Positions 1 to 39,382 of a stretch of 39,382 bases of DNA are shown here, in pieces. The position numbers and the translations under genes were made by a program. How positions within the stretch are numbered: the first letter of the stretch is position 1; each line of letters opens with the position of its first letter. This DNA comes from a virus (taxonomy: Duplodnaviria > Heunggongvirae > Uroviricota > Caudoviricetes). Under the pieces are notes generated by a model. That model searched no databases, had not been told where the DNA came from, and worked only from the letters and a program-made list of their open reading frames with translations. Location of the stretch: IMG/VR virus record IMGVR_UViG_2923296884_000001; one strand, 5' to 3'.

Positions 1-1293
<1,293 letters not shown>

Positions 1294-1315
1294 TACCCAA
1301 TTTTTCTGAATCTAA

Positions 1316-1335
1316 AAAGCGCCTGCGGGCGCTTT
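1316..1335 (+). terminator. stem-loop AAAGCGCC-tgcg-GGCGCTTT directly after serS; possibly a truncated native terminator
   Basis: Perfect 8-bp inverted repeat 23 nt after the serS stop, but followed by aagtagagg rather than a T-run. Confidence 0.4.
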
Positions 1336-1414
1336 AAGTAGAGGTTTAATCATTTGAAAATAAATGGATTTTATTTTTAAGTGTCCATATAACGTCCATC
1401 TTTGAATGCAAAAA

Positions 1415-1448
1415 GCCCACAGCTTCTATGCTGTGGGCTTTGTTTTTT
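1415..1448 (+). terminator. rho-independent terminator (plus strand)
   Basis: GCCCACAGC-ttctat-GCTGTGGGC stem-loop followed by TTTGTTTTTT. Confidence 0.6.
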
Positions 1449-1470
1449 GGTGTCCTCATGAGTGAGGGAA

Positions 1471-1504
1471 CCAAAAAGAAAACCCGCAGTTTTTACGCTG
1501 CGGG
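1471..1504 (-). terminator. rho-independent terminator (minus strand), downstream of the hok-like gene
   Basis: On the minus strand CCCGCAG-cgtaaaaa-CTGCGGG followed by TTTTCTTTTT; back-to-back with the plus-strand terminator at 1415-1448. Confidence 0.5.
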
Positions 1505-1598
1505 CTTGTTGTTCACGTCAACTGGAAATAGGGTGCCTTTTCGACCTTTACCCTGGCAACCGATTGACGGGGAAGTTGCCTTCCCCGTCGCGGTTTCC

Positions 1599-1739
1599 TT
1601 ACTGCTTACACTGTAAGAACGCCGCAAACTCCGCTCCCCAGAAGCTCATCCGTATTTCACACAGCGAACCGTGTAGCATCCAGATGATGAGGATTACCGT
1701 CACGCAGAACGTGATGGCCGTAAGCGATTTTTGCGACAT
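1599..1739 (-). CDS. Hok/Gef-family type I toxin homologue (46 aa; below the ORF-track size cut-off)
   Basis: Minus-strand ORF with SD AAAGGAG ~8 nt before the ATG at 1739; translation MSQKSLTAITFCVTVILIIWMLHGSLCEIRMSFWGAEFAAFLQCKQ has an N-terminal TM helix plus the SLCEIR and VAAF-type motifs conserved in Hok/Gef; a perfect palindrome (GACGGGGAAG-ttgc-CTTCCCCGTC, 1566-1589) follows the stop. Confidence 0.55.
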   Translation of the reverse strand: MSQKSLTAITFCVTVILIIWMLHGSLCEIRMSFWGAEFAAFLQCKQ

Positions 1740-1930
1740 AGCGCTTGCTCCTTTGTTGGAGAGGCGCTAACCTATCACTTGCTTAAGGTAGATATGTTAG
1801 GGCCTCGGTTAAACAGAAATGTTTTCCGGGGCCTTTCCACATCTGGCCTTCGGGTATTCCCTCCGACCATCAGCCGAAAGGCACCCGCGCGTAATCTATC
1901 GCTTTTTTGTTACTCCGGCAATTCTGCCTG

Positions 1931-2191
1931 TTAATTCTGAGGTAAAGGCAAACTCATCTGATTGTTTCCCCTGTGTGAAGCTGGCAGCTCATGCCACGGG
2001 ATACCTTCTGAAGAGTGAACGCCGGAGGTGTGTTTTGATGTGAATTTATGGAAAGCTTCCAGTGTTGAGAAGCATACGCCGCATTCCAGGTTGTTACACT
2101 GGTAATACTTTTGCCGCACGGTGTTTGAATCATTTTCCGGACGACTGGTGCGGATACGGGCAGATGCGCCACAAAGCGGACAACGGAACAT
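1931..2191 (-). CDS. ogr: Ogr/Delta-family zinc-finger late-gene activator
   Basis: N-terminus MFRCPLCGASARIRTSR...YYQCNNLECGVCF matches the Ogr C-x2-C...C-x4-C zinc finger; SD AAGGGAGG upstream of the ATG at 2191; sits immediately after D as in P2. Confidence 0.8.
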   Translation of the reverse strand: MFRCPLCGASARIRTSRPENDSNTVRQKYYQCNNLECGVCFSTLEAFHKFTSKHTSGVHSSEGIPWHELPASHRGNNQMSLPLPQN

Positions 2192-2233
2192 AGCGACCTC
2201 CCTTAACGTGGTGCTGCTGCTATTCTAAGTTGC

Positions 2234-3343
2234 TCACTCTGTTTCTGCTATCCATTCCGGGATTTTTGCCTCAAGCTCAAGCTGCGTGGTAAAGCCGCTG
2301 TTATCGATGGTGTGCTCGGCTTTTGCAATAATCCAGTCCTGATTATCAATCTCGCTTTTAAATCCTGTTACCGTGCCATGCATTTCGGGGTAGAGTTCTG
2401 CACGTCCACGCGCCAGCGTGATGGAGAATGATGCGGCTCCGCGTTGTAGTTGCTGCCACTTTGCCGCCGCTGCGCGTCTTGCTGCCTGCTCGTTCTGATA
2501 AGTCTTGCGTAACACAAACACATTGCCTTCCGCGCCTTCCATATAATCACCTTCACGGCTGCTGCTTTTCTCCTTTTTGGGTTTTGGCGGTTTACGGCGT
2601 TTCACGCTGACTTTTTTCTTTTTCCCGTAATTAAGATCAAGCCAGTAAGCGCGTACCCCCGTATACGCTTCGCGGTCAGCAATGCGGAACTGATGGCGAT
2701 CGCCGCTGCTGCGTGTGATGGCAAACGATGGCAACGGCTGGCCCTGTGCGTTCACGCCACCGCCGGGCATGATGAATAACAGATTACCGCTTTTTACCGT
2801 GGTGATTGCGCCCAGCATTTCTGCCATGCGCGTAAGGAAGGACATGTCGCTTTCTTCGGTCTGGTCGGCGTGGTCGATTTCGATATCCATCAGCATTTCG
2901 CTGATTTGCGGTTTCAGACCATACCGATGAGCGATGGCGGATACCACACGCTCAACGGTCACATCATGCCAGGACACCTCACGTTTAACGTTAAATTCAT
3001 CCCGAAAATCTGCGCTTCTGGCTGAAACAGTCAGCCTGTCCGGCGGTCCTTCGTGAGCGATTTCATCAACAATGTAAGTGCCTTTTTCTGTCAGCGGTTC
3101 TCCTTTCCAGCCAATGAGAACCGTCAGGCGCGCGCCCCGTGGCGGTAGCTGCAACTGACCATCCGCATCATCCAGCGTGATGGTGAGCTGGTCCGCGTCA
3201 AATCCCCGGTTGTCGGTCAGTGACAGGCTCATCAGGCGCTCTGCCACGCCTGACAGCGTTTTACCCTCCGCGAGAATATCAAAATCCGGCATTTTTACGG
3301 GGTCTGTGCCCTGACTGAGCAATTGCATGGTGGTGTCGGTCAT
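2234..3343 (-). CDS. D: tail protein D (late control gene D)
   Basis: ORF 2234..3475 matches P2 gpD along its length; start refined to the ATG at 3343 (MTDTTMQLL...) preceded by a GGGAGGGAG SD. Confidence 0.9.
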   Translation of the reverse strand: MTDTTMQLLSQGTDPVKMPDFDILAEGKTLSGVAERLMSLSLTDNRGFDADQLTITLDDADGQLQLPPRGARLTVLIGWKGEPLTEKGTYIVDEIAHEGPPDRLTVSARSADFRDEFNVKREVSWHDVTVERVVSAIAHRYGLKPQISEMLMDIEIDHADQTEESDMSFLTRMAEMLGAITTVKSGNLLFIMPGGGVNAQGQPLPSFAITRSSGDRHQFRIADREAYTGVRAYWLDLNYGKKKKVSVKRRKPPKPKKEKSSSREGDYMEGAEGNVFVLRKTYQNEQAARRAAAAKWQQLQRGAASFSITLARGRAELYPEMHGTVTGFKSEIDNQDWIIAKAEHTIDNSGFTTQLELEAKIPEWIAETE

Positions 3344-3500
3344 CTGCTCCCTCCCTGTGCGGCATGGTCGCATGTGCGTGCGGAGGGGGTTACTGCTTTT
3401 TGTTGTCGCCGTGGCGGGAGAACGGCGCAGGGGTGAGATTACGCGCGTGGTGGGTGATGATTGTTGCTGAATCATTTAACGGATACAAGGGGCTAAAGCT
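3344..3500. promoter_or_regulatory. divergent intergenic region between D and FI; candidate late promoter(s)
   Basis: 157-bp gap between divergent D and FI starts; contains TTGTTGT-N-AGAACGG, a motif also present upstream of P at 22975-23004. Confidence 0.4.
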
Positions 3501-4685
3501 ATGAGTGAAACTCGTTTTCATGGTGCCCGTGTTACGGAAAGTACCGACCTGGTAACAGCGATTAACGATGTTGATTCCAGCGTTATCGGTATCGTGGCAA
3601 CGGCGGATGATGCGGACGCGAAGCTGTTCCCGCTGAACAAGCCCACACTGCTGACCCGCGTCAATGACGTGCTGGGAAAATGCGGGACAACGGGGACGCT
3701 TTATCGTGCGCTTAAGGCCATCGCAGACCAGGTGAGCACAAAGGTGATCGTCGTTCGCGTGGCTGAACACAAAGAAGAAAACGGAAAGACGCAGGATCAA
3801 CTGGTTATCGGTGGTTCTGAATCTGACGGCAGCTATACGGGGATGTATGCGCTGCTTGTTGCAGAGCAGGATGAAAGCATCGGATACCGTCCGCGTATTC
3901 TGGCCGCGCCGGAGCTGGACACGGAGGCGGTGACAAAATCCCTGTGCGTGATTGCGGGTAAAGTGCGCGCGTTTGTGTATGCCACATGTCATGGTTGTAA
4001 CACGATGGCTGAGGCGATTACCTACCGCCAGAAATTCAACGAACGTGAGGTGATGCTCTTATGGCCTGACTTCATCGCCTACAACCCGAAAAGTGGCAAA
4101 AACGAAACGTTCCCCGCGCCTGCTTATGCGTGCGGCCTTCGTGCGTACATTGACCATGAGCAGGGCTGGCACAAATCGCTGTCCAACGTTCCGGTTAAAA
4201 ATGTGCTGGGGATGTCCAGGCATGTGTTCTGGTCGTTACAGGCCGAAGACAGTGATGCCAACAGCCTCAACAACAAAGAAATCACGACCATTATTCGTCG
4301 TAACGGGTTCCGCTTCTGGGGCAACCGCACACCGGAAACGAACGCCTACATCTTTGAGGTGTATACCCGAACCGCACAGGTGCTGGCTGATTCAATTGCG
4401 GAAGCGCAGTTTGAAACCATCGACAGTCCACTGACACCTGCGAACGTGAAGGATGTTATCAGCGCCATCAGAGCAAAACTGGATTCGCTGGTTACTGTCG
4501 GGAAACTGATTGGTGCGGAGTGCTGGTATGACGTGGTGGATAACAGCACCACGGGTTTACGTCAGGGGCGTGTGCGTATTCGCTACAAATATACGCCTGT
4601 TCCCCCGCTGGAAGACATGGAGCTTTACCAGTCGTTTACTGATGAATTCTTTGGTCCCGCATTTGCGGTGCTGGGAGGTGCCTGA
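3501..4685 (+). CDS. FI: tail sheath protein
   Basis: 394-aa ORF with sheath-protein features and P2 gpFI similarity; followed by the tube gene with ATGA overlap. Confidence 0.93.
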   Translation: MSETRFHGARVTESTDLVTAINDVDSSVIGIVATADDADAKLFPLNKPTLLTRVNDVLGKCGTTGTLYRALKAIADQVSTKVIVVRVAEHKEENGKTQDQLVIGGSESDGSYTGMYALLVAEQDESIGYRPRILAAPELDTEAVTKSLCVIAGKVRAFVYATCHGCNTMAEAITYRQKFNEREVMLLWPDFIAYNPKSGKNETFPAPAYACGLRAYIDHEQGWHKSLSNVPVKNVLGMSRHVFWSLQAEDSDANSLNNKEITTIIRRNGFRFWGNRTPETNAYIFEVYTRTAQVLADSIAEAQFETIDSPLTPANVKDVISAIRAKLDSLVTVGKLIGAECWYDVVDNSTTGLRQGRVRIRYKYTPVPPLEDMELYQSFTDEFFGPAFAVLGGA

Positions 4686-5197
4686 TGGCTGTACCAAAAC
4701 ATCTTCGCTTTTTTACGTTGTTTGTGGATGGTGAAAACGAAGTGGGTAAAGTGACATCCGTCACGCCACCCAAACTGACGCGCAAAACCGACAGCTATCG
4801 TGGTGGTGGCATGATGGGGGCGGTAAGTATTGATCTCGGTCTGGACGACTCCGCGCTTGATGCGAGTTTTGTCATGGGGGGAGCTGTTCGTGCGCTGTTC
4901 CTTAAATATGGCGGCACGATTGACGGCACGCTGCTGCGTTTTGCGGGTGAATACTACACCGATGCAGAAAGCGATCTGTATGAAATCGAGATGCGCGGGC
5001 GTGTGACGGAAATTGATATGGGGGAGGCCAAACAGGGCGAAGCCACATCACACACTTACGCTGTCAAAAACACCTACTACAAGCTGAGCGTTAACGATCG
5101 CCCGCTGTGGGAAATCGACCTGTTGAACCACATCTACCGGAAGGACGGCAAGGACATTGTGCCTGACCGCATTCGTTCCGCGCTTGGGCTTGGCTGA
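4685..5197 (+). CDS. FII: tail tube protein
   Basis: 170-aa ORF matching P2 gpFII, in the conserved position after the sheath gene. Confidence 0.93.
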   Translation: MAVPKHLRFFTLFVDGENEVGKVTSVTPPKLTRKTDSYRGGGMMGAVSIDLGLDDSALDASFVMGGAVRALFLKYGGTIDGTLLRFAGEYYTDAESDLYEIEMRGRVTEIDMGEAKQGEATSHTYAVKNTYYKLSVNDRPLWEIDLLNHIYRKDGKDIVPDRIRSALGLG

Positions 5198-5252
5198 TAA
5201 GTAATATGCAGGCGGCGCAGTGCGTCGCCTCTGACTGAAAAGGAGACAACTG

Positions 5253-5627
5253 ATGAAAGATATCGATACTGAAACCCGGAATAACACCGTAGCGGATGAT
5301 GTGACGGCAGGTGAGGATATGGCTGTCGAACGTGGTGTAAAACTTTCCCGGCCAATTGAGCGTGGTGGCGAAAAAATCACATATGTGGAGATCACCGGGG
5401 CTATTGAGCAGGCGGGATCCCTGCGTGGTCTGTCGCTGTCTGATGTGCTGAATCTGAAAGCGGATACCATGTTCACGCTGTTGCCTCGCGTGACCTCGCC
5501 ACGACTGGATGAAGTGATGATTAAAAAAATGTCGTCACGCGATTTTATTCGGTTGTGCGCTGTGGCTGTAAATTTTATGAGCGAGCCAGACTCTGGCGCG
5601 AAGAGCGTGCAGGAGACGGCAGCGTAA
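5253..5627 (+). CDS. E: tail assembly chaperone E
   Basis: 124-aa ORF in the conserved position between tube and tape-measure genes, with an overlapping -1 frame ORF as in P2 E/E'. Confidence 0.85.
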   Translation: MKDIDTETRNNTVADDVTAGEDMAVERGVKLSRPIERGGEKITYVEITGAIEQAGSLRGLSLSDVLNLKADTMFTLLPRVTSPRLDEVMIKKMSSRDFIRLCAVAVNFMSEPDSGAKSVQETAA

Positions 5628-5791
5628 TCACCCTGGTGTGCTTTGAGCACATCGAAGATCTGGTGGCGGATATTGCCGCCATTTTTAACTGGTCGCCCGC
5701 CGAAATCTTCATGATGACGCCCGGCGAAGTGGTTAGCTGGCGTGAGCGGGCGGCACTTCGCAGCGGGAATGCAGATAATGAAGACTCTTGA
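5555..5791 (+). CDS. E': E' extension (-1 frame) of the E+E' frameshift product; true junction lies upstream, about 5525-5555
   Basis: -1 frame ORF overlapping the 3' end of E and the 5' end of T; an A7 run at 5523-5529 sits where the -1 frame opens (stop at 5522-5524 in that frame). Confidence 0.65.
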   Translation: MRCGCKFYERARLWREERAGDGSVITLVCFEHIEDLVADIAAIFNWSPAEIFMMTPGEVVSWRERAALRSGNADNEDS

Positions 5792-8585
5792 CATCCGGGT
5801 CGCTTTCAGCGCCGTTGACAGGCTGACCCGGCCTGCCGAAAACGCCCGCCGCCTGATGGGGCAGTTTGGTGACTCCATCCAGCGAACGCAGGGGGCGATC
5901 AAAAATCTCGAGCGTCAGGCGCGTTCATTTGAGCGCGCCCGTGACGCTGTCAGTAAAGCGGATGCGGGTATCGTGAAAGCACGACGCCAGCTTAACGCCC
6001 TTAATCAGTTACAACGCACGGGTACAGTGCTCAGCGAAAAACAACAAAAGCTGATGCAGCAGTTAAGCACCCGGCTTGAACGCCTGAATGAATCGCGCAC
6101 ACGGGAAATTCAGAAAATGCGGGAACTTGGCGGAGAGCTGAAACGCCACGGCATTTCCCTGACAGGCAGCGATAACACCATCCAGCAGGCCATCAGACGC
6201 ACCGAACAGTACAACAACCAGCTTGAACGCGAACGGCAGGCGCTTGCGCGTGTAACGCGGGCGCGTGAGCGGTATTCGCGCGCGCAGGAAACCGCGGGAA
6301 AACTGAAAACAGGTGGTGCGCTGGCAATTGGTGCTGCAGCGGCTGGCGGCTATGCTGCCGGGCGTTTTTTGCAGCCTGCGATCGGGTTCGGCAAAGAGAT
6401 GTCCCGCGTTCAGGCACTGACGCGAATCGACAAAAACAGCCCGCAGTTTAAGGCGCTGCGTGAGCAGGCGTTAAAACTTGGTTCTGAAACACAGTTTACT
6501 GCGAGTGATGCCGCCAGTGGGCAGAGCTTTCTGGCAATGGCTGGTTTTACTCCGCAGGCCATTCAGGCCGCATTGCCCGGTGTTCTTAATATGGCGCTGG
6601 CAGGTGGCGTCGAACTCGGCGAGACGGCTGATATAGGCTCCAATATCCTCACACAGTTCAACCTGACAGCCGATCAAATGGACCGGGTTGGCGATACGCT
6701 GACAGCAGCATTCACCCGGACCAATACTGATTTACGCGCGCTGGGCGAAACCATGAAGTATACCGGTCCGGTTGCCGCAAAACTTGGTATCAGTCTTGAA
6801 GAAGCGGCGGCCATGGCCGGGATGCTTGCCAATAATGGTCTTCGCGGAAGCGATGCTGGTACGGCCATGCGCGCAAGTCTGTCCCGCCTTGCATCACCGC
6901 CAAAAGCTGCGGCTGATGCACTGAAAGAGCTGGGGGTGTCAGTTGCTGACGCCAGAGGCAAAATGCGCCCGATGGAGGATGTGCTGCTTGATCTCTATAA
7001 GGCGACACAAAAATACGGACAGGTGGACCAGGTTTCCTTCTTCAAGGACATCGCCGGAGAAGAGGCGTTCGTTGGTTTACAGACGCTTGTTGCGGCGGCT
7101 GGTTCAGGAGAGCTGCAAAAACTGACCAGAGAATTGCAGGGGGCAAGGGGAGAGGCCGATCGCGTTGCAAAAGTAATGGCCGATAATCTTGATGGGGACC
7201 TGAAAAATCTCGACAGCGCATGGGAAGGTCTTCGTATTCGCATCAGTGATCTGGTTGACGGTCCGCTGCGTTCTGTCACGCAGTGGCTCACGCGGGTGCT
7301 TGAAAAAATCACCTCGCTGGCGCAGGCCCATCCGGTACTGACGCGCCAGCTACTGATAGCAGGCGGTGCGTTGCTGGCAATGACTGCAACGATTGGCTCG
7401 TTGTCGCTGGTTATTGGGGTGCTTTACGGAAAGCTGGCCACCCTGCGTCTTGGTTTTGACATTCTTACCCGGTCAATGAATGTCGTCCGGGTGTTGCCTG
7501 CGCTGTGGGGAATGCTGACGGGTTCTGTTTCTTTGCTGGGAGGCGCTATCGGGGCGCTGTTCAGTCCGGTTGGATTGATTGCTGCTGCGTTTGTGGCTGC
7601 GGCGGTTCTCATCTGGAAATACTGGGAACCCATTAAGGCGTTTTATGCCGGGGTGTTCAACGGGATTATGGAAAGGCTGACCCCGTTGCGCGAAACCTTT
7701 GAACGGTTTGGTCCTGTTTTTGACGCAATCGGAAGCGGGATCAGCCAGGTGTTTAACTGGTTTAAATCGCTGCTGTCACCGATGGAGTCCAGCAAGGAAA
7801 CGCTGGATAAATGTACCAGTGCTGGCGAGATATTCGGTAACGTTCTTGGTGGCGCGTTACAGCTTGTTCTGACGCCTGCAAAAATGTTGCTGGATACGCT
7901 GGCGTGGATACTTGAAAAACTCGGTGTTCTTCCGGATGAAGCGGAAAGGGCGAGAAAGAAAATCGAAGACGCACAGCGTGCGGCCATTCTTCAGGACAAG
8001 GTTACCTTGCTTCAGGGGGACCTGGCGAAAATCAATCCGCCGAAGCCTGTGGAAAATGGCAATGGCACCGGAGGTGATAACCCCAAAGACAATAAACCGC
8101 TCACAGACAGCAATACCGGGACGCTGCGCAGACTCAGCAAAATTGCTGATAACACAGGTAAGCTGGTTGAGGAGACGAAAAAACGCATTGGCCCCGGCGA
8201 TATTGTCTTTAAAAACCTGCCCCGAGCACTTGCTGTTCGTGGGGAGTGGCAGGAGCGGAAGATTGCGCAGGTCAGTAAGCCTGCCCCCGCAATTAATATC
8301 ACACCCGTGGTCCCGGCTCCGCTGCCTCCGGCGCTGGTCCCTGTTGTTGCGGCCAGCTCCCGCCCGGTGGCGGAGGCCATACGATCTCCAGTGGCATCAG
8401 TTCCTGTAACTTCCCGTAACCGGGAGCCTGTTGCCTCCGGATTTGGTGGTGAAATTCATGTTCATCTGCATAACGTTGTTACGCAGAATCCCCGCGAACT
8501 GGCGAAACTGGTCGGTGAAATGGTCAGGGCAGAAATGGAACGGCGTGCCCGTGCCGGGCGTGGCAGTTTTTACGATAAAGATTGA
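5769..8585 (+). CDS. T: tail tape-measure protein
   Basis: About 940-aa ORF with coiled-coil N-terminal half, Gly/Ala-rich hydrophobic segments and a Pro-rich C-terminus, in the P2 gpT position; start (5742, 5769 or 5778) overlaps E'. Confidence 0.9.
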   Translation: MQIMKTLDIRVAFSAVDRLTRPAENARRLMGQFGDSIQRTQGAIKNLERQARSFERARDAVSKADAGIVKARRQLNALNQLQRTGTVLSEKQQKLMQQLSTRLERLNESRTREIQKMRELGGELKRHGISLTGSDNTIQQAIRRTEQYNNQLERERQALARVTRARERYSRAQETAGKLKTGGALAIGAAAAGGYAAGRFLQPAIGFGKEMSRVQALTRIDKNSPQFKALREQALKLGSETQFTASDAASGQSFLAMAGFTPQAIQAALPGVLNMALAGGVELGETADIGSNILTQFNLTADQMDRVGDTLTAAFTRTNTDLRALGETMKYTGPVAAKLGISLEEAAAMAGMLANNGLRGSDAGTAMRASLSRLASPPKAAADALKELGVSVADARGKMRPMEDVLLDLYKATQKYGQVDQVSFFKDIAGEEAFVGLQTLVAAAGSGELQKLTRELQGARGEADRVAKVMADNLDGDLKNLDSAWEGLRIRISDLVDGPLRSVTQWLTRVLEKITSLAQAHPVLTRQLLIAGGALLAMTATIGSLSLVIGVLYGKLATLRLGFDILTRSMNVVRVLPALWGMLTGSVSLLGGAIGALFSPVGLIAAAFVAAAVLIWKYWEPIKAFYAGVFNGIMERLTPLRETFERFGPVFDAIGSGISQVFNWFKSLLSPMESSKETLDKCTSAGEIFGNVLGGALQLVLTPAKMLLDTLAWILEKLGVLPDEAERARKKIEDAQRAAILQDKVTLLQGDLAKINPPKPVENGNGTGGDNPKDNKPLTDSNTGTLRRLSKIADNTGKLVEETKKRIGPGDIVFKNLPRALAVRGEWQERKIAQVSKPAPAINITPVVPAPLPPALVPVVAASSRPVAEAIRSPVASVPVTSRNREPVASGFGGEIHVHLHNVVTQNPRELAKLVGEMVRAEMERRARAGRGSFYDKD

Positions 8586-8591
8586 GGAGTC

Positions 8592-9086
8592 ATGGCCATG
8601 ATGATGATCTATGGCATGTTTGTTTTTGAGCTGCGCACATTGCCGCATCAGCAGTTACAGCAAAACAAAAGCTGGCGGCATGTGAAAAATGAACGCGTTA
8701 ATCGTTCAGCAAGCTGGCAGTATATCGGCGCAGGTGATGATCGCATCGTGCTTTCCGGCGTGCTTTATCCTGAAATTACAGGTGGCGAAGTGTCGCTTTC
8801 GTTGCTGACCACGCAGGCATATACAGGACGCCCCTGGCCTCTGATTGATGGTGTCGGGCAGATTTACGGCATGTATGTACTGACTGAAACGAATACGACC
8901 CGTTCCGAGTTTGATCGCTACGGTAAGGCGAAAAAGATAGAATTTTCACTGACTCTTGAACGCTGTGATGAGGATTTGCGGGAGCGCCTGCAATCCTCAT
9001 CGTTCAGTGATATGCTGTCCGGCTTCAAAGATAAGGTCACATCATCCCTTAACAGCGCGGCCAGCTCCGTTAAAGGGCTGTTTTGA
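8592..9086 (+). CDS. U: tail protein U
   Basis: 164-aa ORF immediately after T with similarity to P2 gpU (MFVFELRTLPHQ... vs P2 MFVFMRQTLPHQ...). Confidence 0.9.
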   Translation: MAMMMIYGMFVFELRTLPHQQLQQNKSWRHVKNERVNRSASWQYIGAGDDRIVLSGVLYPEITGGEVSLSLLTTQAYTGRPWPLIDGVGQIYGMYVLTETNTTRSEFDRYGKAKKIEFSLTLERCDEDLRERLQSSSFSDMLSGFKDKVTSSLNSAASSVKGLF

Positions 9087-9093
9087 TTAACGC

Positions 9094-9123
9094 AAAACCG
9101 CTAATGGTCAGATTAGCGGTTTT
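9094..9123. terminator. palindromic hairpin between convergent U and invertase genes (bidirectional terminator candidate)
   Basis: AAAACCGCTAAT-ggtcag-ATTAGCGGTTTT perfect 12-bp inverted repeat, A-run on one side and T-run on the other; overlaps the invertase stop codon. Confidence 0.5.
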
Positions 9124-9712
9124 CATTTTCCTGAGTCTGCCTGGTTGTTTCTTCAGCCTGTATATCGCCTACAGGGTGATAACGATAAATCGTCGATATG
9201 CCGATGTCGTAAATGATCGCCAGTTGTTTCCTGTCATGACCGTTTTTAATCAGCCTCGCTATTTGCTCGTGTTGTTCTTTTGTCAACTTCGGGCGACGTC
9301 CGCCAATGCGTCCTTGTGCGCGTGCTGCTGCCAGCCCGGCCAGTGTACGCTCTACAATTAATTCACGTTCCATTTCGGCTAAAGCCCCCATGACGTGAAA
9401 AAAGAAACGCCCCATGGGTGTTGATGTGTCAATGCTGTCCGTCAGACTACGGAAATTAACACCTTTTTCCCGCAATTCCTCAATAAGCGTGATCAGGTGT
9501 TTCATACTTCTGCCCAGTCTGTCCAGCTTCCAGACAACCAGCGTATCTCCTTCTGATAGCGTTCTGAGCAGTTTTTTCAATCCCGGTCTGGTTGATTTCG
9601 TTCCGCTGATTTTATCTTCAAAAATCAGTTCACATCCTGCGCAGTTCAGTGCATTGCGTTGTAAATCCGTGTTCTGGTCGTTTGTTGACACACGAATATA
9701 GCCAATTTGCAT
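9113..9712 (-). CDS. serine-recombinase DNA invertase (Hin/Gin/Cin/Pin family)
   Basis: Translation from the ATG at 9712, MQIGYIRVSTNDQNTDLQRNAL..., carries the catalytic serine (GYIRVSTNDQ) and a C-terminal HTH; lies right next to an inverted-repeat-flanked tail-fibre segment. Confidence 0.93.
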   Translation of the reverse strand: MQIGYIRVSTNDQNTDLQRNALNCAGCELIFEDKISGTKSTRPGLKKLLRTLSEGDTLVVWKLDRLGRSMKHLITLIEELREKGVNFRSLTDSIDTSTPMGRFFFHVMGALAEMERELIVERTLAGLAAARAQGRIGGRRPKLTKEQHEQIARLIKNGHDRKQLAIIYDIGISTIYRYHPVGDIQAEETTRQTQENENR

Positions 9713-9726
9713 AAAAAACATCCTCT

Positions 9727-10245
9727 TTGTTTCGTGAAAAATACAGAGTTGGTATAGGTAGGGATAAAAACGAAAACGTTGGTTTAGGAGAAGGCTCGGC
9801 GCTACCCGTTGGTGTGCCTGTTCCGTGGCCCACTGCCACACCGCCAGCAGGCTGGTTACAGTGCAACGGAGCTACGTTCACCAAAGAACAATATCCTGTT
9901 CTGGCCAGAGTCTACCCGACCCTCCGTCTTCCCGATTTGCGCGGTGAGTTTATCCGTGGATGGGACGGTGGTCGCAAGGTTGATACCGGGCGTACGGTAC
10001 TTTCATTTCAGGAAGGGACTATCGTATCCGGTTTTGATGATAATAATACCGGAGATATCAGTTCGCTCGGCTCTACACAATACGGATTTGGTGACGCTTT
10101 AACCTCTAATCAACTGGGGGTCATAAATGGCAAAAAGTGGATATTTGATGCATCCTCTAAAGGTGCACAAAGATATGACTGGTGGGCTTATGTATCAGCT
10201 CGCCCCCGCAATATCGCATTTAACTATATCGTGAGGGCGGCGTGA
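9727..10245 (+). CDS. alternative tail-fibre C-terminal cassette (Hv'), promoterless in the current orientation
   Basis: Opens inside the left inverted repeat with no plausible start of its own (ORF-track start is a TTG); ends ...RPRNIAFNYIVRAA, matching the conserved P2-type fibre C-terminus. Confidence 0.8.
   Translation: MFREKYRVGIGRDKNENVGLGEGSALPVGVPVPWPTATPPAGWLQCNGATFTKEQYPVLARVYPTLRLPDLRGEFIRGWDGGRKVDTGRTVLSFQEGTIVSGFDDNNTGDISSLGSTQYGFGDALTSNQLGVINGKKWIFDASSKGAQRYDWWAYVSARPRNIAFNYIVRAA
9765..9790. other. gix/hix-like crossover site (left)
   Basis: Reverse complement TTCTCCTAAACCAACGTTTTCGTTTT shares its first 17 nt with the right-hand site; resembles the 26-bp gix architecture with AAACC half-sites. 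Confidence 0.5.
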
Positions 10246-10251
10246 TACCGT

Positions 10252-10866
10252 TCAACTGGCAAGTGCCAGTGGTGCTTCCGGCCAGATGATTTCAGGTGCC
10301 GTGCTGATATCCAGTGCGTTCAGCTCGTCGATATAATCCAGCACGGCGTTCAGTTTTGCCGTTTCTTCTGGTGTCAGACTGCGACCAGCACGCAGTTTGA
10401 GGTTGATAAGATCGACGGACGCCATCGCCTGTTTCACCCGTTGCTGGCGTTGCTGTCTGGCAACCTCCAGTTCTGCGGTTCGCTGCCGTTCAGTATCGGT
10501 TACCCACGCCTCACCGTTCCAGGTATCCCATGGCGTGGCTGGCTGTTTTGTGGTGGTGTCCGCCGGGTAATCACCCGGTTGGGTAATCAGAACGGGGTTA
10601 CCGTTCTCCGTGCTGTATACCGTCTCGCCGCGGTGATCAGGCACATGCTCCCACCCGTTCAGCGTGGCAGTCCGGCAAACCACGTAACCCGAAATTGCCT
10701 CCGGCGGTGCATCGGCGCACGAATGTGCCGGAGTACCCACCCCAAGGGCGAGATACTCCACAGAGGATGAGGTGTATTCCCGGGTTTCCTCGTCATAGTG
10801 ATATACAGTGATATCGCCCGCTACAGTGGCGATACCGTTTTCATCCAGAACTGCAGTGTTACTCAT
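10252..10866 (-). CDS. tail fibre assembly chaperone (Tfa / P2 gpG-like)
   Basis: 204-aa ORF translationally coupled (TAATG) to the upstream fibre C-terminal ORF; variable N-terminal half and conserved C-terminal half typical of Tfa proteins. Confidence 0.85.
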   Translation of the reverse strand: MSNTAVLDENGIATVAGDITVYHYDEETREYTSSSVEYLALGVGTPAHSCADAPPEAISGYVVCRTATLNGWEHVPDHRGETVYSTENGNPVLITQPGDYPADTTTKQPATPWDTWNGEAWVTDTERQRTAELEVARQQRQQRVKQAMASVDLINLKLRAGRSLTPEETAKLNAVLDYIDELNALDISTAPEIIWPEAPLALAS

Positions 10867-11108
10867 TAAACTGCCCTCACAATGTAATTAAGTGCAATGC
10901 TACGGGGTCTGACAGTGATACCCTTCGCATACCCGCTTCTGATAGAGGTCAGAATAGTAGCCTGCATACCATTGTCTGACATTGCTATGACAGGATCGCT
11001 GAATGTTGTCCCGTCCGGCATTTTAAAGCTGCCCTCACGAAGGTCTGTAATGGAATCTTCATTGTTGAATCCCATGCCGACTATCCCGAGGTTCCCGTAG
11101 TGTCCTGG
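10866..11108 (-). pseudogene. distal part of the currently fused fibre C-terminus, in a different frame from H (frameshifted end)
   Basis: This frame is open from 11108 and ends ...RPRSIALNYIVRAV, the conserved fibre terminus, while the H frame stops at 11081; the two frames overlap at 11081-11108. Confidence 0.5.
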
Positions 11109-12688
11109 TTATAATAATCCAGCATTGCTGTTCTTAACAGCGTTGCCCCTTGTGCGGACAGCAACTTACGTCCTGTATCAACTTTGCGCCCGTCGTCCCA
11201 TCCACGGATAAACTCACCGCGTAAATCGGGAAGACGGAGGGTCGGGTAGGCTCTGGCCAGAACAGGATATTGTTCTTTTGTAAAGGCGCGCCCGTCGCAC
11301 TTTAACCAGCCTGCTGGCGGTGTGGCGGTGGGCCACGGAACAGGCACACCAACGGGTAGCGCCGAGCCTTCTCCTAAACCAAGGTAATTGAGGACATCTT
11401 TTATACTGCCCTTAGCGATAATAGCGCGACCAATAGCTGTAAGGGTTGCCAGCGCTGCGCGGTCTGCTCCGGTAAAATAAGGCAACCGATCTGCTGCAGT
11501 GGCAAGTCCTGCCAGAGCAGTGAGCGTGGCATCTGCCGGTTGTTTTCCGTTTGCCAGATCGTATGCAGCCTTGACCGCTTTCGGTGTGGCGGCCAGTATT
11601 TCAGACGTGCTGTTGGTGGCGCTACTGAGTTGAACAAGGCCTTTTCGTGCCGTAGTCGCATCCTGAGCGGTATATTTCCCGTTAGCCAGGTCATATGCAG
11701 CCTTAACCGCTTTCGGTGTTGCGGCCAGCGTTTCAGAGGTGCTGTTGGTGGCGCTACTGAGTTGAACAAGGCCTTTTCGTGCCGTAGTCGCATCCTGAGC
11801 GGTATATTTCCCGTTAGCCAGGTCATATGCAGCCTTAACCGCTTTCGGTGTTGCGGCCAGCGTTTCAGAGGTGCTGTTGGTGGCGCTACTGAGTTGAACA
11901 AGGCCTTTTCGTGCCGTAGTCGCATCCTGAGCGGTATATTTCCCGTTAGCCAGGTCATATGCAGCCTTAACCGCTTTCGGTGTGGCGGCCAGCGTTTCAG
12001 AGGTGCTGTTGGTGGCGCTACTGAGTTGAACAAGGCCTTTTCGTGCCGTAGTCGCATCCTGAGCGGTATATTTCCCGTTAGCCAGGTCATATGCATCCTT
12101 AACCGCTTTCGGTGTTGCGGCCAGCGTTTCAGAGGTGCTGTTGGTGGCGCTGCTAAGTTGAACAAAGCCTTTTGCGGTCAGCGAGGCGTCCGGGTGACGT
12201 CGTGACTGCTCGTGCTCTGATATTTTATCATCCACATATTTGCGGGTTGCCAGAACCACAGACGGGTCGATTTTCAGCGTGATGGCTTCGGTGTTCGTGA
12301 CAACCAGAATCATGCGGATAGTCTGGGTGCGTCCACTGCCTTCCTGCAACTGCGGTTTGTACGTTTCCGGGCAGTTTGCCACCGCAATGAGTACACCTTT
12401 ATCATCATAAAGACCAATCTCACGGATCCAGAATCCTCCCTCGCTTTCAGGGATGATTTGCTCCGCAATAATCTGGCTCTGATTGTTAGGGTCAACACTC
12501 AGAAGATTCAGCGGTGCAATGCGTTTCTGGTTAATCAGTTTTGTTTGTGCAGGGTCTGGTGTTGGTAACACACCATTTGCATCACCAACGGCCATTCGCG
12601 TCAGATTCAGCTTACTGCCGAGCATCGTCGCGTTAGCCAGTCGTGCCGCGCCCTGATTAGTCAGAATGGCGTAGTATTTCACTGTCAT
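11081..12688 (-). CDS. H: tail fibre protein H (constant part plus currently fused variable end)
   Basis: 535-aa ORF with a P2 gpH-like N-terminus, five tandem 44-aa repeats, and a C-terminal region that enters the right inverted repeat. Confidence 0.9.
   Translation of the reverse strand: MTVKYYAILTNQGAARLANATMLGSKLNLTRMAVGDANGVLPTPDPAQTKLINQKRIAPLNLLSVDPNNQSQIIAEQIIPESEGGFWIREIGLYDDKGVLIAVANCPETYKPQLQEGSGRTQTIRMILVVTNTEAITLKIDPSVVLATRKYVDDKISEHEQSRRHPDASLTAKGFVQLSSATNSTSETLAATPKAVKDAYDLANGKYTAQDATTARKGLVQLSSATNSTSETLAATPKAVKAAYDLANGKYTAQDATTARKGLVQLSSATNSTSETLAATPKAVKAAYDLANGKYTAQDATTARKGLVQLSSATNSTSETLAATPKAVKAAYDLANGKYTAQDATTARKGLVQLSSATNSTSEILAATPKAVKAAYDLANGKQPADATLTALAGLATAADRLPYFTGADRAALATLTAIGRAIIAKGSIKDVLNYLGLGEGSALPVGVPVPWPTATPPAGWLKCDGRAFTKEQYPVLARAYPTLRLPDLRGEFIRGWDDGRKVDTGRKLLSAQGATLLRTAMLDYYNQDTTGTSG
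11369..11394. other. gix/hix-like crossover site (right)
   Basis: TTCTCCTAAACCAAGGTAATTGAGGA: imperfect dyad of 12-bp half-sites around a central AA, at the outer edge of the right inverted repeat. Confidence 0.5.
11510..12170 (-). repeat. five tandem copies of a 132-bp (44-aa) coding repeat inside H
   Basis: Near-identical 132-bp units at about 11640, 11772, 11904 and 12036 plus a more diverged flanking copy; encode LVQLSSATNSTSETLAATPKAVKAAYDLANGKYTAQDATTARKG. Confidence 0.85.
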
Positions 12689-13293
12689 GCGTTTACTCTC
12701 AGATTATCAATTAAATGAATGGCCGGGGCAGGGAAATAATCCCCTTCGACAATAATGGACTCCGGGGTGTAGGGATAAACCGTCAGGGCGTCGCCGTAAT
12801 AGCATCCCGTACCAACGAAAATCTTTCCGTTCACACTCAGGCTGATCGCCAGCCCCGTCAGATGGCGACTTACTGGTTTTGCATCCGCAATAAGGCGCTC
12901 AAGTTCCTGATACATTTCATCGGTGATGCCCTGATCAAGTACTCCGACAACAATGCGAAATGTCCCAGGCTCCTCATTGAGTTGCCACCACTCCTTTACT
13001 TCAATCAGGTAGCCGAGAGGCTCCACGGCTCTTCGCAGTGCGCTGATGGTCCCTTTGTGTCGGTGTATCAGCCATGCATCACGAATTACCTGTCGCTTTG
13101 TCTCTTCCGGCCAGTTGCGATCCCAGCGGTCAACGGAAAACGCCCAGGCGAGATAAGGCAGCAGATGCACCGGGCAGGTGTCCGGCGACCACAACGTGTT
13201 GAGGTCTACCGGAATGTCTGTAATGCGTGTTCCGACGGCTTCGGCACAACGCATGAAATTGCTGGCTGATGGTGGTAACAACGAATTACTCAT
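12685..13293 (-). CDS. I: baseplate protein I
   Basis: P2 gpI-like ORF; start taken as the ATG at 13293 (MSNSLL..., SD AAGGTGGA); overlaps the J stop and the H start as in P2. Confidence 0.85.
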   Translation of the reverse strand: MSNSLLPPSASNFMRCAEAVGTRITDIPVDLNTLWSPDTCPVHLLPYLAWAFSVDRWDRNWPEETKRQVIRDAWLIHRHKGTISALRRAVEPLGYLIEVKEWWQLNEEPGTFRIVVGVLDQGITDEMYQELERLIADAKPVSRHLTGLAISLSVNGKIFVGTGCYYGDALTVYPYTPESIIVEGDYFPAPAIHLIDNLRVNA

Positions 13294-14182
13294 TGCGTCC
13301 ACCTTCGCTGATGGTGAATGACTCACAGCGCGCCGCCTGTATGTCGCTGATGGCCATATTCTGTGTGGGTTCGATTATCTCCACGCGTTGCACACCGTGC
13401 ACATGCAGTGCGGCAGCAATGGCGGACAACGCCACGTCCTGACCGATAAGCCCCTGCTCAGCCAGCCACTTCCTGAACGACGATTCAGCCGCCGCCAGAA
13501 TAGGTTCGGATTCCGGGCCGGGGTAAAAGTACAGTTTTGCATTCAGCCGCCATGTCACGATTCTGGCGCTCTGTACAGTAAGGCGGTCGGCCACCGGGCG
13601 GGTATCCTCTGCATTCAGAACGGCGCGAACGGTATTAAGCAACGCCTCCGTTGCTGTGCCGTCGCCTTCAGTGGACAGGATGGAAACCGTCACATTTGCC
13701 GGAGACGGACTGATAGCCCGCGCATCACGCACCAGACCGCTGGCGCTGCGGGCAAAATACTCGTATGCACCTGACGGGCCAGCAACACTCAGGCCATCGT
13801 ACGCCCGCTGCGCCCGCAGTCTCAGCGAGGTGTCACTTTCCATCACTGCGTCGGTGGTATCTGTTGCCGGAGTGATGGTCAGGCGCTTTGTGTTCATATT
13901 GCCCGCGAGGTTGTCCAGGTCTGTCCCGGCGCTGTGGCTTAACATGCAGGCGCGTGCCCCCTCATTGACCCGCTGGCGTAACAGCATTTCACGAAAAGAC
14001 ATGGTTTGAGCGATAACGTTCAGGGGTTCCGATTCCAGCTCCAGCGCGGCGGAGACGGCTTCACGCTGTTCGGCAGGATAGGACGCAATCATCATGGCCT
14101 TTGTGTCAGCCAGAATTGCCTCAAAATCAGGCTTCGCGATGATGGCGGGTTCCGGTAACTGGGAAAGGTCAACAGCAGGCAT
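13286..14182 (-). CDS. J: baseplate wedge protein J
   Basis: 298-aa ORF with P2 gpJ similarity and conserved position. Confidence 0.9.
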   Translation of the reverse strand: MPAVDLSQLPEPAIIAKPDFEAILADTKAMMIASYPAEQREAVSAALELESEPLNVIAQTMSFREMLLRQRVNEGARACMLSHSAGTDLDNLAGNMNTKRLTITPATDTTDAVMESDTSLRLRAQRAYDGLSVAGPSGAYEYFARSASGLVRDARAISPSPANVTVSILSTEGDGTATEALLNTVRAVLNAEDTRPVADRLTVQSARIVTWRLNAKLYFYPGPESEPILAAAESSFRKWLAEQGLIGQDVALSAIAAALHVHGVQRVEIIEPTQNMAISDIQAARCESFTISEGGRNE

Positions 14183-14185
14183 GAT

Positions 14186-14536
14186 TTACTCCCTCAGCGT
14201 GATGGTTAACTCAACATTCTGCATGGTCTGCATGACAGTGCCCGACAGCGTCACCCCGGCGCGGCCTCCTGCCTTCCAGACAACGTCGATGGCGTCCAGG
14301 GCAATGCGGGGTTCCCATCGTGTCAGCGCAATCACGGCAGCACTCATGCATTGCAGACGCGTGGTGTTATTCATGGGTTCGTCAATCAAATCAGGTACAA
14401 GGCTGCCATATTCCCGTCGCATAACCCGGCTGGCCAGCGGGGTGGTCAGGATGTCCCTGACTGACTGTTTCAGGTGCTCCGTATCGTTCAGGTTTCCCGT
14501 CCCGTCCGGATTCATTCCTGTGTAGCGGGTTGTCAC
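14186..14536 (-). CDS. W: baseplate protein W (gp25-like)
   Basis: 116-aa ORF between V and J with P2 gpW similarity. Confidence 0.88.
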   Translation of the reverse strand: MTTRYTGMNPDGTGNLNDTEHLKQSVRDILTTPLASRVMRREYGSLVPDLIDEPMNNTTRLQCMSAAVIALTRWEPRIALDAIDVVWKAGGRAGVTLSGTVMQTMQNVELTITLRE

Positions 14537-15114
14537 TGCGGGCCTCCTGTCGAATCGCTGCCACCTTTAACGCCACCGTGTTTATGCGTATGCACTGTGA
14601 TACCGTTTGAGGTGAAATTGCCGCCGCTGTGCGTGATATTGCCGCTCATCTTTCCCCCTTTTGTGACGTCAAGCGTCTCCGTTCTCAGAAGGTTTGTGCA
14701 TTCCACGACGGGCGTGTCCAGTTTCACGCTGACGGATGCCTGTAAAGTGGCCGTTTTCATGCCGCTGGCGCTCAGTGCGCCTGCGTCCGCGTCGTAGCGG
14801 AACACCGCGCCGTCCGGCGCGCTGATCACGATTTCTTTCAGGCTTTTGCCGGGGGCCGGACTGGCATCACTCCACAGGCTGCCAATTATCATGGCGGTTT
14901 CCGGGTTGCCGCCAATGCAGGCAATTACTACCTGTTCGCCTGGTGATGGCGGCAGCCACACATTGAAGGCTCCCGCGCGCGTGGTGTTCCAGCGCAGCCA
15001 GCCTGTTTCCAGTTCGCCGCTGCGAACGCGCACGCGCCAGGACTTCTCATCAACTTCAGAGATGATCCCGGTGCGGATGATATTGCTCAGCAGTCGCATG
15101 AGTTCTGCGCTCAC
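14533..15114 (-). CDS. V: baseplate spike protein V
   Basis: 193-aa ORF with P2 gpV-like spike features; start is the GTG at 15114 or the ATG at 15099. Confidence 0.88.
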   Translation of the reverse strand: MSAELMRLLSNIIRTGIISEVDEKSWRVRVRSGELETGWLRWNTTRAGAFNVWLPPSPGEQVVIACIGGNPETAMIIGSLWSDASPAPGKSLKEIVISAPDGAVFRYDADAGALSASGMKTATLQASVSVKLDTPVVECTNLLRTETLDVTKGGKMSGNITHSGGNFTSNGITVHTHKHGGVKGGSDSTGGPQ

Positions 15115-15746
15115 CGTACAGCCTCCGCAATCCGGCCCAGCACCGTGTTATAAATCAGGCGCTCATCTGCCTGGCTGATACCCAACAGCTCACGTACCGG
15201 GTAATCGGTGAAAATGCCCGGCGCAACCTGATCGCGCTCACCGAACTGATGAACGCGTGCAATACGTGCGGCCACGCCGCTGTAACCTACCGTCACACCG
15301 GAGGCATCTGCACGGGCTTTCAGGTAGCGGGCGGTGCGCAGTTTTACGAACATGGGGACGCGCTTTGTGCTGTCCTGGTTGATGCGCCGGGTGCGTATTT
15401 CCAGAAAACGGTCGATGTCATCCCGGTAAAACGTGCGGATATTGTTTTTATCCTCATCCCACCCGGTGATGGTTCGCCCGTATTTCCCCGTGTCGTGATG
15501 CCAGTTTTTCAGCGTGCGTGCTTCGTTATTCCAGATAAAGCGAATGCGTTCCTGTATCCGGGTTACGCGGCGTCTGCGTGGTGTCCACGCGGTCCCGTCC
15601 GGCGCTTTCTGTGACCGGATACGCGCCTGCTGGGCGCGGCGTAAATCCTGTGCCAGCTTTCTGGCGATGTTATTGATGGCCTGCTGATTCAGGCTGTCGC
15701 GGATGGCCTCAAAGGTTTCATCCACGCGGGTGAATGCCTTATCCAT
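15111..15746 (-). CDS. S: tail completion / virion morphogenesis protein S-like
   Basis: ORF in the P2 gpS position between R and V; longer (about 211 aa) than P2 gpS. Confidence 0.75.
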   Translation of the reverse strand: MDKAFTRVDETFEAIRDSLNQQAINNIARKLAQDLRRAQQARIRSQKAPDGTAWTPRRRRVTRIQERIRFIWNNEARTLKNWHHDTGKYGRTITGWDEDKNNIRTFYRDDIDRFLEIRTRRINQDSTKRVPMFVKLRTARYLKARADASGVTVGYSGVAARIARVHQFGERDQVAPGIFTDYPVRELLGISQADERLIYNTVLGRIAEAVR

Positions 15747-16206
15747 CGCTTTCACCCCACGTCACATCCTGGAATACATGCGACCAGTCGCCTTCGGAAG
15801 ATGGCAGGCGGGGTTTTGGCTCCGGCAGGTGTTCTGCCTGCGGTGTGCCCTGACTGTTGCGCGTGATGCGAACGCGTTCCCGCAGGGGGAGCGTAAACAG
15901 GAGATCGGCGCTGTCATCGTCATTGATAACGGCGGAGAATTTGATGTCCTGATTACGCTCAGGGTTGAGCAACAACTGTGGCTGATTTTCGGATAACCAC
16001 GCCAGCAGCGGCAGCGTGAGGTCGTCCAGCTCTCCGGCGTAATCCATGACAAACATCACCATCTGATAGCGGTAAACAAACGAGGGCGTTTCCCCGGTCG
16101 TTTCAATGTTGCCGCTCTCCACGAAAATGGTGAATTTCTCGGGATTAGCCTGGCACCACCGACACCCATGAAGCATGGACTCTCGCAGACTGTTTGTCTT
16201 AAACAT
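15739..16206 (-). CDS. R: tail completion protein R
   Basis: 155-aa ORF, same length and position as P2 gpR. Confidence 0.85.
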   Translation of the reverse strand: MFKTNSLRESMLHGCRWCQANPEKFTIFVESGNIETTGETPSFVYRYQMVMFVMDYAGELDDLTLPLLAWLSENQPQLLLNPERNQDIKFSAVINDDDSADLLFTLPLRERVRITRNSQGTPQAEHLPEPKPRLPSSEGDWSHVFQDVTWGESDG

Positions 16207-16229
16207 CTGTTTTGCTCTCCTGCTCTTCC

Positions 16230-18107
16230 TTATGCTGCGGGATTATTGATTTCCAGCACCAGGCTGCCGATATCGACGCCATACGTTGCATTTTTGGTAA
16301 TATCCGTCAGCGTCAGTGCATTCAGCCCCAGTGTCAGACTGTCTTTTATGACCTGGAATGCCGGGCCAACCAGTCCATTCAGTTTCGGAGTAACCGTGGC
16401 ACTGCCGGCGGTGAACACCAGCTCCAGCGTCTGCCAGTCGTTACTGTAATTCCCGAACTCGCCCAACTTTGTGTTTCCGGCTTTCTTGTGATGCATCAGA
16501 TTCAGTTTGCCGTCTGTGGTCTGGGTGAAGAACGACATCAGGAACGGGTTACCAGTCCCGGTCATCGCCACGACGTCAGGTAACGCTACATCGGTATACA
16601 GATAAATTCCCAGACCGAACTGGTTGTTGGTCAGTGCGCCTGACAGTCGAAACTTACAGCTCAGTCTGCCACCCCGTGTCAGCAGGGAGACTGCGTCATC
16701 CACCGGGCGCGTCAGGGACCAGGCTTTATTGCTCTGCTTGGCGATCTTAAATACACCATCTGACAACTGAATTCCGCCATTCTTAATGCTCCAGCCCTGC
16801 GCAGCAGCATCTCCGGCTGTCGGCAACAGGGAGATTGTGCGTACGGATGCATCTTCAGACGGCCCCGATGGCGTGTCGCCGCCGGGCGAGGGTTTGATTT
16901 CCGGTGCCTTACCACTGATGAAGGCTGAGGTGCGCCCGGCTGCGTTCAGAATAGCGGTTGCCATACGATCCGGAATAATGCTCCTGCGCGCCCATGAACT
17001 GAAATGTGTCGGGCGGTTTGATGATACCCAATTACCATTACTACGGGATTGCGCGCCGTAATAACCTGCATCAGCAATATCCGGGTCTTCTGCCGGTAAG
17101 TTGGTGGGCGTGTTGTTGCCGTTACCGTCGGTCATGAACGGCACAAAGAAAACGTTGTCGCTCTCCCTGTTTTTGTACGCGCCGTAGACGGAGTCATACT
17201 GTGTGCCGTATGTGTTTTTCCAGTAATACGTCGTGTCGCCACAAATCCACGGTACAACTGCAGCACTGCCGCCATGGCACTGCGCGTTAAATCCGGAAAG
17301 GTCAGTACGGAACTGCTTCAGCATGGCCGTGAACAGGTCCGGTTGCTGTGCGTAGGTGGCAGCGCTCATGTCAAATTCGCCCTGCATCCAGCACACCGCC
17401 AGCAACACATTTTTCGGGTTCTTCTGTAATGCCGCTTTGGTGCGTGCGATCAGGTCCTGATATAACGGTTTACCCACACCCCAGCGTGCCGAATCCTGGC
17501 TGGCCCCCGTGTCCGCACTGAATGTCCCCTCCGCGCCCTGGGTGAATGCCGAACCACCACGACAGCATGGTACCAGCAGGATCCCCGCGTTATTCGGGAT
17601 ATACGGAAGCAGTTTTTTGGCAATATGTAAGCCCTGGCCGACACAGCCGTACTGCCCTTTGCTCAGGTCTGCCTTCGGATGATTCAGTGCGCTCATATCC
17701 TGAACATCATGCAGGCAGTGGTCTGCCGGAATGATGTCGTTAAATGCGCATGCTTTACCACCGGGAGTCACTGTGTTGCGACGGGCCAGTTGCTTAATGC
17801 GTGGGTGGGGCGCATCGTAAGAATCCGGCAGCGGCATTCCCTCACCATATGACATGGCATTGGATTGACCAGCAAGTACCACCACGTAATACCACTCCGG
17901 CACGCTGCCGTGCTGGGGGGAATCAGGTGAGATGTCTGTAGTGCCATCGGCCACCATTGCCTGCATTAGATACCACGGGGTGCCGGGTTCGTAGGCAACC
18001 CGCGTCTCCCCCTGAAGATGCCACCCTTTCGCAAGATGTTCATTCACCTTTTGAGTCAGTTCAGCCTGTGTCATGGCTGTAATCAGTGCAAAGTTCTTAC
18101 TGGTCAT
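16230..18107 (-). CDS. SASA-domain carbohydrate esterase (sialate O-acetylesterase-like, NanS-p-like), 625 aa
   Basis: Contains VVVLAGQSNAMSYGEG (GQSN motif) and WMQGEFD, typical of the SASA esterase family, plus a ~300-aa C-terminal domain; start overlaps the o-spanin stop (ATGA). Confidence 0.75.
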   Translation of the reverse strand: MTSKNFALITAMTQAELTQKVNEHLAKGWHLQGETRVAYEPGTPWYLMQAMVADGTTDISPDSPQHGSVPEWYYVVVLAGQSNAMSYGEGMPLPDSYDAPHPRIKQLARRNTVTPGGKACAFNDIIPADHCLHDVQDMSALNHPKADLSKGQYGCVGQGLHIAKKLLPYIPNNAGILLVPCCRGGSAFTQGAEGTFSADTGASQDSARWGVGKPLYQDLIARTKAALQKNPKNVLLAVCWMQGEFDMSAATYAQQPDLFTAMLKQFRTDLSGFNAQCHGGSAAVVPWICGDTTYYWKNTYGTQYDSVYGAYKNRESDNVFFVPFMTDGNGNNTPTNLPAEDPDIADAGYYGAQSRSNGNWVSSNRPTHFSSWARRSIIPDRMATAILNAAGRTSAFISGKAPEIKPSPGGDTPSGPSEDASVRTISLLPTAGDAAAQGWSIKNGGIQLSDGVFKIAKQSNKAWSLTRPVDDAVSLLTRGGRLSCKFRLSGALTNNQFGLGIYLYTDVALPDVVAMTGTGNPFLMSFFTQTTDGKLNLMHHKKAGNTKLGEFGNYSNDWQTLELVFTAGSATVTPKLNGLVGPAFQVIKDSLTLGLNALTLTDITKNATYGVDIGSLVLEINNPAA

Positions 18108-18415
18108 TGTGTTACTCCCGTCTGGTGTGTCAGTTCGGCTATTCTCTTATCCAGTTCAGCAATGGCCCGTTTATCCGCGTTACAGGTTTCCAGTGCATCC
18201 AGAAGGCGGTCGCCCCATATTCCGAGGTTTCCCCATGTGGGTGGGTCAGGGAAGGGGGGAGGCGTTACCGGCATGGTCAGCGTCTGCGGTATAAGCCGGA
18301 CTGACGGCGCTGGCCCTGGCGCGTTCTGCGTGCCTGCGCAACCTGTCAGTAAAACGAGCGTCAGGCAAAGCGTGGGCGCATTCATCTTTTGCAATATCGT
18401 TGCGTAGCTGTTCAC
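18104..18415 (-). CDS. o-spanin (Rz1/LysC-like outer-membrane lipoprotein)
   Basis: Signal peptide with lipobox LLTGC, proline-rich mature part (PVTPPPFPDPPTW); ORF lies in another frame overlapping the 3' half of the i-spanin gene; start at 18415 or 18385. Confidence 0.65.
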   Translation of the reverse strand: MNSYATILQKMNAPTLCLTLVLLTGCAGTQNAPGPAPSVRLIPQTLTMPVTPPPFPDPPTWGNLGIWGDRLLDALETCNADKRAIAELDKRIAELTHQTGVTQ

Positions 18416-18641
18416 GTCTTACCTCTCCGTCCTGATTGCGTTGCTGATTTTCCGCGCGGAGCTGAGCCAGCACCTGCTGCATATCCTGTACCCCGGCGCT
18501 GATGATATTCAGTGTGTCGACGGTACTTTTCAGGGTGCTGGCCTGCGCTTCGTTTCTGGCGTTCTCCCGGCCCAGCGACCACGACAGACGCATGGATGTA
18601 ATCAGAAGGAAAGCGACGCCAAGCGTGGGCCAGAGCTTCAT
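18246..18641 (-). CDS. i-spanin (Rz/LysB-like)
   Basis: From the ATG at 18641 (MKLWPTLGVAFLLITS...): N-terminal TM helix then coiled-coil; ATGA overlap with the endolysin stop. Confidence 0.7.
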   Translation of the reverse strand: MKLWPTLGVAFLLITSMRLSWSLGRENARNEAQASTLKSTVDTLNIISAGVQDMQQVLAQLRAENQQRNQDGEVRREQLRNDIAKDECAHALPDARFTDRLRRHAERARASAVSPAYTADADHAGNASPLP

Positions 18642-19030
18642 GCCGGATAGGCTCCGTGTGGTAACTGAAAATGCGGTCCGTCTTTCAGGGTCTTCCAGTC
18701 GCCGCCCCATTCCACCGGAATATTCAGTTCCTGGCTGGCCTGTCTGAATGCTGCTGCGATTTTTTCGTACAGCGGCCATTCCCATGACACCTGGTTGCCG
18801 ACATAAGCCACAACATCCACGGCATGCCCTGTGAGATGGCGACTGTTCATGGTCTGGCTCTTGCCTGTGGTCACGAGCTGCTTCTGACGATAACGACTGC
18901 GCAATCCTTCGGTGATACCAAAATCCACTTCCGAGATTTCCAGCGCCCGTCGGGTCACTTTCACCAGATCAGGATTTACACCCTGCAAATTCTTTTCGCT
19001 CCGGCTGCTGAATTTAAATGTGTTGCTCAT
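18638..19030 (-). CDS. endolysin, peptidase M15 (VanY/L-Ala-D-Glu endopeptidase-like)
   Basis: 130-aa ORF with SRHLTGHAVD and DGPHFQL zinc-peptidase motifs; sits between holin and spanins. Confidence 0.8.
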   Translation of the reverse strand: MSNTFKFSSRSEKNLQGVNPDLVKVTRRALEISEVDFGITEGLRSRYRQKQLVTTGKSQTMNSRHLTGHAVDVVAYVGNQVSWEWPLYEKIAAAFRQASQELNIPVEWGGDWKTLKDGPHFQLPHGAYPA

Positions 19031-19350
19031 TCGTTCCTCTCCTTCACCCTGCGATCAAATATTGCAATAACCTTGTCGCGTGCTTTCTCTGCGCCCATAA
19101 AACCGATTGAGGCACCAAAAAACGTCACTGCATCCTCAGGGATCCCGAAGAAGCGCAGCGACCCGGCCACGGCCATGGCAAGAACGCCGCACGCCAGCGA
19201 TCCCGTTACGGTCTGAACCAGTGTTCGTCCGTCATAAAGACTCATCAGCGCGGAAATGCTGACCGCCGCGCCTACTGCATACACCGTTGGCAGGTGGTCA
19301 AAGAGCCACGCAATAACCTGCTCTGTGATCCCTGTTTGAATGGTGCTCAC
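19027..19350 (-). CDS. putative holin
   Basis: About 107-aa product from the GTG at 19350 (SD GGGGGAG upstream) with several hydrophobic helices and a charged C-terminus; lies between X and the endolysin. Confidence 0.55.
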   Translation of the reverse strand: MSTIQTGITEQVIAWLFDHLPTVYAVGAAVSISALMSLYDGRTLVQTVTGSLACGVLAMAVAGSLRFFGIPEDAVTFFGASIGFMGAEKARDKVIAIFDRRVKERNE

Positions 19351-19352
19351 TG

Positions 19353-19559
19353 CTACTCCCCCCACAACTGAATCATTTCTCGTTTCTTCTTCTCCGGCTC
19401 CGGCATCTCCACTTCCTGCCCGGCGTCCAGAAATACCTGCTGACAGAGTCCGGGGTTGGCATCCAGCACCTTTTCGGTGACGCCCTGTGTCGTGCCGTAG
19501 TACCGGAAACAGAGCGAATCCACGGTGTCGCCTTCCAGTGCCTTCACTTTCATCAGCAC
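19353..19559 (-). CDS. X: tail protein X
   Basis: 68-aa ORF with P2 gpX similarity (...FRYYGTT.GV.E.VL.ANPGL...). Confidence 0.85.
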   Translation of the reverse strand: MLMKVKALEGDTVDSLCFRYYGTTQGVTEKVLDANPGLCQQVFLDAGQEVEMPEPEKKKREMIQLWGE

Positions 19560-20056
19560 AGCTCCGCAAACATTCGCGGTCGTCCCAGAATGTCAGAGAT
19601 GGCCCAGCTCACATCGCGCCACAAATCCGATGTCTGTATATCCAGTGCGTCCGCCCGGCGATCGCCCTTGTCCGTTGTGTCCGCATCGCGGTAACGCTCC
19701 AGAATCAGGGCACGTGTGGCGGTATAAACAGCATTGCGCCAGTGCCAGAGATTGACGCTTTCTCCGTTAATTACGGGTGCCGGAACATCGGCCAGCGTCT
19801 GATGGCCAGCCGCCTGCTGTTCCTGCTGCCACGCTTCCAGCTCGCGGGTAACGTGTGCTATGGCCCCGGTGGCGGTATGCAGCAGGCGGGAGGTGGTCAC
19901 GCGGCCCGGCAGTCGTACCGCCAGACGCAGCTCACGCAGCACAATATCCGGCCAGAATGCACCCGCTGAAATACGGGTATCACCATCATCGGTATCGGTG
20001 ATGTCGTCCTCTGCGGGGCCGGGGTTGGTTCTGGCAACCATACTCATGGGGTTCAC
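19553..20056 (-). CDS. L: head completion protein L
   Basis: 167-aa ORF in the P2 gpL position and size. Confidence 0.88.
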   Translation of the reverse strand: MNPMSMVARTNPGPAEDDITDTDDGDTRISAGAFWPDIVLRELRLAVRLPGRVTTSRLLHTATGAIAHVTRELEAWQQEQQAAGHQTLADVPAPVINGESVNLWHWRNAVYTATRALILERYRDADTTDKGDRRADALDIQTSDLWRDVSWAISDILGRPRMFAELC

Positions 20057-20148
20057 TCCTGAAAAAATCGGGCGGTGGGTGTGCGGTGTAAACGGTCACG
20101 GAGTCAAACCGGAACACCGCGCACGCCGCCCGCTGACGGGGTCAGTCG

Positions 20149-20949
20149 TTAACCGCGCTTTGCCTTCTGCGTCGCGGTGGTTTTTCGTGTTGCAGGCTTC
20201 CGCGTTGTCTTTTTACTTTTGCTGCTTTCGTCCTGCGCCTGCGGTGTGCTGGCATCTTCTGGTGCGGCTCCGGAATCAGCTTTTTTCAGGGCGCGGGAAA
20301 GGGTTGCAATCTCGCGTTTCACACCTGCGTTCGGGTTCAGATGCATCGCTTCGCGCAGCAGCTTCAGTGATGAGGCCATGCTGTCCGCATCGCTCAGGCC
20401 ACGGCGGGCAAAGGCGCACGCCTTGCATAATTTGGCGCGCACTTCGTCCGGCATATCCTGGTTGGCGACAATTTCCCAAAGTGTGTCCAGTGGTTCGATA
20501 AAGGCGGATAAATCCGCGTCGGCATCCGTCCCGGCCTGCGTCAGTACCGGGTTGCAGATTTCTTCGGTCAGTACCGTGGCGGCAGTACGTCCAAAGTTAT
20601 CCGGCATGATGAGGTTGTGACGGACCACATATGCACCAATACGCAGCGCCAGCGGAAGATCGCCGCAGTCAATCGCCCACACCATCAGCGTGGCAATCAC
20701 TTCGTCCTGCTGCCCGCCGTCAGCCTCCAGCGTTCCCTCAATCCAGCCGGAAAAGTCCGGCAACAACTCTTTTTTGATGGCGGCTTTCGAGCTTCTGGCC
20801 TGTACGCCCTTAAGCCGGGCCTGTGCCAGACGCAGACGATACAGCACCTCTTCATGCGCGGTACGCGCGGCGTGGTCCACACCTTCATTCGCCCGGCCTG
20901 CGCGCTGTGCCATCACGTTCTGCCAGTGTTGTTGTGCAGGAGTAATCAT
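20149..20949 (-). CDS. M: terminase small (endonuclease) subunit M
   Basis: 266-aa ORF with P2 gpM similarity and a basic C-terminal tail. Confidence 0.88.
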   Translation of the reverse strand: MITPAQQHWQNVMAQRAGRANEGVDHAARTAHEEVLYRLRLAQARLKGVQARSSKAAIKKELLPDFSGWIEGTLEADGGQQDEVIATLMVWAIDCGDLPLALRIGAYVVRHNLIMPDNFGRTAATVLTEEICNPVLTQAGTDADADLSAFIEPLDTLWEIVANQDMPDEVRAKLCKACAFARRGLSDADSMASSLKLLREAMHLNPNAGVKREIATLSRALKKADSGAAPEDASTPQAQDESSKSKKTTRKPATRKTTATQKAKRG

Positions 20950-20994
20950 TTTTTCTCTCCGTTACAGGCGGGCATGATGCCCGCCGTGAGTTGA

Positions 20995-22047
20995 TTAGCT
21001 GTCGGCGAACTTCAGGCCAGTGATCATCGCGCACTTGCCATAGTCTTCAACGACATAAGCGTCATTGATGGACTGGTAGGTGGCGATGCGGTTGTATTCC
21101 GGCTCGTCTTTCATCAGGCGACGCATTGAACCTTTCTGCCAGTAAATCGACAGGTTGTTGAACGAGGTGATCAGCATCGTTGAATCCGGGAAGAACGGCG
21201 CAAGGAATACATCCAGTCCGCCAATGGCGCGCGATGACAGGATGAGCTGTCCGGCAAGTAATTCCGCATTGGGATTCTGGCCGCTGATGCTGTTCAGCAC
21301 GGGCAGACGCAGCGAGTTAAACAGGTTGCGCCCCATAATCACCACGAGGTCGTCAGCTTCCTTGTGCCATTCATCCAGCAGGGATGAGCGCGCATCCTGT
21401 ACCAGAGCATCGGCATTCGCATACTTACCCGCGTGCGCCACAGTGTTGTCCATGTTGCGGGAGGTCAGCGTCACGTCATTCATTACGCGCTCGCTGGCAT
21501 CGGTTCTGATGTGCTCCAGCCAGCCCACGTTTACGTCCTGAAGCAGCTTGTTGGTGTGAAAATCAGACTCGTAGGCGTGGGATGTGCCGTTAAAGCCAAT
21601 CATGATGCGATCAAGCGCTACCTGCCGGGCGATCTGTGTACTGATACGGGACTGAAAATCGCTGTGGGCCGCCCAGGTATCAAGCTGTGGGTACGAAATA
21701 AAGGTATCGTAGTTCACCTGTTCGCACTGGTACTGACGAGACTTCATATCGATCACGTTATTCGGGTTACGGCGTTTGATGCCGTCATAACTGCTATTCG
21801 TGCGCGCAATTGGCCCGGTGGTGTCCAGGAGGATTTTTTCGCCTTTCTGGTCGGTCACGCCGATCACGTTAATTCTTTTCGTAAATTCGGTACTTTCCTT
21901 TGAGGCGTTTTCAAAACGTTGCTGCACCGCGGGTTCCACGGTAAATCGCGATACCAGTGCGGAAACCGGGATATTGTTAAGCGACGCCTGCTGCGCCATA
22001 TAGCAACCCAGCTTGTTGCGGGTAATATCTGACATCACCAGATTCAT
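20995..22047 (-). CDS. N: major capsid protein N
   Basis: 350-aa ORF with P2 gpN similarity; AAGGAG SD before the ATG at 22047. Confidence 0.92.
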   Translation of the reverse strand: MNLVMSDITRNKLGCYMAQQASLNNIPVSALVSRFTVEPAVQQRFENASKESTEFTKRINVIGVTDQKGEKILLDTTGPIARTNSSYDGIKRRNPNNVIDMKSRQYQCEQVNYDTFISYPQLDTWAAHSDFQSRISTQIARQVALDRIMIGFNGTSHAYESDFHTNKLLQDVNVGWLEHIRTDASERVMNDVTLTSRNMDNTVAHAGKYANADALVQDARSSLLDEWHKEADDLVVIMGRNLFNSLRLPVLNSISGQNPNAELLAGQLILSSRAIGGLDVFLAPFFPDSTMLITSFNNLSIYWQKGSMRRLMKDEPEYNRIATYQSINDAYVVEDYGKCAMITGLKFADS

Positions 22048-22070
22048 AAAAAATTTGCTCCTTTGTCTTA

Positions 22071-22907
22071 TCAGAAGTCAGCCAGTTGATCGGAGGCTGC
22101 GCCCGTTGCGGTGAACCGGTTCTGCGGATCGCCGTCCTGCGTGCGCAGTTTTTCCTTCAGTGCTGTCAGCTCTGTGGTCAGTAAAGTGATTTTCTGGCTG
22201 TCCTGCTGATGGCGGGTTTCCAGCGCATTAAAACGGTCGATAATGTCGGCCTGTGACGTTGCGACGCCTTCCACCGCTTCCTGAATACGGGAGAAACTGG
22301 CGTCATCCGCTTTGCGGCCACGGCCAATAATCCCCATTACGCGGTTAAACCACTGGGTGCCTTCTTCCTGGCGTTGTTCTGCCATTTCGATGATTTCAGA
22401 CTCGATGGCTTCGGAGATAAGCGGTGCTTCACCCTGGACACTGTTGAACGTCATCACCGCCTGACGTTGCTGTGCCGTGAATTTCAGGCGTTCAGTGCCC
22501 AGGCTTGCCGGGGTGTCGGTCATCGCCAGCCCGACCAGATAGGCGCGCCCGTTAACGGAGAACTGCGGGTGCAATTCGATACTGGAATAGATTTTCTTGC
22601 CGTCCGCGACAAGCTGCTTCATGCGCTCGGTCGGTTCGATTTCTGCATACAGCGCAGTACGTCCGGCCAGCGGACCTTCCGTAATGTCTTCCGTACTCAG
22701 CGCGGTGACATCGCCCATTGCGGAAAATTCGCTTGACGGGCATGGCGAGAGATAGTGCTCAACGTTCACGCGGGCGGCGTAAACATCCGGGTTGAAGTTC
22801 TCGGCGGCTTCACGCAGATGCACCGGACTGATTTCGCGGCCATCAACAGTTGATCCGGAGACAGCCACGCGAAACTTTTTGCGGGATGTCTTTTTTTCAT
22901 TAGCCAT
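22071..22907 (-). CDS. O: capsid scaffolding protein O
   Basis: P2 gpO-like ORF; start refined to the ATG at 22907 (MANEKK..., SD GAGGGG). Confidence 0.88.
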   Translation of the reverse strand: MANEKKTSRKKFRVAVSGSTVDGREISPVHLREAAENFNPDVYAARVNVEHYLSPCPSSEFSAMGDVTALSTEDITEGPLAGRTALYAEIEPTERMKQLVADGKKIYSSIELHPQFSVNGRAYLVGLAMTDTPASLGTERLKFTAQQRQAVMTFNSVQGEAPLISEAIESEIIEMAEQRQEEGTQWFNRVMGIIGRGRKADDASFSRIQEAVEGVATSQADIIDRFNALETRHQQDSQKITLLTTELTALKEKLRTQDGDPQNRFTATGAASDQLADF

Positions 22908-23061
22908 AGTTTTTGCCCCTCTGACTGGTTCTTCAGTCATGATGGCAAAGCGTAACAGGCTGATACAAAGGGCTTTTGTTGTAAGAAAACGGCCAGAACA
23001 GGGGGTTAAGGAGAACGGTTTCGCGCGCGGGTAATCTTCCTGTAATTACTCAGGGGGAGCA
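22908..23061. promoter_or_regulatory. divergent late promoter region between O and P
   Basis: 154-bp gap between divergent O and P starts, as in P2; contains TTGTTGT-N-AGAACAGG (22975-23004), similar to the motif upstream of FI. Confidence 0.45.
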
Positions 23062-24813
23062 ATGATTCAGGACGCTTTTGTGCGCCAGCGTGCGCGGCAA
23101 CTTTACTGGCAGGGTTATCCGCCCGCAGAAATCTCACGTCTGATGGGAATAAACCCGAACACGATTTATGCGTGGAAAAAACGCGACCAGTGGGATGAAA
23201 CGCCACCCGTGCAGCGTGTCACGCAGTCCATCGATGCGCGCCTCATCCAGCTTACTGAAAAACAGAATAAAACAGGTGGTGACTTCAAGGAAATAGACCT
23301 GCTGACCCGGCAGCTTAAAAAACTGCATGATGGCCAGCCAGATGCGACGGCCACAGGAAAGAAAGGCCGGGCGAAAAAACTTAAAAATCATTTCACGCCG
23401 GAACAGATTGCTGCACTGCGGGAAAAAATCATCAGCAGGCTGGAGTGGCATCAGCGGGGCTGGTTTGACTCCCTGACTCTTTGCAGGGAAGCCGGGATAC
23501 GTAACAGGATGATCCTGAAATCCCGACAGATTGGGGCGACCTGGTATTTTGCACAGGAAGCACTGCTGATGGCGCTGCGTGACGATGTGGCGCAACCTTA
23601 CCAGCGTAACCAGATTTTTTTGTCTGCGTCGCGTCGTCAGGCGTTCCAGTTTAAAAGCATTATTCAGAAGGTCGCATCTGAAGTTGATGTGGAGCTGAAA
23701 GGGGGCGATAAAATCATCCTCTCCAACGGCGCAGAGCTGCATTTTCTTGGTACTTCTGCTGCGACGGCACAGTCCTACACGGGCAATTTTTATTTTGATG
23801 AATTTTTCTGGGTCAGTCGCTTTGCTGAACTGCGCAAGGTGGCTGGCGCTATGGCAACCCTCAGCGGACTGCGGCGCACCTACTTCTCCACGCCATCCAC
23901 CGAAACGCACGAGGCATACGCCTACTGGAACGGCGACCGCTGGAACGAGAAAAAGGCCTCGCATAAACGCCAGCGTTTTTCTGTGGACTGGAAAACGCTG
24001 CATAACGGGCTTATCTGCCCCGACCGGACGTGGCGGCAAATTGTCACGCTGGAAGATGTGGTTAATCACGGCTGGAAACACACCGATATTGATGAAATTC
24101 GTGATGAAAACACCGAAGACGAGTTCCTCAATCTCTATATGTGTGAGTTTGTCCGCGAAGGGGAATCGGCATTTAACCTGAATATCCTGATTGGCTGTGG
24201 TGTTGACGGATACGACGACTGGAAAGACTGGAAACCTTTTGCTCCCCGCCCGATGGGGAATCGTCCGGTATGGATTGGGTATGACGCAAACGGCAGCAGT
24301 GGAAACGGCGACAGCGGCGCTGTGTCCGTGGTGGTTCCTCCGGCTGTTCCTGGCGGCCGTTTTCGAACGGTGGAGACGCGACGCGTTCAGGGGCTGGAGT
24401 TTGAAGAACAGGCCAGAGTCATTGAAGAGTTCACGTGTCGCTACAACGTGGAACACATCGGCATTGATGTGACAGGCGGGAACGGGGAGGCTGTTTATCA
24501 GATAGTGAAACGGTTTTTCCCTGCTGCTATTCCGTACACCTTCACGCTGTCATCAAAACGGTCGCTGGTACTGAAAATGCTGCAAATAATGCGTGCCGGG
24601 CGGTGGGAATACGATCGCGCCGAACGCGAGCTGGTCGCGGCCTTTAACGCCGTGCGTAAGGTGAAAACACCGGGCGGCTTTATCACTTACGAAACGGACC
24701 GCGCGAGGGGGATCAGCCACGGCGACCTTGCGTGGGCAACCATGCTTGCTGTCATTAACGAACCAATTGGCGGCGAAGGAGAAAACGAGCGTTTCACGGT
24801 TATGGAGTTCTGA
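23062..24813 (+). CDS. P: terminase large (ATPase) subunit P
   Basis: 583-aa ORF with P2 gpP similarity. Confidence 0.95.
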   Translation: MIQDAFVRQRARQLYWQGYPPAEISRLMGINPNTIYAWKKRDQWDETPPVQRVTQSIDARLIQLTEKQNKTGGDFKEIDLLTRQLKKLHDGQPDATATGKKGRAKKLKNHFTPEQIAALREKIISRLEWHQRGWFDSLTLCREAGIRNRMILKSRQIGATWYFAQEALLMALRDDVAQPYQRNQIFLSASRRQAFQFKSIIQKVASEVDVELKGGDKIILSNGAELHFLGTSAATAQSYTGNFYFDEFFWVSRFAELRKVAGAMATLSGLRRTYFSTPSTETHEAYAYWNGDRWNEKKASHKRQRFSVDWKTLHNGLICPDRTWRQIVTLEDVVNHGWKHTDIDEIRDENTEDEFLNLYMCEFVREGESAFNLNILIGCGVDGYDDWKDWKPFAPRPMGNRPVWIGYDANGSSGNGDSGAVSVVVPPAVPGGRFRTVETRRVQGLEFEEQARVIEEFTCRYNVEHIGIDVTGGNGEAVYQIVKRFFPAAIPYTFTLSSKRSLVLKMLQIMRAGRWEYDRAERELVAAFNAVRKVKTPGGFITYETDRARGISHGDLAWATMLAVINEPIGGEGENERFTVMEF

Positions 24814-25859
24814 TGAGCAGAAAAAATAAAAAAGTGCGCATGAGTTCACGCATTGATCTCGCTGATGCGCTCAGGAAAGAATCATCGCTCAGTGCATTCA
24901 CATTTGATGGTCCTTATCGCCTGACCGGGCATGACCTGCTGGACAATATGTACTGTGCTGATAACGGGCGGTGGTATGAAACCCCGGTGGACTGGTACGG
25001 TCTGGCAAGAGCAGCCCGGCAAACGTCCTGGCATCAGTCTGCGCTTTACTTTAAGCGCAATGTATTACTCGGTTGCTACATCCCGCACCCGCTGCTTTCC
25101 CGGCAGGATTTCTCGGCGCTGGCGCTGGACTGGTTTGTGTTCGGTAACGCATTCCTTGAGCTTCGAAGCAATATGCTCGGCGAACCGCTTAAATTACGGC
25201 ACGCCCTGGCGAAATATATGCGACGCGGAAGCGATCTTGAATCATGGTGGTATGTGCAGGATGGCAAGGACGCGTTTCAGTTTCGTCCTGGCAAAGTGTG
25301 CCACCTGATGAATCCGGATATTAACCAGGAAATCTACGGCATGCCGGAATATCTTGGCGCATTACTCTCGGCCAGCCTTTCTCATTCGGCGGACATGTTC
25401 AGAAAACTGTACTACGACAACGGATCCCACGCCGGGTGCATCATCTACATCGGTGCAGCGCAGGTAAACCGCGAAAGCATGGACTCCCTGAAAGAAACGC
25501 TACAGGGGGCACGTGGTGGTGGTGCGTTTAAAAACGTGCTCATTCATGCGCCCAACGGGGGCAAAGAGGGGGTGCAAATTTTGCCGTTCCAGCAGATCAC
25601 CGCAAAAGATGAATTCATGAATGTTAAGGCGGCATCCCGTGATGATGTGCTGGCTGCGCACCGCGTTCCGCCGCAACTGATGGGGGCGATGCCGGGCGAA
25701 AAAAGTGCGTTTGGCGATGTGGAGAAGGCAGCGCGGGTTTACGCAATTAACGAGCTGATGCCCGTCATGGAGGCTATGAAGCACATCAATGACTGGCTTG
25801 GCGAAGAGGTGATCCGTTTTAACTCTTATGCTCTTCTTGATGAAAAAACAGCCCCGTGA
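24813..25859 (+). CDS. Q: portal protein Q
   Basis: 348-aa ORF with P2 gpQ similarity; start overlaps the P stop (TGATGA). Confidence 0.93.
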   Translation: MSRKNKKVRMSSRIDLADALRKESSLSAFTFDGPYRLTGHDLLDNMYCADNGRWYETPVDWYGLARAARQTSWHQSALYFKRNVLLGCYIPHPLLSRQDFSALALDWFVFGNAFLELRSNMLGEPLKLRHALAKYMRRGSDLESWWYVQDGKDAFQFRPGKVCHLMNPDINQEIYGMPEYLGALLSASLSHSADMFRKLYYDNGSHAGCIIYIGAAQVNRESMDSLKETLQGARGGGAFKNVLIHAPNGGKEGVQILPFQQITAKDEFMNVKAASRDDVLAAHRVPPQLMGAMPGEKSAFGDVEKAARVYAINELMPVMEAMKHINDWLGEEVIRFNSYALLDEKTAP

Positions 25860-25876
25860 TGGGGCTGTCCTTTTTA
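25848..25876. terminator. bidirectional rho-independent terminator between convergent Q and the 174-aa gene
   Basis: ACAGCCCC-gtgat-GGGGCTGT stem-loop with an A-run upstream and T-run downstream. Confidence 0.65.
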
Positions 25877-26398
25877 CCAGAGTTGAACCATTTTCTGGGT
25901 GCCGTCAGGCTTGAGATTATCAATTTCAGAGAGAACGTAATATTGAATGGCTTCACAAACGGTGGTGTAGGGTGAATTACCTTCTTTAAGTGGCACGATA
26001 TTATTATTAACGCGAACCTGTATTTCATCGTTATACATTGCGATCGAAACAGGCGTGTGCACGAACGCGACTTCGCCAGGTGTGTCGTCAACCACCGTTT
26101 CAATACTAAAAGTCAGTTTTCGCTCATCATTGCTGCCCCGTGCTTTGGGGGTAGCGGCAGGGATCTGGGATAAAGGCATTCTGCGAAATCCTTCGGCTGC
26201 TTCCAGTCCGCATGAAACGTAATGCTGGCGATTACCGTCGCTATCTGTCCAGGTCTGTGATGGCAGCTCCAGCGAGATTTCATAAGCATCAACAATGCCC
26301 TGGGCAAGGCGTACAAGCGGGGTCAGATCTTCATTGCGGCGAAAGCTCTCCTTTACCTGCTCCCGTTTTTCTCTTAACTGCTTGTAATTAATGACCAT
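25874..26398 (-). CDS. hypothetical protein (about 174 aa), orphan gene between Q and the early-operon terminator
   Basis: ORF 25874..26437 with start refined to the ATG about 26398 (MVINYKQLREK...) preceded by a GGAGG SD; lower GC than neighbours; no family recognised. Confidence 0.6.
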   Translation of the reverse strand: MVINYKQLREKREQVKESFRRNEDLTPLVRLAQGIVDAYEISLELPSQTWTDSDGNRQHYVSCGLEAAEGFRRMPLSQIPAATPKARGSNDERKLTFSIETVVDDTPGEVAFVHTPVSIAMYNDEIQVRVNNNIVPLKEGNSPYTTVCEAIQYYVLSEIDNLKPDGTQKMVQLW

Positions 26399-26495
26399 AA
26401 GACAGCCTCCATTGATTTCTTTGCTCGTATTTTGCACTTATGAAGTATGGTCGGCAAGGTGCCGTATCGCTGACGCGCTTCGCTTGTCTGCTGCT

Positions 26496-26524
26496 TCGCC
26501 GGGGCATAAAAAATTTATGCCCCG
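26496..26524. repeat. 29-bp perfect palindrome GCCGGGGCATAAA-aaa-TTTATGCCCCGGC
   Basis: Read directly from the sequence; lies in the ~500-bp noncoding stretch upstream of the 174-aa gene. Confidence 0.7.
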
Positions 26525-26930
26525 GCTCTCCAGCTCCTGTATCAATCAGATAATTTCACGACGCCTTCCAGTTTATCGCCACCATCGACGGTCAGACTCT
26601 TACGCAATTCCACCGCGTTGACTGCATGTTCTCGCTGCCTCAGTGCGATTTTGACGGCCTTACCTTTCACCCCATCAAATCAAAAGCCCTCACGCCTTTT
26701 TCATGCTCAGCGTGAGAAATATGGCCATTCTGTTGTGTCTCTGCGACATCGTTCAGGGAATGCTATTTACCCCCTGAAACGCGGGCTGTTCCCCCGTCAC
26801 CTGCGCGCAGAAAAAGCGCGTTTTTTTGTGCACGCACGGATCCTTGACGGATCCAGCCGCCATGCGGGCCGGAAGGGTAAAAAGTCGTTCAAAAAAATTG
26901 TGCAAATTTGTGCACTTTTGTGCAAACAAA

Positions 26931-26956
26931 AAGCGCCCCTGAGGCGCTTTAGTGTT
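26931..26956. terminator. terminator of the leftward early/accessory operon (bidirectional stem-loop)
   Basis: AAGCGCC-cctga-GGCGCTT flanked by A/T runs, about 30 bp after the last minus-strand gene; preceded by three TTGTGCA direct repeats (26899-26930). Confidence 0.6.
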
Positions 26957-26984
26957 TTATAGGTTGTGTATATTTGCTGGGTCC

Positions 26985-27248
26985 TTATCCTGCTGTGCTT
27001 TCAACTGATGAGGGGAACAAAATCTTTTCATCAAACCCTGCATTCATATCATGGACAGCAACACACCAATCCATTGACGAACGATTATCAAGAGCCTCCA
27101 TGATTTCATCCATGCGGCGTAGGTCATACAGGTAAATGCTTTTATCGCCAATGGTGTAAAAACCAATTTTTTTCGGTGATGGACAGCGATCAAGAACGTC
27201 CTGTAATTCGCTCAACCATGCTTGTTCTTTTTTTGTCAAAGTTGCCAT
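26985..27248 (-). CDS. hypothetical protein (87 aa)
   Basis: Start ATG at 27248 with strong SD GAAAGGAG; packed TGAtATG against the upstream gene. Confidence 0.6.
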   Translation of the reverse strand: MATLTKKEQAWLSELQDVLDRCPSPKKIGFYTIGDKSIYLYDLRRMDEIMEALDNRSSMDWCVAVHDMNAGFDEKILFPSSVESTAG

Positions 27249-27249
27249 A

Positions 27250-27690
27250 TCACTCTCCTTTCCCATGAAGCATAGCGGCGCGGCAGGCGTTCCATATTTC
27301 GGCAGCAATATAGCGCTCGCTATCGGTTAATTTGTACGTGGAAACATAGCCAGAGAGCATTTCTACGTTTTCCGGAGTTGCTTCTTCCGGCACTACCGGC
27401 GCTGGCAAGGCAGCGTGATAGTAGAGTGGCATAGTTTTGTACAGTGGTTCGCCAGGACTTCCGTCAGCCTGATTCCATTCTTCAACCCAGGCATCAACAA
27501 CCGCTTTGCTGGTTGATACATGTTCTTCTGAATCTACATTTTGTCCTGATATACAGAACATAACTGCCTCTGCTTCCAGCGATGCCAGAGCAATTTCATA
27601 AGCCCGACGCTCAATATTGTCTCGGACGTCCAGGCTGCCTATGCGCTCTTTGATTTCTTTAATCAGTTCTTTGTCGGTAAAAGTGGTCAT
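27250..27690 (-). CDS. hypothetical acidic protein (146 aa)
   Basis: Start ATG at 27690 (MTTFTDKEL...) with SD AAAGGAG. Confidence 0.6.
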   Translation of the reverse strand: MTTFTDKELIKEIKERIGSLDVRDNIERRAYEIALASLEAEAVMFCISGQNVDSEEHVSTSKAVVDAWVEEWNQADGSPGEPLYKTMPLYYHAALPAPVVPEEATPENVEMLSGYVSTYKLTDSERYIAAEIWNACRAAMLHGKGE

Positions 27691-27691
27691 A

Positions 27692-28006
27692 TCAATCTCC
27701 TTTGGTACCAATGTTTACAGCCTGGTAAGCCTCTTTGAGCACCCAGTCAACAGCGTCTTTCCATGCTCCGGTTTCGACTGGCGGATTCTCACGCTTTACC
27801 TGTTCATAGAAACGCACCGCTCTAACCAGTCCATCTGACGGTTTTGCCTGTAGTGCAGCCTGAGCTATGCGGTATGCCTGGAGCATACGGGCGTCGTTGA
27901 TATCCATTCCGAACGGAATTTCTGATGATTGTGACTCTGCATCTTCAAGCCTGGCAATTTCTTTACGTAAGAAGTATTTCAACTCTTGTTTCTGTTTTCT
28001 GTTCAT
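27692..28006 (-). CDS. hypothetical protein (104 aa)
   Basis: ATG at 28006 overlaps the upstream stop (ATGA). Confidence 0.6.
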
Positions 28007-28335
28007 GCGTTTTTTTCCTTTTTGTCTGTCACTTCTTTCCTGATAATTTCATTGCACAAATCCACGCACTCATTGCAGATGTAAACAGACGGTCCGGCAA
28101 TCACCTTTGTGACTTCGTACTGGGATTTATTGCAGAAGCTGCAATAAACCGTCTTCTCGCCTGAAGTCCATGTTTTGCTGGTTTCGCCAGACATCAGTTG
28201 TTTGAGGTCTTTTTCACGACGAAGAACTATCTGGCCACATTCAGCTATTTTTTGGATGTTGACATTTTCTTCTTTCGCCAGCGCTTCCATCCGCTCAATC
28301 AGTCGCTGCGCTTTTTCTCTGTCAATGTGTTGCAT
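28003..28335 (-). CDS. small protein with a C-terminal ClpX-type C4 zinc finger
   Basis: C-terminus [36 protein letters not shown] closely matches the ClpX N-terminal zinc-binding domain (CSFCGK...[15 protein letters not shown]); strong SD AAGGGGGA. Confidence 0.7.
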
Positions 28336-28398
28336 TGTGTCCCCCTTGTTTATGCTCCCGGGTTAAAGTCATCAGGGCGGATGCGCCCTGATGTTGTG

Positions 28399-28710
28399 TT
28401 ATTCGGGAAATAACGCCCGGATATTTCCGGCCATCTGACTGGTTATCTGTGCGGCTGATACTGGCTGTGACGCGGGGCGTTCTGTCCTGGTTTGTGTCAT
28501 TGATAACGCCTCATCATCAGCCCATGCAGCCAGTCGGTAAGCCTCTGCCGGATTCATTTTCAGTAGTGCCAGCCCGGCCAGAAAAGCCACGCGTTGACCA
28601 CTTTTGCGGGCTTCTGGTGTAAGGCTGTCCAGCCAGGCGCATGCTTCGCCTTCGTTCTTGACGGCGGCGGGCTTCAGATAGAAACTTATCCGTCTGGTTG
28701 GTGTCGTCAT
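28399..28710 (-). CDS. parR: ParR-like partition adaptor (103 aa)
   Basis: ATG at 28710 four nt after the parM stop, SD AAGGAG; N-terminus ISFYLKPAAVKN...VAFLAGLALL resembles plasmid R1 ParR (IAFKLNPDVN...AALTAGLALY). Confidence 0.7.
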   Translation of the reverse strand: MTTPTRRISFYLKPAAVKNEGEACAWLDSLTPEARKSGQRVAFLAGLALLKMNPAEAYRLAAWADDEALSMTQTRTERPASQPVSAAQITSQMAGNIRALFPE

Positions 28711-28714
28711 TGGT

Positions 28715-29674
28715 TTACTCCTTGTCCATTGCGTACAGCCCATTAACCAGAGCAAACTGTGGCACCCCGTCCGCGATGAAAGTCGCATTAACTCCGCAGG
28801 CTTCGCGGATAGCGGGTGCCACAATCTCTGCCCCGCCACCGACAACCATCACCCGCCCGTAACCCGAAAAACCCGCCAGCGCGCGGATCACGCGTTGTTT
28901 CAGTGTTTCTTCCTTTTCACGAATAACCGCCATCAGGCTGGCGTAATGCGCGTCATTGTGGATGTGCTGGCGCAGCCAGGCTTCATCATGGCGATGTTCG
29001 ATAATGGTATTGGCGATGTGGTGACTGGTACGCATACCGTTAGTGGCCATCACCGACAGTACGGCATCGGCCATCAGGGAAACGCCTACGTGTGGATCGC
29101 AAAACACCTGGCTGATACCTGCCAGTTGTCCCTGAACCTTTGCCACATCCAGCGTGGTTCCGCCTAAATCCACAATCAGCAGGGATTCAAACGGACTCAT
29201 GTCAGCCAGTGCCTTAAAGCCAGCCGGAATGGATTCAGGCATAACCCGCACGTTACGGATAGTGAATGCTTCGCCGTTCTGGTACTCCACCGGGCGCATA
29301 ACGTTCGCTTTTTTGCGGTTGATGTTGGCCATGTCCGGCTGTGCGTTTGTGTCGAAATACTCGCTCAGTGGCAGGGTGACAACCACATCCACCTCCTGTG
29401 GCGTGATGCCTGATTTGACCAGCGCGTGATGAATGGCGATTACATTCACATCGCTGTACTGGTATTGCGTGTCGGTCGTCTGGACAAAGCGATCGCTAAC
29501 CGGATCAAAACCATAGCGCACGCCATCAAGCATGTAGTTCGCGGGCTGCATGCCACCGAACGGCGCAGACCATTCCGACTTGAAGCTGTTCGGGCTGATG
29601 GCGTTGCGGCGTTCGCCATTCTCAGTCCATGCCAGCTTGATGTTGGTGGAGCCGTCGTCGATACAAATTTTCAT
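28715..29674 (-). CDS. parM: ParM/StbA actin-like segregation ATPase
   Basis: 319 aa; MKICIDDGSTNIKLAW... with full-length similarity to plasmid R1 ParM (phosphate-1 motif DDGSTNIKL, VMPESIPAG, LIVDLGGTTLD, VVGGGAE). Confidence 0.9.
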   Translation of the reverse strand: MKICIDDGSTNIKLAWTENGERRNAISPNSFKSEWSAPFGGMQPANYMLDGVRYGFDPVSDRFVQTTDTQYQYSDVNVIAIHHALVKSGITPQEVDVVVTLPLSEYFDTNAQPDMANINRKKANVMRPVEYQNGEAFTIRNVRVMPESIPAGFKALADMSPFESLLIVDLGGTTLDVAKVQGQLAGISQVFCDPHVGVSLMADAVLSVMATNGMRTSHHIANTIIEHRHDEAWLRQHIHNDAHYASLMAVIREKEETLKQRVIRALAGFSGYGRVMVVGGGAEIVAPAIREACGVNATFIADGVPQFALVNGLYAMDKE

Positions 29675-29705
29675 GTCGCTTTTCCTTATGTTGATTAATT
29701 AATCG

Positions 29706-29816
29706 TTTACGGGATTCTGAAATCCCGTTTTTGCCTGTTTTGTGTGCGCTTCATATATCGCGGCGCGTTTTTTGCTCATTTACGGGATTTGTGAATCCCG
29801 TTTCTGTCTGTTTTTT
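29706..29816. repeat. two ~39-bp direct repeats, each with an ACGGGATT-nnnn-AATCCCGT palindrome; parC-like centromere or replication origin candidate
   Basis: Copies at 29706-29744 (in the A-parM gap) and 29779-29816 (within the last codons of A), 73 bp apart. Confidence 0.7.
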
Positions 29817-32573
29817 GTTTCCACTGGTCAGGCCACCCCGCAGCAGGTCTGCTTTGCGGCGGGCACGTTCAGTGGTTTCACTGATTCTCTGTGCGTGCTC
29901 TGCGTCGCGGATGGCGCGCAGCATGTCAGAAAGCACGGTAACGGGGGGGGTCATGGTGTTCTGGTCCTGCTGAAGTGTGGATGCCAGACGTGCGGCGGCT
30001 TCGGGGTCTGATGCCCCCAGCTGTTCCAGATAGCTGGCGACCGGGTTATGGCGGATCTCCGTGCTGCTTACGCCGTGATTACGGCTCAGGCGCTGCCAGA
30101 GCTGCGTGATTCGGCTGTCCGGGCGGGTATCCGGTTTGCGTACAATTTCAAATCCCTGCGGTGCAATGATGCTGCCGTCAACGTACAGGCTGCCGCCCCG
30201 TAACAGGTGCTGCATCTGCTGTTCACCGATATGCAGGCCGAGAGATTCGGCAGATTCCCGCCATTCTTTAGCGAGTAATTCGTGGTTATCAGGCAAAGGC
30301 CGCTGCTGTTTGCGGCTCTGTGTCCAGCTCTGCATTTCATCACTGCTGTTTTTTGCCTGTTTGTCACGCAGCGAACGCATCAGCGCCCGGCGTTCGTGCC
30401 GTTTCAGTGAGCGCATCCATTCGTTCACGTCAACGCCGTCAGGAAGCTGCGGCCACGGTGCTGGCCGTTCTTCCGGCTGTTCTGTCCCGTTGTTGTCCGT
30501 TTCCTGTACACGGGGACAGTTATTGCCACGAGTCCAAGGGGCGGCAGGGCCGCCCTGAAGGTCAAAACCATTTTCGCGGGCGCTGTCTTCCGCTTCCGGT
30601 TTACGTCTTACCAGCTTCCAGTTATCCGGATGCGTGCACACACGGGAGGATTCCCCGATGAGTGGTGACCAGATCCCGTAAATCTGTACGCTCTGTTCGC
30701 CGTAATCGTTCAGCTCATCTGCGAGGTCGTAGGCGGTGCGAATCAGGTAGTCTTTGCGTGGAACAAGTACGCCGCCCTGTTTTTCAATGTAGGTGGCAAA
30801 ACACCCGGCATCGGCGGCAGCGAGTACCGCATCCATTGCGTCATCTTTCAGTCGTTGCGGGCCTTCCGGGTTGCGTGCCATCTGGCTGGCAAGGCGGCGC
30901 AGTTCACGCCACACCTGACGGGAGGGGATGCCAAAGAACTGGAACTGGCGGACCCGATGAAGGCGCGCCCAGCCGATGGCGCGCTCCACACTCTCGGCCA
31001 TTGATTTTCCGGTTTCGTGGTCAACGCGTGGCTTGCCCGTTTTCGGGTCGATGCCATCCACGGCGCGGCTGTCCAGGTTCTTTCCGATGTAGGTCGCGAT
31101 ATAGCTGGTTGGTGTGCCTTTTGAGCCGTCGACATACTCCGCCTTAAAGCGCGGAGTAATATCATTGCCCAGCTCGTGGCGGTCTTCCTGAATGGCAATA
31201 TCGCGGGTATGGGACACAATGGTGTCGATTTCTTCCGGATGAGCAAAGACCATCATATGCCAGTGCACGGTGCCGTCATGGTGAGGCTCCACCGTGCGGA
31301 TGCCATACCAGCGAAGACCGTCGCGGTTCAGTTTTTTGCGGACCGCCGCAAAAAACGTGTTAACCAGGTAATAGCTGGAGTCGCGCATGGTGGCCCCGTT
31401 CCATTTGGGATTCGGATGACCGTTCTCTGTTGTGGCGTGGTATTTTGACGGGCAGGTGACAGTCAGAAACACCGCTTTGTCGCCACGGGCTTCGGCCAGA
31501 AGTTCCAGCCCCTTCATGGTGGCCATCATTTCTGCCTTACGGTGAACCGGGTTACTTACTCCCGCGTAATACACTGTCTCGAGATCAATCGTGAACCCGT
31601 CTTCGTTTTCCAGCATGAAACTTTTCAGGAAATCGCGTGTTTTCTCGCGCTGTGCGCGAAACTCGCTTAACGCGTCCTGGCTCAGATAGGGTGATGTTTT
31701 TCTGGAAACCAGACAGGCGGCGCGGAGTTGTTCTTCTCTCCACTCGCAACGTAACAGCCACAGTTTGCGTTTCCACCATTCCGCACAGGTCAGGCGAAGG
31801 ACTGCGCCCGGCAGCAGCTCCGTGTCCGGTTCGTTCCTCCGGTTTTTATCTGTTGTCAGTGCGTCATAATGTGGAGGCATGATGTGCAGGTGTAACGCCA
31901 TGCGGGCCAGCATCTGATACGCCTTCAGCGTTACATCCATGGTCAGCTCGCCATCTCTGGCACCAAAGCCATCACAGAGTTTTTCGAAGGTGCTGCTGAA
32001 CATCGCCGCCGTCATGGTGGCCAGCGTCTGTATCTGGTGTTTGTTGAGCTGCGGCAGGTAAAGCAAATCGTCCAGGCGTTCGCGTCCGGCAAGGGAGCGA
32101 TAACCCGGTGTCAGCCAGTGTCCGTCAGTGCGATCCAGACGTTCGAATATTTTGCGCAGGGTTCCGCGTGCATAGCGTTCCGCCTGCCAGCTCTTTTTGC
32201 CTTTCCGGCGATCGGCTTCCTGTTTTTTGCGCAGGAAGGAGAGGTGGCGAATAAGCGGATCGCGCAGATAGGACGGCAGCAGGCGCAGCGAGGCCATGGC
32301 TTCATCCACCGCGCCACGTGCCTGTTTTCTGGCTTCTCTGGCCAGTGTGATGGTTTTGTCCTGTTTTTCCTGTGCGTCCAGGCTTTTATTAATCAGGTTG
32401 CCCAGCGGCGTGGCGGAGAACGCCGCATCAGCCATTTCCTGGCGGCGCTCGTTCTCTGCCCGGTAGGCATCCAGCCAGGAGGAAAGCTCGGATTCAGGAG
32501 CGGGGATTCCCGTTCCTTCACGACCCACTGCGTGGCGCGGTTGTTGCCAGTCCCTGATGTACTCTGCCGTCAT
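29751..32573 (-). CDS. A: replication initiation protein A (rolling-circle endonuclease)
   Basis: 940-aa ORF with P2 gpA-type features; longer than P2 gpA (761 aa). Confidence 0.92.
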   Translation of the reverse strand: MTAEYIRDWQQPRHAVGREGTGIPAPESELSSWLDAYRAENERRQEMADAAFSATPLGNLINKSLDAQEKQDKTITLAREARKQARGAVDEAMASLRLLPSYLRDPLIRHLSFLRKKQEADRRKGKKSWQAERYARGTLRKIFERLDRTDGHWLTPGYRSLAGRERLDDLLYLPQLNKHQIQTLATMTAAMFSSTFEKLCDGFGARDGELTMDVTLKAYQMLARMALHLHIMPPHYDALTTDKNRRNEPDTELLPGAVLRLTCAEWWKRKLWLLRCEWREEQLRAACLVSRKTSPYLSQDALSEFRAQREKTRDFLKSFMLENEDGFTIDLETVYYAGVSNPVHRKAEMMATMKGLELLAEARGDKAVFLTVTCPSKYHATTENGHPNPKWNGATMRDSSYYLVNTFFAAVRKKLNRDGLRWYGIRTVEPHHDGTVHWHMMVFAHPEEIDTIVSHTRDIAIQEDRHELGNDITPRFKAEYVDGSKGTPTSYIATYIGKNLDSRAVDGIDPKTGKPRVDHETGKSMAESVERAIGWARLHRVRQFQFFGIPSRQVWRELRRLASQMARNPEGPQRLKDDAMDAVLAAADAGCFATYIEKQGGVLVPRKDYLIRTAYDLADELNDYGEQSVQIYGIWSPLIGESSRVCTHPDNWKLVRRKPEAEDSARENGFDLQGGPAAPWTRGNNCPRVQETDNNGTEQPEERPAPWPQLPDGVDVNEWMRSLKRHERRALMRSLRDKQAKNSSDEMQSWTQSRKQQRPLPDNHELLAKEWRESAESLGLHIGEQQMQHLLRGGSLYVDGSIIAPQGFEIVRKPDTRPDSRITQLWQRLSRNHGVSSTEIRHNPVASYLEQLGASDPEAAARLASTLQQDQNTMTPPVTVLSDMLRAIRDAEHAQRISETTERARRKADLLRGGLTSGNKKQTETGFTNPVNEQKTRRDI

Positions 32574-32579
32574 AGTGAT

Positions 32580-32945
32580 TTACTTCGTCATGCCATTCAG
32601 GGTGTCGCGGCAGACTGTAGCCAGCCGCTGAATTTCCAGCACGGTGTCTTCTGTGTCGGCATGGCGATGTGTGATGCGGATGCTGTCGGCAATCACATCG
32701 ACGATTGCAGAGGATGGGCGCTGGTAAATGCCAATAACGGACGGGGTGCCACCTTCAATGCGGTAAAGCCTGTAATTTTCCTCATGGCTGTCAATCATGT
32801 AGCGACCATCAATAACAATCTTTCCGTCAGCGAGCTGCGGTACAGGCAGGGATTTCAGGTACATGTCATAACGATCACGCACGCGAGCGGCAAGATCACG
32901 TTCTGTGTTGAGCAGGTATTCAAGAAAGTCGTTGGCGAGAATCAT
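32580..32945 (-). CDS. hypothetical early protein (121 aa)
   Basis: ATG at 32945 with SD AAGAGGA; ends 6 nt before the A start. Confidence 0.6.
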   Translation of the reverse strand: MILANDFLEYLLNTERDLAARVRDRYDMYLKSLPVPQLADGKIVIDGRYMIDSHEENYRLYRIEGGTPSVIGIYQRPSSAIVDVIADSIRITHRHADTEDTVLEIQRLATVCRDTLNGMTK

Positions 32946-33017
32946 TGCGGCAATCCTCTTGCTACAGATGTGCGAAGGCCTCCCGCCGCAAGGTGCAGGA
33001 AAGGCCTGGAACAGGAA

Positions 33018-33248
33018 TTAATGGAGTTTGTTTTGCTGCTGGATGAGCTGCTGAAGCTCGCGCAGATCATCCGCCAGATAGCTGAAAACAGAGGCGGAAT
33101 AAATGTTTGATAGTGCGTGGCTGCGCTCATGCAGCATATTGATGTGCATGATTTGCGCGACGCGTGATGCGCGGAAAAGTCTGCGGTTGATTTCAGTCTG
33201 GATGTGACGACGCTCCGCGATAGCGCGGTGCTGTTTGCGGTTTGCCAT
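33018..33248 (-). CDS. hypothetical small basic protein (76 aa)
   Basis: ATG at 33248 with SD GAGAGG. Confidence 0.5.
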   Translation of the reverse strand: MANRKQHRAIAERRHIQTEINRRLFRASRVAQIMHINMLHERSHALSNIYSASVFSYLADDLRELQQLIQQQNKLH

Positions 33249-33426
33249 GATGTGGCCTCTCTGTTAGTTAGTTTTGAAAACTCACCATCCAGAGGTTCCA
33301 AGCTCGGGGTGGTGAGACGTACAGGGTTGGAACTACCGGCTAACAGAGGACCCGGCCCAGCTGATGCTGGCCCTGTACGCCCCACCATAATTCTGACGCG
33401 AAAAAGACGTGGCGATACGGCACGCA

Positions 33427-33448
33427 CAAAAAAACCGCTGGCGCGGTT
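33427..33448 (-). terminator. rho-independent terminator candidate (minus strand) between the SPFH module and the replication module
   Basis: Minus-strand AACCGC-gcca-GCGGTT followed by TTTTTTTG. Confidence 0.45.
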
Positions 33449-33615
33449 GTGCGCTCTGTTAGTCTGCGGGGTTCCAATCCCGGCACCCGTTTTATGAGGT
33501 GCAGCGGAAATGTAACCTGACTGATTGCGGCATGGCAAGCGGTTTTTTTGTGAGAACGGCATACTAAAAAATCCTGATACTGCTCCGGCCAGCGGTTTTC
33601 ACTGGCCGGGTTTAA

Positions 33616-34446
33616 TTACTTCACCGGAACAAACGGAACAGCGGTGTTACTGGTCATGTATTGCGGTAGCGTGCCGTTCCATTTGTTAATCGCTTCCAGC
33701 TCCATAACGCCGGGATTCTGGCGCAGAGCTTCACCGCGTAAACGAATGGCGTCGGCTTCAGCCTGGGCTTTTGTGCGAATGGCATCGGCTTGTCCGGCAG
33801 CTTCTGCGCGCAGCATGTTGGCTTCAGCTTCGCGTTGCTTGACTTCCTGTTCACGTTGCAGGGTTTTCTGGTTTGCCGTGACTTTGGCATTAATGCTGTC
33901 GATAACGGTTGGCGGGTATTCCGGCTTACCCACATAAGAGAGGCTCATTACCTGAATGCCGATAGGTGTCATTTCTGCCTGAATGTCTTTAAGTGCTGAA
34001 TCCAGCAGTTCAGACTTGCCACCGTCGATAAATTTATCGGTGGTCATTTTGCTGGCCAGTCGGTTGAGTGCGTCGGCGATCTTCTGGCGCAGGTCAGTGT
34101 CGGTAATGTCGTCCACGCCTTTGCGGTAGGTCTGAAACACCGTGGTAACTTTGGATGGATCAACTTTGTAGGCCACGCCGATGTGATAGCCGATGGTTGT
34201 GCCGTCACTCATCTGGAAGTTGAACGGCTCATCGTAAGTCTTCATTTGTTTGAAAGTCGGGAAGATGTAAACCTCTGTATTCCAGCCTGTCCAGTAGCGG
34301 CCAACGCCAACTACTTCGCCGACGCCTTTGTCGTCGCCCAGTTTGTTGACTTTGATTCCCACATTACCTGGCTCAACGCGATCGCAACCAACCAGCAGGA
34401 TGGCGGCAAAAAGCGGGAGAATCTGAAAGAGTTTGAATTTCTTCAT
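33616..34446 (-). CDS. SPFH/band-7 domain lipoprotein (276 aa)
   Basis: Signal peptide with lipobox LLVGC, then a region reading as an SPFH/band-7 domain, then a coiled-coil Ala/Glu/Gln-rich C-terminus; SD AAGGAA; overlaps the upstream gene (ATGA). Confidence 0.85.
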   Translation of the reverse strand: MKKFKLFQILPLFAAILLVGCDRVEPGNVGIKVNKLGDDKGVGEVVGVGRYWTGWNTEVYIFPTFKQMKTYDEPFNFQMSDGTTIGYHIGVAYKVDPSKVTTVFQTYRKGVDDITDTDLRQKIADALNRLASKMTTDKFIDGGKSELLDSALKDIQAEMTPIGIQVMSLSYVGKPEYPPTVIDSINAKVTANQKTLQREQEVKQREAEANMLRAEAAGQADAIRTKAQAEADAIRLRGEALRQNPGVMELEAINKWNGTLPQYMTSNTAVPFVPVK

Positions 34447-34646
34447 TGCTTGATTTCCTTGATGTACTTACTGAAAAGGCGAACAACGCCTGCCGGGTAC
34501 AGCATGGCAATGAAAATGCCCAGCAATACCAGGAAGGAGCTGTCTGATGAAATCATTCGGGGGAGTAGTCCTGCATACAGAATGAAAGAGACGAGGACGC
34601 ATACCAGCGCCCACATGTATGCGCGAAACCAGGTCTTTTTGTTCAT
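34443..34646 (-). CDS. small two-helix membrane protein (67 aa), partner of the SPFH gene
   Basis: Two hydrophobic helices (WALVCVLVSFILYAGLL, FLVLLGIFIAMLYPAGVV); translationally coupled on both sides. Confidence 0.65.
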   Translation of the reverse strand: MNKKTWFRAYMWALVCVLVSFILYAGLLPRMISSDSSFLVLLGIFIAMLYPAGVVRLFSKYIKEIKQ

Positions 34647-34861
34647 GTTGATTGCTCTCTTTTGTTATTCAGGAAAAAGTCAAAAACGTTATCGATGCGC
34701 ATCATGAGTTCGCGCTGCATCGCTTCTGGTGTTTCCGGTTCACCAGGCGACCCCAGCGTTGCGCAGAAATCAGCGATCTCGTGTTGAATGAGTTCTTTCA
34801 GCGTCGGTAAGGAATTCATGTGTGTGCGGCGATGCCTGCGTGTGATTCGCCTTCTGCTCAT
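34643..34861 (-). CDS. hypothetical protein (72 aa)
   Basis: Overlaps neighbours by ATGA at both ends; Arg-rich N-terminus. Confidence 0.5.
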   Translation of the reverse strand: MSRRRITRRHRRTHMNSLPTLKELIQHEIADFCATLGSPGEPETPEAMQRELMMRIDNVFDFFLNNKREQST

Positions 34862-35061
34862 TTACGCTGCTCCTGTACCTGTCGGATAAGGTTTACCCGC
34901 GCCACATTAGTGGCGCAGAAGTAAGTGCCGTCAGTGAGGTAGATGTGGTGTGCATCCTTTTCCGAACGATGTTTGTCGATAGTGGTAATCAGGCGTTCGT
35001 CGACCTCGTATTCGCGCCCTCTGGAGGTAAAGCGAACGACGGGAAAATGCTTAATTGCCAT
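34858..35061 (-). CDS. hypothetical protein (67 aa)
   Basis: Translationally coupled in the same operon. Confidence 0.5.
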   Translation of the reverse strand: MAIKHFPVVRFTSRGREYEVDERLITTIDKHRSEKDAHHIYLTDGTYFCATNVARVNLIRQVQEQRK

Positions 35062-35084
35062 TGCGCCCCCTTTGCCCAGTAACC

Positions 35085-35495
35085 CTATGCGTTAAATACG
35101 GTGCACTGTGCGTCATCAATGAATGCGACTTGAGAGCGCTCTATCAGGCGGAGATTTGTCAGAATTTCTGATTCCCTTATGGGGTGAGGAGTGATCAGGT
35201 ATTTATCCTGTAACCCGGCGATAATGGTGTATCGCTGTAGCTCCGAGCCAATTGTGTAAATAAGGCGTCCGGTGTTAGACAAATCCAGTCCGGTGACGGG
35301 TTGTGTTCTGAGAACCGCCAGTTCAGCATCCTGTTTTGCGATAATTTCGGCTGCTTCTGCCGTGACTCTTGCGACTATCAGTGTGTGGGTTGCGACGTCC
35401 ATATGATTATTTGCTATGGCTTTTTTCGCTACTACGTTTTCTGTCTTTGAAATTTCTTTCAGTGCTCTGATGATACCTTCTTCTTTTGCGTGCAT
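35085..35495 (-). CDS. hypothetical protein (136 aa)
   Basis: ATG at 35495 with SD GGAG; first gene of the coupled block ending with the SPFH gene. Confidence 0.6.
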   Translation of the reverse strand: MHAKEEGIIRALKEISKTENVVAKKAIANNHMDVATHTLIVARVTAEAAEIIAKQDAELAVLRTQPVTGLDLSNTGRLIYTIGSELQRYTIIAGLQDKYLITPHPIRESEILTNLRLIERSQVAFIDDAQCTVFNA

Positions 35496-35560
35496 TTTTG
35501 TATCTCCGTTATTTGCGTGTGCGAATACCTCCGTTAATACGGATGGTTTTCTCGTTTTCT

Positions 35561-35701
35561 TATTTAATTTGATGTTTTATTTGTATCGTTATTCACCAGT
35601 GAAAAACGTTCAATCTTTTTTACTGAATGAATAATTCGCATAATTCCAATAGCGCAGGCCACCGAAATAATCAGAACAAGCCATGAGATAAATATACTCA
35701 T
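35561..35701 (-). CDS. small hydrophobic single-TM protein (46 aa; not in ORF track)
   Basis: ATG at 35701 overlaps the upstream stop (ATGA); translation MSIFISWLVLIISVACAIGIMRIIHSVKKIERFSLVNNDTNKTSN. Confidence 0.45.
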
Positions 35702-35940
35702 GCGATATTCCCCAGCTTATACGGTTCAATATGTTCCCCGCATTCTGCGGCACAGATCAGCTCGGAAAGTTCGTTAAGTGCATCCAGATCATCAGCGTAA
35801 AAAGCCACGTCATACAGACTCCGGATTGCCCTGGTCAATGAGTCACGGGCTGCACGTTCAGCATGAGCGCCTGATGCACTTAAGCGAAAATAAAAACGCT
35901 CAAGTGCTTTGTTAATGAGAGTTTTATATTCTTTGCCCAT
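35698..35940 (-). CDS. hypothetical protein (80 aa)
   Basis: Start refined to the ATG at 35940 (MGKEYKTLINK...), SD AAAGGG. Confidence 0.5.
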   Translation of the reverse strand: MGKEYKTLINKALERFYFRLSASGAHAERAARDSLTRAIRSLYDVAFYADDLDALNELSELICAAECGEHIEPYKLGNIA

Positions 35941-35951
35941 CGCAACGCCCT

Positions 35952-36230
35952 TTAATCTGCTTTCTGAATTTCTGCTTCTGAATCCATACAAATAATTTCG
36001 ATATAGGGTTCATCGCCATTAGTCTTACGTGCTTTTTCCGCTTCGCTAATGATTTCGTGTACAGTCTGGTACGGAAGTTCTACGGTCAGGCGCGTGCCGT
36101 TCAGATAAACGTAAGTAGCTGCATTTTTTTCGGATGGAACGACTCCATCAATAGCTGATGCGCGTAATAACAGTTCACCGCGAAAATCAATAAAACGAAT
36201 AAATACACCTTGTGCATGCTCTTTGGTCAT
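35952..36230 (-). CDS. hypothetical protein (about 92 aa)
   Basis: Start refined to the ATG at 36230 (MTKEHAQGV...), 10 nt after the upstream stop. Confidence 0.5.
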   Translation of the reverse strand: MTKEHAQGVFIRFIDFRGELLLRASAIDGVVPSEKNAATYVYLNGTRLTVELPYQTVHEIISEAEKARKTNGDEPYIEIICMDSEAEIQKAD

Positions 36231-36240
36231 AAAGCACCTG

Positions 36241-36591
36241 TTATAAATCAGCCTGTTTAATAAAACTTTGTCCGCGAAGCAGACGATCAACTGTGCGAAG
36301 TGCTTCGTACAATGTGAAATCCTGCCCGAACTGATTGTCGCCGTTGCTCAGTGCAAAAATGCGGTTTCCGGTAAATGGGTTGCGCTGGCATCTGTGAACC
36401 ACGATTCCTGCTTTTTCAATCAGCCAAGTGTGTTCACCAATTTGTTTTACTGGGTAGCCATCCGGCGTTGCGTGTGTTTCGCTCAGGCTGTAGCGAGAGT
36501 TGCTACGTGATGCACTGGTAGCGAAACGGTTAGCATGGCGTTCCGCACCGTTGCGGAAGCGCTGCTGTGAAGAATTGCGCTGTAGTTTCAT
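36241..36591 (-). CDS. hypothetical protein (116 aa)
   Basis: ORF with ATG at 36591; SD weak; first gene after the low-GC insert. Confidence 0.5.
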   Translation of the reverse strand: MKLQRNSSQQRFRNGAERHANRFATSASRSNSRYSLSETHATPDGYPVKQIGEHTWLIEKAGIVVHRCQRNPFTGNRIFALSNGDNQFGQDFTLYEALRTVDRLLRGQSFIKQADL

Positions 36592-36728
36592 ATTAAAACT
36601 CTGTACCTTCGGTAAGGTGTACTCGTGTCACCTTGTATTGATTTGTGGTATTTTTTTTGTGTGTCTAGGACTTGGACTGGCCGGTTCAGGTCCTGGCTTA
36701 TGTTTAATTAAATTGTTAAGAGGTTTTC

Positions 36729-36920
36729 ATGTCAGAAGATAAAAAAGTTGTTAATTTGTTGAGTGAACTTAGTGCTGCTCTGGATAACATTAACCCTCCC
36801 AGGGTAAAAACGACGGGTGATAAAGACGCATTAAACACAGAGATTCATATATTACTGGCGTTAGTAACTGACAAAATTCAGCGTAAATACCCACCTGTCA
36901 CACAACTGGTTGATTTTTAA
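36729..36920 (+). CDS. hypothetical small protein (63 aa), opposite strand to the early operon
   Basis: ATG at 36729 preceded by AAGAGG and an AT-rich promoter-like stretch; low GC; convergent with the 139-aa gene. Confidence 0.5.
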   Translation: MSEDKKVVNLLSELSAALDNINPPRVKTTGDKDALNTEIHILLALVTDKIQRKYPPVTQLVDF

Positions 36921-36926
36921 TTTGAT

Positions 36927-37349
36927 TTATGCCGGGCTGCTCCCGGCATCTTCTAGCTGCCATAATGTCTCGTCACCTGATAGAGCAAAACGAAATGAGT
37001 GAAGTATATCCCCCCGAGAGAAGCTCACGGCTACAGCTGCGGGAAAGTCAAATATAATCCCACCTTCATTTTTAAAACGATTACGCAATTGATAGGCTAT
37101 CGGTTTGATTTGTGCAGGAAGAGTATCTATATCTCTTCCATTGACAACAGAATCTTTGTTTTCAAGTACTGATTTAGCGATTAGATATAGATGCCAGTAA
37201 CTGGTTACAATTGTTACTCCTGTGATGTGTCGTAAATTAATTGCAATTCGTCCGTTATTATGTTTTTCCGCAAGGTATTTCAGGTTATCAATTAATGCTT
37301 GGTCATTTTTTGAAATAGTTATTGTGAAATCTGACGTGTTTGTTTTCAT
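36927..37349 (-). CDS. hypothetical protein (about 140 aa), low-GC insert
   Basis: Start refined to the ATG at 37349 (MKTNTSDF...), 4 nt after the cox-like stop, SD AGAGG; the longer ORF-track version overlaps cox-like. Confidence 0.55.
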   Translation of the reverse strand: MKTNTSDFTITISKNDQALIDNLKYLAEKHNNGRIAINLRHITGVTIVTSYWHLYLIAKSVLENKDSVVNGRDIDTLPAQIKPIAYQLRNRFKNEGGIIFDFPAAVAVSFSRGDILHSFRFALSGDETLWQLEDAGSSPA

Positions 37350-37353
37350 ACGA

Positions 37354-37875
37354 TTAGTTGCCTCTGTTGTTTCTGAGTTGGTCCAGTTTTGAGCTTCTGC
37401 CTGTATAAACTCGCTTACCGTTAATGGTCTGGCAGTCTTCTTTATTAGCTGGAGAGAACTTCCTTTTCTGGCGGTCATACGTCCAGTAACTTTTCCAGTT
37501 GTGCCATTCTGGGGGCTCGTGCTCTGGTAGCTCATCAGCCAACTTGTCCCACTCTTTGGCGTTAAACCACCATACTCCGTCTGAGTTTTCATCTTCCGGG
37601 TTTGTGCGCGTCTTGTGTCCCGGCATTTGACCGCGATGAATGGCTACGCGCAGTGCAGATTTTGTTAGCCCAATATATGCCGCGCCTTTTTCCAGAGAGC
37701 AAAGCCCGGCGATCGGACCATCCAGCCGCAAAGTCGCTCCTTTTTTGTAGGAACGCTTTTTCTTGTTTTCTTCGTGCTCGTCGTCGTTGGCGGCATCAAT
37801 GGATCCGCTGAGTGCGTTACTTTCCTGAAGTGGTTGGTGGTCAGATAACTCTTTATCGGCAATGAAGTCCCGCAT
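37354..37875 (-). CDS. Cox/Apl-like HTH regulator-excisionase with N- and C-terminal extensions (173 aa)
   Basis: Central segment AAYIGLTKSALRVAIHRGQMP resembles P2 Cox (AKLIGKSTGAVRRMIDKGKLP); first gene of the leftward early operon, divergent from C; ATG at 37875 with SD AAGAGGA. Confidence 0.65.
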   Translation of the reverse strand: MRDFIADKELSDHQPLQESNALSGSIDAANDDEHEENKKKRSYKKGATLRLDGPIAGLCSLEKGAAYIGLTKSALRVAIHRGQMPGHKTRTNPEDENSDGVWWFNAKEWDKLADELPEHEPPEWHNWKSYWTYDRQKRKFSPANKEDCQTINGKRVYTGRSSKLDQLRNNRGN

Positions 37876-37917
37876 TTGTTATCCTCTTGCGTTGGTGCGC
37901 TTGTCGCGCCTTGTGAT

Positions 37918-37937
37918 GGTTTGTTTTGGTTTGTTTT
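37918..37937. promoter_or_regulatory. tandem direct repeat GGTTTGTTTT x2 in the C/cox switch region; candidate operator
   Basis: Two adjacent 10-bp direct repeats in the 103-bp region between divergent cox-like and C starts. Confidence 0.4.
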
Positions 37938-37978
37938 CTTCACCCTGTGGTGAAGACCGAAAAGAGGATACTCATCGT

Positions 37979-38320
37979 ATGGTGAACATGTCAAGAGATT
38001 ACGCCAAAAAACTAAAGGCGATCAGAAATGCGGAAAAACTTACACAATCTCAGTTTTCGCAAGTAACGGGGGTTTCTGTAGGGACTATAGGAAATTATGA
38101 GTCTGGATATAAACCTGCGCGAATTGAGGTTGTAGAAAAAGTAATCCAAGTCGAGCGATTCGAAAAATACACTATGTGGATACTTCACGACAAAACATTT
38201 CCCGCTGCCGGGCAGGTTGCACCGGCTCTCTCTCTTGATGGCTCTATTCAGTCGGAGGGCGATCAGGTTTCAATCGGCATTACCCAAAAATCACCCCGAT
38301 CAGGCCGCAATGTTGGCTGA
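37979..38320 (+). CDS. C: immunity repressor C (HTH, XRE-like)
   Basis: About 113 aa from the ATG at 37979 (SD AAGAGGA); HTH segment LTQSQFSQVTGVSVGTIGNYESG; lies immediately before int on the same strand. Confidence 0.75.
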   Translation: MVNMSRDYAKKLKAIRNAEKLTQSQFSQVTGVSVGTIGNYESGYKPARIEVVEKVIQVERFEKYTMWILHDKTFPAAGQVAPALSLDGSIQSEGDQVSIGITQKSPRSGRNVG

Positions 38321-38389
38321 CTCTACACATTGAGCGAATTACATATCGCAAGGAGTGTTTAGTTAATTTATCCGTTGGAGGGGCTAATC

Positions 38390-39382
38390 ATGTCGATTAA
38401 GCAACTCAAAGACGGACGTTATCAGGTCGATGTCAGACCGCAGGGGGCGGAAGGAAAGCGGATTCGAAAAATCTTTGCCCTGAAATCAAAGGCTCAGGAG
38501 TTTGAGAAGTATGTGTTACAGAACTTTCATGACAAGCCATGGCAGGCTAAGCCAGCTGATCAGCGGCGATTATCAGAGCTGCTTGATGCGTGGTGGATGC
38601 TTGATGGTCGTAATCAGGCTTACGGGGATAGCTACAGGGTTAGGCTAGGGAAGGTTGTTCGTGAAATGGGAGATCCTCGCGCCAGTCAGATGACGCGAAA
38701 ATTTATGCTTGAATATCGGTCAGAGAAATTACAGGCCGGATTAATGCCGTCCAGTATTAATCGTGACTTATGCGTACTGTCTACCATGTTCACGGTGCTG
38801 ATTGAAGCTGAGGTCTTTCACAACGCGAACCCTGTACGCGGTATACGAAAACTGAAAGTTCAGAACACAGAGATGGCCTTTCTTTCTGATGATGAGATTG
38901 AACGGCTTCTTGAGCGACTGGAGGGTGATGCGCGTCGTGTTGCCATTCTGTGTCTTTCTACTGGTGCCCGATGGAGTGAAGCATCGGAACTACGTGGAGA
39001 GCATATCGTTGGCAACCGGGTGACGTTCTTTAACACCAAAAACGGAAAATCCCGTTCGGTTCCTGTGGCGGATTCGGTCGTGCCTCTGATTAAAACCCGT
39101 CGAACGGGGTTATTGTATCAGGTTGATTATCTGAAGTTCCGGGAGATTCTTCAGGAGGTGAAACCGGATTTGCCGAAGGGGCAGGCTACGCATGTCATGC
39201 GTCATACATTTGCCACACACTTTATGATGAATGGCGGAAATATTGTTACGTTGCAACGAATCCTGGGGCACGCAACGATTCAGCAAACAATGACGTACGC
39301 TCATTTTTCGCCGGACTTCTTACAGGACGCGATCAACTTTAATCCGCTGGCTGAAAGTGTCCATAAACTGTCCATCGATTAG
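38390..39382 (+). CDS. int: tyrosine integrase (P2 Int family)
   Basis: Start refined to the ATG at 38390 (SD GGAGG); C-terminal catalytic region with ...HVMRHTFATHF...LGHATIQQTMTYAH; stop TAG at 39380-39382 is the last triplet of the window. Confidence 0.92.
   Translation: MSIKQLKDGRYQVDVRPQGAEGKRIRKIFALKSKAQEFEKYVLQNFHDKPWQAKPADQRRLSELLDAWWMLDGRNQAYGDSYRVRLGKVVREMGDPRASQMTRKFMLEYRSEKLQAGLMPSSINRDLCVLSTMFTVLIEAEVFHNANPVRGIRKLKVQNTEMAFLSDDEIERLLERLEGDARRVAILCLSTGARWSEASELRGEHIVGNRVTFFNTKNGKSRSVPVADSVVPLIKTRRTGLLYQVDYLKFREILQEVKPDLPKGQATHVMRHTFATHFMMNGGNIVTLQRILGHATIQQTMTYAHFSPDFLQDAINFNPLAESVHKLSID

Follow-up and report, generated by a model that had tools for sequence, protein, structure and literature searches.

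The window analyzed here, 39,382 nt of DNA, is a P88-like P2-family prophage of E. coli, and it carries a 110-aa ORF on the minus strand, from an ATG at 28335 to a TGA at 28003, whose product is a two-domain protein: a helical hairpin followed by a ClpX-type zinc-binding domain (ZBD), rather than a bare ZBD. The gene is real, is under purifying selection, and occurs in both E. coli and Salmonella, on their temperate phages and phage-plasmids. By analogy with the isolated ZBD of E. coli ClpX, the protein could act in trans as a decoy for the ClpX N-domain, titrating ZBD-dependent adaptors and substrates, and this is the reading we tentatively favor. An earlier note on this DNA had placed the ORF at exactly the coordinates found here (Table 1), leaving out the strand. 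On the plus strand, three ORFs that run antisense (27925-28164, 28175-28366, and 28198-28413) have no PHROG match and are considered spurious.

Table 1. Features of the ZBD-protein gene and its surroundings (window coordinates).
Feature	Position	Strand	Basis or remark
parM	28715-29674	-	Pfam StbA_N/ParM_N, P88 annotation
parR	28399-28710	-	Pfam Plasmid_stab_B, P88 annotation
Stem-loop, 10 bp, GC-rich, between parR stop and ZBD-protein gene	28370-28393	-	
Shine-Dalgarno sequence AAGGGGG, 5 nt 5' of ATG	28341-28347	-	Read from sequence
ZBD-protein gene (helical hairpin and ClpX-type ZBD, PHROG 6797)	28003-28335	-	PHROG 6797 full-length, E = 2e-58
N-terminal helical hairpin, codons 1-48 (helices 6-23, 27-48), family-specific	28192-28335	-	AF2, phmmer
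Flexible linker, codons 49-61	28153-28191	-	pLDDT, family alignment, ClpX alignment
ClpX-type ZBD, codons 62-101	28033-28152	-	PF06689, PDB matches, Foldseek
Zinc-ligand codons C65; C68; C87; C90	28141-28143; 28132-28134; 28075-28077; 28066-28068	-	
Charged C-terminal tail VTDKKEKNA, codons 102-110, not family-conserved	28006-28032	-	Family alignment, AF2
Cassette gene 2, 104 aa, Ea22-related PHROGs 26213/660	27692-28006	-	ATG overlaps ZBD-protein gene TGA (ATGA)
Cassette gene 3, 146 aa from ATG 27690, PHROGs 5117/660/60, Ead/Ea22-like	27250-27690	-	
Cassette gene 4, 87 aa from ATG 27248, PHROG 1714 (unknown function)	26985-27248	-	Same CDS length annotated in PhiR44_2
Intrinsic terminator, 9-bp stem then TTTTTGTTT, closing the four-gene cassette	26930-26950	-	

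Architecture of the protein

The zinc-binding domain is recognized by profile, by alignment, and by predicted structure. Residues 64-99 match positions 2-38 of the 39 in Pfam zf-C4_ClpX (PF06689) at E = 6.8e-18, their 64.7 bits exceeding the cutoff of 27, and phmmer against the PDB aligns residues 53-104 with E. coli ClpX 9-60 (ClpX ZBD entries 1OVX, E = 6.9e-20, and 2DS5, E = 2.5e-19). Within the core, residues 62-101 against ClpX 12-51, 31 of 40 are identical. C65, C68, C87, and C90 have the ClpX zinc-ligand spacing C-x2-C-x18-C-x2-C and are invariant across 11 distinct family ZBD sequences; the four-cysteine spacing on which the earlier identification depended survives alignment to ClpX (PF06689, 1OVX/2DS5). 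In an AF2 model, which is a predicted rather than a solved structure, the domain has pLDDT values of 82-91 and lies on 2DS5_A with an rmsd of 0.7 Å over 40 columns and a TM(target) of 0.88 (Foldseek). The phage ZBD is accordingly modeled with the treble-clef-like beta-beta-alpha fold of the ClpX ZBD.

The ClpX equivalog models TIGR00382 and NF003745 have cutoffs of 370.75 and 359 bits; the protein scores 51 and 49.5 and matches them only at about positions 3-54, so it does not belong among the ClpX unfoldases. No AAA+ module (Walker A/B, pore loops, IGF loop) is present; the protein stops 9 residues past the ZBD. The earlier claim of a free-standing ClpX-type ZBD lacking AAA+ is borne out by these scores, and two of its details need adjusting. 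The ZBD was said to occupy the C-terminal 40 residues; it is there, but a 9-residue charged tail comes after it. It was also called a near copy of the ClpX domain, which the nine substitutions qualify: the ClpX ZBDs of E. coli, Vibrio, Photobacterium, and Dryocola are mutually identical at 40 of 40 positions, and several of the nine fall where ClpX is invariant.

What the family keeps and what it changes can be set out by position (ClpX or literature numbering). Besides the zinc ligands C14, C17, C36, and C39, the 11 distinct family ZBDs all have S15, F16, K19, V24, I28, A29, G30, E38, N44, and I47; the I46 position is I or V, and at every hydrophobic ZBD position the phage family has either the ClpX residue or a conservative substitute. 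The F16/I46 pocket is kept in the window protein as F67/I97. Compared with 35 distinct proteobacterial ClpX ZBDs, the family differs at invariant or nearly invariant positions by G18 to N, H22 to Y, a variable E23, R/K25 to T, I, E, or M, and D37 to N, represented in the window protein by G18N, H22Y, R/K25T, and D37N. Residues 23, 25, and 27 lie on the first beta-strand, which is reported to pair with the SspB tail in the 2DS8 structure; with substitutions on this strand, client specificity may have shifted or been lost.

The N-terminal hairpin is modeled with pLDDT 75-91 and appears to be peculiar to this family. A phmmer search of 1.84 billion representatives with residues 1-57 gave 11 matches, nine or ten of them to short proteins of 29-119 aa; nine short ones are 41-96% identical over the hairpin. 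Six of these were read in sequence and are family members or else frameshifted or truncated copies; P0005 is a full-length member that is 90% identical. One further match is to a 1212-aa repetitive, coiled-coil-like protein. Neither Pfam nor other PHROG profiles matched residues 1-57 at E < 0.03, and Foldseek searches of the PDB and BFVD matched the ZBD part only. Hairpin positions kept within the family include E17, E23, L38, R39, R40, and D43.

Between the domains, residues 52-59 have pLDDT below 50, and linker length differs within the family, with an 11-residue insertion in one Salmonella member (P0019); the linker ends in SGEK, similar to ClpX residues 9-11 (SGK). At the other end, the AF2 model carries the ZBD helix on into the tail, as far as residue 109. 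Two short motifs were looked for and rejected. The ZBD-binding motif of SspB type is LKxh (PMC7226468), and its presence in the hairpin would point to docking on the protein itself or on ClpX; the hairpin has LKQL at residues 44-47, but relatives replace the K by E or D, and this stretch is helical in the prediction. A conserved ClpX degron at the C-terminus was discounted, the tail not being conserved across the family.

Public annotation already names the protein "ClpX C4-type zinc finger protein". The alternative name "carboxylate--amine ligase" (P88 gp19, D6 orf93, and many NCBI records) is an annotation artefact: there is no ATP-grasp or GCS2 domain, and PF06689 is the sole Pfam match.

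Relatives, age, and genomic setting

The corresponding protein of phage PhiR44_2 is 100% identical, and gp19 of phage P88 96%. Relatives that are only 43-50% identical keep the full-length architecture; members about 50% identical are found among the ea22/eaA-type early accessory genes of D6-like and ~108-kb phage-plasmids (D6, PhiR41_1), and also in Salmonella P2-like prophages without parMR. PHROG 6797 is annotated as of unknown function, and with homologs in the ea22-type regions of D6 and PhiR41_1, unrelated to P2 replication, the protein is not a known replication accessory factor, an alternative named in the earlier note. Nor is there conserved linkage to the replication gene gpA, the gene lying in the variable gpA-gpQ hotspot (PMC9122126).

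A blastn search with the gene matched 219 of 5,426 complete E. coli genomes, always at loci annotated as the phage gene and never at clpX. It is present at 95% identity or more in 110 of these genomes (about 2%, including UTI89), and the divergent type adds about 105 copies on plasmids. A scan of genome contigs returned no family members, its matches being swamped by clpX genes.

Compared with clpX itself, the gene is 62% identical in nucleotide sequence and 36% identical at third codon positions. These values, with no blastn match at clpX, exclude a recent capture from the host gene; as judged from sequence divergence, the gene is not a recent clpX fragment and its origin is ancient. Tracing the donor by ClpX phylogeny was uninformative, since ClpX ZBDs hardly vary among proteobacteria; that of the phage shares 31 of 40 residues with gamma- and betaproteobacterial ClpX alike. 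Between divergent members dN/dS comes to 0.10-0.33 for the ZBD and 0.15-0.32 for the gene as a whole, far under 1.

A few truncated or frameshifted copies in the databases (P0010, P0018, P0125) might suggest that a clpX gene was once captured and that its 5' part, now decaying, happens to have stayed open as a remnant without function. This has next to no probability and is effectively refuted by the selection just described, by the maintenance of full-length architecture among distant relatives, by a good ribosome binding site and translational coupling to the next gene, by the number of chromosomal and plasmid copies, and by the novel N-terminal domain, which is not clpX-derived.

The window protein matches three separate PHROGs, and ZBD-only proteins, bare or extended, are found in early or accessory regions of unrelated phages: a 65-aa protein in the nin region of Pseudomonas phage PP9W2 (gp081), a 109-aa protein in Pseudomonas phage Alize, and further ZBD matches in Caulobacter phage Cr30 and Bacillus phage G. 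Those of PHROG 12435 ("protease") and PHROG 5259 (PP9W2 gp081, and the Alize "C4-type zinc finger protein") resemble the window protein in being free-standing ClpX-type ZBDs encoded in such regions of temperate phages, but are about 38-50% identical to it in the ZBD and lack the PHROG 6797 hairpin. Such proteins probably go back to separate captures or branched off very long ago.

In the window, the ZBD-protein gene is the first of a low-GC four-gene cassette (44-47% GC, against 53-60% in the flanks) in the gpA-gpQ variable hotspot. The cassette genes overlap or abut, the third beginning 1 nt past the stop of the second, and share a common terminator; in its low GC, overlapping or abutting genes, and single terminator the cassette has moron character. 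Directly upstream is a plasmid-partition pair, parM and parR. The gene was correctly placed by the earlier note in an accessory island between parR and the portal/cos side. The stem-loop between parR and the gene is not a canonical terminator, because no U-run follows it on the coding strand; it may act in the processing or stability of the mRNA, or as a weak attenuator. A promoter scan gave sites no more numerous than in shuffled controls.

A functional link between the ZBD-protein gene and parMR was considered and rejected: the neighborhood is incidental, because relatives have no parMR beside them in two kinds of Salmonella P2-like prophage, in D6, and in ~108-kb phage-plasmids. In the accessible part of a published E. 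coli locus table of the P2 hotspot, "StbA + Plasmid_stab_B + zf-C4_ClpX + hypotheticals" is tabulated as gpA-gpQ cargo, StbA being named 489 times and zf-C4_ClpX in 43 entries (PMC9122126). The earlier note had mentioned neither this cargo table nor the public annotation, the conserved hairpin, or the incidental nature of the parR link.

The location does raise the question of defense. Mu depends on ClpX to remodel the MuA transpososome, and an incoming phage might be denied such an N-domain-dependent step, the gene, with or without its cassette partners, shielding the lysogen from other phages. The gpA-gpQ locus is the main anti-phage hotspot in P2-like phages (PMC9122126; PMC13586616), and the arrangement found here is among the cargo listed in the accessible part of the table; however, the hotspot also carries non-defense cargo such as partition systems and toxins (PMC9122126), the phage-plasmid homolog sits among ea22-type early genes and not in a defense island, and no model of PADLOC-DB 2.0 was matched at E <= 0.01 by any of the four cassette proteins, the ZBD protein included, by ParM or ParR, or by two nearby ORFs. 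We regard a defense or exclusion role as improbable.

Possible action on ClpXP

Isolated recombinant ClpX ZBD was reportedly used as an in vitro competitor by Wojtyra et al. in 2003. [quoted passage not shown] FtsZ, MuA, and adaptors depend on the N-domain of ClpX, but the ssrA tag does not (PMC5415555). In this domain F16 and I46 make up a hydrophobic side pocket, which serves SspB, RssB, and trigger factor and overlaps with the site for lambda O (PMC7804408). By analogy, competition with host ClpX for clients is plausible. Dimerizing as the isolated ClpX ZBD does, the phage protein would present the ClpX docking pocket to adaptors (SspB, RssB, UmuD-type tails) and to N-domain-dependent substrates (lambda O-like initiators, MuA, FtsZ), and, having no motor, would draw these clients off ClpXP; N-domain-dependent substrates would be selectively stabilized, and ssrA-type degradation would be unaffected. 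The client might be a phage protein needing protection, sigma-S by way of RssB, or one of the antitoxins whose decay through ClpXP triggers abortive infection. The gene would probably be co-transcribed with parMR and/or the early operon, as the first in its tightly coupled four-gene moron cassette. To act as a decoy, the protein would have to be about as concentrated as its clients.

Conservation of the kept ZBD residues is not in itself proof of client binding, because the same residues build the fold core and the dimer interface. The hairpin is also conserved, and therefore the ZBD alone is not the whole function; under the decoy reading the hairpin may contribute avidity, oligomerization, or a second, phage-chosen binding specificity.

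The phage ZBD might instead join ClpX, by pairing as a heterodimer with the ZBD of a ClpX protomer in place of binding clients. The hairpin would then sit atop the ClpX ring, where it could block the N-domain layer or dock a phage-chosen target in an adaptor-like retargeting. The ClpX ZBD is a constitutive dimerization module (PMC7226468, PMC5415555), its hydrophobic positions are retained in the phage family as described, a conserved hairpin on a flexible linker is what a tethered effector would have, and the 31 of 40 identities to the enterobacterial host ZBD fit the need for pairing. However, the ZBDs of ClpX form a trimer of dimers at high local concentration, so that invasion by a free monomer would be unfavorable unless co-translational, and there is no host-tracking signal, enterobacterial and betaproteobacterial ClpX being equally close. 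This seems unlikely.

Action independent of ClpX is somewhat unlikely as well, though it deserves more weight than such heterodimer formation. The ZBD would then be a small zinc-stabilized dimerization or protein-binding module, its ClpX likeness ancestral, and the hairpin would be the true effector, directed at some other host or phage target. The zf-C4_ClpX domain is known outside ClpX, for example as an accessory domain of cyanobacterial sigma-70 factors (PMC11119718); several surface positions fixed in ClpX are altered in the family; the hairpin is conserved at the level expected of a functional domain; and the neighbors are Ea22-type modular proteins of unknown function. A generic dimerizer should nonetheless have drifted more: synonymous sites are saturated, yet 31 of 40 residues are kept, including the exposed pocket F16/I46, K19, E38, and N44. 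The ZBDs of Pseudomonas phages, about 50% identical to that of the window, suggest greater drift there.

To return to the decoy reading, known systems offer partial parallels. The likeness to the N-terminal ZBD of E. coli ClpX extends from fold and cysteine spacing to the F16/I46 pocket and hydrophobic core; the phage domain differs in having no AAA+ ring, in following an unrelated helical hairpin, and in belonging to a phage-borne gene with saturated synonymous divergence and changes at positions fixed in ClpX. Recombinant isolated ClpX ZBD is likewise motor-free, and in vitro it dimerizes, binds to RssB, and inhibits degradation that depends on an adaptor (Micevski et al., 2020, PMC7226468), which is the mechanism proposed for the phage protein. 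That is a laboratory construct, however, whereas the phage protein, as known from sequence and model, appears to be a natural equivalent with a second domain. The E. coli anti-adaptors IraD, IraM, and IraP are also small proteins, which stabilize sigma-S by intercepting RssB without inhibiting the protease (PMC6546054; PMC7226468), and IraD and the ZBD dock on overlapping RssB sites (PMC7226468); but the Ira proteins are unrelated to the phage protein in sequence or fold, are not ZBD mimics, and are specific to RssB.

Phages also encode inhibitors of host AAA+ proteases. T4 PinA and T7 gp4.5 act against Lon, and lambda CIII against FtsH; these too are small early or accessory phage proteins that reprogram regulated proteolysis in the host, but they target other proteases and are not copies of protease domains. 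No ClpX-directed phage mimic was found in the searchable literature, and full-text searches brought up no functional study on ClpX ZBD proteins that are phage-encoded or stand alone.

A broader proposal, which we hold to be less likely than not, is that the client-docking domain of ClpX has been domesticated by enterobacterial temperate phages and phage-plasmids and, tuned at a handful of surface positions and armed with a new hairpin, serves them as a soluble decoy or a hitch-hiker on the ring that selectively rewires ClpXP targets during lysogeny or induction. ClpXP controls sigma-S, FlhDC, FtsZ, SOS proteins, several antitoxins, lambda O, and MuA, much of this by way of the ZBD, and a natural, mobile ZBD acting in trans would be a compact phage tool for shifting its decisions. 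It would also be a ready reagent for separating N-domain-dependent from pore-dependent recognition by ClpXP in vivo and, as far as the literature search found, the first case of a virus imitating the domain with which a bacterial AAA+ protease recognizes its targets; ZBD-only proteins in Pseudomonas, Caulobacter, and Bacillus phages, which are unrelated, would then point to a general, overlooked strategy. If unrelated to ClpXP, it would be a small annotated domain protein of modest interest. With the gene in some 2% of complete E. coli genomes, UTI89 among them, and in about 100 phage-plasmids, it would matter for clinical strains if the protein affected the stress response, motility, or the activation of toxin-antitoxin systems.

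Domain identity and architecture

The gene considered here lies in a P88-like phage of the P2 family (genus Xuanwuvirus); a 2-kb query around it matches Escherichia phage PhiR44_2 (99.4%) and phage P88 (97.4%). As an earlier note had proposed, it is an ORF of 110 aa; it runs on the minus strand, and a strong Shine-Dalgarno sequence (AAGGGGG) stands 5 nt upstream of its ATG. Three plus-strand antisense ORFs over it have no family match. The whole protein falls in PHROG 6797, labelled "unknown function", whose members are called the family below.

Residues 64-99 match Pfam zf-C4_ClpX, ClpX's zinc-binding domain (ZBD), at 64.7 bits (cutoff 27; E=6.8e-18). In a phmmer search of all PDB chains, ClpX was the sole match (E. 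coli ZBD structures 1OVX and 2DS5, E ~1e-19 to 1e-20), with residues 53-104 aligned to ClpX 9-60. The 40-residue core is identical to E. coli ClpX at 31 positions (78%), and the predicted ZBD superposes on 2DS5_A with 0.7 Å rmsd in an AlphaFold2 model built from nine family sequences (mean pLDDT 79). The zinc-ligand spacing, C-x2-C-x18-C-x2-C, is identical in the two proteins, so that the four-cysteine arrangement survives careful alignment. By score, ligand spacing and predicted fold, the protein belongs to the Pfam domain family. It is not ClpX proper: the ClpX equivalog models score 51 and 49.5 bits (cutoffs 370.75 and 359), only their first ~54 positions align, and there is no AAA+ module, in agreement with the earlier description of a ClpX-type zinc finger lacking one.

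The N-terminal hairpin is kept family-wide, with E17 and E23 invariant and K8, A9, A20, E22, K29, L38, R39, R40, D43, L47 and G50 nearly so. When residues 1-57 were run exhaustively by phmmer against 1.84 billion cluster representatives, 11 matches came back: one repetitive 1212-aa protein and ten short proteins (29-119 aa), of which all that were read in sequence are members or fragments of the family. Nothing else in Pfam or PHROGs matched, and as far as these searches reach the hairpin is an orphan outside PHROG 6797. The protein thus sets a known domain within a two-domain architecture that is new and phage-specific.

P88 gp19, D6 orf93 and many NCBI records carry the label "carboxylate--amine ligase", an identity to which the domain matches lend no support; it looks like an annotation error spread by similarity. 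The name has been propagated in RefSeq and GenBank for the family, P88 4308-4640 and D6 4980-5300 included. The current RefSeq name in E. coli genomes is "ClpX C4-type zinc finger protein".

Features of the ZBD protein, its neighbourhood, and two ZBD-only proteins of Pseudomonas phages (window nucleotides unless marked)
Feature	Position	Strand	Remarks
ZBD gene (cassette gene 1)	28003-28335	-	110-aa ORF; ATG at 28335, TGA 28003-28005; first of four tightly packed genes
Cassette gene 2	27692-28006	-	104 aa; ATGA start/stop overlap with ZBD gene
Cassette gene 3	27250-27690	-	146 aa; tightly packed
Cassette gene 4	26985-27248	-	87 aa; tightly packed
Intrinsic terminator	26950-26930	-	closes four-gene cassette
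GC-rich stem-loop	28370-28393		no U-tract; between cassette and parR
GpA replication endonuclease	29751-32573	-	P2-type neighbour gene
Terminase and portal	23062-25859	+	P2-type neighbour genes
Helical hairpin	residues 6-23 and 27-48		two helices; AlphaFold2 model
Disordered linker	residues 52-59		pLDDT <50; AlphaFold2 model
ZBD	residues 78-80 and 85-87		positions of its two beta-strands; AlphaFold2 model
C-terminal helix	residues 88-109		AlphaFold2 model
PP9W2 ZBD protein (gp081)	2495-2692 (PP9W2)		65-aa bare ZBD; nin region, between DksA/TraR-like gene and ninB
Alize ZBD protein	2986-3315 (Alize)		109 aa, N-terminal ZBD; two genes from integrase

Divergence from ClpX

Over 47 aligned codons the ZBD gene and E. 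coli clpX are 62% identical in DNA and 36% at third codon positions. A blastn search with the gene matched 219 of 5,426 complete E. coli genomes; every matched locus is annotated as the phage gene, and none is clpX. Low DNA identity to clpX and matches at phage loci alone therefore show it to be neither a recent pick-up from clpX nor an assembly chimera. Against ~50%-identical relatives in D6, PhiR41_1, a Salmonella prophage and a metagenomic variant, dN/dS is 0.10-0.33 for the ZBD and 0.15-0.32 overall, with synonymous sites near or at saturation. This is a real, old gene under selection; that it is a decaying fragment is so improbable as to be excluded for practical purposes.

Thirty-five distinct ClpX cores from proteobacterial clpX loci were compared with 11 distinct family cores. 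True ClpX ZBDs hardly vary: those of E. coli, Vibrio, Photobacterium and Dryocola are identical at 40/40 positions. In the family cores (ClpX numbering), the four cysteines, S15, F16, K19, V24, I28, A29, G30, E38, N44 and I47 are invariant, position 46 is I or V, and the remaining hydrophobic positions show conservative exchange at most. The F16/I46 pocket, which SspB, RssB and trigger factor share, overlaps the site where lambda O binds (PMC7804408). Departures occur where ClpX essentially never varies: G18 to N, H22 to Y, R/K25 to T, I, E or M, D37 to N, and a variable E23. The proposed "near copy" of the ClpX domain therefore holds for fold, core and pocket, but not for this part of the surface, which appears either freed from ClpX-specific constraint or retuned.

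Possible relation to ClpXP

By itself the ClpX N-domain forms dimers (PMC5415555; PMC7226468). It is needed for the adaptors SspB and RssB and for substrates such as MuA, FtsZ and lambda O, and is dispensable for ssrA tags (PMC5415555; PMC7804408); when purified ZBD is supplied in trans, degradation of sigma-S through RssB is inhibited (PMC7226468). On this literature, the most economical reading, put forward tentatively, is that the phage protein would act as a soluble ZBD competing with ClpX for N-domain clients, the hairpin perhaps adding avidity or a second specificity. Whatever in this and the following readings goes further than fold, conservation and context is inferred. In a close variant, which seems quite unlikely, the phage ZBD would form a heterodimer with ClpX's own ZBD, blocking or retargeting the machine. 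The main rival, itself somewhat unlikely, is reuse of the fold for a purpose unrelated to ClpXP; the altered ClpX-invariant surface positions favour it, and so do cyanobacterial sigma factors that bear zf-C4_ClpX domains (PMC11119718).

Full-text literature largely outside the subscription journals, together with two papers on the hotspot described below, yielded no functional study of this protein or of any stand-alone phage ZBD. A putative anti-ClpX role is plausible and lends itself to simple tests; if real, it would be the first of its kind. The gene itself already carries an annotation, and a paralog consisting of the domain alone is no surprise.

Locus and distribution

The ZBD gene lies between gpA and gpQ, a documented hypervariable hotspot of P2-like phages; in P2 it is occupied by tin/old, in others by many defence systems (PMC9122126; PMC13586616). 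This location suggests a defence or exclusion purpose, but PADLOC models gave no match, and we consider it very unlikely. An E. coli survey found a partition system at gpA-gpQ in about a quarter of P2-like phages (PMC9122126). The part of its locus table considered here includes the arrangement "StbA + Plasmid_stab_B + zf-C4_ClpX + hypothetical...", with 43 mentions of the ClpX domain vs 489 of StbA; the ZBD locus is therefore already catalogued.

The three cassette partners match Ea22/Ead-related or unknown PHROGs. Genes 2 and 3 (27250-28006, minus strand) both match PHROG 660 and other Ea22/Ead-related PHROGs, and the third position is annotated "XF1762 family protein" in UTI89. Cassette GC is 44-47%, vs 53-60% for parMR and gpA, a composition typical of a moron. 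Since a promoter scan gave sites no more numerous than in shuffled controls, transcription probably comes in from upstream parMR or else from the early operon.

The P88-type gene (at least 95% identity) occurs in 110 of the 5,426 E. coli genomes, including UTI89, and a ~50%-identical type on ~105 plasmids within the same set. In PLSDB 144 records match, mostly non-mobilizable, 94 of them over at least 80% of the protein; full-length matches, among those listed, are mainly on replicons of 83-117 kb. The carriers are phage-plasmids, exemplified by D6 (P1-like) and PhiR41_1/CMS-2020a (~108 kb); in them the homologs stand in stretches of early accessory genes of ea22/eaA/ead type, and partition genes are not adjacent. 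Two distinct Salmonella prophages of P2-like type, both without parMR, have a 128-aa member in the same gpA-gpQ slot. It follows that the parR neighbourhood stressed in the earlier note is incidental; none of the partner genes is conserved from one context to another. ZBD-only proteins of other PHROGs are encoded by the Pseudomonas temperate phages PP9W2 and Alize, and similar matches come from Caulobacter phage Cr30 and from Bacillus phage G. Free-standing ZBDs thus appear to recur among phages as an uncharacterised theme.

Other features of the window were also noted. An actin-type ParM/ParR plasmid partition pair (28399-29674, minus strand) resides inside this integrating prophage. Just upstream of parM are two copies, 73 bp apart, of a 20-nt palindrome, ACGGGATT-N4-AATCCCGT (29709-29728 and 29782-29801, one inside the gpA 3' end), which could represent either a ParR site of parC type or a terminator pair. 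In the cos-proximal part of the genome, the ~550 bp (26440-26985) between the cassette terminator and a 187-aa ORF (25874-26437, minus strand) contain no convincing ORF. Several hairpins lie there, one of them a perfect inverted repeat of 13 bp (26498-26526), as do AT-rich palindromes (26894-26919). Transcriptionally upstream of gpA, gathering-level Rfam matches to C4 antisense RNA (RF01695, 78.5 bits, 33305-33392) and isrK Hfq-binding RNA (RF01394, 72.4 bits, 33428-33502), both on the minus strand, make up a c4 antisense immunity RNA module of the P1/P7 type within this P2-family prophage.

What the first reader, a model, noticed from the sequence alone, without database searches (positions are those of the whole stretch)
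28399..29816. Plasmid-type ParM/ParR partition cassette with upstream hairpin repeats, next to replication gene A
A full-length ParM/StbA actin-like ATPase (strong similarity to plasmid R1 ParM) is followed 4 nt later by a ParR-like gene and preceded by two 39-bp repeats in the position where parC sits in type II partition loci. Canonical P2 has nothing like this between gene A and the cos-proximal region. It suggests the element can be maintained or segregated as an episome, or that a plasmid module has been captured in the hotspot.
Basis: partly seen in the sequence, partly recalled or inferred. Interest (0 to 1): 0.65.

Follow-up and report, generated by a model that had tools for sequence, protein, structure and literature searches.

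The report
ParMRC partition cassette in P88-like prophage
An integrated P2-like (P88-type) E. coli prophage carries an intact, strongly conserved actin-type DNA-segregation cassette (parC-parM-parR) right after its replication gene; databases already annotate it, about a quarter of complete E. coli genomes have it, and what it does for an integrating phage has never been tested.

Summary
On the minus strand the order is a P2-type replication endonuclease gene (29751-32573), two 43-nt repeats that each hold a perfect 20-bp palindrome, parM (28715-29674), a 4-nt gap, then parR (28399-28710). ParM matches the Pfam ParM domains and solved R1 ParM structures. ParR matches Pfam Plasmid_stab_B and, as a profile, pB171 ParR.

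The "captured plasmid module" reading is not supported. The window is a P88-like (Xuanwuvirus) prophage. The cassette is in 1310 of 5426 complete E. coli genomes, almost always chromosomal, and in nearly every genome with this replication gene type. The closest true plasmid ParM is only about 52% identical. parM is under strong purifying selection (pN/pS 0.055). Diverged P2-like prophages of Hafnia, Plesiomonas, Serratia and Enterobacter carry parMR in the same slot. A YGGG-N10-CCCR site pair, 72-73 bp apart and at a fixed distance from parM, recurs in three lineages.

My best reading is a working type II partition machine, co-expressed with the replication gene, that acts on extrachromosomal phage circles after infection or induction. 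The working precedents are SXT/R391 SrpMRC and CGP3 AlpAC. It is a new member of a known kind, already annotated, with function untested. Interest is moderate.

The parts
29751..32573 (-). Replication endonuclease gene (P2 gene A family, 940 aa). It lies directly upstream of the cassette, and its last codons contain the distal parC repeat.
   Evidence: Pfam Phage_GPA 1.3e-130; PHROG phrog_91 'nicking at origin of replication' 1.9e-274; PGAP 'replication endonuclease'.
29776..29818 (-). Distal 43-nt repeat of the candidate centromere parC. It holds the palindrome ACGGGATT-TGTG-AATCCCGT at 29782-29801 and lies inside the 3' end of the replication gene.
   Evidence: A YGGG-N10-CCCR site sits at -126 from the parM ATG, matched by sites at -129 in Hafnia and -132 in Plesiomonas.
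29703..29745 (-). Proximal 43-nt repeat of the candidate parC. It holds the palindrome ACGGGATT-CTGA-AATCCCGT at 29709-29728 and is intergenic.
   Evidence: The site sits at -53 from the parM ATG, matched at -56 and -60 in Hafnia and Plesiomonas. Among 45 unique P88-type upstream sequences the arms are conserved while the loop and the inter-repeat spacer vary.
29688..29704 (-). Conserved ATTAATCAA box between the proximal palindrome and the parM Shine-Dalgarno sequence. Its role is unknown; it is not a consensus sigma-70 promoter.
   Evidence: The same box is present in the window, Hafnia L007 and Plesiomonas L009 upstream regions. No promoter-like site was found in 28200-30000.
28715..29674 (-). 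parM, an actin-like segregation ATPase of 319 aa.
   Evidence: Pfam StbA_N 2.7e-82 plus ParM_N 1.3e-68. R1 ParM structures at E 8.5e-93. Nucleotide-binding motifs DDGST (6-10), E147, DLGGTTLD (169-176) and GGGA (279-282) are invariant in alignment A1. The ORF is intact at 319 aa in 85 of 85 relatives. pN/pS is 0.055.
28399..28710 (-). parR, a ribbon-helix-helix-type centromere-binding adaptor of 103 aa, starting 4 nt after the parM stop.
   Evidence: Pfam Plasmid_stab_B 2.5e-24. A ParR profile hits pB171 ParR/StbB 2jd3 at 2.1e-16. The N-terminus RRISFYLKP is nearly invariant, the linker (codons 65-92) is hypervariable, and the C-terminus NI(R/Q)A(L/F)FP(E/D) is conserved.
28370..28393 (.). GC-rich 10-bp-stem hairpin just after parR. 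A T-run follows it only on the plus strand, so it is not a clear terminator for the par transcript.
   Evidence: (I25).
28003..28335 (-). Neighbouring gene in the same predicted transcription unit: a 110-aa protein made of little more than a ClpX-type C4 zinc finger. It is not part of the partition system proper.
   Evidence: Pfam zf-C4_ClpX 6.8e-18; PGAP annotation.
26930..26950 (.). Strong bidirectional terminator-like hairpin. It is the first convincing minus-strand terminator downstream of the replication gene and parMR.
   Evidence: 9-bp stem with 5 GC pairs, followed by TTGTTTGC on the minus strand.

Best explanation
This is a complete, working type II (ParMRC) DNA-segregation module. 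It is an inherited core part of the replication region of P88-like (Xuanwuvirus) phages and related P2-like phages, not recent plasmid cargo.

Proposed mechanism:
1. ParR dimers bind, through their N-terminal beta-strand, to the two 20-bp palindromes upstream of parM. The palindromes are 73 bp apart, about seven helical turns, so they face the same side of the DNA. Together they form the candidate centromere parC.
2. The conserved C-terminal tail of ParR captures the ends of ParM filaments.
3. ATP-driven ParM polymerisation between two ParR-parC complexes pushes the DNA molecules apart.
4. There is no recognisable promoter or minus-strand terminator between the replication gene and parM, so parMR is most likely transcribed together with the replication gene. 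It would then be on after infection or induction, when the phage genome is a free, replicating circle, and idle in the integrated prophage.

The likely benefit is that phage genome copies are spread through the cell and into both daughter cells before integration or lysis. That would mean more stable establishment of lysogeny, less segregational loss of excised copies, or more efficient replication and packaging.

Shown: protein identities, intactness, purifying selection, lineage-wide conservation, and position-conserved sites. Inferred: ParR binding to the palindromes, co-transcription with the replication gene, and action on the extrachromosomal form.
For: - ParM and ParR are bona fide family members with intact motifs.
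- parM is intact in 85 of 85 P88-type loci, with pN/pS 0.055.
- Within ParR, exactly the parts a working adaptor needs are conserved: N-terminal DNA-binding region pN/pS 0.21, C-terminal tail 0.11, linker 0.62.
- The cassette is in 1310 of 5426 complete E. coli genomes, against 1326 with this replication gene type.
- Its G+C equals that of the replication gene.
- The nearest true plasmid ParM is 52.6% identical.
- The gene order replication gene, parM, parR, portal is the same in Hafnia, Plesiomonas, Serratia and Enterobacter P2-like prophages whose ParM is 54-63% identical.
- YGGG-N10-CCCR pairs sit at -126/-53, -129/-56 and -132/-60 from the parM ATG in three lineages. The upstream coding sequences there are not homologous, and the rest of each locus shows only background counts.
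- The palindrome occurs only twice in the window.
- Both ParR allele types share the same palindromes and the same N-terminus.
- No sigma-70-like promoter and no Ogr-type TGT-N12-ACA site was found at parC. No convincing minus-strand terminator lies between the replication gene and 26950.
- Precedents: srpMRC of SXT/R391 ICEs stabilises the excised form and is expressed only with the excision operon (PMC4489591). AlpAC of prophage CGP3 ties circular phage DNA to actin-like filaments and is needed for efficient replication (PMC4446434).
- P88 is mitomycin-inducible and phiSM forms integrated lysogens (PMC5285337 and PMC6456863).
Against: - There are only two candidate ParR sites. R1 parC has ten 11-bp iterons (established knowledge). 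The closest plasmid and phage-plasmid relatives checked here have arrays of short AT-rich repeats. Whether two sites can act as a centromere is untested.
- The promoter and terminator evidence comes from consensus scans only. In P2, genes of the region after gene A are expressed from the prophage (established knowledge), so expression in lysogens is not excluded.
- P2-type phages replicate by a rolling-circle mode and lyse the cell, so the need for partition is not obvious.
- ParMRC needs at least two copies to push apart.
- No experimental data on this cassette was found in the searchable literature.
Confidence: 0.6

Rival explanations
1. Facultative plasmid prophage. P88-like phages can persist long-term as low-copy circular episomes, for example when the attachment site is missing or occupied, and parMRC is their plasmid-maintenance system. 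That would make them unrecognised phage-plasmids.
For: One PLSDB record, NZ_CP148288.1 (34,461 bp, circular, non-mobilizable), is a whole P88-like genome deposited as a plasmid. The Plesiomonas relative sits on a 32,167-bp contig that ends about 150 bp beyond the integrase gene, so it may be a stand-alone phage-sized contig. The phage-plasmid D6 uses a related StbA/StbB pair.
Against: 1457 of 1459 places in complete E. coli genomes are chromosomal. An integrase and Cox are present. The other PLSDB hits are large replicons or mis-assigned chromosome pieces. No phage-sized plasmid record carries the Serratia- or Enterobacter-type ParM. The replication protein is a P2-type nicking endonuclease, not a plasmid-type initiator. 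The circular record could simply be excised or induced phage DNA, and I could not check whether the same strain also has an integrated copy.
Confidence: 0.12
2. Function from the integrated prophage. parMR is expressed in lysogens and serves competition or regulation rather than segregation of the phage's own DNA. Examples would be centromere-based incompatibility against incoming relatives or plasmids, or ParR acting mainly as a transcriptional regulator.
For: The interval after gene A in P2 holds lysogen-expressed genes such as old and tin (established knowledge). ParR is strikingly polymorphic, with several allele types and a mosaic breakpoint about 18 codons into the gene. Up to 3 copies occur per genome without obvious conflict.
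Against: The ParR DNA-reading N-terminus and the palindromes are the same across allele types, so specificity is not diversifying. The variable part is mainly the linker. ParM, which a pure regulator would not need, is the most strongly constrained component, pN/pS 0.055. No promoter-like site was found at the cassette. The nearest plasmid ParM and ParR are too diverged (about 52% for ParM) to expect a shared centromere.
Confidence: 0.1
3. The hairpin repeats are not the centromere. They could be transcription or RNA elements (terminators of antisense transcripts, RNA-stability hairpins) or elements tied to the replication gene. ParR would then bind elsewhere, or the system would have lost its centromere.
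For: On the plus (antisense) strand both hairpins are followed by T-runs and score as terminator-like. The sense RNA of the region folds better than shuffles, z = -3.8. There are only two sites. The distal one lies in the replication gene's coding sequence.
Against: No plus-strand gene reads into this region; all genes from 25874 to 33562 are on the minus strand. The sites keep their distance to parM, not to the replication gene, in Hafnia, where an unrelated 167-aa ORF lies upstream, and in Plesiomonas, where the replication protein's C-terminal tail is not homologous. Substitutions in the arms show no consistent RNA-compensatory pattern. Rfam finds no RNA family there. The Serratia/Enterobacter subclade has a different ParR N-terminus (NRK instead of TRR) and a different repeat type at the same place.
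Confidence: 0.15
4. Recently captured plasmid module or inert cargo in the variable region after gene A.
For: The location corresponds to the P2 hotspot between gene A and the packaging genes. Homologues are overwhelmingly plasmid-borne, with more than 5000 plasmid records.
Against: It is core to the lineage. The same slot is used in four other genera at 54-63% ParM identity. The best plasmid match is 52.6% identical. G+C matches the replication gene, while the genes further downstream are more AT-rich. Purifying selection is strong.
Confidence: 0.03

Closest known systems
ParMRC (StbAB) type II partition system of plasmid R1 and IncFII plasmids; pB171 ParR
   Same: Same gene order: centromere, parM, parR. 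ParM matches solved R1 ParM structures at E 8.5e-93 across its full length, with all nucleotide-binding motifs. ParR is in the same Pfam family, and its profile hits pB171 ParR 2jd3 at 2.1e-16. The C-terminal ...N..LFP tail is shared with IncFII and D6 ParR.
   Different: It resides in an integrating P2-like phage, directly after a rolling-circle-type replication gene, not on a low-copy plasmid. The candidate centromere is two 20-bp palindromes 73 bp apart, one of them inside a coding sequence, rather than an array of short direct iterons (R1: ten 11-bp iterons, established knowledge; IncFII and D6 arrays seen). No promoter was detected within it. ParR is shorter and lacks the third-helix segment that other ParRs have.
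SrpMRC of SXT/R391 integrative conjugative elements (Carraro et al. 2015, PMC4489591)
   Same: An actin-type partition system carried as a strictly conserved feature of an element that normally sits integrated in the chromosome. It is active on the transient excised, replicating form and is expressed only with the excision and replication genes. This is the best functional analogy.
   Different: The element type differs (conjugative element versus tailed phage). SrpM and SrpR are only distantly related to R1 ParM and ParR, whereas the P88-type proteins are clear ParM and ParR family members. SrpMRC has experimental support; this cassette has none.
AlpAC/alpS of Corynebacterium glutamicum prophage CGP3 (Donovan et al. 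2015, PMC4446434; PMC5539076)
   Same: [quoted passage not shown] It is an early induced gene and links circular phage DNA to filaments, and it is needed for efficient phage DNA replication.
   Different: The host is Gram-positive and the actin-like protein family and adaptor are different. CGP3 is a large cryptic prophage. I made no sequence comparison between AlpC/AlpA and the proteins here.
StbA/StbB partition pair of the P1-like phage-plasmid D6
   Same: A phage-borne ParM homologue, 47.8% identical, with a downstream StbB. The D6 GenBank record itself notes 'similar to phage P88 StbA protein'.
   Different: D6 is an extrachromosomal plasmid prophage with plasmid-type maintenance. Its upstream region has repeated TCTCA-type iterons. 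P88-like phages integrate.

Membership tests
Type II (ParMRC) partition system | Actin-fold ParM ATPase with intact nucleotide-binding and hydrolysis motifs | tested here: met
   Pfam StbA_N 2.7e-82 plus ParM C-terminal domain 1.3e-68, both far above cutoff. R1 ParM structures at E 8.5e-93 over residues 2-316. DDGST, E147, DLGGTTLD and GGGA are invariant in A1.
Type II (ParMRC) partition system | Small ParR adaptor gene immediately downstream of parM, with an N-terminal ribbon-helix-helix-type DNA-binding domain | tested here: met
   There is a 4-nt gap between the genes. Pfam Plasmid_stab_B 2.5e-24 against a cutoff of 25 bits. Profile A3 hits pB171 ParR (2jd3) at 2.1e-16. The fold itself was not modelled.
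Type II (ParMRC) partition system | ParR C-terminal peptide that binds ParM filament ends | tested here: inconclusive
   A C-terminal motif N-I/A-x-x-L/F-F-P is conserved across phage, IncFII and D6 ParRs and is under purifying selection, pN/pS 0.11. Binding to ParM cannot be tested with these tools.
Type II (ParMRC) partition system | Centromere parC: multiple ParR-binding repeats upstream of parM that overlap the par promoter | tested here: inconclusive
   Two 20-bp palindromes lie upstream of parM, position-conserved in three lineages. There are only two sites, they are not an iteron array like those of relatives, and no sigma-70-like promoter was found. ParR binding is untested.
Type II (ParMRC) partition system | Carried by, and stabilising, a low-copy extrachromosomal replicon | tested here: not met
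   For location: 1457 of 1459 E. coli places are chromosomal prophages. Stabilising activity is not testable here. This lowers the claim 'plasmid partition locus' but not the claim 'works like ParMRC'.
Phage-plasmids (P1, D6, N15, SSU5-like) | Prophage maintained extrachromosomally with plasmid-type replication and partition functions, and no dependence on integration | tested here: not met
   An integrase and Cox are present and the prophage is integrated next to dmsA. The replication protein is the P2 GPA type. Only one phage-sized circular record exists among 72,556 plasmids.
P2-type accessory ('moron') genes of the variable region after gene A | Variable presence among close relatives, atypical composition, own promoter, expression from the prophage | tested here: not met
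   The cassette is present in about 99% of E. coli genomes with this replication gene type. Its G+C is 0.54-0.57, like the replication gene. No promoter-like site was found. Expression state was not tested.
Xuanwuvirus / P88-like phages (Peduoviridae) | Nucleotide-level similarity to phage P88 across the region and P2-type structural gene order | tested here: met
   The region is 98.1% identical to P88 over 1601 nt, and 99.2% to PhiR44_2. A P2-family capsid, terminase, portal, tail, Cox and integrase are annotated in the identical chromosome region.

The most novel reading that the evidence does not exclude
P88-like phages, resident in roughly a quarter of sequenced E. coli, are facultative episomes. 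With their core ParMRC system they could persist and be inherited as low-copy circular plasmids, as a carrier or pseudolysogenic state or where integration fails. That would make a whole P2-like lineage an unrecognised kind of integrative phage-plasmid hybrid with a rolling-circle-type replication protein. A related version is that ParM filaments organise the replication and packaging of a small temperate phage, a cytoskeletal role so far documented mainly for CGP3 and for jumbo phages.
Probability: 0.15. Interest if true: 0.7.

Novelty: new member of a known kind. Interest (0 to 1): 0.4.

Why it matters
Partition systems are regarded as plasmid hallmarks and as "very rare in phages" (PMC10879196). 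A 2025 study treats chromosome-encoded ParMs as a new curiosity and does not mention phage or prophage (PMC12270681).

Here a close relative of the textbook R1 ParM sits, intact and under strong selection, in an integrating phage lineage found in about 24% of complete E. coli genomes. If it acts on free phage circles, then:
- segregation of the extrachromosomal stage would be a selected step in the life cycle of a common temperate phage;
- many "chromosomal ParMs" in Enterobacteria would be explained;
- automatic use of ParM and ParR as plasmid or phage-plasmid markers would need caution.

The system is easy to test genetically, because P88 and phiSM are culturable and lysogenise E. coli K-12.

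Tried and rejected
- Coexisting integrated copy. I tried to decide whether the circular "plasmid" record NZ_CP148288.1 coexists with an integrated copy in the same strain. An attP-junction query and a strain-specific 2.5-kb query against the E. coli genomes did not help: circular junctions are split by the tool, and that strain is not in the collection. Dead end.
- More relatives. The genome-contig scan with ParM gave only 3 near-identical loci. A second IMG/VR scan seeded with the diverged ParMs returned only P88-type loci again. The diverged examples therefore rest on four contigs found through the protein search.
- Database misses. phmmer of ParR alone against PDB found nothing; a profile was needed. 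NCBIfam gave no above-cutoff family for ParM or ParR.
- Promoters at parC. The sigma-70 scan found none, and a regex for the Ogr-type TGT-N12-ACA late-promoter element found none.
- RNA-structure reading of the hairpins. The fold z-score of -3.8 simply reflects the palindromes. Arm substitutions include some G-U-compatible changes on the sense strand and one only on the antisense strand, so there is no consistent signal. Rfam has no hit in the cassette. Rejected as the primary explanation.
- Single phage-specific ParM clade. An NJ tree groups all phage-borne ParMs together. But the Serratia- and Enterobacter-type proteins are about 60% identical to IncFII plasmid ParMs, as close as they are to the P88 type. 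One ancient acquisition versus two is unresolved, and the tree has no support values.
- Literature. I found no functional study of this cassette, only passing annotations.
Full report
**1. What is in the sequence**

All features lie on the minus strand.
- A 940-aa replication endonuclease gene occupies 29751-32573 (Pfam Phage_GPA 1.3e-130).
- After a 76-nt gap comes parM at 28715-29674 (319 aa).
- Four nucleotides later comes parR at 28399-28710 (103 aa). Searches show this; the longer ORF listed for parR is a mechanical TTG extension.
- Upstream of parM are two 43-nt direct repeats, 29703-29745 and 29776-29818, 81% identical and 73 bp apart.
- Each repeat contains a perfect palindrome ACGGGATT-N4-AATCCCGT. 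Even with 3 mismatches allowed, this palindrome occurs nowhere else in the 39-kb window (0.14 expected).
- The distal repeat lies within the last codons of the replication gene.

**2. Protein identities**

- ParM matches both Pfam ParM domains end to end (2.7e-82 and 1.3e-68) and the solved R1 ParM structures (E 8.5e-93, residues 2-316).
- The phosphate-binding, catalytic and adenosine motifs (DDGST, E147, DLGGTTLD, GGGA) are invariant in an alignment with relatives down to 54% identity.
- ParR matches Pfam Plasmid_stab_B (2.5e-24).
- ParR alone finds nothing in PDB. A profile of it with seven relatives hits pB171 ParR/StbB 2jd3 at 2.1e-16.
- PHROGs already lists both proteins as "partition protein" families, and PGAP annotates them as ParM and "plasmid partitioning/stability family protein".

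**3. What the element is**

- The region is 98-99% identical to Escherichia phages P88 and PhiR44_2, to Xuanwuvirus P884B11 and to Citrobacter phage phiSM.
- It is 100% identical to the chromosome of E. coli U15A. There it lies in a P2-type prophage with a P2-family capsid, terminase, portal, tail genes, Cox, a repressor-like HTH protein and an integrase next to dmsA.
- P88 is mitomycin-inducible (PMC5285337).
- phiSM is spontaneously released and forms integrated lysogens in K-12 (PMC6456863).

**4. Core feature or captured cargo?**

- The cassette is in 1310 of 5426 complete E. coli genomes. Of 1459 places, 1457 are chromosomal.
- The replication gene of this type is in 1326 genomes at 80% coverage or more. 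The two therefore travel together almost without exception.
- tblastn of ParM against 50,697 phage records finds only P88-like phages (95.6-99.7% identical) and the phage-plasmid D6 (47.8%). P2, 186 and the other classical relatives lack it.
- Among 72,556 plasmids the best genuine plasmid ParM is 52.6% identical. The few near-identical "plasmid" hits are large replicons, mis-assigned chromosome pieces, a 26.8-kb linear Shigella record, and one 34.5-kb circular record that is a whole P88-like genome.
- G+C of parMR (0.54-0.57) equals that of the replication gene, while the genes further downstream drop to 0.46.
- In the large protein database, the intermediates between about 95% and about 52% identity are from Hafnia (62%), Plesiomonas (63%), Serratia (58%) and Enterobacter (54%). 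Every one I looked up has the order replication gene, parM, parR, then portal/terminase, in a P2-like prophage.
- A 49%-identical Dickeya protein is instead in a conjugative element.
- An NJ tree groups the phage-borne ParMs together. The Serratia- and Enterobacter-type proteins are nevertheless as close to IncFII plasmid ParMs (about 60%) as to the P88 type, so one ancient acquisition versus two is open.

Either way this is not a recent capture.

**5. Selection**

Data come from 85 P88-type loci (IMG/VR, GTDB genomes, a PLSDB record and the window).
- parM is a full 319-aa ORF in all 85, and parR is full length in 82.
- Pairwise pN/pS is 0.055 for parM.
- ParR is far more polymorphic, with several allele types and a homology breakpoint about 18 codons into the gene.
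- The variation is structured. The N-terminal RRISFYLKP is nearly invariant, the linker is hypervariable (codons 65-92, pN/pS 0.62), and the C-terminal tail is conserved (0.11).
- This is the pattern expected of a working adaptor: a DNA-reading strand, a flexible linker and a ParM-binding tail. The same N- and C-terminal motifs align with IncFII and D6 ParR.

**6. The candidate centromere**

- The motif YGGG-N10-CCCR occurs at -126 and -53 from the parM ATG in the window, at -129 and -56 in Hafnia, and at -132 and -60 in Plesiomonas. Spacing is 73, 73 and 72 bp. Elsewhere in these 13-39-kb sequences it occurs only at background frequency.
- The coding sequences that overlap the distal site are not homologous in the three lineages. 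The sites therefore follow parM, not the replication gene.
- Among 45 unique P88-type upstream sequences, the palindrome arms and the A-rich flanks are conserved while the loops and the spacer between repeats vary.
- Both ParR allele types keep the same palindromes.
- The Serratia/Enterobacter subclade has ParR starting NRKISFYL instead of TRRISFYL. It has a different element at the same place: 14-20-nt inverted arms 26-28 nt apart.
- The closest plasmid (IncFII) and phage-plasmid (D6) relatives have arrays of short AT-rich direct repeats. That resembles the R1 arrangement of ten 11-bp iterons (established knowledge).

So the repeats are very probably the cis site of this par system, but with an unusual two-palindrome architecture. 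Binding by ParR is inferred, not shown.

**7. When is it expressed?**

- Consensus scans find no sigma-70-like promoter between 28200 and 30000 and no Ogr-type late-promoter dyad.
- The hairpins are terminator-like only on the antisense strand, into which no gene reads.
- The first convincing minus-strand terminator after the replication gene is at 26950-26930.
- Upstream, Rfam finds a C4 antisense RNA and isrK. The best early promoter candidate is at 37994-37965 near cox.

The simplest reading is one transcription unit: replication gene, parM, parR, the ClpX-zinc-finger gene and three more small ORFs, switched on with replication. This rests on pattern scans only.

**8. Mechanism and rivals**

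Best-supported (confidence 0.6): a functional ParMRC machine that acts on free, replicating phage circles after infection or induction, and is idle when integrated. Two experimentally studied precedents show that this logic exists.
- srpMRC of SXT/R391 ICEs is strictly conserved, expressed only with the excision genes, and stabilises the excised form (PMC4489591).
- AlpAC of prophage CGP3 is an early-induced actin-like protein plus adaptor that ties circular phage DNA to filaments and is required for efficient replication (PMC4446434).

Rivals:
- a true facultative plasmid lifestyle (0.12), supported only by one circular record and one phage-sized contig;
- a function expressed from the integrated prophage, such as incompatibility or regulation (0.10);
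- the repeats are something other than parC (0.15, a rival to one step of the model);
- recent capture or inert cargo (0.03).

**9. Known or new?**

- The genes are annotated in RefSeq and PHROGs.
- The D6 GenBank record mentions the "P88 StbA protein".
- I found no functional study.
- A 2025 paper on chromosome-encoded ParMs does not mention phage or prophage. [quoted passage not shown]

I class it as a new member of a known kind, with an atypical centromere and context. Interest is 0.4: real, widespread and testable, but annotated, with clear precedents, and not mechanistically surprising.

Noticed in passing
window 28003-28335 (-): Directly after parR, in the same predicted transcription unit, lies a 110-aa protein that is essentially only a ClpX-type C4 zinc finger (Pfam zf-C4_ClpX 6.8e-18; NCBIfam ClpX N-terminus 1e-13). 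A free-standing copy of the ClpX substrate/adaptor-binding domain in a phage could interfere with host ClpXP. This is speculation.
   Followed up: partly
window 33305-33392 (-) and 33428-33502 (-): Rfam finds a C4 antisense RNA (78.5 bits) and an isrK Hfq-binding RNA (72.4 bits) upstream of the replication operon, next to what PGAP calls an 'ash family' pseudogene. The 206-aa ORF 32942-33562 from the mechanical ORF list overlaps them and is probably not a gene. This may be an RNA-based immunity or anti-termination switch controlling the replication gene and parMR.
   Followed up: no
window 28399-28656 (-), compared with loci L013-L092: parR is mosaic. In many relatives nucleotide homology stops about 18 codons into parR, and at least two allele families exist (103-aa 'LTPEARK' type and 104-aa 'ASERSRAQ' type) with a hypervariable linker. 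parM and the palindromes stay nearly identical.
   Followed up: partly
L002 (NZ_CP148288.1, whole record): A 34,461-bp circular 'plasmid' in PLSDB is a complete P88-like phage genome, running from the integrase to ogr, hok and a methyltransferase. Several late genes are unannotated, perhaps because of frameshifts. I could not determine whether it is a stable episome or excised phage DNA.
   Followed up: partly
L009 (Plesiomonas shigelloides WEKF01000002.1): The contig carrying the 63%-identical parMR phage is only 32,167 bp long and ends about 150 bp beyond the integrase gene. It is therefore a phage-sized stand-alone contig and could be extrachromosomal.
   Followed up: no
L005 (NZ_JBQPOM010000071.1, 'Vagococcus sp. 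WN89Y'): A contig labelled as a Gram-positive Vagococcus holds a P88-like region 98% identical to the E. coli one. This is most likely contamination or a mislabelled assembly.
   Followed up: no
L012 (Dickeya CM001975.1, 6001-7373): A parM-parR pair (ParM 49% identical) sits in a chromosomal conjugative element next to TraG_N and TraU genes and an integrase. This is another integrated element with a type II partition system.
   Followed up: no
window 16230-18107 (-) and 33616-34446 (-): Two non-P2 genes sit inside the prophage: a 625-aa DUF6645 protein between the lysis and tail genes, and an SPFH-domain protein in the early region. Both are annotated by PGAP in the identical chromosome. Their functions are unknown.
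   Followed up: no
window 26930-26950: A strong bidirectional terminator-like hairpin (AAAGCGCC...GGCGCTTT) marks the end of the leftward early unit that contains the replication gene and parMR.
   Followed up: no

What the first reader, a model, noticed from the sequence alone, without database searches (positions are those of the whole stretch)
29706..29816. Two 39-bp hairpin repeats straddling the stop codon of gene A
Both copies contain the palindrome ACGGGATT-nnnn-AATCCCGT followed by a T-run on the plus strand, yet every neighbouring gene is on the minus strand, so they are not ordinary terminators for those genes. One copy sits inside the last codons of A and the other in the A-parM gap. 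They could be ParR-binding centromere repeats, the A-dependent origin, or a plus-strand antisense terminator.
Basis: seen in the sequence. Interest (0 to 1): 0.45.

Follow-up and report, generated by a model that had tools for sequence, protein, structure and literature searches.

The report
Probable centromere of prophage parMR cassette
The two hairpin-forming repeats are most likely parC, the DNA "handle" that this P2-like prophage's own actin-type partition proteins (ParR and ParM) bind; this is a known kind of element, but this one is unstudied, unusually palindromic, and sits in an integrated phage found in about a quarter of complete E. coli genomes.

Summary
Two 43-nt direct repeats (29703-29745 and 29776-29818, 81% identical, 73 nt apart) each hold a perfect 8+4+8 palindrome, ACGGGATT-N4-AATCCCGT. 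Only these two copies occur in the window.

The window is a P88-like (Xuanwuvirus, P2-like) phage. The repeats lie directly upstream of parM-parR, a type II partition operon.

- **Part of the par cassette.** Mosaic relatives with three different upstream contexts all regain homology at window 29815-29818, the outer edge of the distal repeat. In one of them homology ends at the parR stop codon, so the repeats belong to a 1.4-kb parC-parM-parR cassette and not to gene A.
- **Not the origin.** The P2-type origin has its own homologue inside A, about 740 nt away.
- **Not a needed terminator.** Plus-strand transcription is already terminated upstream.
- **Not REP-like.** The repeat occurs about twice per genome, and only in genomes with this prophage (1301 of 5426 complete E. 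coli genomes).
- **Under sequence selection.** The GGGATT/AATCCC cores stay unchanged where neutral sites differ by 37%, the loops drift, and no compensatory changes occur. That fits a protein-binding DNA site better than an RNA structure.

Best explanation (about 0.7): a ParR-bound centromere, possibly also an operator. ParR binding is inferred, not shown. Moderate interest.

The parts
29703..29745 (-). Proximal 43-nt repeat unit of the putative parC, in the gap between A and parM
   Evidence: Direct repeat family D1. Present upstream of parM in all relatives examined.
29709..29728 (.). Proximal palindrome ACGGGATT-CTGA-AATCCCGT; proposed ParR site, perhaps bound by two RHH dimers
   Evidence: The GGGATT/AATCCC core is identical in the Hafnia lineage at 37% neutral divergence. 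The loop is the most variable segment (0.22 non-majority). The best but weak promoter-like -35 (TTCAGA) lies in its loop.
29746..29775 (-). 30-bp central spacer between the repeat units; holds the last 7 sense codons and the stop codon of A (29751-29753)
   Evidence: Variable among relatives (GCGATATATGA / CATAAAACATGA / GTGAAATGTGA). No consensus sigma-70 promoter.
29776..29818 (-). Distal 43-nt repeat unit of the putative parC; overlaps the last ~22 codons of A in this window
   Evidence: Its outer edge coincides with the mosaic junctions in L010 (29815), L043 (29816) and L054 (29818).
29782..29801 (.). Distal palindrome ACGGGATT-TGTG-AATCCCGT; proposed ParR site
   Evidence: In L054 it lies outside the upstream ORF (stop TAATGA just before it). 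In L043 it lies behind the stop of the 159-aa upstream ORF. Its coding overlap in this window therefore looks incidental.
29680..29687 (-). Shine-Dalgarno sequence of parM (AAGGAAAA), 5 nt before the ATG at 29674-29672
   Evidence: Read from the sequence; conserved in relatives.
28715..29674 (-). parM, actin-like partition ATPase (319 aa)
   Evidence: Pfam StbA_N 2.7e-82 and ParM C-terminal domain 1.3e-68. 93-100% amino-acid identity across lineages whose four-fold sites differ by up to 37%.
28399..28710 (-). parR (StbB family, 103 aa), ribbon-helix-helix centromere-binding adaptor
   Evidence: Pfam Plasmid_stab_B 6.2e-24. Profile hit to PDB 2JD3, the pB171 ParR/StbB, E = 0.002. N-terminal domain and C-terminal tail NIRALFPE conserved, linker hypervariable. 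TRRISFYLKP invariant in 133 combinations.
29751..32573 (-). Gene A (replication endonuclease, 940 aa). This is context, not part of the element; only its last ~22 codons overlap the distal repeat
   Evidence: Pfam Phage_GPA 1.3e-130. Other P2-like A proteins align only up to about residues 740-860.
30522..30548 (-). Homologue of the P2 ori/nick site inside A (GCCGCCCCTTGGACTCGTGGCAATAAC). Listed to show where the origin most likely is
   Evidence: The rep_origin feature of fiAA91-ss has sequence GCGCCTCGGAGTCCTGTCAAT. The protein alignment puts AAPRSPVNN against AAPWTRGNN. Window DNA.

Best explanation
The two repeats are parC, the cis-acting centromere of a self-contained type II partition cassette (parC-parM-parR, window 28398-29818) carried by this P88-like, P2-related prophage. 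Proposed mechanism (inferred): dimers of the ribbon-helix-helix protein ParR recognise the GGGATT/AATCCC half-sites. Each 20-bp palindrome would take two dimers, as a dimer of dimers. The two palindromes are 73 bp apart, about 7.0 helical turns, so they lie on the same face of an A-tract-phased and probably curved stretch of DNA. One ParR-DNA complex could therefore form across both sites, expose the conserved ParR C-terminal tails, and capture the ends of growing ParM filaments. Those filaments would push apart copies of the excised or replicating circular phage genome. The proximal site abuts the parM ribosome-binding region and overlaps the only promoter-like match, which is weak, so ParR may also repress parMR. 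That step is speculative. Shown here: the repeats, their linkage to parMR, the cassette boundaries, and sequence-level purifying selection. Inferred: ParR binding, its stoichiometry, and centromere and operator function.
For: 1. Position. The repeats lie directly upstream of parM, where type II centromeres are found (PMC5016525; PMC9426499), and they are the only substantial repeat inside the cassette.
2. Cassette membership. In mosaic relatives with three different upstream contexts, homology to the window begins at 29815 (L010), 29816 (L043, whose A protein is only 31% identical) and 29818 (L054). In L054 homology ends at 28398, one base past the parR stop.
3. Linkage. 92 of 93 viral contigs with the paired palindrome have parM next to it. 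The one exception and one other contig are internal deletions of parMR.
4. The system looks functional. ParM keeps 93-100% amino-acid identity while four-fold sites differ by up to 37%. ParR keeps its RHH domain and C-terminal tail. A working ParMR needs a cis site.
5. Selection on sequence. In the Hafnia lineage, which was found through ParR and not through the motif, all 24 core positions are identical at 37% neutral divergence (0.63^24 = 1.4e-5). The loops are 50% identical and the outer stem pairs are broken without compensation.
6. No RNA covariation. There is no compensatory pair change in 95 distinct sequences.
7. Geometry. Spacing is 73 nt in 235 of 247 occurrences, and AA dinucleotides are phased at 10.5 bp (p about 0.0015).
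8. Precedent. ParR is homologous to pB171 ParR (PDB 2JD3). A pB171-type locus has two spaced repeats, CTCA(A/G)ATTGAGTATT, 41 bp apart, each a small dyad, directly upstream of parM. The literature says pB171 ParR binds two 10-bp repeats upstream of parM.
Against: No binding data exist; the link to ParR rests on linkage, position and elimination. Every characterised ParR is reported to bind direct repeats, usually tandem 10-20 bp iterons (PMC9426499). No tandem array is detectable here, and plasmid relatives show classic iterons, not long palindromes. No ParR-site co-variation could be seen, because both the ParR beta-strand and the site core are nearly invariant. In a motif-unbiased sample only 80 of 153 loci keep both 6+4+6 cores exact, so single mismatches are tolerated or some copies are decaying. 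No convincing internal promoter was found (best 8/12), unlike R1 parC. Nearly all copies are chromosomally integrated (2292 of 2295 places), so what the system partitions is unclear.
Confidence: 0.7

Rival explanations
1. RNA stem-loops in the sense (minus-strand) polycistronic A-parM-parR transcript. One would sit at the 3' end of the A message and one at the 5' end of parM. They would act as processing or stability elements, or modulate parM translation.
For: Both units fold into -10.7 and -11.0 kcal/mol hairpins on the minus strand, with z-scores of -4.4 and -4.6. No strong internal promoter was found, so parMR is probably co-transcribed with A. The commonest proximal variants (pair 1 A-T to G-T, pair 3 G-C to G-T) remain wobble pairs on this strand.
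Against: There are no compensatory changes in 95 distinct sequences. 29 of 95 have a C.A mismatch at distal pair 7 on this strand. In Hafnia the outer pairs are broken while the core sequence itself stays fixed at 37% neutral divergence. Both copies share identical arm sequences, which structure alone does not require. No Rfam family matches. This role would not explain the fixed 73-nt spacing.
Confidence: 0.12
2. Plus-strand intrinsic terminators that shield A and the early operon from antisense transcription arriving from the parMR side.
For: Both score as terminator-like on the plus strand only: an 8-bp stem with 4 G-C pairs, a 4-nt loop and a T-rich tail. Fold energies are -10.4 and -10.2 kcal/mol. 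Two in tandem would reinforce each other.
Against: No plus-strand gene or consensus promoter lies upstream for about 2 kb. Late terminase-to-portal transcription meets stronger terminator-like hairpins at 25848-25868, 26803, 26930 and 28370 first. The distal tail is only TTTCTG. In 44 of 95 distinct relatives the proximal T-run is interrupted right at the stem (AAAGCGGG in parM orientation), and 21 of 95 have an A.C mismatch at proximal pair 3 on this strand. The stems are weak for terminators. This role would not explain why the repeats always travel with parMR at the cassette edge.
Confidence: 0.07
3. Binding sites for some other phage or host DNA-binding protein, for example a regulator of the early-to-late switch, rather than for ParR.
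For: The conservation pattern (fixed half-sites, free 4-nt spacer) fits any dimeric DNA-binding protein. ParR binding is not demonstrated.
Against: The minimal cassette that moves between contexts carries only parM and parR (L054). The palindrome occurs nowhere else in the 39-kb phage even with 3 mismatches. It is absent from E. coli genomes that lack this prophage.
Confidence: 0.06
4. Part of the A-dependent rolling-circle origin, or a secondary Rep recognition or termination site.
For: The repeats are close to the 3' end of gene A, and in P2 the origin lies within the 3' part of A.
Against: The P2 nick-site homologue is at window ~30522-30548, about 740 nt away, at the aligned position of the A protein. 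Identical repeats accompany an A protein of only 31% identity in L043 and a different upstream ORF in L010 and L054. Other P2-like A proteins do not align with the C-terminal part of this A that overlaps the distal repeat.
Confidence: 0.02
5. A REP-like dispersed element, transposon end or recombination scar unrelated to the function of the locus.
For: The repeats are palindromic and sit exactly at a mosaic junction. One locus (L144) lost exactly one unit, apparently by repeat-to-repeat recombination.
Against: There are only 2 copies in the window. In 5426 complete E. coli genomes the repeat is found in 1301, with a median of 2 places and a maximum of 6 per genome; the four hit contexts inspected in the phage, plasmid and E. 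coli collections are all next to parM. No matching element lies at the other cassette end. The cores are under purifying selection.
Confidence: 0.03

Closest known systems
parC of plasmid pB171 par1 (ParR/StbB, PDB 2JD3)
   Same: ParR is a detectable homologue (profile E = 0.002 over the RHH domain). In a pB171-type locus two spaced copies of one repeat lie directly upstream of the parM RBS, and each copy has internal dyad symmetry (CTCAA.A.TTGAG). The literature states that pB171 ParR binds two 10-bp repeats upstream of parM (PMC9426499).
   Different: The units here are 43 nt with 8-bp arms and a 4-nt spacer, against about 15 nt with 4-5-bp arms. Spacing is 73 bp against 41 bp. The sequences are unrelated. 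The host replicon is an integrated P2-like phage. That the pB171 repeats I see are the mapped ParR sites is my inference; the primary paper was not available.
parC of plasmid R1/R100 (parMRC prototype)
   Same: Same protein families (StbA/ParM and Plasmid_stab_B/ParR). Same position upstream of parM. Two blocks flank a central segment. The region is A/C-rich on the coding strand with A-tracts at roughly helical phasing.
   Different: R1 has 2 x 5 tandem 11-bp direct iterons flanking a clear -35/-10 promoter. Here there is no tandem array, no consensus promoter, and each block is dominated by a 20-bp perfect palindrome. ParM is at most 52% identical to any plasmid ParM.
srpMRC of SXT/R391 integrative conjugative elements
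   Same: A type II partition system on an element that lives integrated in the chromosome. [quoted passage not shown]
   Different: SrpR has no recognisable similarity to ParR. The element is an ICE, not a phage. The repeat sequence and layout are different.
AlpAC/alpS of Corynebacterium glutamicum prophage CGP3
   Same: A prophage-encoded actin-like protein plus a DNA-binding adaptor that binds specific sites; reported to act in viral DNA transport and replication (abstract of PMC5539076).
   Different: The proteins are unrelated at the sequence level, and the host and phage type differ. I did not compare the sites.
sopC of plasmid F and related type Ia centromeres
   Same: Short inverted repeats embedded in longer repeated units (review PMC5016525). 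From my own knowledge, the sopC units are also 43 bp.
   Different: These sites are bound by an HTH ParB-type protein (SopB) in a ParA-type (type I) system. There are 12 tandem units, downstream of the operon. The resemblance is formal only.

Membership tests
Type II (ParMRC) centromere parC | Lies in cis, immediately upstream of a parM-parR operon | tested here: met
   The repeats occupy 29703-29818 and the parM ATG is at 29674. The arrangement is the same in all relatives.
Type II (ParMRC) centromere parC | Cognate ParM (actin-like ATPase) and ParR (RHH adaptor) are present and look functional | tested here: met
   Pfam hits. PDB 2JD3 homology. ParM amino-acid identity is 93-100% against up to 37% four-fold divergence. 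The ParR RHH domain and C-terminal tail are conserved.
Type II (ParMRC) centromere parC | Repeated sequence motifs (iterons), typically tandem direct repeats of 10-20 bp | tested here: inconclusive
   There are two 43-nt direct repeats 73 nt apart, but no tandem array (TRF gives 0 rows). Each unit is dominated by an inverted repeat. A/T phasing at 10.5 bp hints at degenerate sub-iterons. Characterised ParRs bind direct repeats.
Type II (ParMRC) centromere parC | Travels with parMR as one module | tested here: met
   Mosaic junctions fall at 29815-29818 in three different upstream contexts. The L054 homology block is 29818-28398.
Type II (ParMRC) centromere parC | Specifically bound by the cognate ParR | not testable with these tools
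   Needs EMSA, footprinting or ChIP. Co-variation analysis was uninformative because the ParR beta-strand and the site core are both invariant.
Type II (ParMRC) centromere parC | Confers ParMR-dependent plasmid stabilisation and incompatibility in cis | not testable with these tools
   Needs a genetic assay.
Type II (ParMRC) centromere parC | Contains or overlaps the autoregulated par promoter (true of R1, not required of all) | tested here: inconclusive
   No site passes the consensus scan. The best lenient match is 8/12, TTCAGA-16-ATTAAT, overlapping the proximal palindrome, and it is exactly conserved in only 41% of distinct sequences.
Rho-independent (intrinsic) terminator | G+C-rich stem-loop followed directly by a U-tract on the transcribed strand | tested here: inconclusive
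   Met formally on the plus strand, but only 4 G-C pairs and about -10 kcal/mol. The distal tail is UUUCUG. The proximal U-tract is interrupted at the stem in 44 of 95 distinct relatives. Not met on the minus strand, where the tails are UAAAUGA and UAAACGA.
Rho-independent (intrinsic) terminator | Located at the 3' end of a transcription unit on that strand | tested here: not met
   There is no plus-strand gene upstream. The portal gene ends at 25859 with its own terminator-like hairpin, and three more lie in between.
P2/186-type origin of replication (A nick site) | Sequence homologous to the P2 nick site at the corresponding position within gene A | tested here: not met
   The homologue is at window ~30522-30548, not at the repeats.
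P2/186-type origin of replication (A nick site) | Co-inherited with its cognate A protein | tested here: not met
   The same repeats lie next to a 31%-identical A in L043 and next to a different ORF in L010 and L054.
REP/BIME-like dispersed palindromic elements | Many copies dispersed in intergenic regions of the host genome, independent of one locus | tested here: not met
   There are 2 copies in the window. In E. coli the median is 2 and the maximum 6 places per genome, only in the 24% of genomes that match. The E. coli hit inspected is next to parM.

The most novel reading that the evidence does not exclude
This would be a dyad-symmetric, two-site type II centromere. ParR, an RHH protein of the R1/pB171 family, would bind as a dimer of dimers to each of two 20-bp perfect palindromes held 7 helical turns apart, instead of coating an array of tandem direct iterons. 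The whole 1.4-kb parC-parM-parR cassette would be a mobile module of integrated P2-like prophages present in about a quarter of complete E. coli genomes. There it would act on the excised or replicating phage circle, for segregation, positioning or transient plasmid-like carriage, rather than on a plasmid. That would be the first inverted-repeat ParR site and a widespread chromosomal reservoir of an actin-based DNA-moving machine whose role in the phage life cycle is unknown.
Probability: 0.35. Interest if true: 0.55.

Novelty: new member of a known kind. Interest (0 to 1): 0.35.

Why it matters
If correct, this defines the cis site of an unstudied ParMRC lineage that is confined to P88-like prophages (closest plasmid ParM at most 52% identical). 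It gives exact boundaries for a 1.4-kb portable partition cassette. It offers a simple two-palindrome substrate for asking how an RHH ParR builds a filament-capturing complex without an iteron array. It also raises a biological question that is directly testable: why does an integrating, rolling-circle P2-like phage carried by about 24% of complete E. coli genomes keep an actin-like segregation machine under purifying selection? For annotation, it warns that these hairpins should not be called terminators, origins or REP elements.

Tried and rejected
- **Intermediate parMR relatives on plasmids.** I looked for them to test whether site and ParR co-vary. None exist in PLSDB. ParM identity drops from over 95% to at most 52%, and the DNA is found only in P88-like elements.
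- **Closest plasmid ParR by N-terminal domain.** The only non-P88-looking hit, a Shigella boydii plasmid, turned out to be an IS-disrupted remnant of the same cassette.
- **Divergent ParR homologues (down to 41% identity) as a co-variation test.** Uninformative, because the divergence sits in the linker and the RHH domain is conserved.
- **ParR N-terminal alleles against palindrome variants in 133 combinations.** No association.
- **Covariation support for an RNA hairpin.** None: 0 compensatory changes.
- **Rfam.** No relevant family.
- **Tandem Repeats Finder.** No array.
- **Promoter scans, strict and lenient.** Nothing convincing.
- **R1-type iteron similarity.** AATCCCGTAAA resembles AAACCCAAAAA. 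I noted it by eye but did not pursue it statistically, because the A/C-rich composition makes it weak.
- **Literature.** I found nothing on P88/Xuanwuvirus parMR function. The primary pB171 and ParR-structure papers were not held.
- **Genome-contig scan.** Only 3 close loci, so little added diversity.

Full report
**1. The observation**

The window region 29700-29820 contains one family of two 43-nt direct repeats, at 29703-29745 and 29776-29818. They are 81% identical and 73 nt apart start to start. Each has a perfect 8-bp-arm, 4-nt-spacer palindrome, ACGGGATT-N4-AATCCCGT, at 29709-29728 and 29782-29801.

Allowing three mismatches, the palindrome occurs exactly twice in the 39,382-base window. 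The chance expectation is 0.14, and none of 100 shuffles reaches two. Between the two copies the arms are 16/16 identical, the loops 0/4 and the flanks 19/23 (Fisher p = 0.015).

**2. Context**

The window is a P88-like phage (genus Xuanwuvirus, Peduoviridae, P2-like). The 500 bases around the finding are 96-98% identical to phage P88 and its relatives.

On the minus strand lie, in order:
- gene A (29751-32573; Phage_GPA, E = 1e-130);
- parM (28715-29674; StbA_N and ParM domains, E = 1e-82 and 1e-68);
- a 103-aa StbB/ParR-family gene (28399-28710; PF10784, E = 6e-24).

The repeats therefore occupy the position where type II partition systems keep their centromere parC, namely upstream of parM (PMC5016525; PMC9426499).

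**3. Do the repeats belong to A or to parMR?**

ParR homologues from 95% down to 41% identity all sit in the same A-parM-parR arrangement, with both palindromes upstream. The low ParR identities come from a hypervariable linker (residues ~66-95). The N-terminal RHH domain and the C-terminal tail NIRALFPE are nearly invariant.

A scan of IMG/VR for the paired palindrome found 93 contigs. Of these, 92 have parM next to the palindromes.

Mosaic relatives settle the question:
- L043 has ParM and ParR 98% and 96% identical to the window, but an A protein only 31% identical. Homology to the window resumes at 29816.
- L010 has a different 153-aa ORF upstream. Homology resumes at 29815.
- L054 has a related upstream ORF with a different junction sequence. 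Homology runs from 29818 to 28398, which is from the outer edge of the distal repeat to one base past the parR stop codon.

In L054 the upstream ORF stops (TAATGA) just before the distal palindrome. In L043 the palindrome lies behind the stop of a 159-aa ORF, although a shorter ORF (6825-7046, TTG start) still reads across it. The overlap with the last ~22 codons of A in this window therefore looks incidental.

Other P2-like A proteins (Fels-2, P2, Wphi and others) align only up to about residues 740-860 of the 940.

Conclusion: both repeats form the upstream end of a 1.4-kb portable cassette, repeats plus parM plus parR. They are the only substantial repeat within it.

**4. The origin hypothesis**

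The annotated P2-type origin of phage fiAA91-ss, 'located within gene A', has the sequence GCGCCTCGGAGTCCTGTCAAT and encodes AAPRSPVNN. The A-protein alignment places it opposite AAPWTRGNN of the window's A. The window DNA there is GCCGCCCCTTGGACTCGTGGCAATAAC, at about 30522-30548 on the minus strand, clearly homologous.

The likely origin is thus about 740 nt from the repeats. The repeats also accompany unrelated A genes (section 3). The origin hypothesis is not supported.

**5. The plus-strand terminator hypothesis**

Both units score as terminator-like on the plus strand. Their folding energies are only about -10 kcal/mol, and the hairpins are equally stable on either strand.

The nearest plus-strand genes are terminase and portal (23062-25859). 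They are followed by a terminator-like hairpin at 25848-25868, and by three more at 26803, 26930 and 28370. Little transcription should reach 29700.

In relatives the T-run next to the proximal stem is often interrupted, and an internal A.C mismatch on the plus strand is common. Nor would this role explain the strict linkage to parMR.

**6. REP-like element?**

In 5426 complete E. coli genomes the 43-nt unit is found in 1301 (24%). Genomes that have it hold a median of 2 places and a maximum of 6. Of 2295 places, 2292 are chromosomal. A low-identity example in O157:H7 has the same A-parM-parR arrangement.

The element is a prophage-borne pair, not a dispersed repeat.

**7. DNA site or RNA structure?**

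A sample selected only on ParM gave 153 loci and 96 distinct upstream sequences.

- The two central G-C pairs are invariant.
- Variants are single transitions or transversions: GGGACT, AATCCT, AACCCC, CAGGATT.
- Each variant leaves a wobble pair on one strand and a mismatch on the other, with no consistent strand preference.
- There is not one compensatory double change.
- The loops are the most variable segment.
- Spacing between the cores is 73 nt in 235 of 247 occurrences.

The Hafnia lineage was found through ParR, so it is unbiased for the motif. There, four-fold degenerate sites of parM differ by 37%, yet all 24 core positions (4 x GGGATT/AATCCC) are identical (0.63^24 = 1.4e-5). The loops are 50% identical, and the outer stem pairs are broken without compensation.

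This is the signature of sequence-specific recognition of a dyad with a free central spacer. It is not the signature of a structure-only constraint. The caveat is that it rests mainly on one divergent lineage.

Only 80 of 153 loci keep both cores exact. Single mismatches are therefore tolerated, or some prophages are decaying.

**8. Who binds?**

The minimal cassette encodes only ParM and ParR. ParR is an RHH protein: its profile hits PDB 2JD3, the pB171 ParR, with E = 0.002. Its beta-strand segment TRRISFYLKP is invariant in all 133 ParR/upstream combinations examined. From general knowledge of RHH proteins, this is the base-contacting element.

Co-variation between ParR alleles and site variants was sought and not found. 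The link to ParR is therefore by position, linkage and elimination, not by demonstration.

Geometry fits a wrapped or looped partition complex. The 73-bp spacing is about 7.0 helical turns, and AA dinucleotides in the 132-bp region are phased at 10.5 bp (p about 0.0015 against mononucleotide shuffles, uncorrected for nine periods tested).

**9. Comparison with known centromeres**

- **R1/R100-type parC (L017).** It shows the classic layout: five 11-bp A/C-rich iterons, a promoter, then five more. IncL/M and IncFIA relatives have 10-11-bp direct iterons. None has long palindromes.
- **This locus.** TRF finds no tandem array, and no consensus promoter is present. The best match is 8/12, TTCAGA-16-ATTAAT, overlapping the proximal palindrome. 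parMR is probably read from the early operon through A. The operator role is speculative.
- **pB171-type locus (L264).** This is the nearest architectural match. It has two copies of CTCA(A/G)ATTGAGTATT, 41 bp apart, directly upstream of parM, and each is itself a small dyad. The literature states that pB171 ParR binds two 10-bp repeats upstream of parM, and that all characterised ParRs bind direct repeats.
[quoted passage not shown] The CGP3 prophage carries AlpAC/alpS.

I found no paper on the P88-type system.

**10. Verdict**

The repeats are real, non-random, conserved and part of the parMR cassette. The best explanation is that they are its centromere parC, bound by ParR (confidence about 0.7). 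A possible secondary role as an operator is speculative.

Rivals: a sense-strand RNA stem-loop role (about 0.12), a plus-strand terminator (about 0.07), another DNA-binding protein (about 0.06), a REP-like element or scar (about 0.03), and the A-dependent origin (about 0.02).

I file it as a new member of a known kind, with a notable dyad-symmetric two-site layout and an unusual host replicon. Interest is moderate.

Noticed in passing
window 30522-30548 (minus strand), inside gene A: There is a clear homologue of the P2 origin/nick site: GCCGCCCCTTGGACTCGTGGCAATAAC against P2-type GCCGCGCCTCGGAGTCCTGTCAATAAC. It lies at the aligned position of the A protein (AAPWTRGNN against AAPRSPVNN). This is probably the real rolling-circle origin of this phage.
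   Followed up: partly
window 28399-28710 (parR), especially about 28420-28565: ParR has a hypervariable linker (residues ~66-95; identity among relatives falls to 41-57%) between a near-invariant RHH domain and an invariant C-terminal tail NIRALFPE. In many relatives DNA homology to the window breaks at 28565, inside parR. This suggests recurrent recombination or diversifying selection in the linker.
   Followed up: partly
E. coli complete genomes; plasmid NZ_CP148288.1: The cassette is present in 1301 of 5426 complete E. coli genomes and is almost always chromosomal. One 34,461-bp record deposited as a plasmid (E. coli from a cat) is the size of a P88-like genome and carries this locus. It may be an extrachromosomal or excised form.
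   Followed up: no
L144; L089 and L082: Natural deletion variants exist. L144 has lost exactly one repeat unit (73 bp), apparently by recombination between the two repeats. L089 has lost window 24314-29627 (parR, most of parM, and the region downstream of parR) but keeps both palindromes. L082 fuses the start of parM to the end of parR.
   Followed up: partly
L261 (u93): In this locus the parC region is 13% diverged from the window while parM four-fold sites differ by only 5.6%. The two palindromes carry changes at the same pair position but on opposite arms (GGGATT..AACCCC and GGGGTT..AATCCC). This points to a mosaic or fast-evolving centromere; its ParR helix-1 residues also differ.
   Followed up: partly
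window 28370-28393: A strong 10-bp-stem hairpin with 7 G-C pairs (CATCAGGGCGGATGCGCCCTGATG) lies immediately after the parR stop. It scores as a plus-strand terminator and probably marks the 3' end of the par operon region. It lies just outside the minimal cassette defined by L054.
   Followed up: no
window 28003-28335 (minus strand): A 110-aa ORF downstream of parR carries a ClpX-type C4 zinc-finger domain (PF06689, E = 7e-18). It is annotated 'carboxylate-amine ligase' in P88, which looks like a misannotation. Its function is unknown. It is co-inherited with the cassette in L043 but not in L054.
   Followed up: no
L003 (NZ_JBQPOM010000071.1, labelled Vagococcus sp. WN89Y): A 226-kb contig attributed to a Gram-positive Vagococcus carries this enterobacterial prophage locus at 95% DNA identity (ParM 98%). 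This is probably contamination or mislabelling of the assembly.
   Followed up: no
L010 1992-2453; L054 about 640-805; L043 6460-6939: Some relatives have extra ORFs between A and the par cassette. L010 and L054 have a 153-aa Cys-rich ORF (CRQCG...CCRCRG). L043 has an unrelated 159-aa ORF. The A/parC junction therefore appears to be a hotspot for module exchange.
   Followed up: no

Follow-up and report, generated by a model that had tools for sequence, protein, structure and literature searches.

In all domains of life, membranes are organised by SPFH scaffolds such as prohibitin, stomatin, flotillin and HflK/C, but hardly any work has addressed what such proteins do in viruses. The cage-forming prohibitin, HflK/C and erlin carry their SPFH domains on the non-cytoplasmic side of the membrane; the QmcA-type SPFH proteins that are paired with NfeD face the cytoplasm. 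In the HflK/HflC-FtsH system, a hetero-pair of SPFH subunits is anchored in the inner membrane by TM helices, with periplasmic SPFH domains and a cage-forming architecture. In the SPFH-NfeD operons (QmcA-YbbJ, YqiK-YqiJ and the archaeal stomatin-STOPP), a small membrane-protein gene is coupled to the SPFH gene and its product carries an NfeD/OB-fold domain. A third arrangement is that of Bacillus subtilis YdjG/YdjH-YdjI (SamGHI), where small membrane proteins encoded in a stress-related operon are reported to bring an SPFH protein to the membrane. In this arrangement it is similar to the phage pair reported here, whereas YdjI is cytosolic, cellular and works with PspA, unlike the phage SPFH protein.

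Among phages, P88 encodes a membrane protein (gp11) and a lipoprotein (gp12) belonging to the same two families, in the same order, on the same strand and at the same early-operon place as the pair described below. The phrog_1130/phrog_200 combination is also found, with order and strand as here, in phiP27 (L05), SSU5 (SSU5_061/062), PVP-SE1 (gp115/gp117) and Erwinia phage S6 (gp044/gp045). These records label the genes simply as 'lipoprotein', 'membrane protein' or 'serine protease', and no annotation marks the partner in either phiP27 or the E. coli phage-plasmid pEc-050-T0_3. No functional study of phage SPFH proteins was found in the literature, only annotations and speculation, and no description of the pairing or of its fused forms was found either.

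The locus examined here belongs to an E. coli prophage of the P88 type (Xuanwuvirus, P2-family), which carries an SPFH and membrane-partner two-gene cassette. The window, that is the whole stretch of DNA analysed, comprises 39,382 nucleotides, and the features of the locus are as follows.

33616..34446, minus strand: gene of the SPFH/Band-7 lipoprotein, 276 aa (ORF; Pfam Band_7; phrog_200).
34384..34446, minus strand: signal peptide and lipobox (MKKFK, hydrophobic stretch, LVGC with Cys21), then Asp at +2, read in the sequence.
34443..34646, minus strand: partner gene, a predicted 67-aa two-helix inner-membrane hairpin (ORF; phrog_1130; hydropathy and charge).
34443..34446, minus strand: ATGA start/stop overlap of the partner and SPFH genes, read in the sequence.
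34643..34861, minus strand: 72-aa ORF, truncated ead/Ea22-like remnant, outside the module (phrog_4144, profile positions 34-99 only).
34858..35061, minus strand: 67-aa ORF, function not assigned, outside the module (phrog_3459).
35085..35495, minus strand: 136-aa ORF, function not assigned, outside the module (phrog_9338).
33585..33609, minus strand: hairpin 3' of the SPFH stop codon (RNAfold).
33428..33502, minus strand: isrK-like Hfq-binding sRNA, separate adjacent module (Rfam RF01394).
33305..33392, minus strand: C4-type antisense RNA, separate adjacent module (Rfam RF01695).
33018..33248, minus strand: 76-aa 'derepression protein' ORF, separate adjacent module (Pfam PF25738; phrog_3688; P88 annotation).

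The original prediction of a 276-aa SPFH/band-7 lipoprotein was borne out. The ORF matches Pfam Band_7 (PF01145) over residues 23-209 with an E-value of 4.2e-31 (108.8 bits, gathering cutoff 23.6) and phrog_200 at 7e-112, it is the sole SPFH-family HMM match among the 446 ORFs of the window, and its product is 99.3% identical to P88 gp12. The AF2 monomer model (pLDDT 92.7) displays an alpha/beta domain and a 65-residue helix (178-242), and its best Foldseek matches are prohibitin, HflK/C, erlin and stomatin, over 240-300 columns and with E-values of 1e-11 to 1e-14. The full-length alignments with prohibitin (8rrh, 7e-14) and HflK/C (7vhq, 8e-14) extend, in the case of HflK/HflC, over the SPFH domain, the long coiled-coil helix and the C-terminal segment, while QmcA-YbbJ (8z5g) is matched at 2.4e-8. 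The 'serine protease' label attached to this phage family is wrong. Membership of HflK/HflC itself was also considered and rejected, since the scores against the NCBIfam equivalogs lie far below the family cutoffs (HflC, 24.8 bits vs 134.4; HflK, 22.7 vs 159.4).

The SPFH ORF begins with a lipoprotein signal, MKKFKLFQILPLFAAILLVGC followed by D, in which MKKFK and a hydrophobic core precede the lipobox LVGC, fitting the pattern [LVI][ASTVI][GAS]C with Cys21 as its last residue. This Cys is conserved in at least 90% of an 81-sequence family alignment and is invariant in 18 fused homologues. Asp at +2 is the enterobacterial inner-membrane retention signal, and the protein is predicted to be lipid-modified and retained at the inner membrane by this residue, although the Arg at +3 could weaken the retention. 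TM helices present in the fused homologues support the inner-membrane site. A position at the inner membrane, facing the periplasm, is considered likely. This would resemble HflK/HflC, for which inner-membrane anchoring and a periplasmic SPFH domain are established, and would differ from the cytoplasm-facing SPFH proteins paired with NfeD, the phage protein being a predicted exported lipoprotein. In contrast to HflK/C, the phage system has one SPFH gene, and its SPFH protein is without an N-terminal TM helix of its own; a lipid-modified Cys would take the place of the TM-helix anchor, with the membrane-spanning part on a separate 67-aa protein.

The coupling to that 67-aa two-helix membrane protein had also been anticipated and is seen as an ATGA overlap at 34443-34446 and two hydrophobic segments, placed by hydropathy at about residues 9-29 and 36-58 with tails of ~ 8-13 residues. 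The N tail, loop and C tail bear net charges of +3, 0 and +3 respectively, and the topology is predicted to be N-in/C-in with a short conserved periplasmic loop, in which the motif LLPxMISSDS is found and which reads PRMISSDSS in this partner. A word-index homologue search with the 67-aa protein returned close relatives only, and a partner HMM was built instead. The ORF matches phrog_1130 at 3.4e-22 and is the only one of the 446 ORFs in the window to match the partner HMM (3.4e-22). As in SPFH-NfeD operons, the gene lies next to the SPFH gene in the same direction, and its product is probably located together with the SPFH ring. However, the analogy to an NfeD-type partner had to be given up: neither NfeD (PF01957) nor an OB-fold was matched in Pfam at E <= 0.1, and since the 67 aa already hold two TM helices there is no room for the NfeD OB-fold, so that NfeD was rejected as the identity of the partner.

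The association between the two genes was then followed across phages. The partner is carried by 105 of the 110 loci examined, with a 4-nt ATGA-type overlap in 69 of the paired loci and a 20-nt overlap in 23; because most of the 105 are close relatives, the independent paired lineages number tens, not hundreds. Across 20 diverse IMG/VR loci, the sole partner-HMM match was each time (20/20) the same-strand ORF just upstream of the SPFH gene (E <= 6e-9, the next best being 0.11 among 2735 ORFs). In P2-like, lambdoid/Stx, SSU5-like, N4-like and rV5-like phages the gene that immediately precedes the SPFH gene belongs to phrog_1130, as seen in SSU5, in an N4-like Erwinia phage and in PVP-SE1; in a LUZ24-like Pseudomonas phage it is two genes upstream. 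The partner of lambdoid phiP27 is a 62-aa protein, divergent and without annotation, whose gene shows the same overlap as in the prophage, and a crAss-like phage gives a weaker match (E 5e-5). Beside many distant SPFH homologues (Cytophagales, Novosphingobium, Caulobacter phage Magneto) the partner HMM found no match, hence either the pair is not universal or the partner has diverged past detection.

Furthermore, there are natural ORFs, such as the 358-aa ORF of L114, in which the partner is fused to the SPFH protein at its N-terminal end. Three fused ORFs were confirmed on contigs, and for one of these the confirmation came from two independent samples. An N-terminal two-helix extension is present on 17 of the best 150 SPFH-family representatives, a share that may be inflated if cluster representatives are the longest members, and all eight extensions tested had phrog_1130 as their best match among 38,880 PHROGs. 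The model of a fused ORF, computed from a mixed alignment, shows three N-terminal helices of moderate confidence (pLDDT 65-82) and then the SPFH domain, and tblastn of the fused protein against isolated phages gave alignments confined to the SPFH part. We consider it very probable that the partner and the SPFH lipoprotein form an obligate pair.

The pair had been described as the end of a five-gene coupled block. ATGA start/stop overlaps do occur three times (34443-34446, 34643-34646 and 34858-34861), but the fifth ORF (136 aa, 35085-35495) is separated from the next by a 23-nt gap without overlap, one member is a remnant and only the pair is conserved. The remnant, the 72-aa ORF at 34643-34861, has 69% identity to residues 52-100 of the 104-aa P88 gp10 and is flagged as a pseudogene by PGAP. 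The 67-aa ORF at 34858-35061 is also found in vB_EcoM-569R5, a phage without the SPFH pair, as is the 136-aa ORF, which is absent from P88, and all three ORFs upstream of the pair differ between this prophage and P88. The conserved unit is a two-gene pair and not a five-gene block. Judged by gene families, order and strand, it is another instance of the P88 gp11/gp12-type pair, with no difference in kind.

In the prophage, cox, gpA and the pair share one strand, and a Pe-like site is located upstream of the pair at 37994-37965. As had been stated, SPFH genes are not part of the canonical P2 early region: the cox-A interval of P2 (annotated cox, orf78, B, orf80-83, A) contains none. The expected variability among related prophages was found as well, the pair being absent from P88 relatives such as vB_EcoM-569R5 and present in ~ 143 E. 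coli genomes vs ~ 998 with a P88-type gpA region. The pair is, on this pattern of presence and absence, optional cargo outside the canonical P2 early/replication set. On a wider scale, SPFH homologues were found in 380 of the 50,697 phage records, and the family comprises 222 clusters at 50% identity (E <= 1e-30). Strictly virulent N4-like, LUZ24-like, rV5-like, phiCbK-like and crAss-like phages are among the carriers, hence the pair is not lysogeny-specific. The homologues sit among early or DNA-metabolism genes, and two promoters are annotated just upstream in PVP-SE1.

Downstream of the SPFH gene, the hairpin at 33585-33609 is stable in RNAfold, with a 10-bp stem and a 5-nt loop. The structure seen by the original prediction is thus real, but the T-run (33566-33571) begins 13 nt beyond the stem, so that it is not a canonical intrinsic terminator, and the terminator scan made no call at this hairpin. 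The ~ 370 bp that follow had been taken as noncoding DNA before a replication module. Neither description holds: the 367 bp at 33249-33615 contain isrK (RF01394, 72.4 bits, gathering threshold 50) and C4 antisense RNA (RF01695, 78.5 bits, threshold 45), with no tRNA or tmRNA, and the next ORF encodes the derepression protein (PF25738, 1.4e-7; phrog_3688, 2.7e-46) and not a replication gene. For the isrK-like sRNA, the scan placed a promoter-like site at 33538-33509 and a terminator of its own at 33448-33433. The DNA downstream of the pair is, by these family matches, an sRNA/antirepressor cassette. Promoter-like sites were no more frequent than expected by chance (6 found vs 6.4 expected), and the scan gave none directly upstream of the pair.

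The reading towards which we lean, if only slightly, is that of a periplasm-facing SPFH cage whose membrane-spanning part comes from the partner and which is made in early lytic growth. The SPFH protein would be exported and lipid-modified at Cys21, Asp at +2 keeping it at the inner membrane on the periplasmic side, where it would form a ring or cage over a patch of membrane, like that of HflK/C or prohibitin; the cage-forming architecture of HflK/C serves as the model here. The hairpin partner would provide, at ~ 1:1, the membrane-spanning part that the lipoprotein is missing, as in the three-helix fusions, and together the two proteins would put a fence or shield around a conserved target in the inner membrane. 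We lean with the same slight preference towards the cage and its partner acting as such a fence. FtsH-type membrane quality control is a first guess at the client, put forward tentatively and with little expectation that it is the right one. Because the pair would be co-transcribed with the early genes, it should be made early in lytic growth and not in the lysogen, an early-only expression that is inferred by analogy with P2. The identity of the domain, the lipobox, the coupling of the genes, the conservation of the pair, its fusions and its accessory status are shown by the data, whereas the topology, the oligomeric cage and the early timing are inferred.

Superinfection exclusion is one of the two strongest competing explanations, although we consider it unlikely. 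The hairpin and the periplasmic lipoprotein would then stop the entry of other phages' DNA once the lytic programme has begun, as exclusion proteins are known from T4 (Imm, Sp), P22 (SieA), T5 (Llp) and TP-J34 (Ltp), and known early phage envelope proteins act mostly in exclusion. The early-operon position and envelope location of the pair would suit such a role, as would its patchy accessory distribution, its exchange between phage types (92% nucleotide identity between P2-like and Stx/phiP27 SPFH genes) and the place of the phiP27 pair near int-xis, a typical site of such cargo. However, exclusion proteins are usually specific to a phage or receptor and evolve fast, whereas the SPFH family has been conserved in phages as different as coliphages, crAss-like phages and Pseudomonas phages, which suggests a universal target. 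Moreover, PADLOC-DB 2.0 contains no defence model that fits the SPFH protein and, for the partner, nothing beyond a match to PDC-M18B of 14 bits over 21 residues, and a cage over small membrane patches would be an odd means of blocking entry.

Mimicry of HflK/C is comparably improbable. According to this explanation, FtsH would be captured or displaced by the cage of the phage, or HflKC would face competition from it, and the turnover of phage or host membrane proteins and of regulators such as lambda CII-type factors would change. The closest solved structures include HflK/C-FtsH (7vhq, 7wi3, 9cz2) besides prohibitin, a PDB sequence search has HflK as its best match (E 7e-4), and the predicted periplasmic orientation is that of HflK/C. 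In lambdoid phiP27 and Stx phages the pair shares its strand with int-xis and is found to the left of the immunity region, where lambda encodes the FtsH inhibitor CIII. FtsH is universal and would fit the broad host range of the family, and the same idea has been raised in phage papers. However, the HflK and HflC equivalog models are missed by more than 100 bits, the single SPFH gene offers no K/C pair and the protein is without the N-terminal TM helix, while a pure lysis-lysogeny role is excluded by the SPFH homologues of strictly virulent phages.

A function in lysogenic conversion or virulence appears quite improbable. The lipoprotein would here be expressed from the prophage and aid the host, either through membrane stress tolerance or as a TLR2-active vesicle lipoprotein. 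A precedent is PM0222 of Pasteurella multocida, a prophage-encoded HflK/C-like protein of 25-35 kDa that is found in outer-membrane vesicles, signals through TLR1/2 and whose deletion attenuates virulence (PMC9872710). By description and not by sequence, it is likened to the phage protein as an SPFH protein of much the same size that is encoded on a lambda-like prophage island, and its TLR1/2 activity is consistent with a lipoprotein; on the other hand, it is described as a vesicle-borne virulence factor (PMC9872710). The window matches the uropathogenic isolate U15A, and host HflKC is reported to contribute to aminoglycoside and oxidative-stress tolerance (PMC10434171). Against this, the pair is translationally coupled inside an early operon with a promoter signal of its own not above chance, homologues occur in strictly virulent phages, and Asp at +2 as well as the fused forms favour inner-membrane retention over surface exposure.

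Even less probable is a role in lysis timing or membrane integrity, in which a holin- or antiholin-like partner would be restrained by the SPFH cage, or the energised membrane be stabilised until lysis. The size and topology of the partner resemble a class-II holin, and secondary matches to holin families were obtained with a fused N-terminus (phrog_2877, 0.0012) and with the 78-aa stand-alone partner of L062 (phrog_565, 0.065), but these are weak and typical of hydrophobic composition. More small membrane ORFs adjoin the pair in PVP-SE1, and the SPFH protein YdjI/SamI of B. subtilis is reported to connect PspA to the membrane. However, in no genome examined does the pair lie in a lysis cassette, its place being among early or DNA-metabolism genes, and the window has a separate P2-type late region. 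Finally, a true SPFH/NfeD pair, or a five-gene block with the suggested role in P2-type replication, is hardly credible: the coupled small upstream gene does resemble ybbJ-qmcA-type operons and the position does fall between the early regulators and gpA, but the partner has neither an NfeD match nor room for an OB-fold, the structural match to QmcA-YbbJ (8z5g) is weaker than those to prohibitin or HflK/C, conservation of the pair does not extend to the three upstream ORFs, and P2 lacks the pair, as do most P88-type prophages in which gpA is retained.

For the prophage itself, the pair is ordinary optional cargo with no replication function. As two small genes that are tractable in E. coli, it may offer a minimal model of how an SPFH cage is anchored and of what it contains. 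The broadest form of the cage reading, in which a widespread phage-built HflK/C-like periplasmic cage captures or shields a universal membrane machine (FtsH or comparable) early in infection and the fused forms might even be split at their internal lipobox into the two components, is rather doubtful; if true, the cage would be a general host-takeover or counter-defence mechanism common to hundreds of phages, temperate as well as virulent, that infect Gram-negative bacteria.

An SPFH-domain lipoprotein at the end of a block of five translationally coupled genes (33616-35495) was the original prediction. All five ORFs were found on the minus strand at these positions, and the 276-aa ORF carries the SPFH domain (Pfam Band_7/SPFH, 108.8 bits against a cut-off of 23.6) as well as a lipoprotein signal at its N-terminus (MKKFKLFQILPLFAAILLVGC followed by D), with Cys21 and an Asp at +2. 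ATGA overlaps occur at three junctions, but the fifth ORF is separated by 23 nt. The 72-aa ORF of the block is a remnant rather than an intact gene and is marked as a pseudogene by PGAP; only its final 49 residues match the 104-aa ead/Ea22-like gp10 of P88 (residues 52-100, 69% identity). The unit is the following pair, rather than the five-ORF block:

33616-34446, minus strand: SPFH/Band_7 lipoprotein ORF, 276 aa (Pfam Band_7 4.2e-31; SPFH family phrog_200)
34443-34646, minus strand: partner ORF, 67 aa, with the predicted two hydrophobic segments (partner family phrog_1130)

The AlphaFold model of the SPFH protein, computed from an alignment of 81 diverse homologues, is confident (pLDDT 92.7) and contains an alpha/beta domain and two helices, one of 65 residues and a second, short one. 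Foldseek matches in the PDB were full-length; at the top stood human prohibitin (8rrh, 7e-14), HflK/C (7vhq, 8e-14), erlin and stomatin, with flotillin and QmcA-YbbJ (8z5g, 2e-8) ranking below them. Identity with HflK or HflC themselves was rejected, given 23-25 bits on the equivalog models against cut-offs of 134-159, and no PADLOC defence model matched the protein. In several Stx-phage records the gene bears the outdated label 'serine protease'.

The partner carries a net charge of +3 at both ends which, together with its two hydrophobic segments, predicts an N-in/C-in hairpin. In lambdoid phage phiP27, where the SPFH gene lies near int-xis and is ~92% identical in nucleotides over the aligned part, a 62-aa two-helix ORF (3304-3492, minus strand, of the retrieved locus L002) overlaps the SPFH start by 4 nt; it is only 26% identical to the window partner, yet matches phrog_1130 at 2.5e-23. 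SSU5-like phage-plasmids have a 78-aa version overlapping the SPFH gene by 20 nt. A purpose-built partner HMM was then run on the ORFs around SPFH genes. In each of 20 diverse IMG/VR loci it gave a single significant match, the same-strand ORF directly preceding the SPFH gene (E <= 6e-9; the runner-up among 2735 ORFs had 0.11). Overall the partner accompanies 105 of 110 SPFH genes, many of these loci being close relatives, and was found in SSU5 (4e-17), N4-like Erwinia phage S6 (6e-16), rV5-like PVP-SE1 (2e-14), LUZ24-like Pseudomonas phage Ab22 (1e-7, two genes upstream), a crAss-like phage (5e-5) and, weakly, phiE125 (0.03), with no match in Caulobacter phage Magneto. Among species-representative genomes, matches occur beside SPFH relatives down to ~37% identity, and many more distant relatives have none; by eye, a two-helix ORF upstream or an extended N-terminus, with a loop motif like that of the partner, can be seen in some of the latter, and nothing of the kind in others. 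The partner ORF is missing from the phiP27 RefSeq annotation and from the PGAP annotation of the SSU5-like E. coli plasmid pEc-050-T0_3 (L084 5828-6046, minus strand). Possible additional components are tiny membrane ORFs of one or two helices that closely follow the SPFH gene in an SSU5-like contig (L062 4842-4973, plus strand) and in PVP-SE1 (gp118/gp119, L107 3389-3838, plus strand).

Natural fusions were also observed. Of the 150 top family representatives, 17 are 330-390 aa long with an N-terminal two-helix segment bearing the same loop motif, P-x-[LM]-[IV]-S-[SA]; as the longest member may have been chosen to represent each cluster, this share is probably overstated. All eight N-terminal segments tested have phrog_1130 as best of 38,880 PHROG families (8e-10 to 2e-3). 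Three fusions were checked on their contigs; each is called as one uninterrupted gene, with phage-like neighbours (RtcB, HNH, D5 primase, SNF2), and one is identical in two independent samples:

L113 6001-7149, L114 5001-6077 and L116 5001-6092: fused partner-SPFH ORFs

In three contexts that are distant from one another, an RtcB RNA-ligase gene is found within one to three genes of the SPFH gene:

L110 3630-4862: RtcB gene, phage Magneto
L113 4701-5924 and L116 2327-3535: RtcB genes, metagenomic contigs with fused forms

In the alignment of fused homologues the lipobox Cys is invariant and follows a third hydrophobic helix, and in the model of one fusion the SPFH domain comes after three helices at the N-terminus. 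From the fusions we infer an in, out, in, out topology, which puts the SPFH domain on the periplasmic side and speaks for partner and SPFH protein associating 1:1. Signal peptidase II might cut the fusion at its internal lipobox, separating a mature lipoprotein from a membrane piece of three helices.

The window is a complete P88-type prophage (genus Xuanwuvirus, P2 family), 39.4 kb long and 100% identical over the tested regions to the urine isolate E. coli U15A, in which it adjoins dmsA; its late genes are ~94-95% identical to those of phages P88, P884B11 and 500465-2. The early operon, on the minus strand, extends from a Cox-family gene (37354-37875) to replication gene A (29751-32573; Pfam Phage_GPA 1e-130). 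About 370 bp of noncoding DNA had been proposed between the pair and the replication module. This 367-bp gap, found in 758 complete E. coli genomes with a coverage of at least 80%, instead holds two RNA genes, directly followed by a 76-aa 'derepression protein' ORF (Pfam PF25738):

33428-33502, minus strand: isrK-like sRNA that has a promoter-like site and a terminator of its own (72 bits)
33305-33392, minus strand: C4-type antisense RNA (78 bits)

Hence 33018-33615 (minus strand) is a separate antirepressor-control cassette and not spacer DNA; it resembles P1 immI and Gifsy-1 isrK control but lies here inside a P2-family early operon. A frame overlapping the derepression-protein region is labelled 'ash family protein, incomplete' by PGAP. 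After the SPFH stop there is a strong hairpin, as proposed, but 13 nt separate it from its U-run, and a terminator scan made no call. Elsewhere in the operon, an AT-rich stretch at 35500-37500 (GC 0.38-0.46 vs ~0.53 for the prophage) spans small early ORFs (DUF4754, DUF4761, unnamed), which suggests separately acquired cargo. Downstream of gpA (~26000-29700, minus strand) lie genes that RefSeq annotates in U15A, where the region is identical, as a ParM-type segregation ATPase, a partition/stability protein and a ClpX-type zinc-finger protein; these are plasmid-like partition genes, here in an integrated P2-family prophage.

The pair is optional, accessory cargo. It occupies the same site in P88 with different upstream genes, two unrelated genes take its place in vB_EcoM-569R5 and others, and P2 lacks it. 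Among 5426 complete E. coli genomes, a nucleotide-detectable SPFH allele occurs in 391 and the full pair of the window's type in 143, compared with 998 for the P88-type gpA region. In pEc-050-T0_3 the pair is embedded among tRNA genes (Ile, Ser, Thr, Asn; L084 3742-7167) and a Thoeris anti-defence Tad2 gene lies ~700 bp away, which hints at an accessory or counter-defence region.

Annotations of both genes already exist in P88 and in numerous other records. No work on the function of phage SPFH proteins turned up in full-text searches; genome papers merely note the domain, with speculation on HflKC/FtsH and lysogeny or on adsorption. The sole experimental paper found concerns PM0222, a prophage-borne, HflK/C-like protein of P. 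multocida described as a TLR1/2-active virulence factor (PMC9872710) and a possible relative of this family. In the literature searched we found no description of the obligate two-helix partner, the fusions or the predicted periplasmic, lipid-anchored HflK/C-like architecture.

By analogy with solved SPFH complexes, the lipoprotein would assemble into a ring or cage at the inner membrane, on its periplasmic side. The transmembrane palisade, for which HflK/C use their own TM helices, would come from the hairpin protein. Operon position and analogy with P2 suggest that the pair would be expressed from the early promoter in lytic growth. FtsH-type quality control is our first guess for the target, albeit a rather unlikely one, and superinfection exclusion is about equally probable. 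We consider lysogenic conversion, lysis timing or a part in replication less likely still. In all genomes examined the SPFH gene sits among early or DNA-metabolism genes, and in none of them in a lysis cassette. The SPFH family (2867 clusters at E <= 1e-3, 222 at <= 1e-30; 380 of 50,697 phage records) extends to strictly virulent N4-like, LUZ24-like, rV5-like and phiCbK-like phages, and also to crAss-like phages, jumbo phages and Lak megaphages. That it is conserved in virulent phages, and over distant hosts, speaks for a universal target in the inner membrane rather than a lysogeny- or receptor-specific one.

Follow-up and report, generated by a model that had tools for sequence, protein, structure and literature searches.

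The closest described relative of the gene examined here is gp07 of phage P88 (YP_009113050.1), which is named a "membrane protein" in its public record. The homolog in phage vB_EcoM-569R5 is called a "putative membrane protein," and a UniProt member of the family is listed as a "Prophage membrane protein." In the literature searched on this peptide, on DUF4754, and on Xuanwuvirus, the P88 paper included, nothing on the function of these proteins was found. The window gene and P88 gp07 are the same gene: both follow a DUF4754 gene, and both begin in an ATGA overlap. In P88 and most relatives the product has 37 amino acids and ends in FFTGE, whereas a 1-nt deletion gives the window copy 45 amino acids.

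Other small proteins invite comparison because of their form or placement. MgrB, AcrZ, MgtS, PmrR, and CydX resemble the peptide in having fewer than 50 amino acids, one transmembrane helix, and a short charged cytoplasmic end. Conserved small residues in the helix are common to these regulators and to the peptide. However, searches of Pfam and NCBIfam reveal no sequence relation between them, and the regulators are encoded by stress-induced chromosomal genes, whereas the small gene is phage-encoded, translationally coupled, and located within an early lytic operon. Type I toxins (Hok/Gef, Ldr, TisB, Ibs, ShoB, ZorO, and DinQ), some of which are prophage-borne, share a small hydrophobic helix, a charged tail, and residence on a mobile element. 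They differ in having an antisense RNA, a separate transcription unit, and a structured leader, none of which was detected for the small gene; the latter also lacks homology to these toxins and is read by coupling from an upstream gene. Finally, temperate phages encode small early host-takeover proteins, such as lambda Kil and CIII and 186 Fil and Dhr. The genes for these proteins are likewise short, non-essential-looking early genes situated between the lysis–lysogeny switch and the replication genes. Their products show no sequence similarity to the peptide, and neither lambda Kil nor CIII is known to be an integral single-pass membrane protein.

Location of the gene in a P88-like prophage

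The features on which the analysis rests are as follows.

35564..35701, minus strand: small membrane-peptide gene, 45 codons plus TAA; homolog of P88 gp07, matching RefSeq WP_000021657.1
35698..35940, minus strand: DUF4754 gene, 80 amino acids, coupled to the small gene (Pfam PF15946, E = 2.8e-54)
35698..35701, minus strand: ATGA overlap of the DUF4754-gene stop and the small-gene start, an arrangement of the type expected for translational coupling
35709..35713, minus strand: Shine-Dalgarno-like GGGGA, 8–12 nt 5′ of the ATG (its GGGG run, 35710..35713, at 9–12 nt)
35639..35695, minus strand: predicted transmembrane core, residues 3–21 (IFISWLVLIISVACAIGIM), from hydropathy, a helix model, and conserved columns
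35602..35606, minus strand: T5 homopolymer in codons 32–34 (A5 on the plus strand), one T fewer than in sister alleles
35530..35543, minus strand: conserved stem-loop in the 3′ untranslated region, TCCGT-ATTA-ACGGA then GG in the sense orientation

The window, by which we mean the whole 39,382-nt stretch of DNA that was analyzed, looks like a complete P88-like prophage (Xuanwuvirus, Peduoviridae, P2 family), judging by sequence comparison. The region compared matches the E. coli U15A chromosome at 100% identity and P88-like phages at 95–99%, and the late genes are ∼94–95% identical to those of the same phages. The prophage lies between serS and its own integrase gene. The seryl-tRNA synthetase gene serS occupies 1–1293 (plus strand) at the start of the window, and the integrase gene (38375–39382, plus strand) reaches the far end, so the host flank on that side falls outside the window. 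At two related loci (L101 and L107) a molybdopterin oxidoreductase gene adjoins the integrase gene.

On the minus strand, the genes run from cox through a 140-amino-acid gene, DUF4761, a phrog_3800 gene, and DUF4754 to the small ORF, which is followed by variable genes, a gene for an SPFH lipoprotein, and the gene for replication endonuclease A. The order cox, DUF4761, (phrog_3800), DUF4754, small gene recurs in P88, vB_EcoM-569R5, Chuche, and many prophages. From this gene order and the established biology of P2, we infer that the small gene lies in the cox-to-A early lytic operon and is transcribed with it. The early-region placement proposed in the preliminary description agrees with this arrangement, in that the gene shares the strand of cox and replication gene A and is located between them. 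Scans for promoters and terminators between 34800 and 38200 gave results at the level expected by chance. A holin or antiholin role was rejected since the gene is in the early operon, on the early strand, and outside the late lysis cassette. With regard to superinfection exclusion of the HK97 gp15 or Sie type, the gene order places the gene within the cox-to-A operon, where it is expected to be silenced by the repressor, and internal promoters were seen at chance level only.

Several other parts of the prophage were recorded along the way. A 72-amino-acid ORF (34643–34861, minus strand) overlaps each of its neighbors by 4 nt, and RefSeq treats it at the identical U15A locus as a partial pseudogene with a missing N-terminus, which indicates minor decay among the variable early genes. 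A second early-operon membrane pair (33616–34646, minus strand) consists of a 67-amino-acid protein with two hydrophobic segments (34443–34646) whose gene overlaps the SPFH/Band-7 lipoprotein gene (33616–34446) by 4 nt. This pair resembles NfeD–SPFH pairs in its arrangement; PADLOC returned no match for it above threshold. Rfam matches to C4 antisense RNA (78.5 bits) and to the isrK Hfq-binding RNA (72.4 bits) at 33305–33392 and 33428–33502 (minus strand) adjoin a truncated ash-family pseudogene, and by these matches the region is an antirepressor-control module of the P1/Gifsy-1 type within a P2-like prophage. Between replication gene A and the late genes is a cargo region (25874–29674, minus strand), which we take to correspond to the spot of the tin and old cargo genes of P2. 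It includes a gene for a ParM-like actin (28715–29674; StbA_N E = 2.7e-82, ParM_N E = 1.3e-68) and two ORFs (25874–26437 and 27250–27711) with no Pfam or PADLOC match. Among the late genes, 16230–18107 (minus strand) encodes a 625-amino-acid protein with DUF1737, a SASA sialate-O-acetylesterase domain, and DUF6645; this is a NanS-p-like esterase of the kind known from Stx prophages.

Conservation and selection of the reading frame

The small ORF covers 138 nt with its stop codon (ATG 35701..35699, TAA 35566..35564), and its product is MSIFISWLVLIISVACAIGIMRIIHSVKKIERFSLVNNDTNKTSN, which has 45 amino acids. The gene had been described preliminarily as spanning 35561–35701 and encoding 46 residues. 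The ORF itself is real, but the left coordinate lies 3 nt beyond its true end at 35564 and the length was one residue too great. The gene had also been called unannotated, which is incorrect since public records list it both as P88 gp07 and as WP_000021657.1, a hypothetical protein at the identical E. coli U15A locus. In the phage records 520873 and phiSM, the small ORF is present without annotation.

The ATG of the small gene shares the sequence ATGA with the TGA (35700..35698) of the upstream 80-amino-acid gene, as originally noted. At every related locus with a listed junction, including those of a divergent subfamily described below, this junction reads GCATGA; thus the 4-nt overlap is invariant across these loci, in agreement with the proposed coupling to the upstream gene. 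The Shine-Dalgarno-like GGGGA sits within the final codons of the DUF4754 gene. Divergent relatives have GAGG or GGAGG located 6–10 nt 5′ of the ATG, and the residues encoded there differ. We count the retention of this motif, despite the different ends of the upstream protein in the subfamilies, as support for coupling.

To judge whether the peptide is encoded by a selected gene, we drew on IMG/VR, GenBank phages, RefSeq E. coli genomes, and public assemblies for 108 related loci, which together with the window make 109 sources. Conservation of the frame in relatives had been proposed at the outset as a check on the gene, and the frame is clearly conserved: It is open in 106 of the 109 sources. 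The three exceptions are a locus cut by an IS3 insertion, a phage record that is evidently frameshifted, and phage Chuche, which has a 30-amino-acid version. Substitutions were examined in the first 33 codons of 36 distinct nucleotide sequences. Variable sites at codon positions 1, 2, and 3 number 9, 3, and 18, respectively (chi-square p = 0.003), and this excess of third-position substitutions is found only in the small gene's own frame. Likewise, the summed pairwise pN/pS is 0.19 in frame, compared with 1.37 and 1.30 in the other two frames. The same calculation yields 0.10 for the neighboring DUF4754 gene and 0.14 for the phrog_3800 gene. Between the two subfamilies dN/dS is 0.10–0.40, with synonymous sites near saturation. 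The ratios from both comparisons bear out the original reading of the ORF as a protein-coding gene.

Alternatively, the ORF could be an untranslated chance frame whose conservation derives from a DNA or RNA element or from the neighboring genes. The ORF is indeed very short, and neither a family model nor proteomic evidence is at hand. Yet the third-position excess occurs in this frame only, the pN/pS value resembles those of the neighboring genes, and the ORF stays open over roughly 50% amino acid divergence with its start context conserved. This possibility is already contradicted by the data and has a negligible probability. Judged by these substitution patterns, it is virtually certain that the ORF is a genuine membrane-peptide gene under purifying selection.

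None of the ORFs that overlap the small gene, whether in another frame or on the opposite strand, shows a coding signature. A GTG-started 47-amino-acid ORF (35610..35753, minus strand) was rejected since the pN/pS of its frame exceeds 1 and it is seen only as frameshift fusions in some assemblies. A plus-strand 72-amino-acid ORF (35416..35634) was rejected because it spans the point where P88 homology stops.

The gene is common. Of 5426 complete E. coli genomes, 1384, or about a quarter, carry it, and the family extends through Escherichia, with occasional members in Shigella, Salmonella, and a Citrobacter phage. Conservation therefore spans a limited evolutionary depth. One related locus (L004; NZ_JBQPOM010000071.1), labeled as the Gram-positive Vagococcus sp. 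WN89Y, carries this E. coli prophage region with 98% protein identity, and its label probably reflects assembly contamination or mislabeling. When the peptide was compared by tblastn with 50,697 phage records, matches were found only in P88-like phages, and none in P2 or 186. A profile search of 1.84 billion representative proteins gave 17 matches at E ≤ 0.001, all of them to the P88 gp07 family. No match to the peptide was found in PHROGs or Pfam at E ≤ 0.1, and no family match, defense models included, was found in NCBIfam or PADLOC at E ≤ 1. The sole NCBIfam hit, to an unrelated family with five transmembrane segments (15 bits against a cut-off of 35), was discarded as hydrophobic noise.

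The profile search also revealed a subfamily of 41 amino acids, exemplified by MSVFLSWVILIISVLMAIGIMRIIEALKNIESLFTGEERRK. It is very common in E. coli, with at least 1000 contigs for one member, and residues 1–33 of its members are 52–82% identical to those of the window peptide. At eight loci of the subfamily, the gene again directly follows an 80- or 81-amino-acid gene with a GCATGA overlap, although the upstream protein in seven of the eight is only 26–40% identical to the window DUF4754. Over all loci of the subfamily, the upstream DUF4754-like protein is 26–82% identical to that of the window.

The columns conserved in both subfamilies are M1, F4, S6, W7, L10, I11, A17, and G19, followed by R22, I24, I30, E31, and F34 and then T-G-[E/D]. 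The window peptide is identical to P88 gp07 over residues 1–33 and carries the core pattern of that family (M-x-x-F-x-S-W-x-x-L-I...A-x-G..R-x-I). A pattern of small residues in the helix, [S/A]13-xxx-A17-x-G19, is evident, and variability in the helix is weakly concentrated on one face, with marginal significance (permutation p = 0.047). By the slower divergence of the peptide relative to the upstream protein, by the A17, G19, and FTG[E/D] columns, and by the helix face, the alignments indicate that the peptide is constrained beyond simple hydrophobicity.

The frameshifted C-terminus and the downstream hairpin

Most alleles encode 37 amino acids ending in IERFFTGE, and this ancestral stop codon corresponds to 35589..35591 in the window. 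The loss of one nucleotide from the T-run converts an end of FFTGE (37 amino acids) to one of FSLVNNDTNKTSN (45 amino acids). As a consequence, the tail of the window peptide after I30-E31-R-F33 is SLVNNDTNKTSN in place of the conserved FTGE end. These 12 final residues are a frameshift product, encoded by DNA that belongs to the 3′ untranslated region of sister alleles. The peptide had been described as having a basic, polar tail. This holds for the segment HSVKKIERF, which is conserved, but not as a family trait for the final 12 residues, which are frameshift-derived and replace FTG[E/D]. The I-E-x-x-F-T-G-[E/D] end of the P88 gp07 family, with or without a KRRK extension, is thus absent from the window copy. 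By its shared core sequence, this copy is a member of the family by descent and a C-terminal variant.

The 45-amino-acid form is found in the window and in 8 of 97 other loci with an intact core. The window and locus L001, which have T5, differ from locus L003, which has T6, by the T-run and one other base in a 91-nt stretch. The same 1-nt loss is seen in two more backgrounds when L058, L073, and L076 are compared with L040 and L009, and when L033 is compared with L021. By these comparisons, the deletion in the T-run arose in at least three sequence backgrounds. The exact 45-amino-acid peptide of the window occurs on at least 1000 contigs, so a sequencing error can be dismissed and the allele is a real, common one. 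We also considered programmed −1 frameshifting at the T-run but rejected it since the 45-amino-acid frame is +1 relative to that of the 37-amino-acid form and the −1 frame stops after two codons.

Does the window copy represent an allele that is decaying or altered in function through loss of the C-terminal motif? Residues F34, T35, G36, and E/D37, which are conserved across both subfamilies, are replaced in the window, and the tails of the 45-amino-acid alleles vary freely (SLVNNDTNKTSN, SLTNNSLNKTPD, and SLANNRANKTTG). On the other hand, the transmembrane core and the residues through F33 are intact, the allele is common, and the prophage that carries it is apparently complete. Moreover, the change has come about repeatedly, at least three times, as would fit tolerance of the loss or even an advantage. 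We regard decay or altered function as possible but doubtful. Because alleles without FTG[E/D] are both recurrent and common, the C-terminal motif is dispensable at least for prophage persistence. The function of the window allele may be altered or weakened by the loss of the motif, even though the allele is widespread.

A conserved hairpin follows the gene. Its consensus on the sense strand is TCCG[T/C]-N4-[A/G]CGGA then GG, with a 5-bp stem, and it lies 21 nt past the stop codon in the window and 25–50 nt past the stop in other alleles. It was found in 108 of the 109 sources. Among 28 distinct sequences of the hairpin, pairing holds in 98.6% of cells, compensatory changes occur at two of the five base pairs, and the loop varies. 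The two wobble variants observed can pair on the mRNA-sense strand only. The hairpin sits just before the end of P88 homology (about 35515), the point that separates the conserved early genes from the variable downstream genes. It may mark an mRNA end or direct mRNA processing, or it may serve as a boundary sequence for recombination.

Predicted membrane topology and candidate functions

Over residues 3–21 of the peptide, the Kyte-Doolittle hydropathy averages 2.68 and the Hessa dG sums to −2.9 kcal/mol. Conserved within this core are F4, S6, W7, L10, I11, A17, and G19. The set used for comparison was the 177 ATG-started ORFs of 30–80 amino acids in the six frames of the window. An equally hydrophobic 19-residue stretch is present in only two of these ORFs, which is rarer than chance, and the small gene is the sole equally hydrophobic one that starts with ATGA. 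AlphaFold2 models a single helix over residues 2–41, with a mean pLDDT of 92–94 for the first 20 residues. The single transmembrane segment claimed in the preliminary description, for which a transmembrane prediction had been suggested as a check, is borne out by the hydropathy of residues 3–21 and the one modeled helix.

There are no lysine or arginine residues on the N-terminal side of the hydrophobic segment and five on the C-terminal side. By the positive-inside rule, we infer insertion into the inner membrane with the N-terminus out and the C-terminus in. The peptide is thus predicted to form a transmembrane helix of 19–23 residues in this orientation, followed by a conserved cytoplasmic segment. 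The conserved juxtamembrane part is a positively charged amphipathic helix (R22, I24, I30, E31, F34, T35, G36, and E/D37), in which I24, V/L27, I30, and F34 form a hydrophobic stripe, accompanied by E31. With fewer than 50 amino acids and one predicted transmembrane helix, the peptide has the size and shape of small membrane-protein regulators, as far as prediction goes.

Size and shape, namely a transmembrane helix plus a charged tail, are also like those of Hok, TisB, Ldr, and YohP-type peptides. The peptide could then be a membrane-damaging toxin that oligomerizes and depolarizes the inner membrane early in lytic growth without a specific partner, thereby shutting down the host. Its placement in the operon implies production only in lytic growth, when damage to the host is tolerable. 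However, depolarization at an early stage would be harmful to a phage that still needs to replicate, and the conserved cytoplasmic motif and the small helix residues point instead to a specific contact. There is also no toxin-family match in Pfam or NCBIfam; specifically, Pfam at E ≤ 0.1 gave no match to Hok, Ldr, TisB, Ibs, ShoB, Zor, or DinQ. No antisense RNA family was found by Rfam, which yielded nothing at gathering score for this locus in a search of the whole window and chance-level matches at E ≤ 10 between 35350 and 36000. Promoter-like sites occur at the level of chance, including a weak one on the plus strand at 35447..35474. The arrangement of type I toxin genes, a stand-alone unit with a structured leader, is not seen here, as the start codon overlaps an upstream stop within an operon. 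We consider a toxin of this kind unlikely. The role of toxin or modulator suggested in the preliminary description is only an analogy, and the databases searched gave no match to a toxin family, an antisense RNA, or a defense model.

A different role might follow from the DUF4754 partner. An AlphaFold2 model of this protein (pLDDT 88.8) has two helices, and it is predicted to be a small soluble helical hairpin. When the model was compared with the PDB and with viral models, the matches were all generic helical hairpins, and none reached E ≤ 0.001. One could imagine a two-part complex in which the peptide is the membrane anchor and holds the co-translated DUF4754 protein, or proteins of early replication, at the inner membrane. 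Without exception the two genes adjoin each other with a 4-nt overlap, which favors co-translation in step, and the predicted fold of DUF4754 shows no function of its own.

The partners, however, have been shuffled by recombination. Locus L103 joins a DUF4754 of the window type (82% identical) to a peptide of the 41-amino-acid type (64%), and at L101 a DUF4754 that is 40% identical precedes a peptide whose residues 1–24 are identical to those of the window but whose C-terminus is of the 41-amino-acid type. Recombination breakpoints within and between the two genes map to 4001–4126 of L101 and 3262–3626 of L103. In addition, the two proteins diverge at very different rates. Recombinational shuffling and unequal divergence argue against a co-evolving physical pair and favor coupling as an expression device, and we judge the anchor to be improbable. 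The strict adjacency of the DUF4754 gene and the small gene suggests co-expression.

The functional analogy that we favor is with the small single-transmembrane regulators MgrB, AcrZ, MgtS, PmrR, and CydX. By this analogy, the peptide may be a membrane modulator that binds a partner. The operon would be transcribed after infection or induction, and the peptide would be absent from a quiescent lysogen. Ribosomes terminating on the DUF4754 gene would restart on the small gene, and the peptide would insert into the inner membrane with its N-terminus out and its C-terminus in. For small proteins of such a type, post-translational insertion via SRP is possible (PMC7549839). The peptide would then pack against a membrane protein, most likely a conserved one of the host, through the conserved helix face ([S/A]13-xxx-A17-x-G19), and the cytoplasmic FTG[E/D] helix would serve as an effector or contact surface. 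A conserved host target would fit the observation that the peptide diverges more slowly than its phage neighbor.

Several observations weigh against this modulator mechanism. The helical-face signal is marginal (p about 0.05), and frameshifts that remove FTG[E/D] arose at least three times, with the window peptide present on at least 1000 contigs. Early expression is deduced from gene order only, and the promoter and terminator scans are at chance level. Furthermore, no homolog of known function, family model, or paper on function was found, and the family is confined to Escherichia and close relatives. We hold the modulator mechanism as a tentative reading. The blended claim that the ORF is a real membrane-peptide gene and that its product acts as a partner-binding modulator is somewhat probable.

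A stronger version can be proposed in which the peptide is a dedicated host-targeting effector of P88-like phages that inhibits a conserved inner-membrane machine of E. coli early in infection, with the slippage-prone T-run acting as a recurrent mutational switch. The machine would be bound through the conserved helix face and the FTG[E/D] helix, and candidate targets would include those of division, transport, respiration, and FtsH-type proteolysis. In prophages that their hosts retain over the long term, this switch would delete the motif of the effector. We consider this version quite unlikely.

The gene is listed in public annotation and, in that respect, is an ordinary but well-supported small phage gene. 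What this analysis adds is the evidence for selection, the family of 37- and 41-amino-acid forms, the C-terminal motif and its loss by frameshift in the window, and the conserved downstream hairpin. A gene carried by about a quarter of complete E. coli genomes is thus conserved and selected, and yet it is without a Pfam, PHROGs, or NCBIfam family. If modulation of a host membrane protein proves to be true, then the small-membrane-protein regulators would gain a phage example. The peptide would in that case also provide a handle on three early genes, DUF4761, phrog_3800, and DUF4754, found in a very common group of prophages.

What the first reader, a model, noticed from the sequence alone, without database searches (positions are those of the whole stretch)
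36592..37349. Low-GC two-gene insert (convergent 140-aa and 63-aa genes) interrupting the early operon after cox-like
This stretch is markedly more AT-rich than the rest of the prophage. It holds a minus-strand gene of about 140 aa and a convergent plus-strand 63-aa gene with its own AT-rich promoter-like region, meeting at a GC-rich stem-loop (36931-36950); the region upstream of the next early gene carries palindromes (ACCTT-cggt-AAGGT and others). The convergent small-gene layout could be a toxin-antitoxin or regulator pair or another exclusion determinant, and the stem-loop implies the downstream early genes need read-through or a second promoter.
Basis: partly seen in the sequence, partly recalled or inferred. 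Interest (0 to 1): 0.5.

Follow-up and report, generated by a model that had tools for sequence, protein, structure and literature searches.

The report
Orphan convergent gene pair behind cox
A 760-base AT-rich cassette just after the cox gene of a P2-family prophage carries two real, co-inherited genes that face each other and resemble nothing of known function; about 5% of complete E. coli genomes (ST131 strains and UTI89 among them) have it, but what it does could not be determined here.

Summary
Window 36592-37353 is 38.1% GC against 52.9% overall, the lowest stretch of that size in the window. It holds a 140-aa minus-strand gene (L, 36927-37349) and a convergent 63-aa plus-strand gene (S, 36729-36920), with a hairpin (36929-36949) at their 3' ends.

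The stretch fills a variable slot between cox and the first conserved early gene (DUF4761) of a P88-like P2-family prophage. Related prophages have the slot empty or filled with at least five other cargoes.

Both genes are real. Salmonella P2-like prophages carry the same pair at 27-40% identity, again directly behind cox or apl-like genes, again convergent with abutting 3' ends. dN/dS for S is 0.075.

Neither protein matches any Pfam, PHROG, NCBIfam, PADLOC, PDB or fold-library entry. L starts 4 nt after the cox stop and has no promoter of its own. S looks like a self-contained unit.

My best inference, at low confidence, is that S is made in the lysogen and L in lytic growth, and that S antagonises L. 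This would be an exclusion or addiction-like pair, not a canonical toxin-antitoxin operon.

The hairpin has no U-tract on the early-operon strand, so it is not a predicted block to the early operon.

The parts
36592..37353 (.). Whole variable-slot segment between the DUF4761 start codon and the cox stop codon; the L-S module proper is about 36665-37353
   Evidence: GC is 38.1% against 52.9% for the window. The segment is absent from P88. A relative with the same cox lacks exactly 36670-37356.
36927..37349 (-). Gene L, 140 aa, an early-operon accessory gene. Its ATG lies 4 nt after the cox stop (TAA TCGT ATG). No promoter of its own was found.
   Evidence: ORF. Annotated CDS. Homologues at 27-33% identity in Salmonella P2-like prophages at the same position. 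dN/dS is 0.31 between L024 and L026, binomial p = 7e-4. No promoter within cox.
36729..36920 (+). Gene S, 63 aa, convergent with L. Its stop codon lies 6 nt from the L stop codon. SD AAGAGG at 36718-36723.
   Evidence: ORF. Annotated CDS. Homologous 60-62-aa partners in Salmonella at 27-40% identity, with conserved M-x-E-D-x-K...LL and KYP motifs. dN/dS is 0.075 (17 synonymous, 6 non-synonymous changes; p = 3e-7).
36929..36949 (+). GC-rich hairpin (AUGCCGGG-CUGCU-CCCGGCAU) directly after the S stop codon and inside the last codons of L. Probably the 3' end or terminator of the S transcript.
   Evidence: Fold energy -13.7 (+) and -15.1 (-) kcal/mol. Hairpins of unrelated sequence sit at the same place in L011 (-20.1, z -4.2) and L024 (-19.5, z -3.6; U-rich tail on the S strand). 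No U-tract on the minus strand.
36665..36696 (+). Plus-strand-specific 14-pair hairpin with G-U pairs, upstream of S. Either a 5'-UTR stem of the S mRNA or a plus-strand insulator.
   Evidence: Energy -20.9 kcal/mol, z -4.5 on the + strand, against -7.8 on the - strand. Hairpins lie in the equivalent position upstream of S in L011 and L024.
36625..36654 (+). Candidate S promoter: GTGTCA, 18 nt, TGg-TATTTT (extended -10). Unproven.
   Evidence: My own PWM scan gives 9.5, against a background 95th percentile of 9.7. The same geometry (extended -10, 18-nt spacer, 67-74 nt before the ATG) is the best candidate in all the S-bearing loci scanned. It was not called by the consensus scan.
36605..36618 (.).
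   Evidence: Present. Fold -8.2 kcal/mol, z -1.6, not beyond chance. Conserved in L007.
37354..37875 (-). cox-like gene (173 aa), upstream flank of the slot
   Evidence: Pfam Phage_Cox 2e-7 and phrog_23196 6e-116.
36241..36591 (-). DUF4761 gene, the first conserved early gene downstream of the slot
   Evidence: Pfam DUF4761 8.5e-69. 92% identical to the P88 DNA.
37965..37994 (-). Early promoter Pe candidate (TTGACA-18-TATCCT), which would drive cox, L and the rest of the early operon
   Evidence: score 13.1.

Best explanation
Window 36592-37353 is an AT-rich accessory cassette. It occupies a variable slot between cox and the first conserved early gene of a P88-like (Xuanwuvirus) P2-family prophage.

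Shown: the cassette carries two real protein genes that are inherited as a unit. L (140 aa) is read in the early-operon direction, starts 4 nt after the cox stop codon and has no promoter of its own. It can therefore be made only when the early promoter Pe fires, that is, on infection or induction. S (63 aa) faces L. It has a strong Shine-Dalgarno sequence, a candidate extended -10 promoter, a plus-strand-specific hairpin upstream, and a 3' hairpin embedded in the last codons of L.

Inferred: S is transcribed in the lysogen while Pe is repressed. When Pe fires, head-on transcription and the short 3' antisense overlap silence S and L accumulates, so the two proteins belong to opposite phases of the phage life cycle.

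Further inferred, at low confidence: S is the cognate antagonist or immunity partner of L, and L is an early host- or competitor-directed effector. On this reading lysogens are protected from leaky or incoming L. That is an exclusion or addiction-like logic, not a canonical toxin-antitoxin operon.
For: Slot and cassette: P88 and L007 have no cargo in the slot. L004, L005, L006, L031, L037/L041 and L058 carry other cargo between cox and DUF4761. The indel relative to a relative with 99%-identical cox is precisely 687 bp. That relative keeps the last 4 nt (CTAG) of the module and has lost the cox TAA, so it is a secondary deletion.

Real genes and a real pair: exhaustive phmmer over 1.84 billion representatives found one distant L homologue (34% identity, E 2.7e-7). 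That homologue and further members lie directly behind cox or apl-like genes in Salmonella prophages. Each has a convergent 60-62-aa gene homologous to S, with 3' ends overlapping by 4 nt. L and S diverge in step: L 33/28/33% and S 40/27/44% across the three lineage pairs. There is purifying selection on both, with dN/dS 0.31 for L and 0.075 for S. In 268 of the 270 E. coli genomes with a match, at least 80% of the 762 bp is present, so L and S are essentially always found together.

Expression logic: the L ATG is 4 nt after the cox stop, and no promoter candidate lies inside cox. For S, an SD, a candidate extended -10 promoter at a conserved distance, and a hairpin upstream of the SD (a 5'-UTR hairpin if that candidate promoter is the real one) are found in the lineages examined. 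A hairpin follows the S stop codon in all three lineages despite unrelated sequences.

Cassette mobility: the Salmonella modules are bracketed by 31-36-nt direct repeats.
Against: There is no direct evidence for expression timing, for L-S binding, or for any phenotype.

The S promoter candidate is not significant on its own: it scores 9.5 against a background 95th percentile of 9.7 and is missed by the consensus scan. It also lies in the 73-nt segment that is shared with the module-free relative.

A more distant L clade (L006, L058, L031) is paired with unrelated convergent partners of 107, 78 and 183 aa, even where L is 77% identical. L therefore does not strictly need S, and linkage could be positional.

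Neither protein resembles a known toxin, immunity protein, nuclease or regulator. The AlphaFold models are poor (pLDDT 42 and 57), and the fold searches return only noise.
Confidence: 0.35

Rival explanations
1. The two genes are functionally independent. L is an ordinary dispensable early gene, for example an anti-defence or host-takeover factor made alongside Cox. S is a separate lysogenic-conversion moron with its own promoter and terminator. They travel together only because their 3' ends abut or overlap, which leaves no room for recombination between them.
For: In the second L clade the convergent partner is swapped freely: 78 aa against 183 aa at 77% L identity, and 172 + 107 aa in L006. 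This is the behaviour expected of a moron landing site just after L. S has the anatomy of a self-contained unit. L is neutral to acidic and soluble, like many small phage inhibitor proteins. Early-operon position fits the timing expected of anti-defence genes (timing argument in 10.1101/2024.10.15.618418).
Against: L-S linkage survives divergence to 27-40% identity. It also survives complete replacement of both flanks: different cox or apl types upstream, and DUF4761 against a 259-292-aa gene downstream. The whole L+S unit is bracketed by direct repeats in Salmonella, so it moves as one cassette.
Confidence: 0.3
2. The pair is a lysis-lysogeny tuning device, not an effector-immunity pair. The convergent S promoter, and transcripts antisense to L and cox, would damp early-operon expression or feed transcription towards C and int, with L as a regulator. 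The analogies are CII/pE in phage 186 and cII/OOP in lambda.
For: L sits exactly where cII sits in phage 186, directly after the cox/apl gene, and 186 has a convergent promoter (pE) there. S points towards C and int. The 3' hairpin has only a weak U-tail on the S strand in the window (AUCUUCU), so read-through is conceivable. Early transcripts must cross 335 untranslated nt antisense to S before reaching the replication genes.
Against: There is no similarity between L and 186 CII, Fil or Dhr, or P2 Orf78 or B. No HTH or any other DNA-binding family is detected. L is neutral to acidic. No motif is shared between the Pe/Pc switch region and the S upstream region. S is under strong purifying selection as a protein, which a purely transcriptional device would not require. 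P88 and other relatives manage without the module.
Confidence: 0.15
3. The pair is a canonical type II toxin-antitoxin module that stabilises the prophage.
For: The order of predicted secondary-structure elements in the L N-terminal region loosely recalls the Phd/YefM fold (model; the resemblance is from my own recollection of that fold).
Against: The genes are convergent, not a bicistronic operon. L has no lysogen-phase promoter. No toxin or antitoxin family matches in Pfam, NCBIfam or PADLOC. hhalign of the L profile against a Phd/YefM alignment gives probability 0.04%.
Confidence: 0.05
4. The ORFs are chance reading frames in AT-rich junk DNA and nothing here is functional.
For: There are no database families, and the E. 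coli copies are nearly identical, so on their own they carry little information.
Against: Protein-level conservation persists where synonymous sites are saturated (dS above 1.5). dN/dS is 0.075-0.31 with significant binomial tests. Gene order, orientation and SD sequences are conserved across E. coli and Salmonella.
Confidence: 0.02

Closest known systems
Phage morons: accessory transcription units inserted between conserved phage genes (reviewed in PMC3573123, which lists P2 moron positions 1 and 2)
   Same: Present in some close relatives and absent in others. Lower GC than the phage. Dispensable. The S unit looks self-contained, with an SD, a candidate promoter and a 3' hairpin.
   Different: Half of the cassette (L) has no promoter and is wired into the early operon, 4 nt after cox. 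The location, between cox and the early genes, is neither of the two classical P2 moron positions (A|Q and G|FI).
Defence hotspots of P2-like phages (Rousset et al. 2022, PMC9122126; PMC13586616)
   Same: A short locus between two conserved phage genes with high cargo turnover. At least seven different states were seen here. PMC13586616 reports that 8% of P2 defence systems lie somewhere between integrase and primase, an interval that includes this slot.
   Different: None of the cargo proteins tested from this slot matches a PADLOC model. The slot lies inside the Pe-driven early operon, so sense-strand cargo is repressed in the lysogen, the opposite of what a defence gene needs.
sieB-esc-sas of phages P22 and lambda: an exclusion gene inside an early operon, with a phage-encoded escape function and an antisense RNA (from my own knowledge, not checked here)
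   Same: A lysogen-phase function and an infection-phase counter-function encoded at one spot inside an early operon, with antisense transcription between them.
   Different: No sequence similarity was tested or expected. In sieB/esc the two products share one reading frame, whereas here there are two separate convergent genes. No exclusion phenotype is known for this pair.
Phage 186 cII/pE and lambda cII/OOP convergent arrangements
   Same: A gene immediately after the cox/apl (or cro) gene is faced by a convergent transcript (for 186).
   Different: L has no similarity to CII and no HTH was detected. The convergent unit here encodes a conserved protein and lies downstream of L, not upstream.
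Type II toxin-antitoxin modules
   Same: Two small, co-inherited genes on a mobile element.
   Different: Convergent, not an operon. No family match. The Phd/YefM resemblance was rejected by hhalign.

Membership tests
Phage moron | Present or absent among otherwise closely related phages | tested here: met
   Absent from P88 and L007, and replaced by other cargo in L004, L005, L006, L031, L037 and L058.
Phage moron | Base composition differs from the surrounding phage genome | tested here: met
   38.1% GC against 52.9%, the lowest 762-bp window. The Salmonella modules are 42-43% against 44-50% for their loci.
Phage moron | Own promoter and terminator, making it an autonomous transcription unit | tested here: inconclusive
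   S has a candidate extended -10 promoter (score 9.5, near the background 95th percentile) and a 3' hairpin with a weak U-tail. The consensus scan finds neither. L clearly has no promoter.
Phage moron | Expressed from the repressed prophage | not testable with these tools
   Needs RNA-seq or TSS mapping of a lysogen.
Type II toxin-antitoxin module | Two co-directional genes in one autoregulated operon | tested here: not met
   The genes are convergent, with stop codons 6 nt apart. In Salmonella they overlap by 4 nt.
Type II toxin-antitoxin module | Homology to a known toxin or antitoxin superfamily | tested here: not met
   No hits in Pfam, NCBIfam, PADLOC or PDB. hhalign against Phd/YefM gives probability 0.04%.
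Type II toxin-antitoxin module | One product inhibits growth and the other neutralises it | not testable with these tools
   Requires expression experiments.
Type I toxin-antitoxin (antisense RNA against a small hydrophobic toxin) | Small hydrophobic or membrane toxin peptide | tested here: not met
   Both proteins are soluble: GRAVY is -0.17 and -0.20, and no hydrophobic segment is evident on reading the sequences.
Type I toxin-antitoxin (antisense RNA against a small hydrophobic toxin) | Known antisense sRNA family | tested here: not met
   No Rfam match at E <= 1 over 36300-38100.
P2-like defence hotspot (Rousset et al. 2022) | Variable cargo between two conserved anchor genes | tested here: met
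   At least seven slot states between cox and DUF4761.
P2-like defence hotspot (Rousset et al. 2022) | Located at the described hotspots (A|Q old/tin, G|FI Z/fun, tail|CI) | tested here: not met
   The slot lies between cox and the early genes. The described positions are given in PMC3573123, PMC9122126 and 10.1101/2024.10.15.618418.
P2-like defence hotspot (Rousset et al. 2022) | Cargo includes recognisable defence systems | tested here: not met
   No PADLOC hit for 12 cargo proteins taken from six of the slot variants; the L031, L058 and 68-aa cargoes were scanned against Pfam and PHROGs only.
Phage 186 CII-type lysogeny-establishment factor | Gene directly after apl/cox in the early operon | tested here: met
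   L starts 4 nt after cox. For 186.
Phage 186 CII-type lysogeny-establishment factor | Sequence or HTH similarity to CII | tested here: not met
   The L profile against 186 CII gave no reportable score. No HTH family in Pfam.

The most novel reading that the evidence does not exclude
L and S define a new class of phase-separated phage conflict cassette. L would be a polymorphic early effector with a conserved core of about 125 aa and a variable C-terminal tail, wired to Pe. It would be paired with swappable, convergently transcribed partners expressed in the lysogen that act as its cognate immunity. Together they would mediate competition among P2-like phages, or between phage and host, at a previously unrecognised fourth variable slot in these phages.
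Probability: 0.2. Interest if true: 0.65.

Novelty: new member of a known kind. Interest (0 to 1): 0.4.

Why it matters
The cassette is found in 270 of 5,426 complete E. coli genomes, including pandemic ST131 strains (EC958, JJ1887) and the model uropathogen UTI89. Both of its proteins lack any family assignment, solved structure or published function.

The work here turns an anonymous AT-rich patch into a defined, testable unit: two genes, their boundaries, a natural deletion control strain, and diverged Salmonella orthologues. It also shows that the cox-proximal end of the P2-family early operon is a cargo slot with high turnover, distinct from the classical old/tin and Z/fun positions.

If the pair proves to be an effector-immunity or exclusion device, it would add a new architecture to phage-phage conflict systems, with one gene in the operon and its partner convergent. 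If it does not, it remains an ordinary pair of accessory genes.

Tried and rejected
1. Family searches for L, S and all alternative slot cargo against Pfam, PHROGs, NCBIfam and PADLOC gave nothing above noise. The only hit was DUF1408/phrog_5450 at E 0.02-0.04, below cut-off.

2. PDB sequence-profile searches with the L and S alignments gave nothing.

4. A recollected resemblance of the L N-terminal region to Phd/YefM was tested by hhalign and rejected at probability 0.04%.

5. An RHH-like N-terminal strand was considered and dropped, because the second L clade lacks it (alignment).

6. Similarity to 186 CII, Fil and Dhr and to P2 Orf78 and B: none.

7. Rfam: no RNA family.

8. C or Cox operator motifs near S: no shared 7-mer with the Pe/Pc switch region.

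9. The GTDB genome scan with degenerate patterns returned no confirmed locus. tblastn of the Salmonella L and of the L006 L against the phage collection found no match.

10. Literature search by protein accession found nothing. The 'phages' vB_EcoM-569R5 and 705R2 that carry the cassette are PHASTER-predicted prophages, not sequenced virions, so they do not prove the phage is viable.

11. I first read the 687-bp difference from L007 as an insertion. Comparing junctions with L037/L041 shows that L007 is more parsimoniously a deletion derivative.
Full report
CONTEXT. The right end of the window is the immunity and early region of a P2-family prophage. It holds the integrase (about 38390-39382, +), a C-type HTH repressor (37979-38320, +) and a divergent early promoter candidate (TTGACA-18-TATCCT, 37994-37965, minus strand). 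On the minus strand follow a 173-aa Cox-like protein (37354-37875; Pfam Phage_Cox 2e-7, phrog_23196 6e-116), then DUF4761 (36241-36591), a phrog_3800 protein and DUF4754, with GPA replication protein further on. The nearest named phage is P88 (Xuanwuvirus), and identical prophages sit next to dmsA in ST131 genomes.

OBSERVATION. The finding is accurate. Region 36592-37353 is 38.1% GC against 52.9% for the window. It is the lowest of all 762-bp windows, about 3.5 sd below the mean. It holds a 140-aa minus-strand ORF (called L here, 36927-37349) and a convergent 63-aa plus-strand ORF (called S here, 36729-36920). Their stop codons are 6 nt apart. An 8-bp GC-rich stem lies at 36929-36949, with energy -13.7 and -15.1 kcal/mol on the two strands and z of -1.8 and -2.4. 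The stem lies within the last six codons of L. The ACCTT-cggt-AAGGT palindrome (36605-36618) exists but is no better than shuffled sequence (z -1.6). The consensus scan finds no sigma-70 promoter for S.

IT IS A CASSETTE IN A VARIABLE SLOT. In phage P88, cox is followed 37 nt later by DUF4761. Among E. coli prophages with related cox genes, the same interval takes several other forms:
- empty (L007);
- one 64-aa gene (L004);
- a 136-aa gene plus an 87-aa gene (L005);
- three genes (L006);
- a 68-aa membrane protein, phrog_14475 (L037, L041);
- other two-gene sets (L058, L031).

In a sample of 80 IMG/VR loci anchored on DUF4761, the loci where my five Cox queries detected cox had cox-to-DUF4761 gaps of 37, 231, 336, 760-762, 945 and 1272 nt. 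None of the cargo proteins searched matches a family of known function in Pfam, PHROGs or PADLOC.

L007 has 99% identical cox and lacks exactly window 36670-36356's counterpart, that is, 36670-37356. Backbone relatives read GGCAAC-TAA-ACACACAAAAA across the empty junction. The window reads GGCAAC-TAA-[TCGT ATG L ... S ... GTCCTAG]-ACACACAAAAAAAA. L007 reads GGCAAC-CTAG-ACACACAAAAAA. L007 therefore keeps 4 nt of the module's distal end and has lost the cox stop codon, which gives it a 185-aa Cox. It is most simply a secondary deletion, and the module proper is about 36665-37353.

The cassette is present in 270 of 5,426 complete E. coli genomes, once per genome and always on the chromosome. Of these, 268 carry at least 80% of the 762 bp, so L and S are essentially always found together. 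Carriers include EC958, JJ1887 and UTI89.

BOTH GENES ARE REAL AND FORM A CONSERVED PAIR. Word-indexed searches of 5.8 billion proteins found only near-identical E. coli copies. An exhaustive phmmer search of 1.84 billion representatives found one true distant homologue of L (P0014, 138 aa, 34% identity, E 2.7e-7). A profile search then found a handful more; every hit that carries a source name is from E. coli or Salmonella enterica.

Each locus examined (L011/L012, L024, L025, L026/L027) is a P2-like prophage. In each, the L homologue lies in the early direction one to three genes after the cox or apl-like gene. In each it is followed by a convergent gene of 60-70 aa as called (60-62 aa in three lineages) whose 3' end overlaps L, by 4 nt in three of the four loci. 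Those small genes are homologous to S at 27-40% identity. The N-terminus M-x-E-D-x-K-(I/V)-(I/V)-x-L-L and a KYP motif are conserved.

L and S diverge in parallel across the three lineages. Between two Salmonella alleles the S gene shows 17 synonymous and 6 non-synonymous changes (dN/dS 0.075, p = 3e-7). L shows 19 and 23 (dN/dS 0.31, p = 7e-4). In Salmonella the whole L+S unit (765 or 707 bp) is bracketed by 31-36-nt direct repeats. Each repeat consists of a Shine-Dalgarno sequence plus the first seven codons. One allele (P0017) has the hybrid N-terminus expected from recombination between these repeats. The modules are also AT-shifted in Salmonella, at 42-43% against 44-50% for their loci.

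A WIDER L FAMILY WITH OTHER PARTNERS. Three further post-cox proteins (L006_131, L058_163, L031_202) share the L core of about 125 aa. Examples are L011 against L058 at 29% over 133 aa (E 8e-13), and the L profile against L006 at E 3e-7. Each of these is also followed by a convergent gene, but the partners (107, 78 and 183 aa) are unrelated to S and to each other, even though L058 and L031 are 77% identical. So 'L plus a convergent partner' is general, while 'L plus S' is specific to one clade.

EXPRESSION ANATOMY. The facts shown directly by the sequence are these:
- The L ATG lies 4 nt after the cox stop (AAC TAA TCGT ATG).
- Nothing promoter-like lies inside cox.
- S has a strong SD (AAGAGG, 5 nt before the ATG), and its Salmonella homologues also have SDs.
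- A hairpin immediately follows the S stop codon in all three S-bearing lineages despite unrelated sequences. In L011 it is -20.1 kcal/mol (z -4.2). In L024 it is -19.5 (z -3.6), with a U-rich tail on the S strand.
- A 14-pair hairpin at 36665-36696 is strong only on the plus strand (-20.9, z -4.5, against -7.8). Hairpins occupy the same position upstream of S in Salmonella.

Suggestive only: in every S-bearing locus scanned, the best PWM promoter candidate upstream of S is an extended -10 element with an 18-nt spacer, 67-74 nt before the ATG (window 36625-36654). The scores are 6.5-9.5 against a background 95th percentile of 9.7, so none is significant alone. This scan used my own approximate sigma-70 weight matrix.

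On the early-operon strand the 36929-36949 hairpin is followed by AUAAAUCAAAUUAAAA. It is therefore not a predicted intrinsic terminator for the early operon. Early transcripts do have to cross about 335 untranslated nt antisense to S before reaching DUF4761.

MOST LIKELY MECHANISM. These steps are inferred, not shown. L can only be made from Pe, so it is an early lytic-phase protein. S looks like an autonomous unit facing Pe, so it is the natural candidate for lysogen-phase expression. When Pe fires, head-on transcription and the short 3' complementarity would shut S off. The pair has been co-inherited through complete replacement of both flanks, and it moves as one repeat-bracketed cassette. 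I therefore favour a functional coupling in which S antagonises or provides immunity to L, an exclusion or addiction-like logic (confidence about 0.35).

The main rival is that L and S are independent accessory genes linked only by their abutting ends (0.3). It is supported by the free partner swapping in the second L clade. A lysis-lysogeny tuning role by analogy with 186 CII/pE is possible but lacks any supporting homology (0.15). A canonical type II TA is disfavoured by orientation, promoter logic and the absence of homology (0.05).

COMPARISON WITH WHAT IS KNOWN. The classical variable positions of P2-like phages are A|Q (old/tin), G|FI (Z/fun) and tail|CI (PMC3573123, PMC9122126, 10.1101/2024.10.15.618418). 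A 2026 survey notes that 8% of P2 defence systems lie somewhere between integrase and primase (PMC13586616). The slot between cox and the early genes, and the L/S family, are not described in any paper I could find. The kind of object, an accessory cassette or moron in a phage variable slot, is well known. The specific families and the architecture of one in-operon gene plus a convergent partner are new members of that kind.

VERDICT. Interest is moderate (0.4): a widespread, well-delimited, completely unannotated gene pair with a testable hypothesis, but no evidence yet of an unusual mechanism.

Noticed in passing
L007 (NZ_CM136152.1, 4490262-4490855); corresponds to window 36669|37357: A natural 687-bp deletion of the L-S module in strain PRO_A-1504-6M-A_ESBL. 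It removes the cox stop codon and extends Cox by 12 aa to 185 aa. This is a ready-made control strain.
   Followed up: yes
L011:7986-8021 and 8751-8786; L024:3744-3774 and 4451-4481: The Salmonella L-S modules are bracketed by 31-36-nt direct repeats made of a Shine-Dalgarno sequence plus the first seven codons (MKITTED / MKLTIED). One allele (P0017) has the hybrid N-terminus. This suggests cassette gain and loss by recombination at gene starts. No such repeats flank the E. coli copy.
   Followed up: partly
window 35400-35700: A second low-GC patch (34.5% GC) in the early operon. It holds a tiny hydrophobic ORF (35564-35701, minus strand), annotated as a 37-aa membrane or hypothetical protein in related records.
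   Followed up: no
window 28003-29674 (minus strand): The interval between the replication gene A and the head genes of this prophage (the classical A|Q hotspot, if the head genes lie where I assume; they were not searched) carries a ParM/StbA-like actin ATPase (28715-29674), a Plasmid_stab_B protein (28399-28845) and a ClpX-type zinc-finger protein (28003-28335). That is a plasmid-partition set, not a defence system.
   Followed up: partly
window 33616-34446 (minus strand): A 276-aa SPFH/Band 7 protein (Pfam 4e-31) is encoded inside the early operon, an unusual early-region cargo for a P2-like phage.
   Followed up: no
window 37354-37875: Cox here is 173 aa, nearly twice the size of P2 Cox (91 aa). 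Only residues 58-129 match the Phage_Cox model. An acidic N-terminal extension of about 55 aa has no assignment.
   Followed up: no
window 37917-37937: Tandem direct repeat TGGTTTGTTTT x2 between the cox start and the Pe candidate. It is probably an operator or Cox-box array of this immunity type. It has no counterpart near the S gene.
   Followed up: partly
window 36592-36926 (minus-strand RNA): Early transcripts cross about 335 untranslated nt antisense to S. In the left part of this stretch (about 36500-36800) the minus-strand RNA is C-rich relative to G (plus-strand GC skew +0.19 to +0.22). This is the kind of sequence on which Rho could load, so polarity on the downstream replication genes might exist through Rho and not through the hairpin.
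   Followed up: no
L037:2041-2247, L041, L049:1832-2038, L068: The commonest alternative occupant of the same slot is a 68-aa membrane protein (phrog_14475), read in the early direction and starting at ACACACAAAAATG directly after the cox stop.
   Followed up: partly
L011:7877-7990, L026:4876-4989: In the Salmonella prophages a conserved 37-aa hydrophobic peptide gene (MYDLKNLCIDILAIIAIACLSTVLMAATIKFIITYLF) sits immediately upstream of L. Its DNA is nearly identical between lineages whose L genes are only 33% identical.
   Followed up: no
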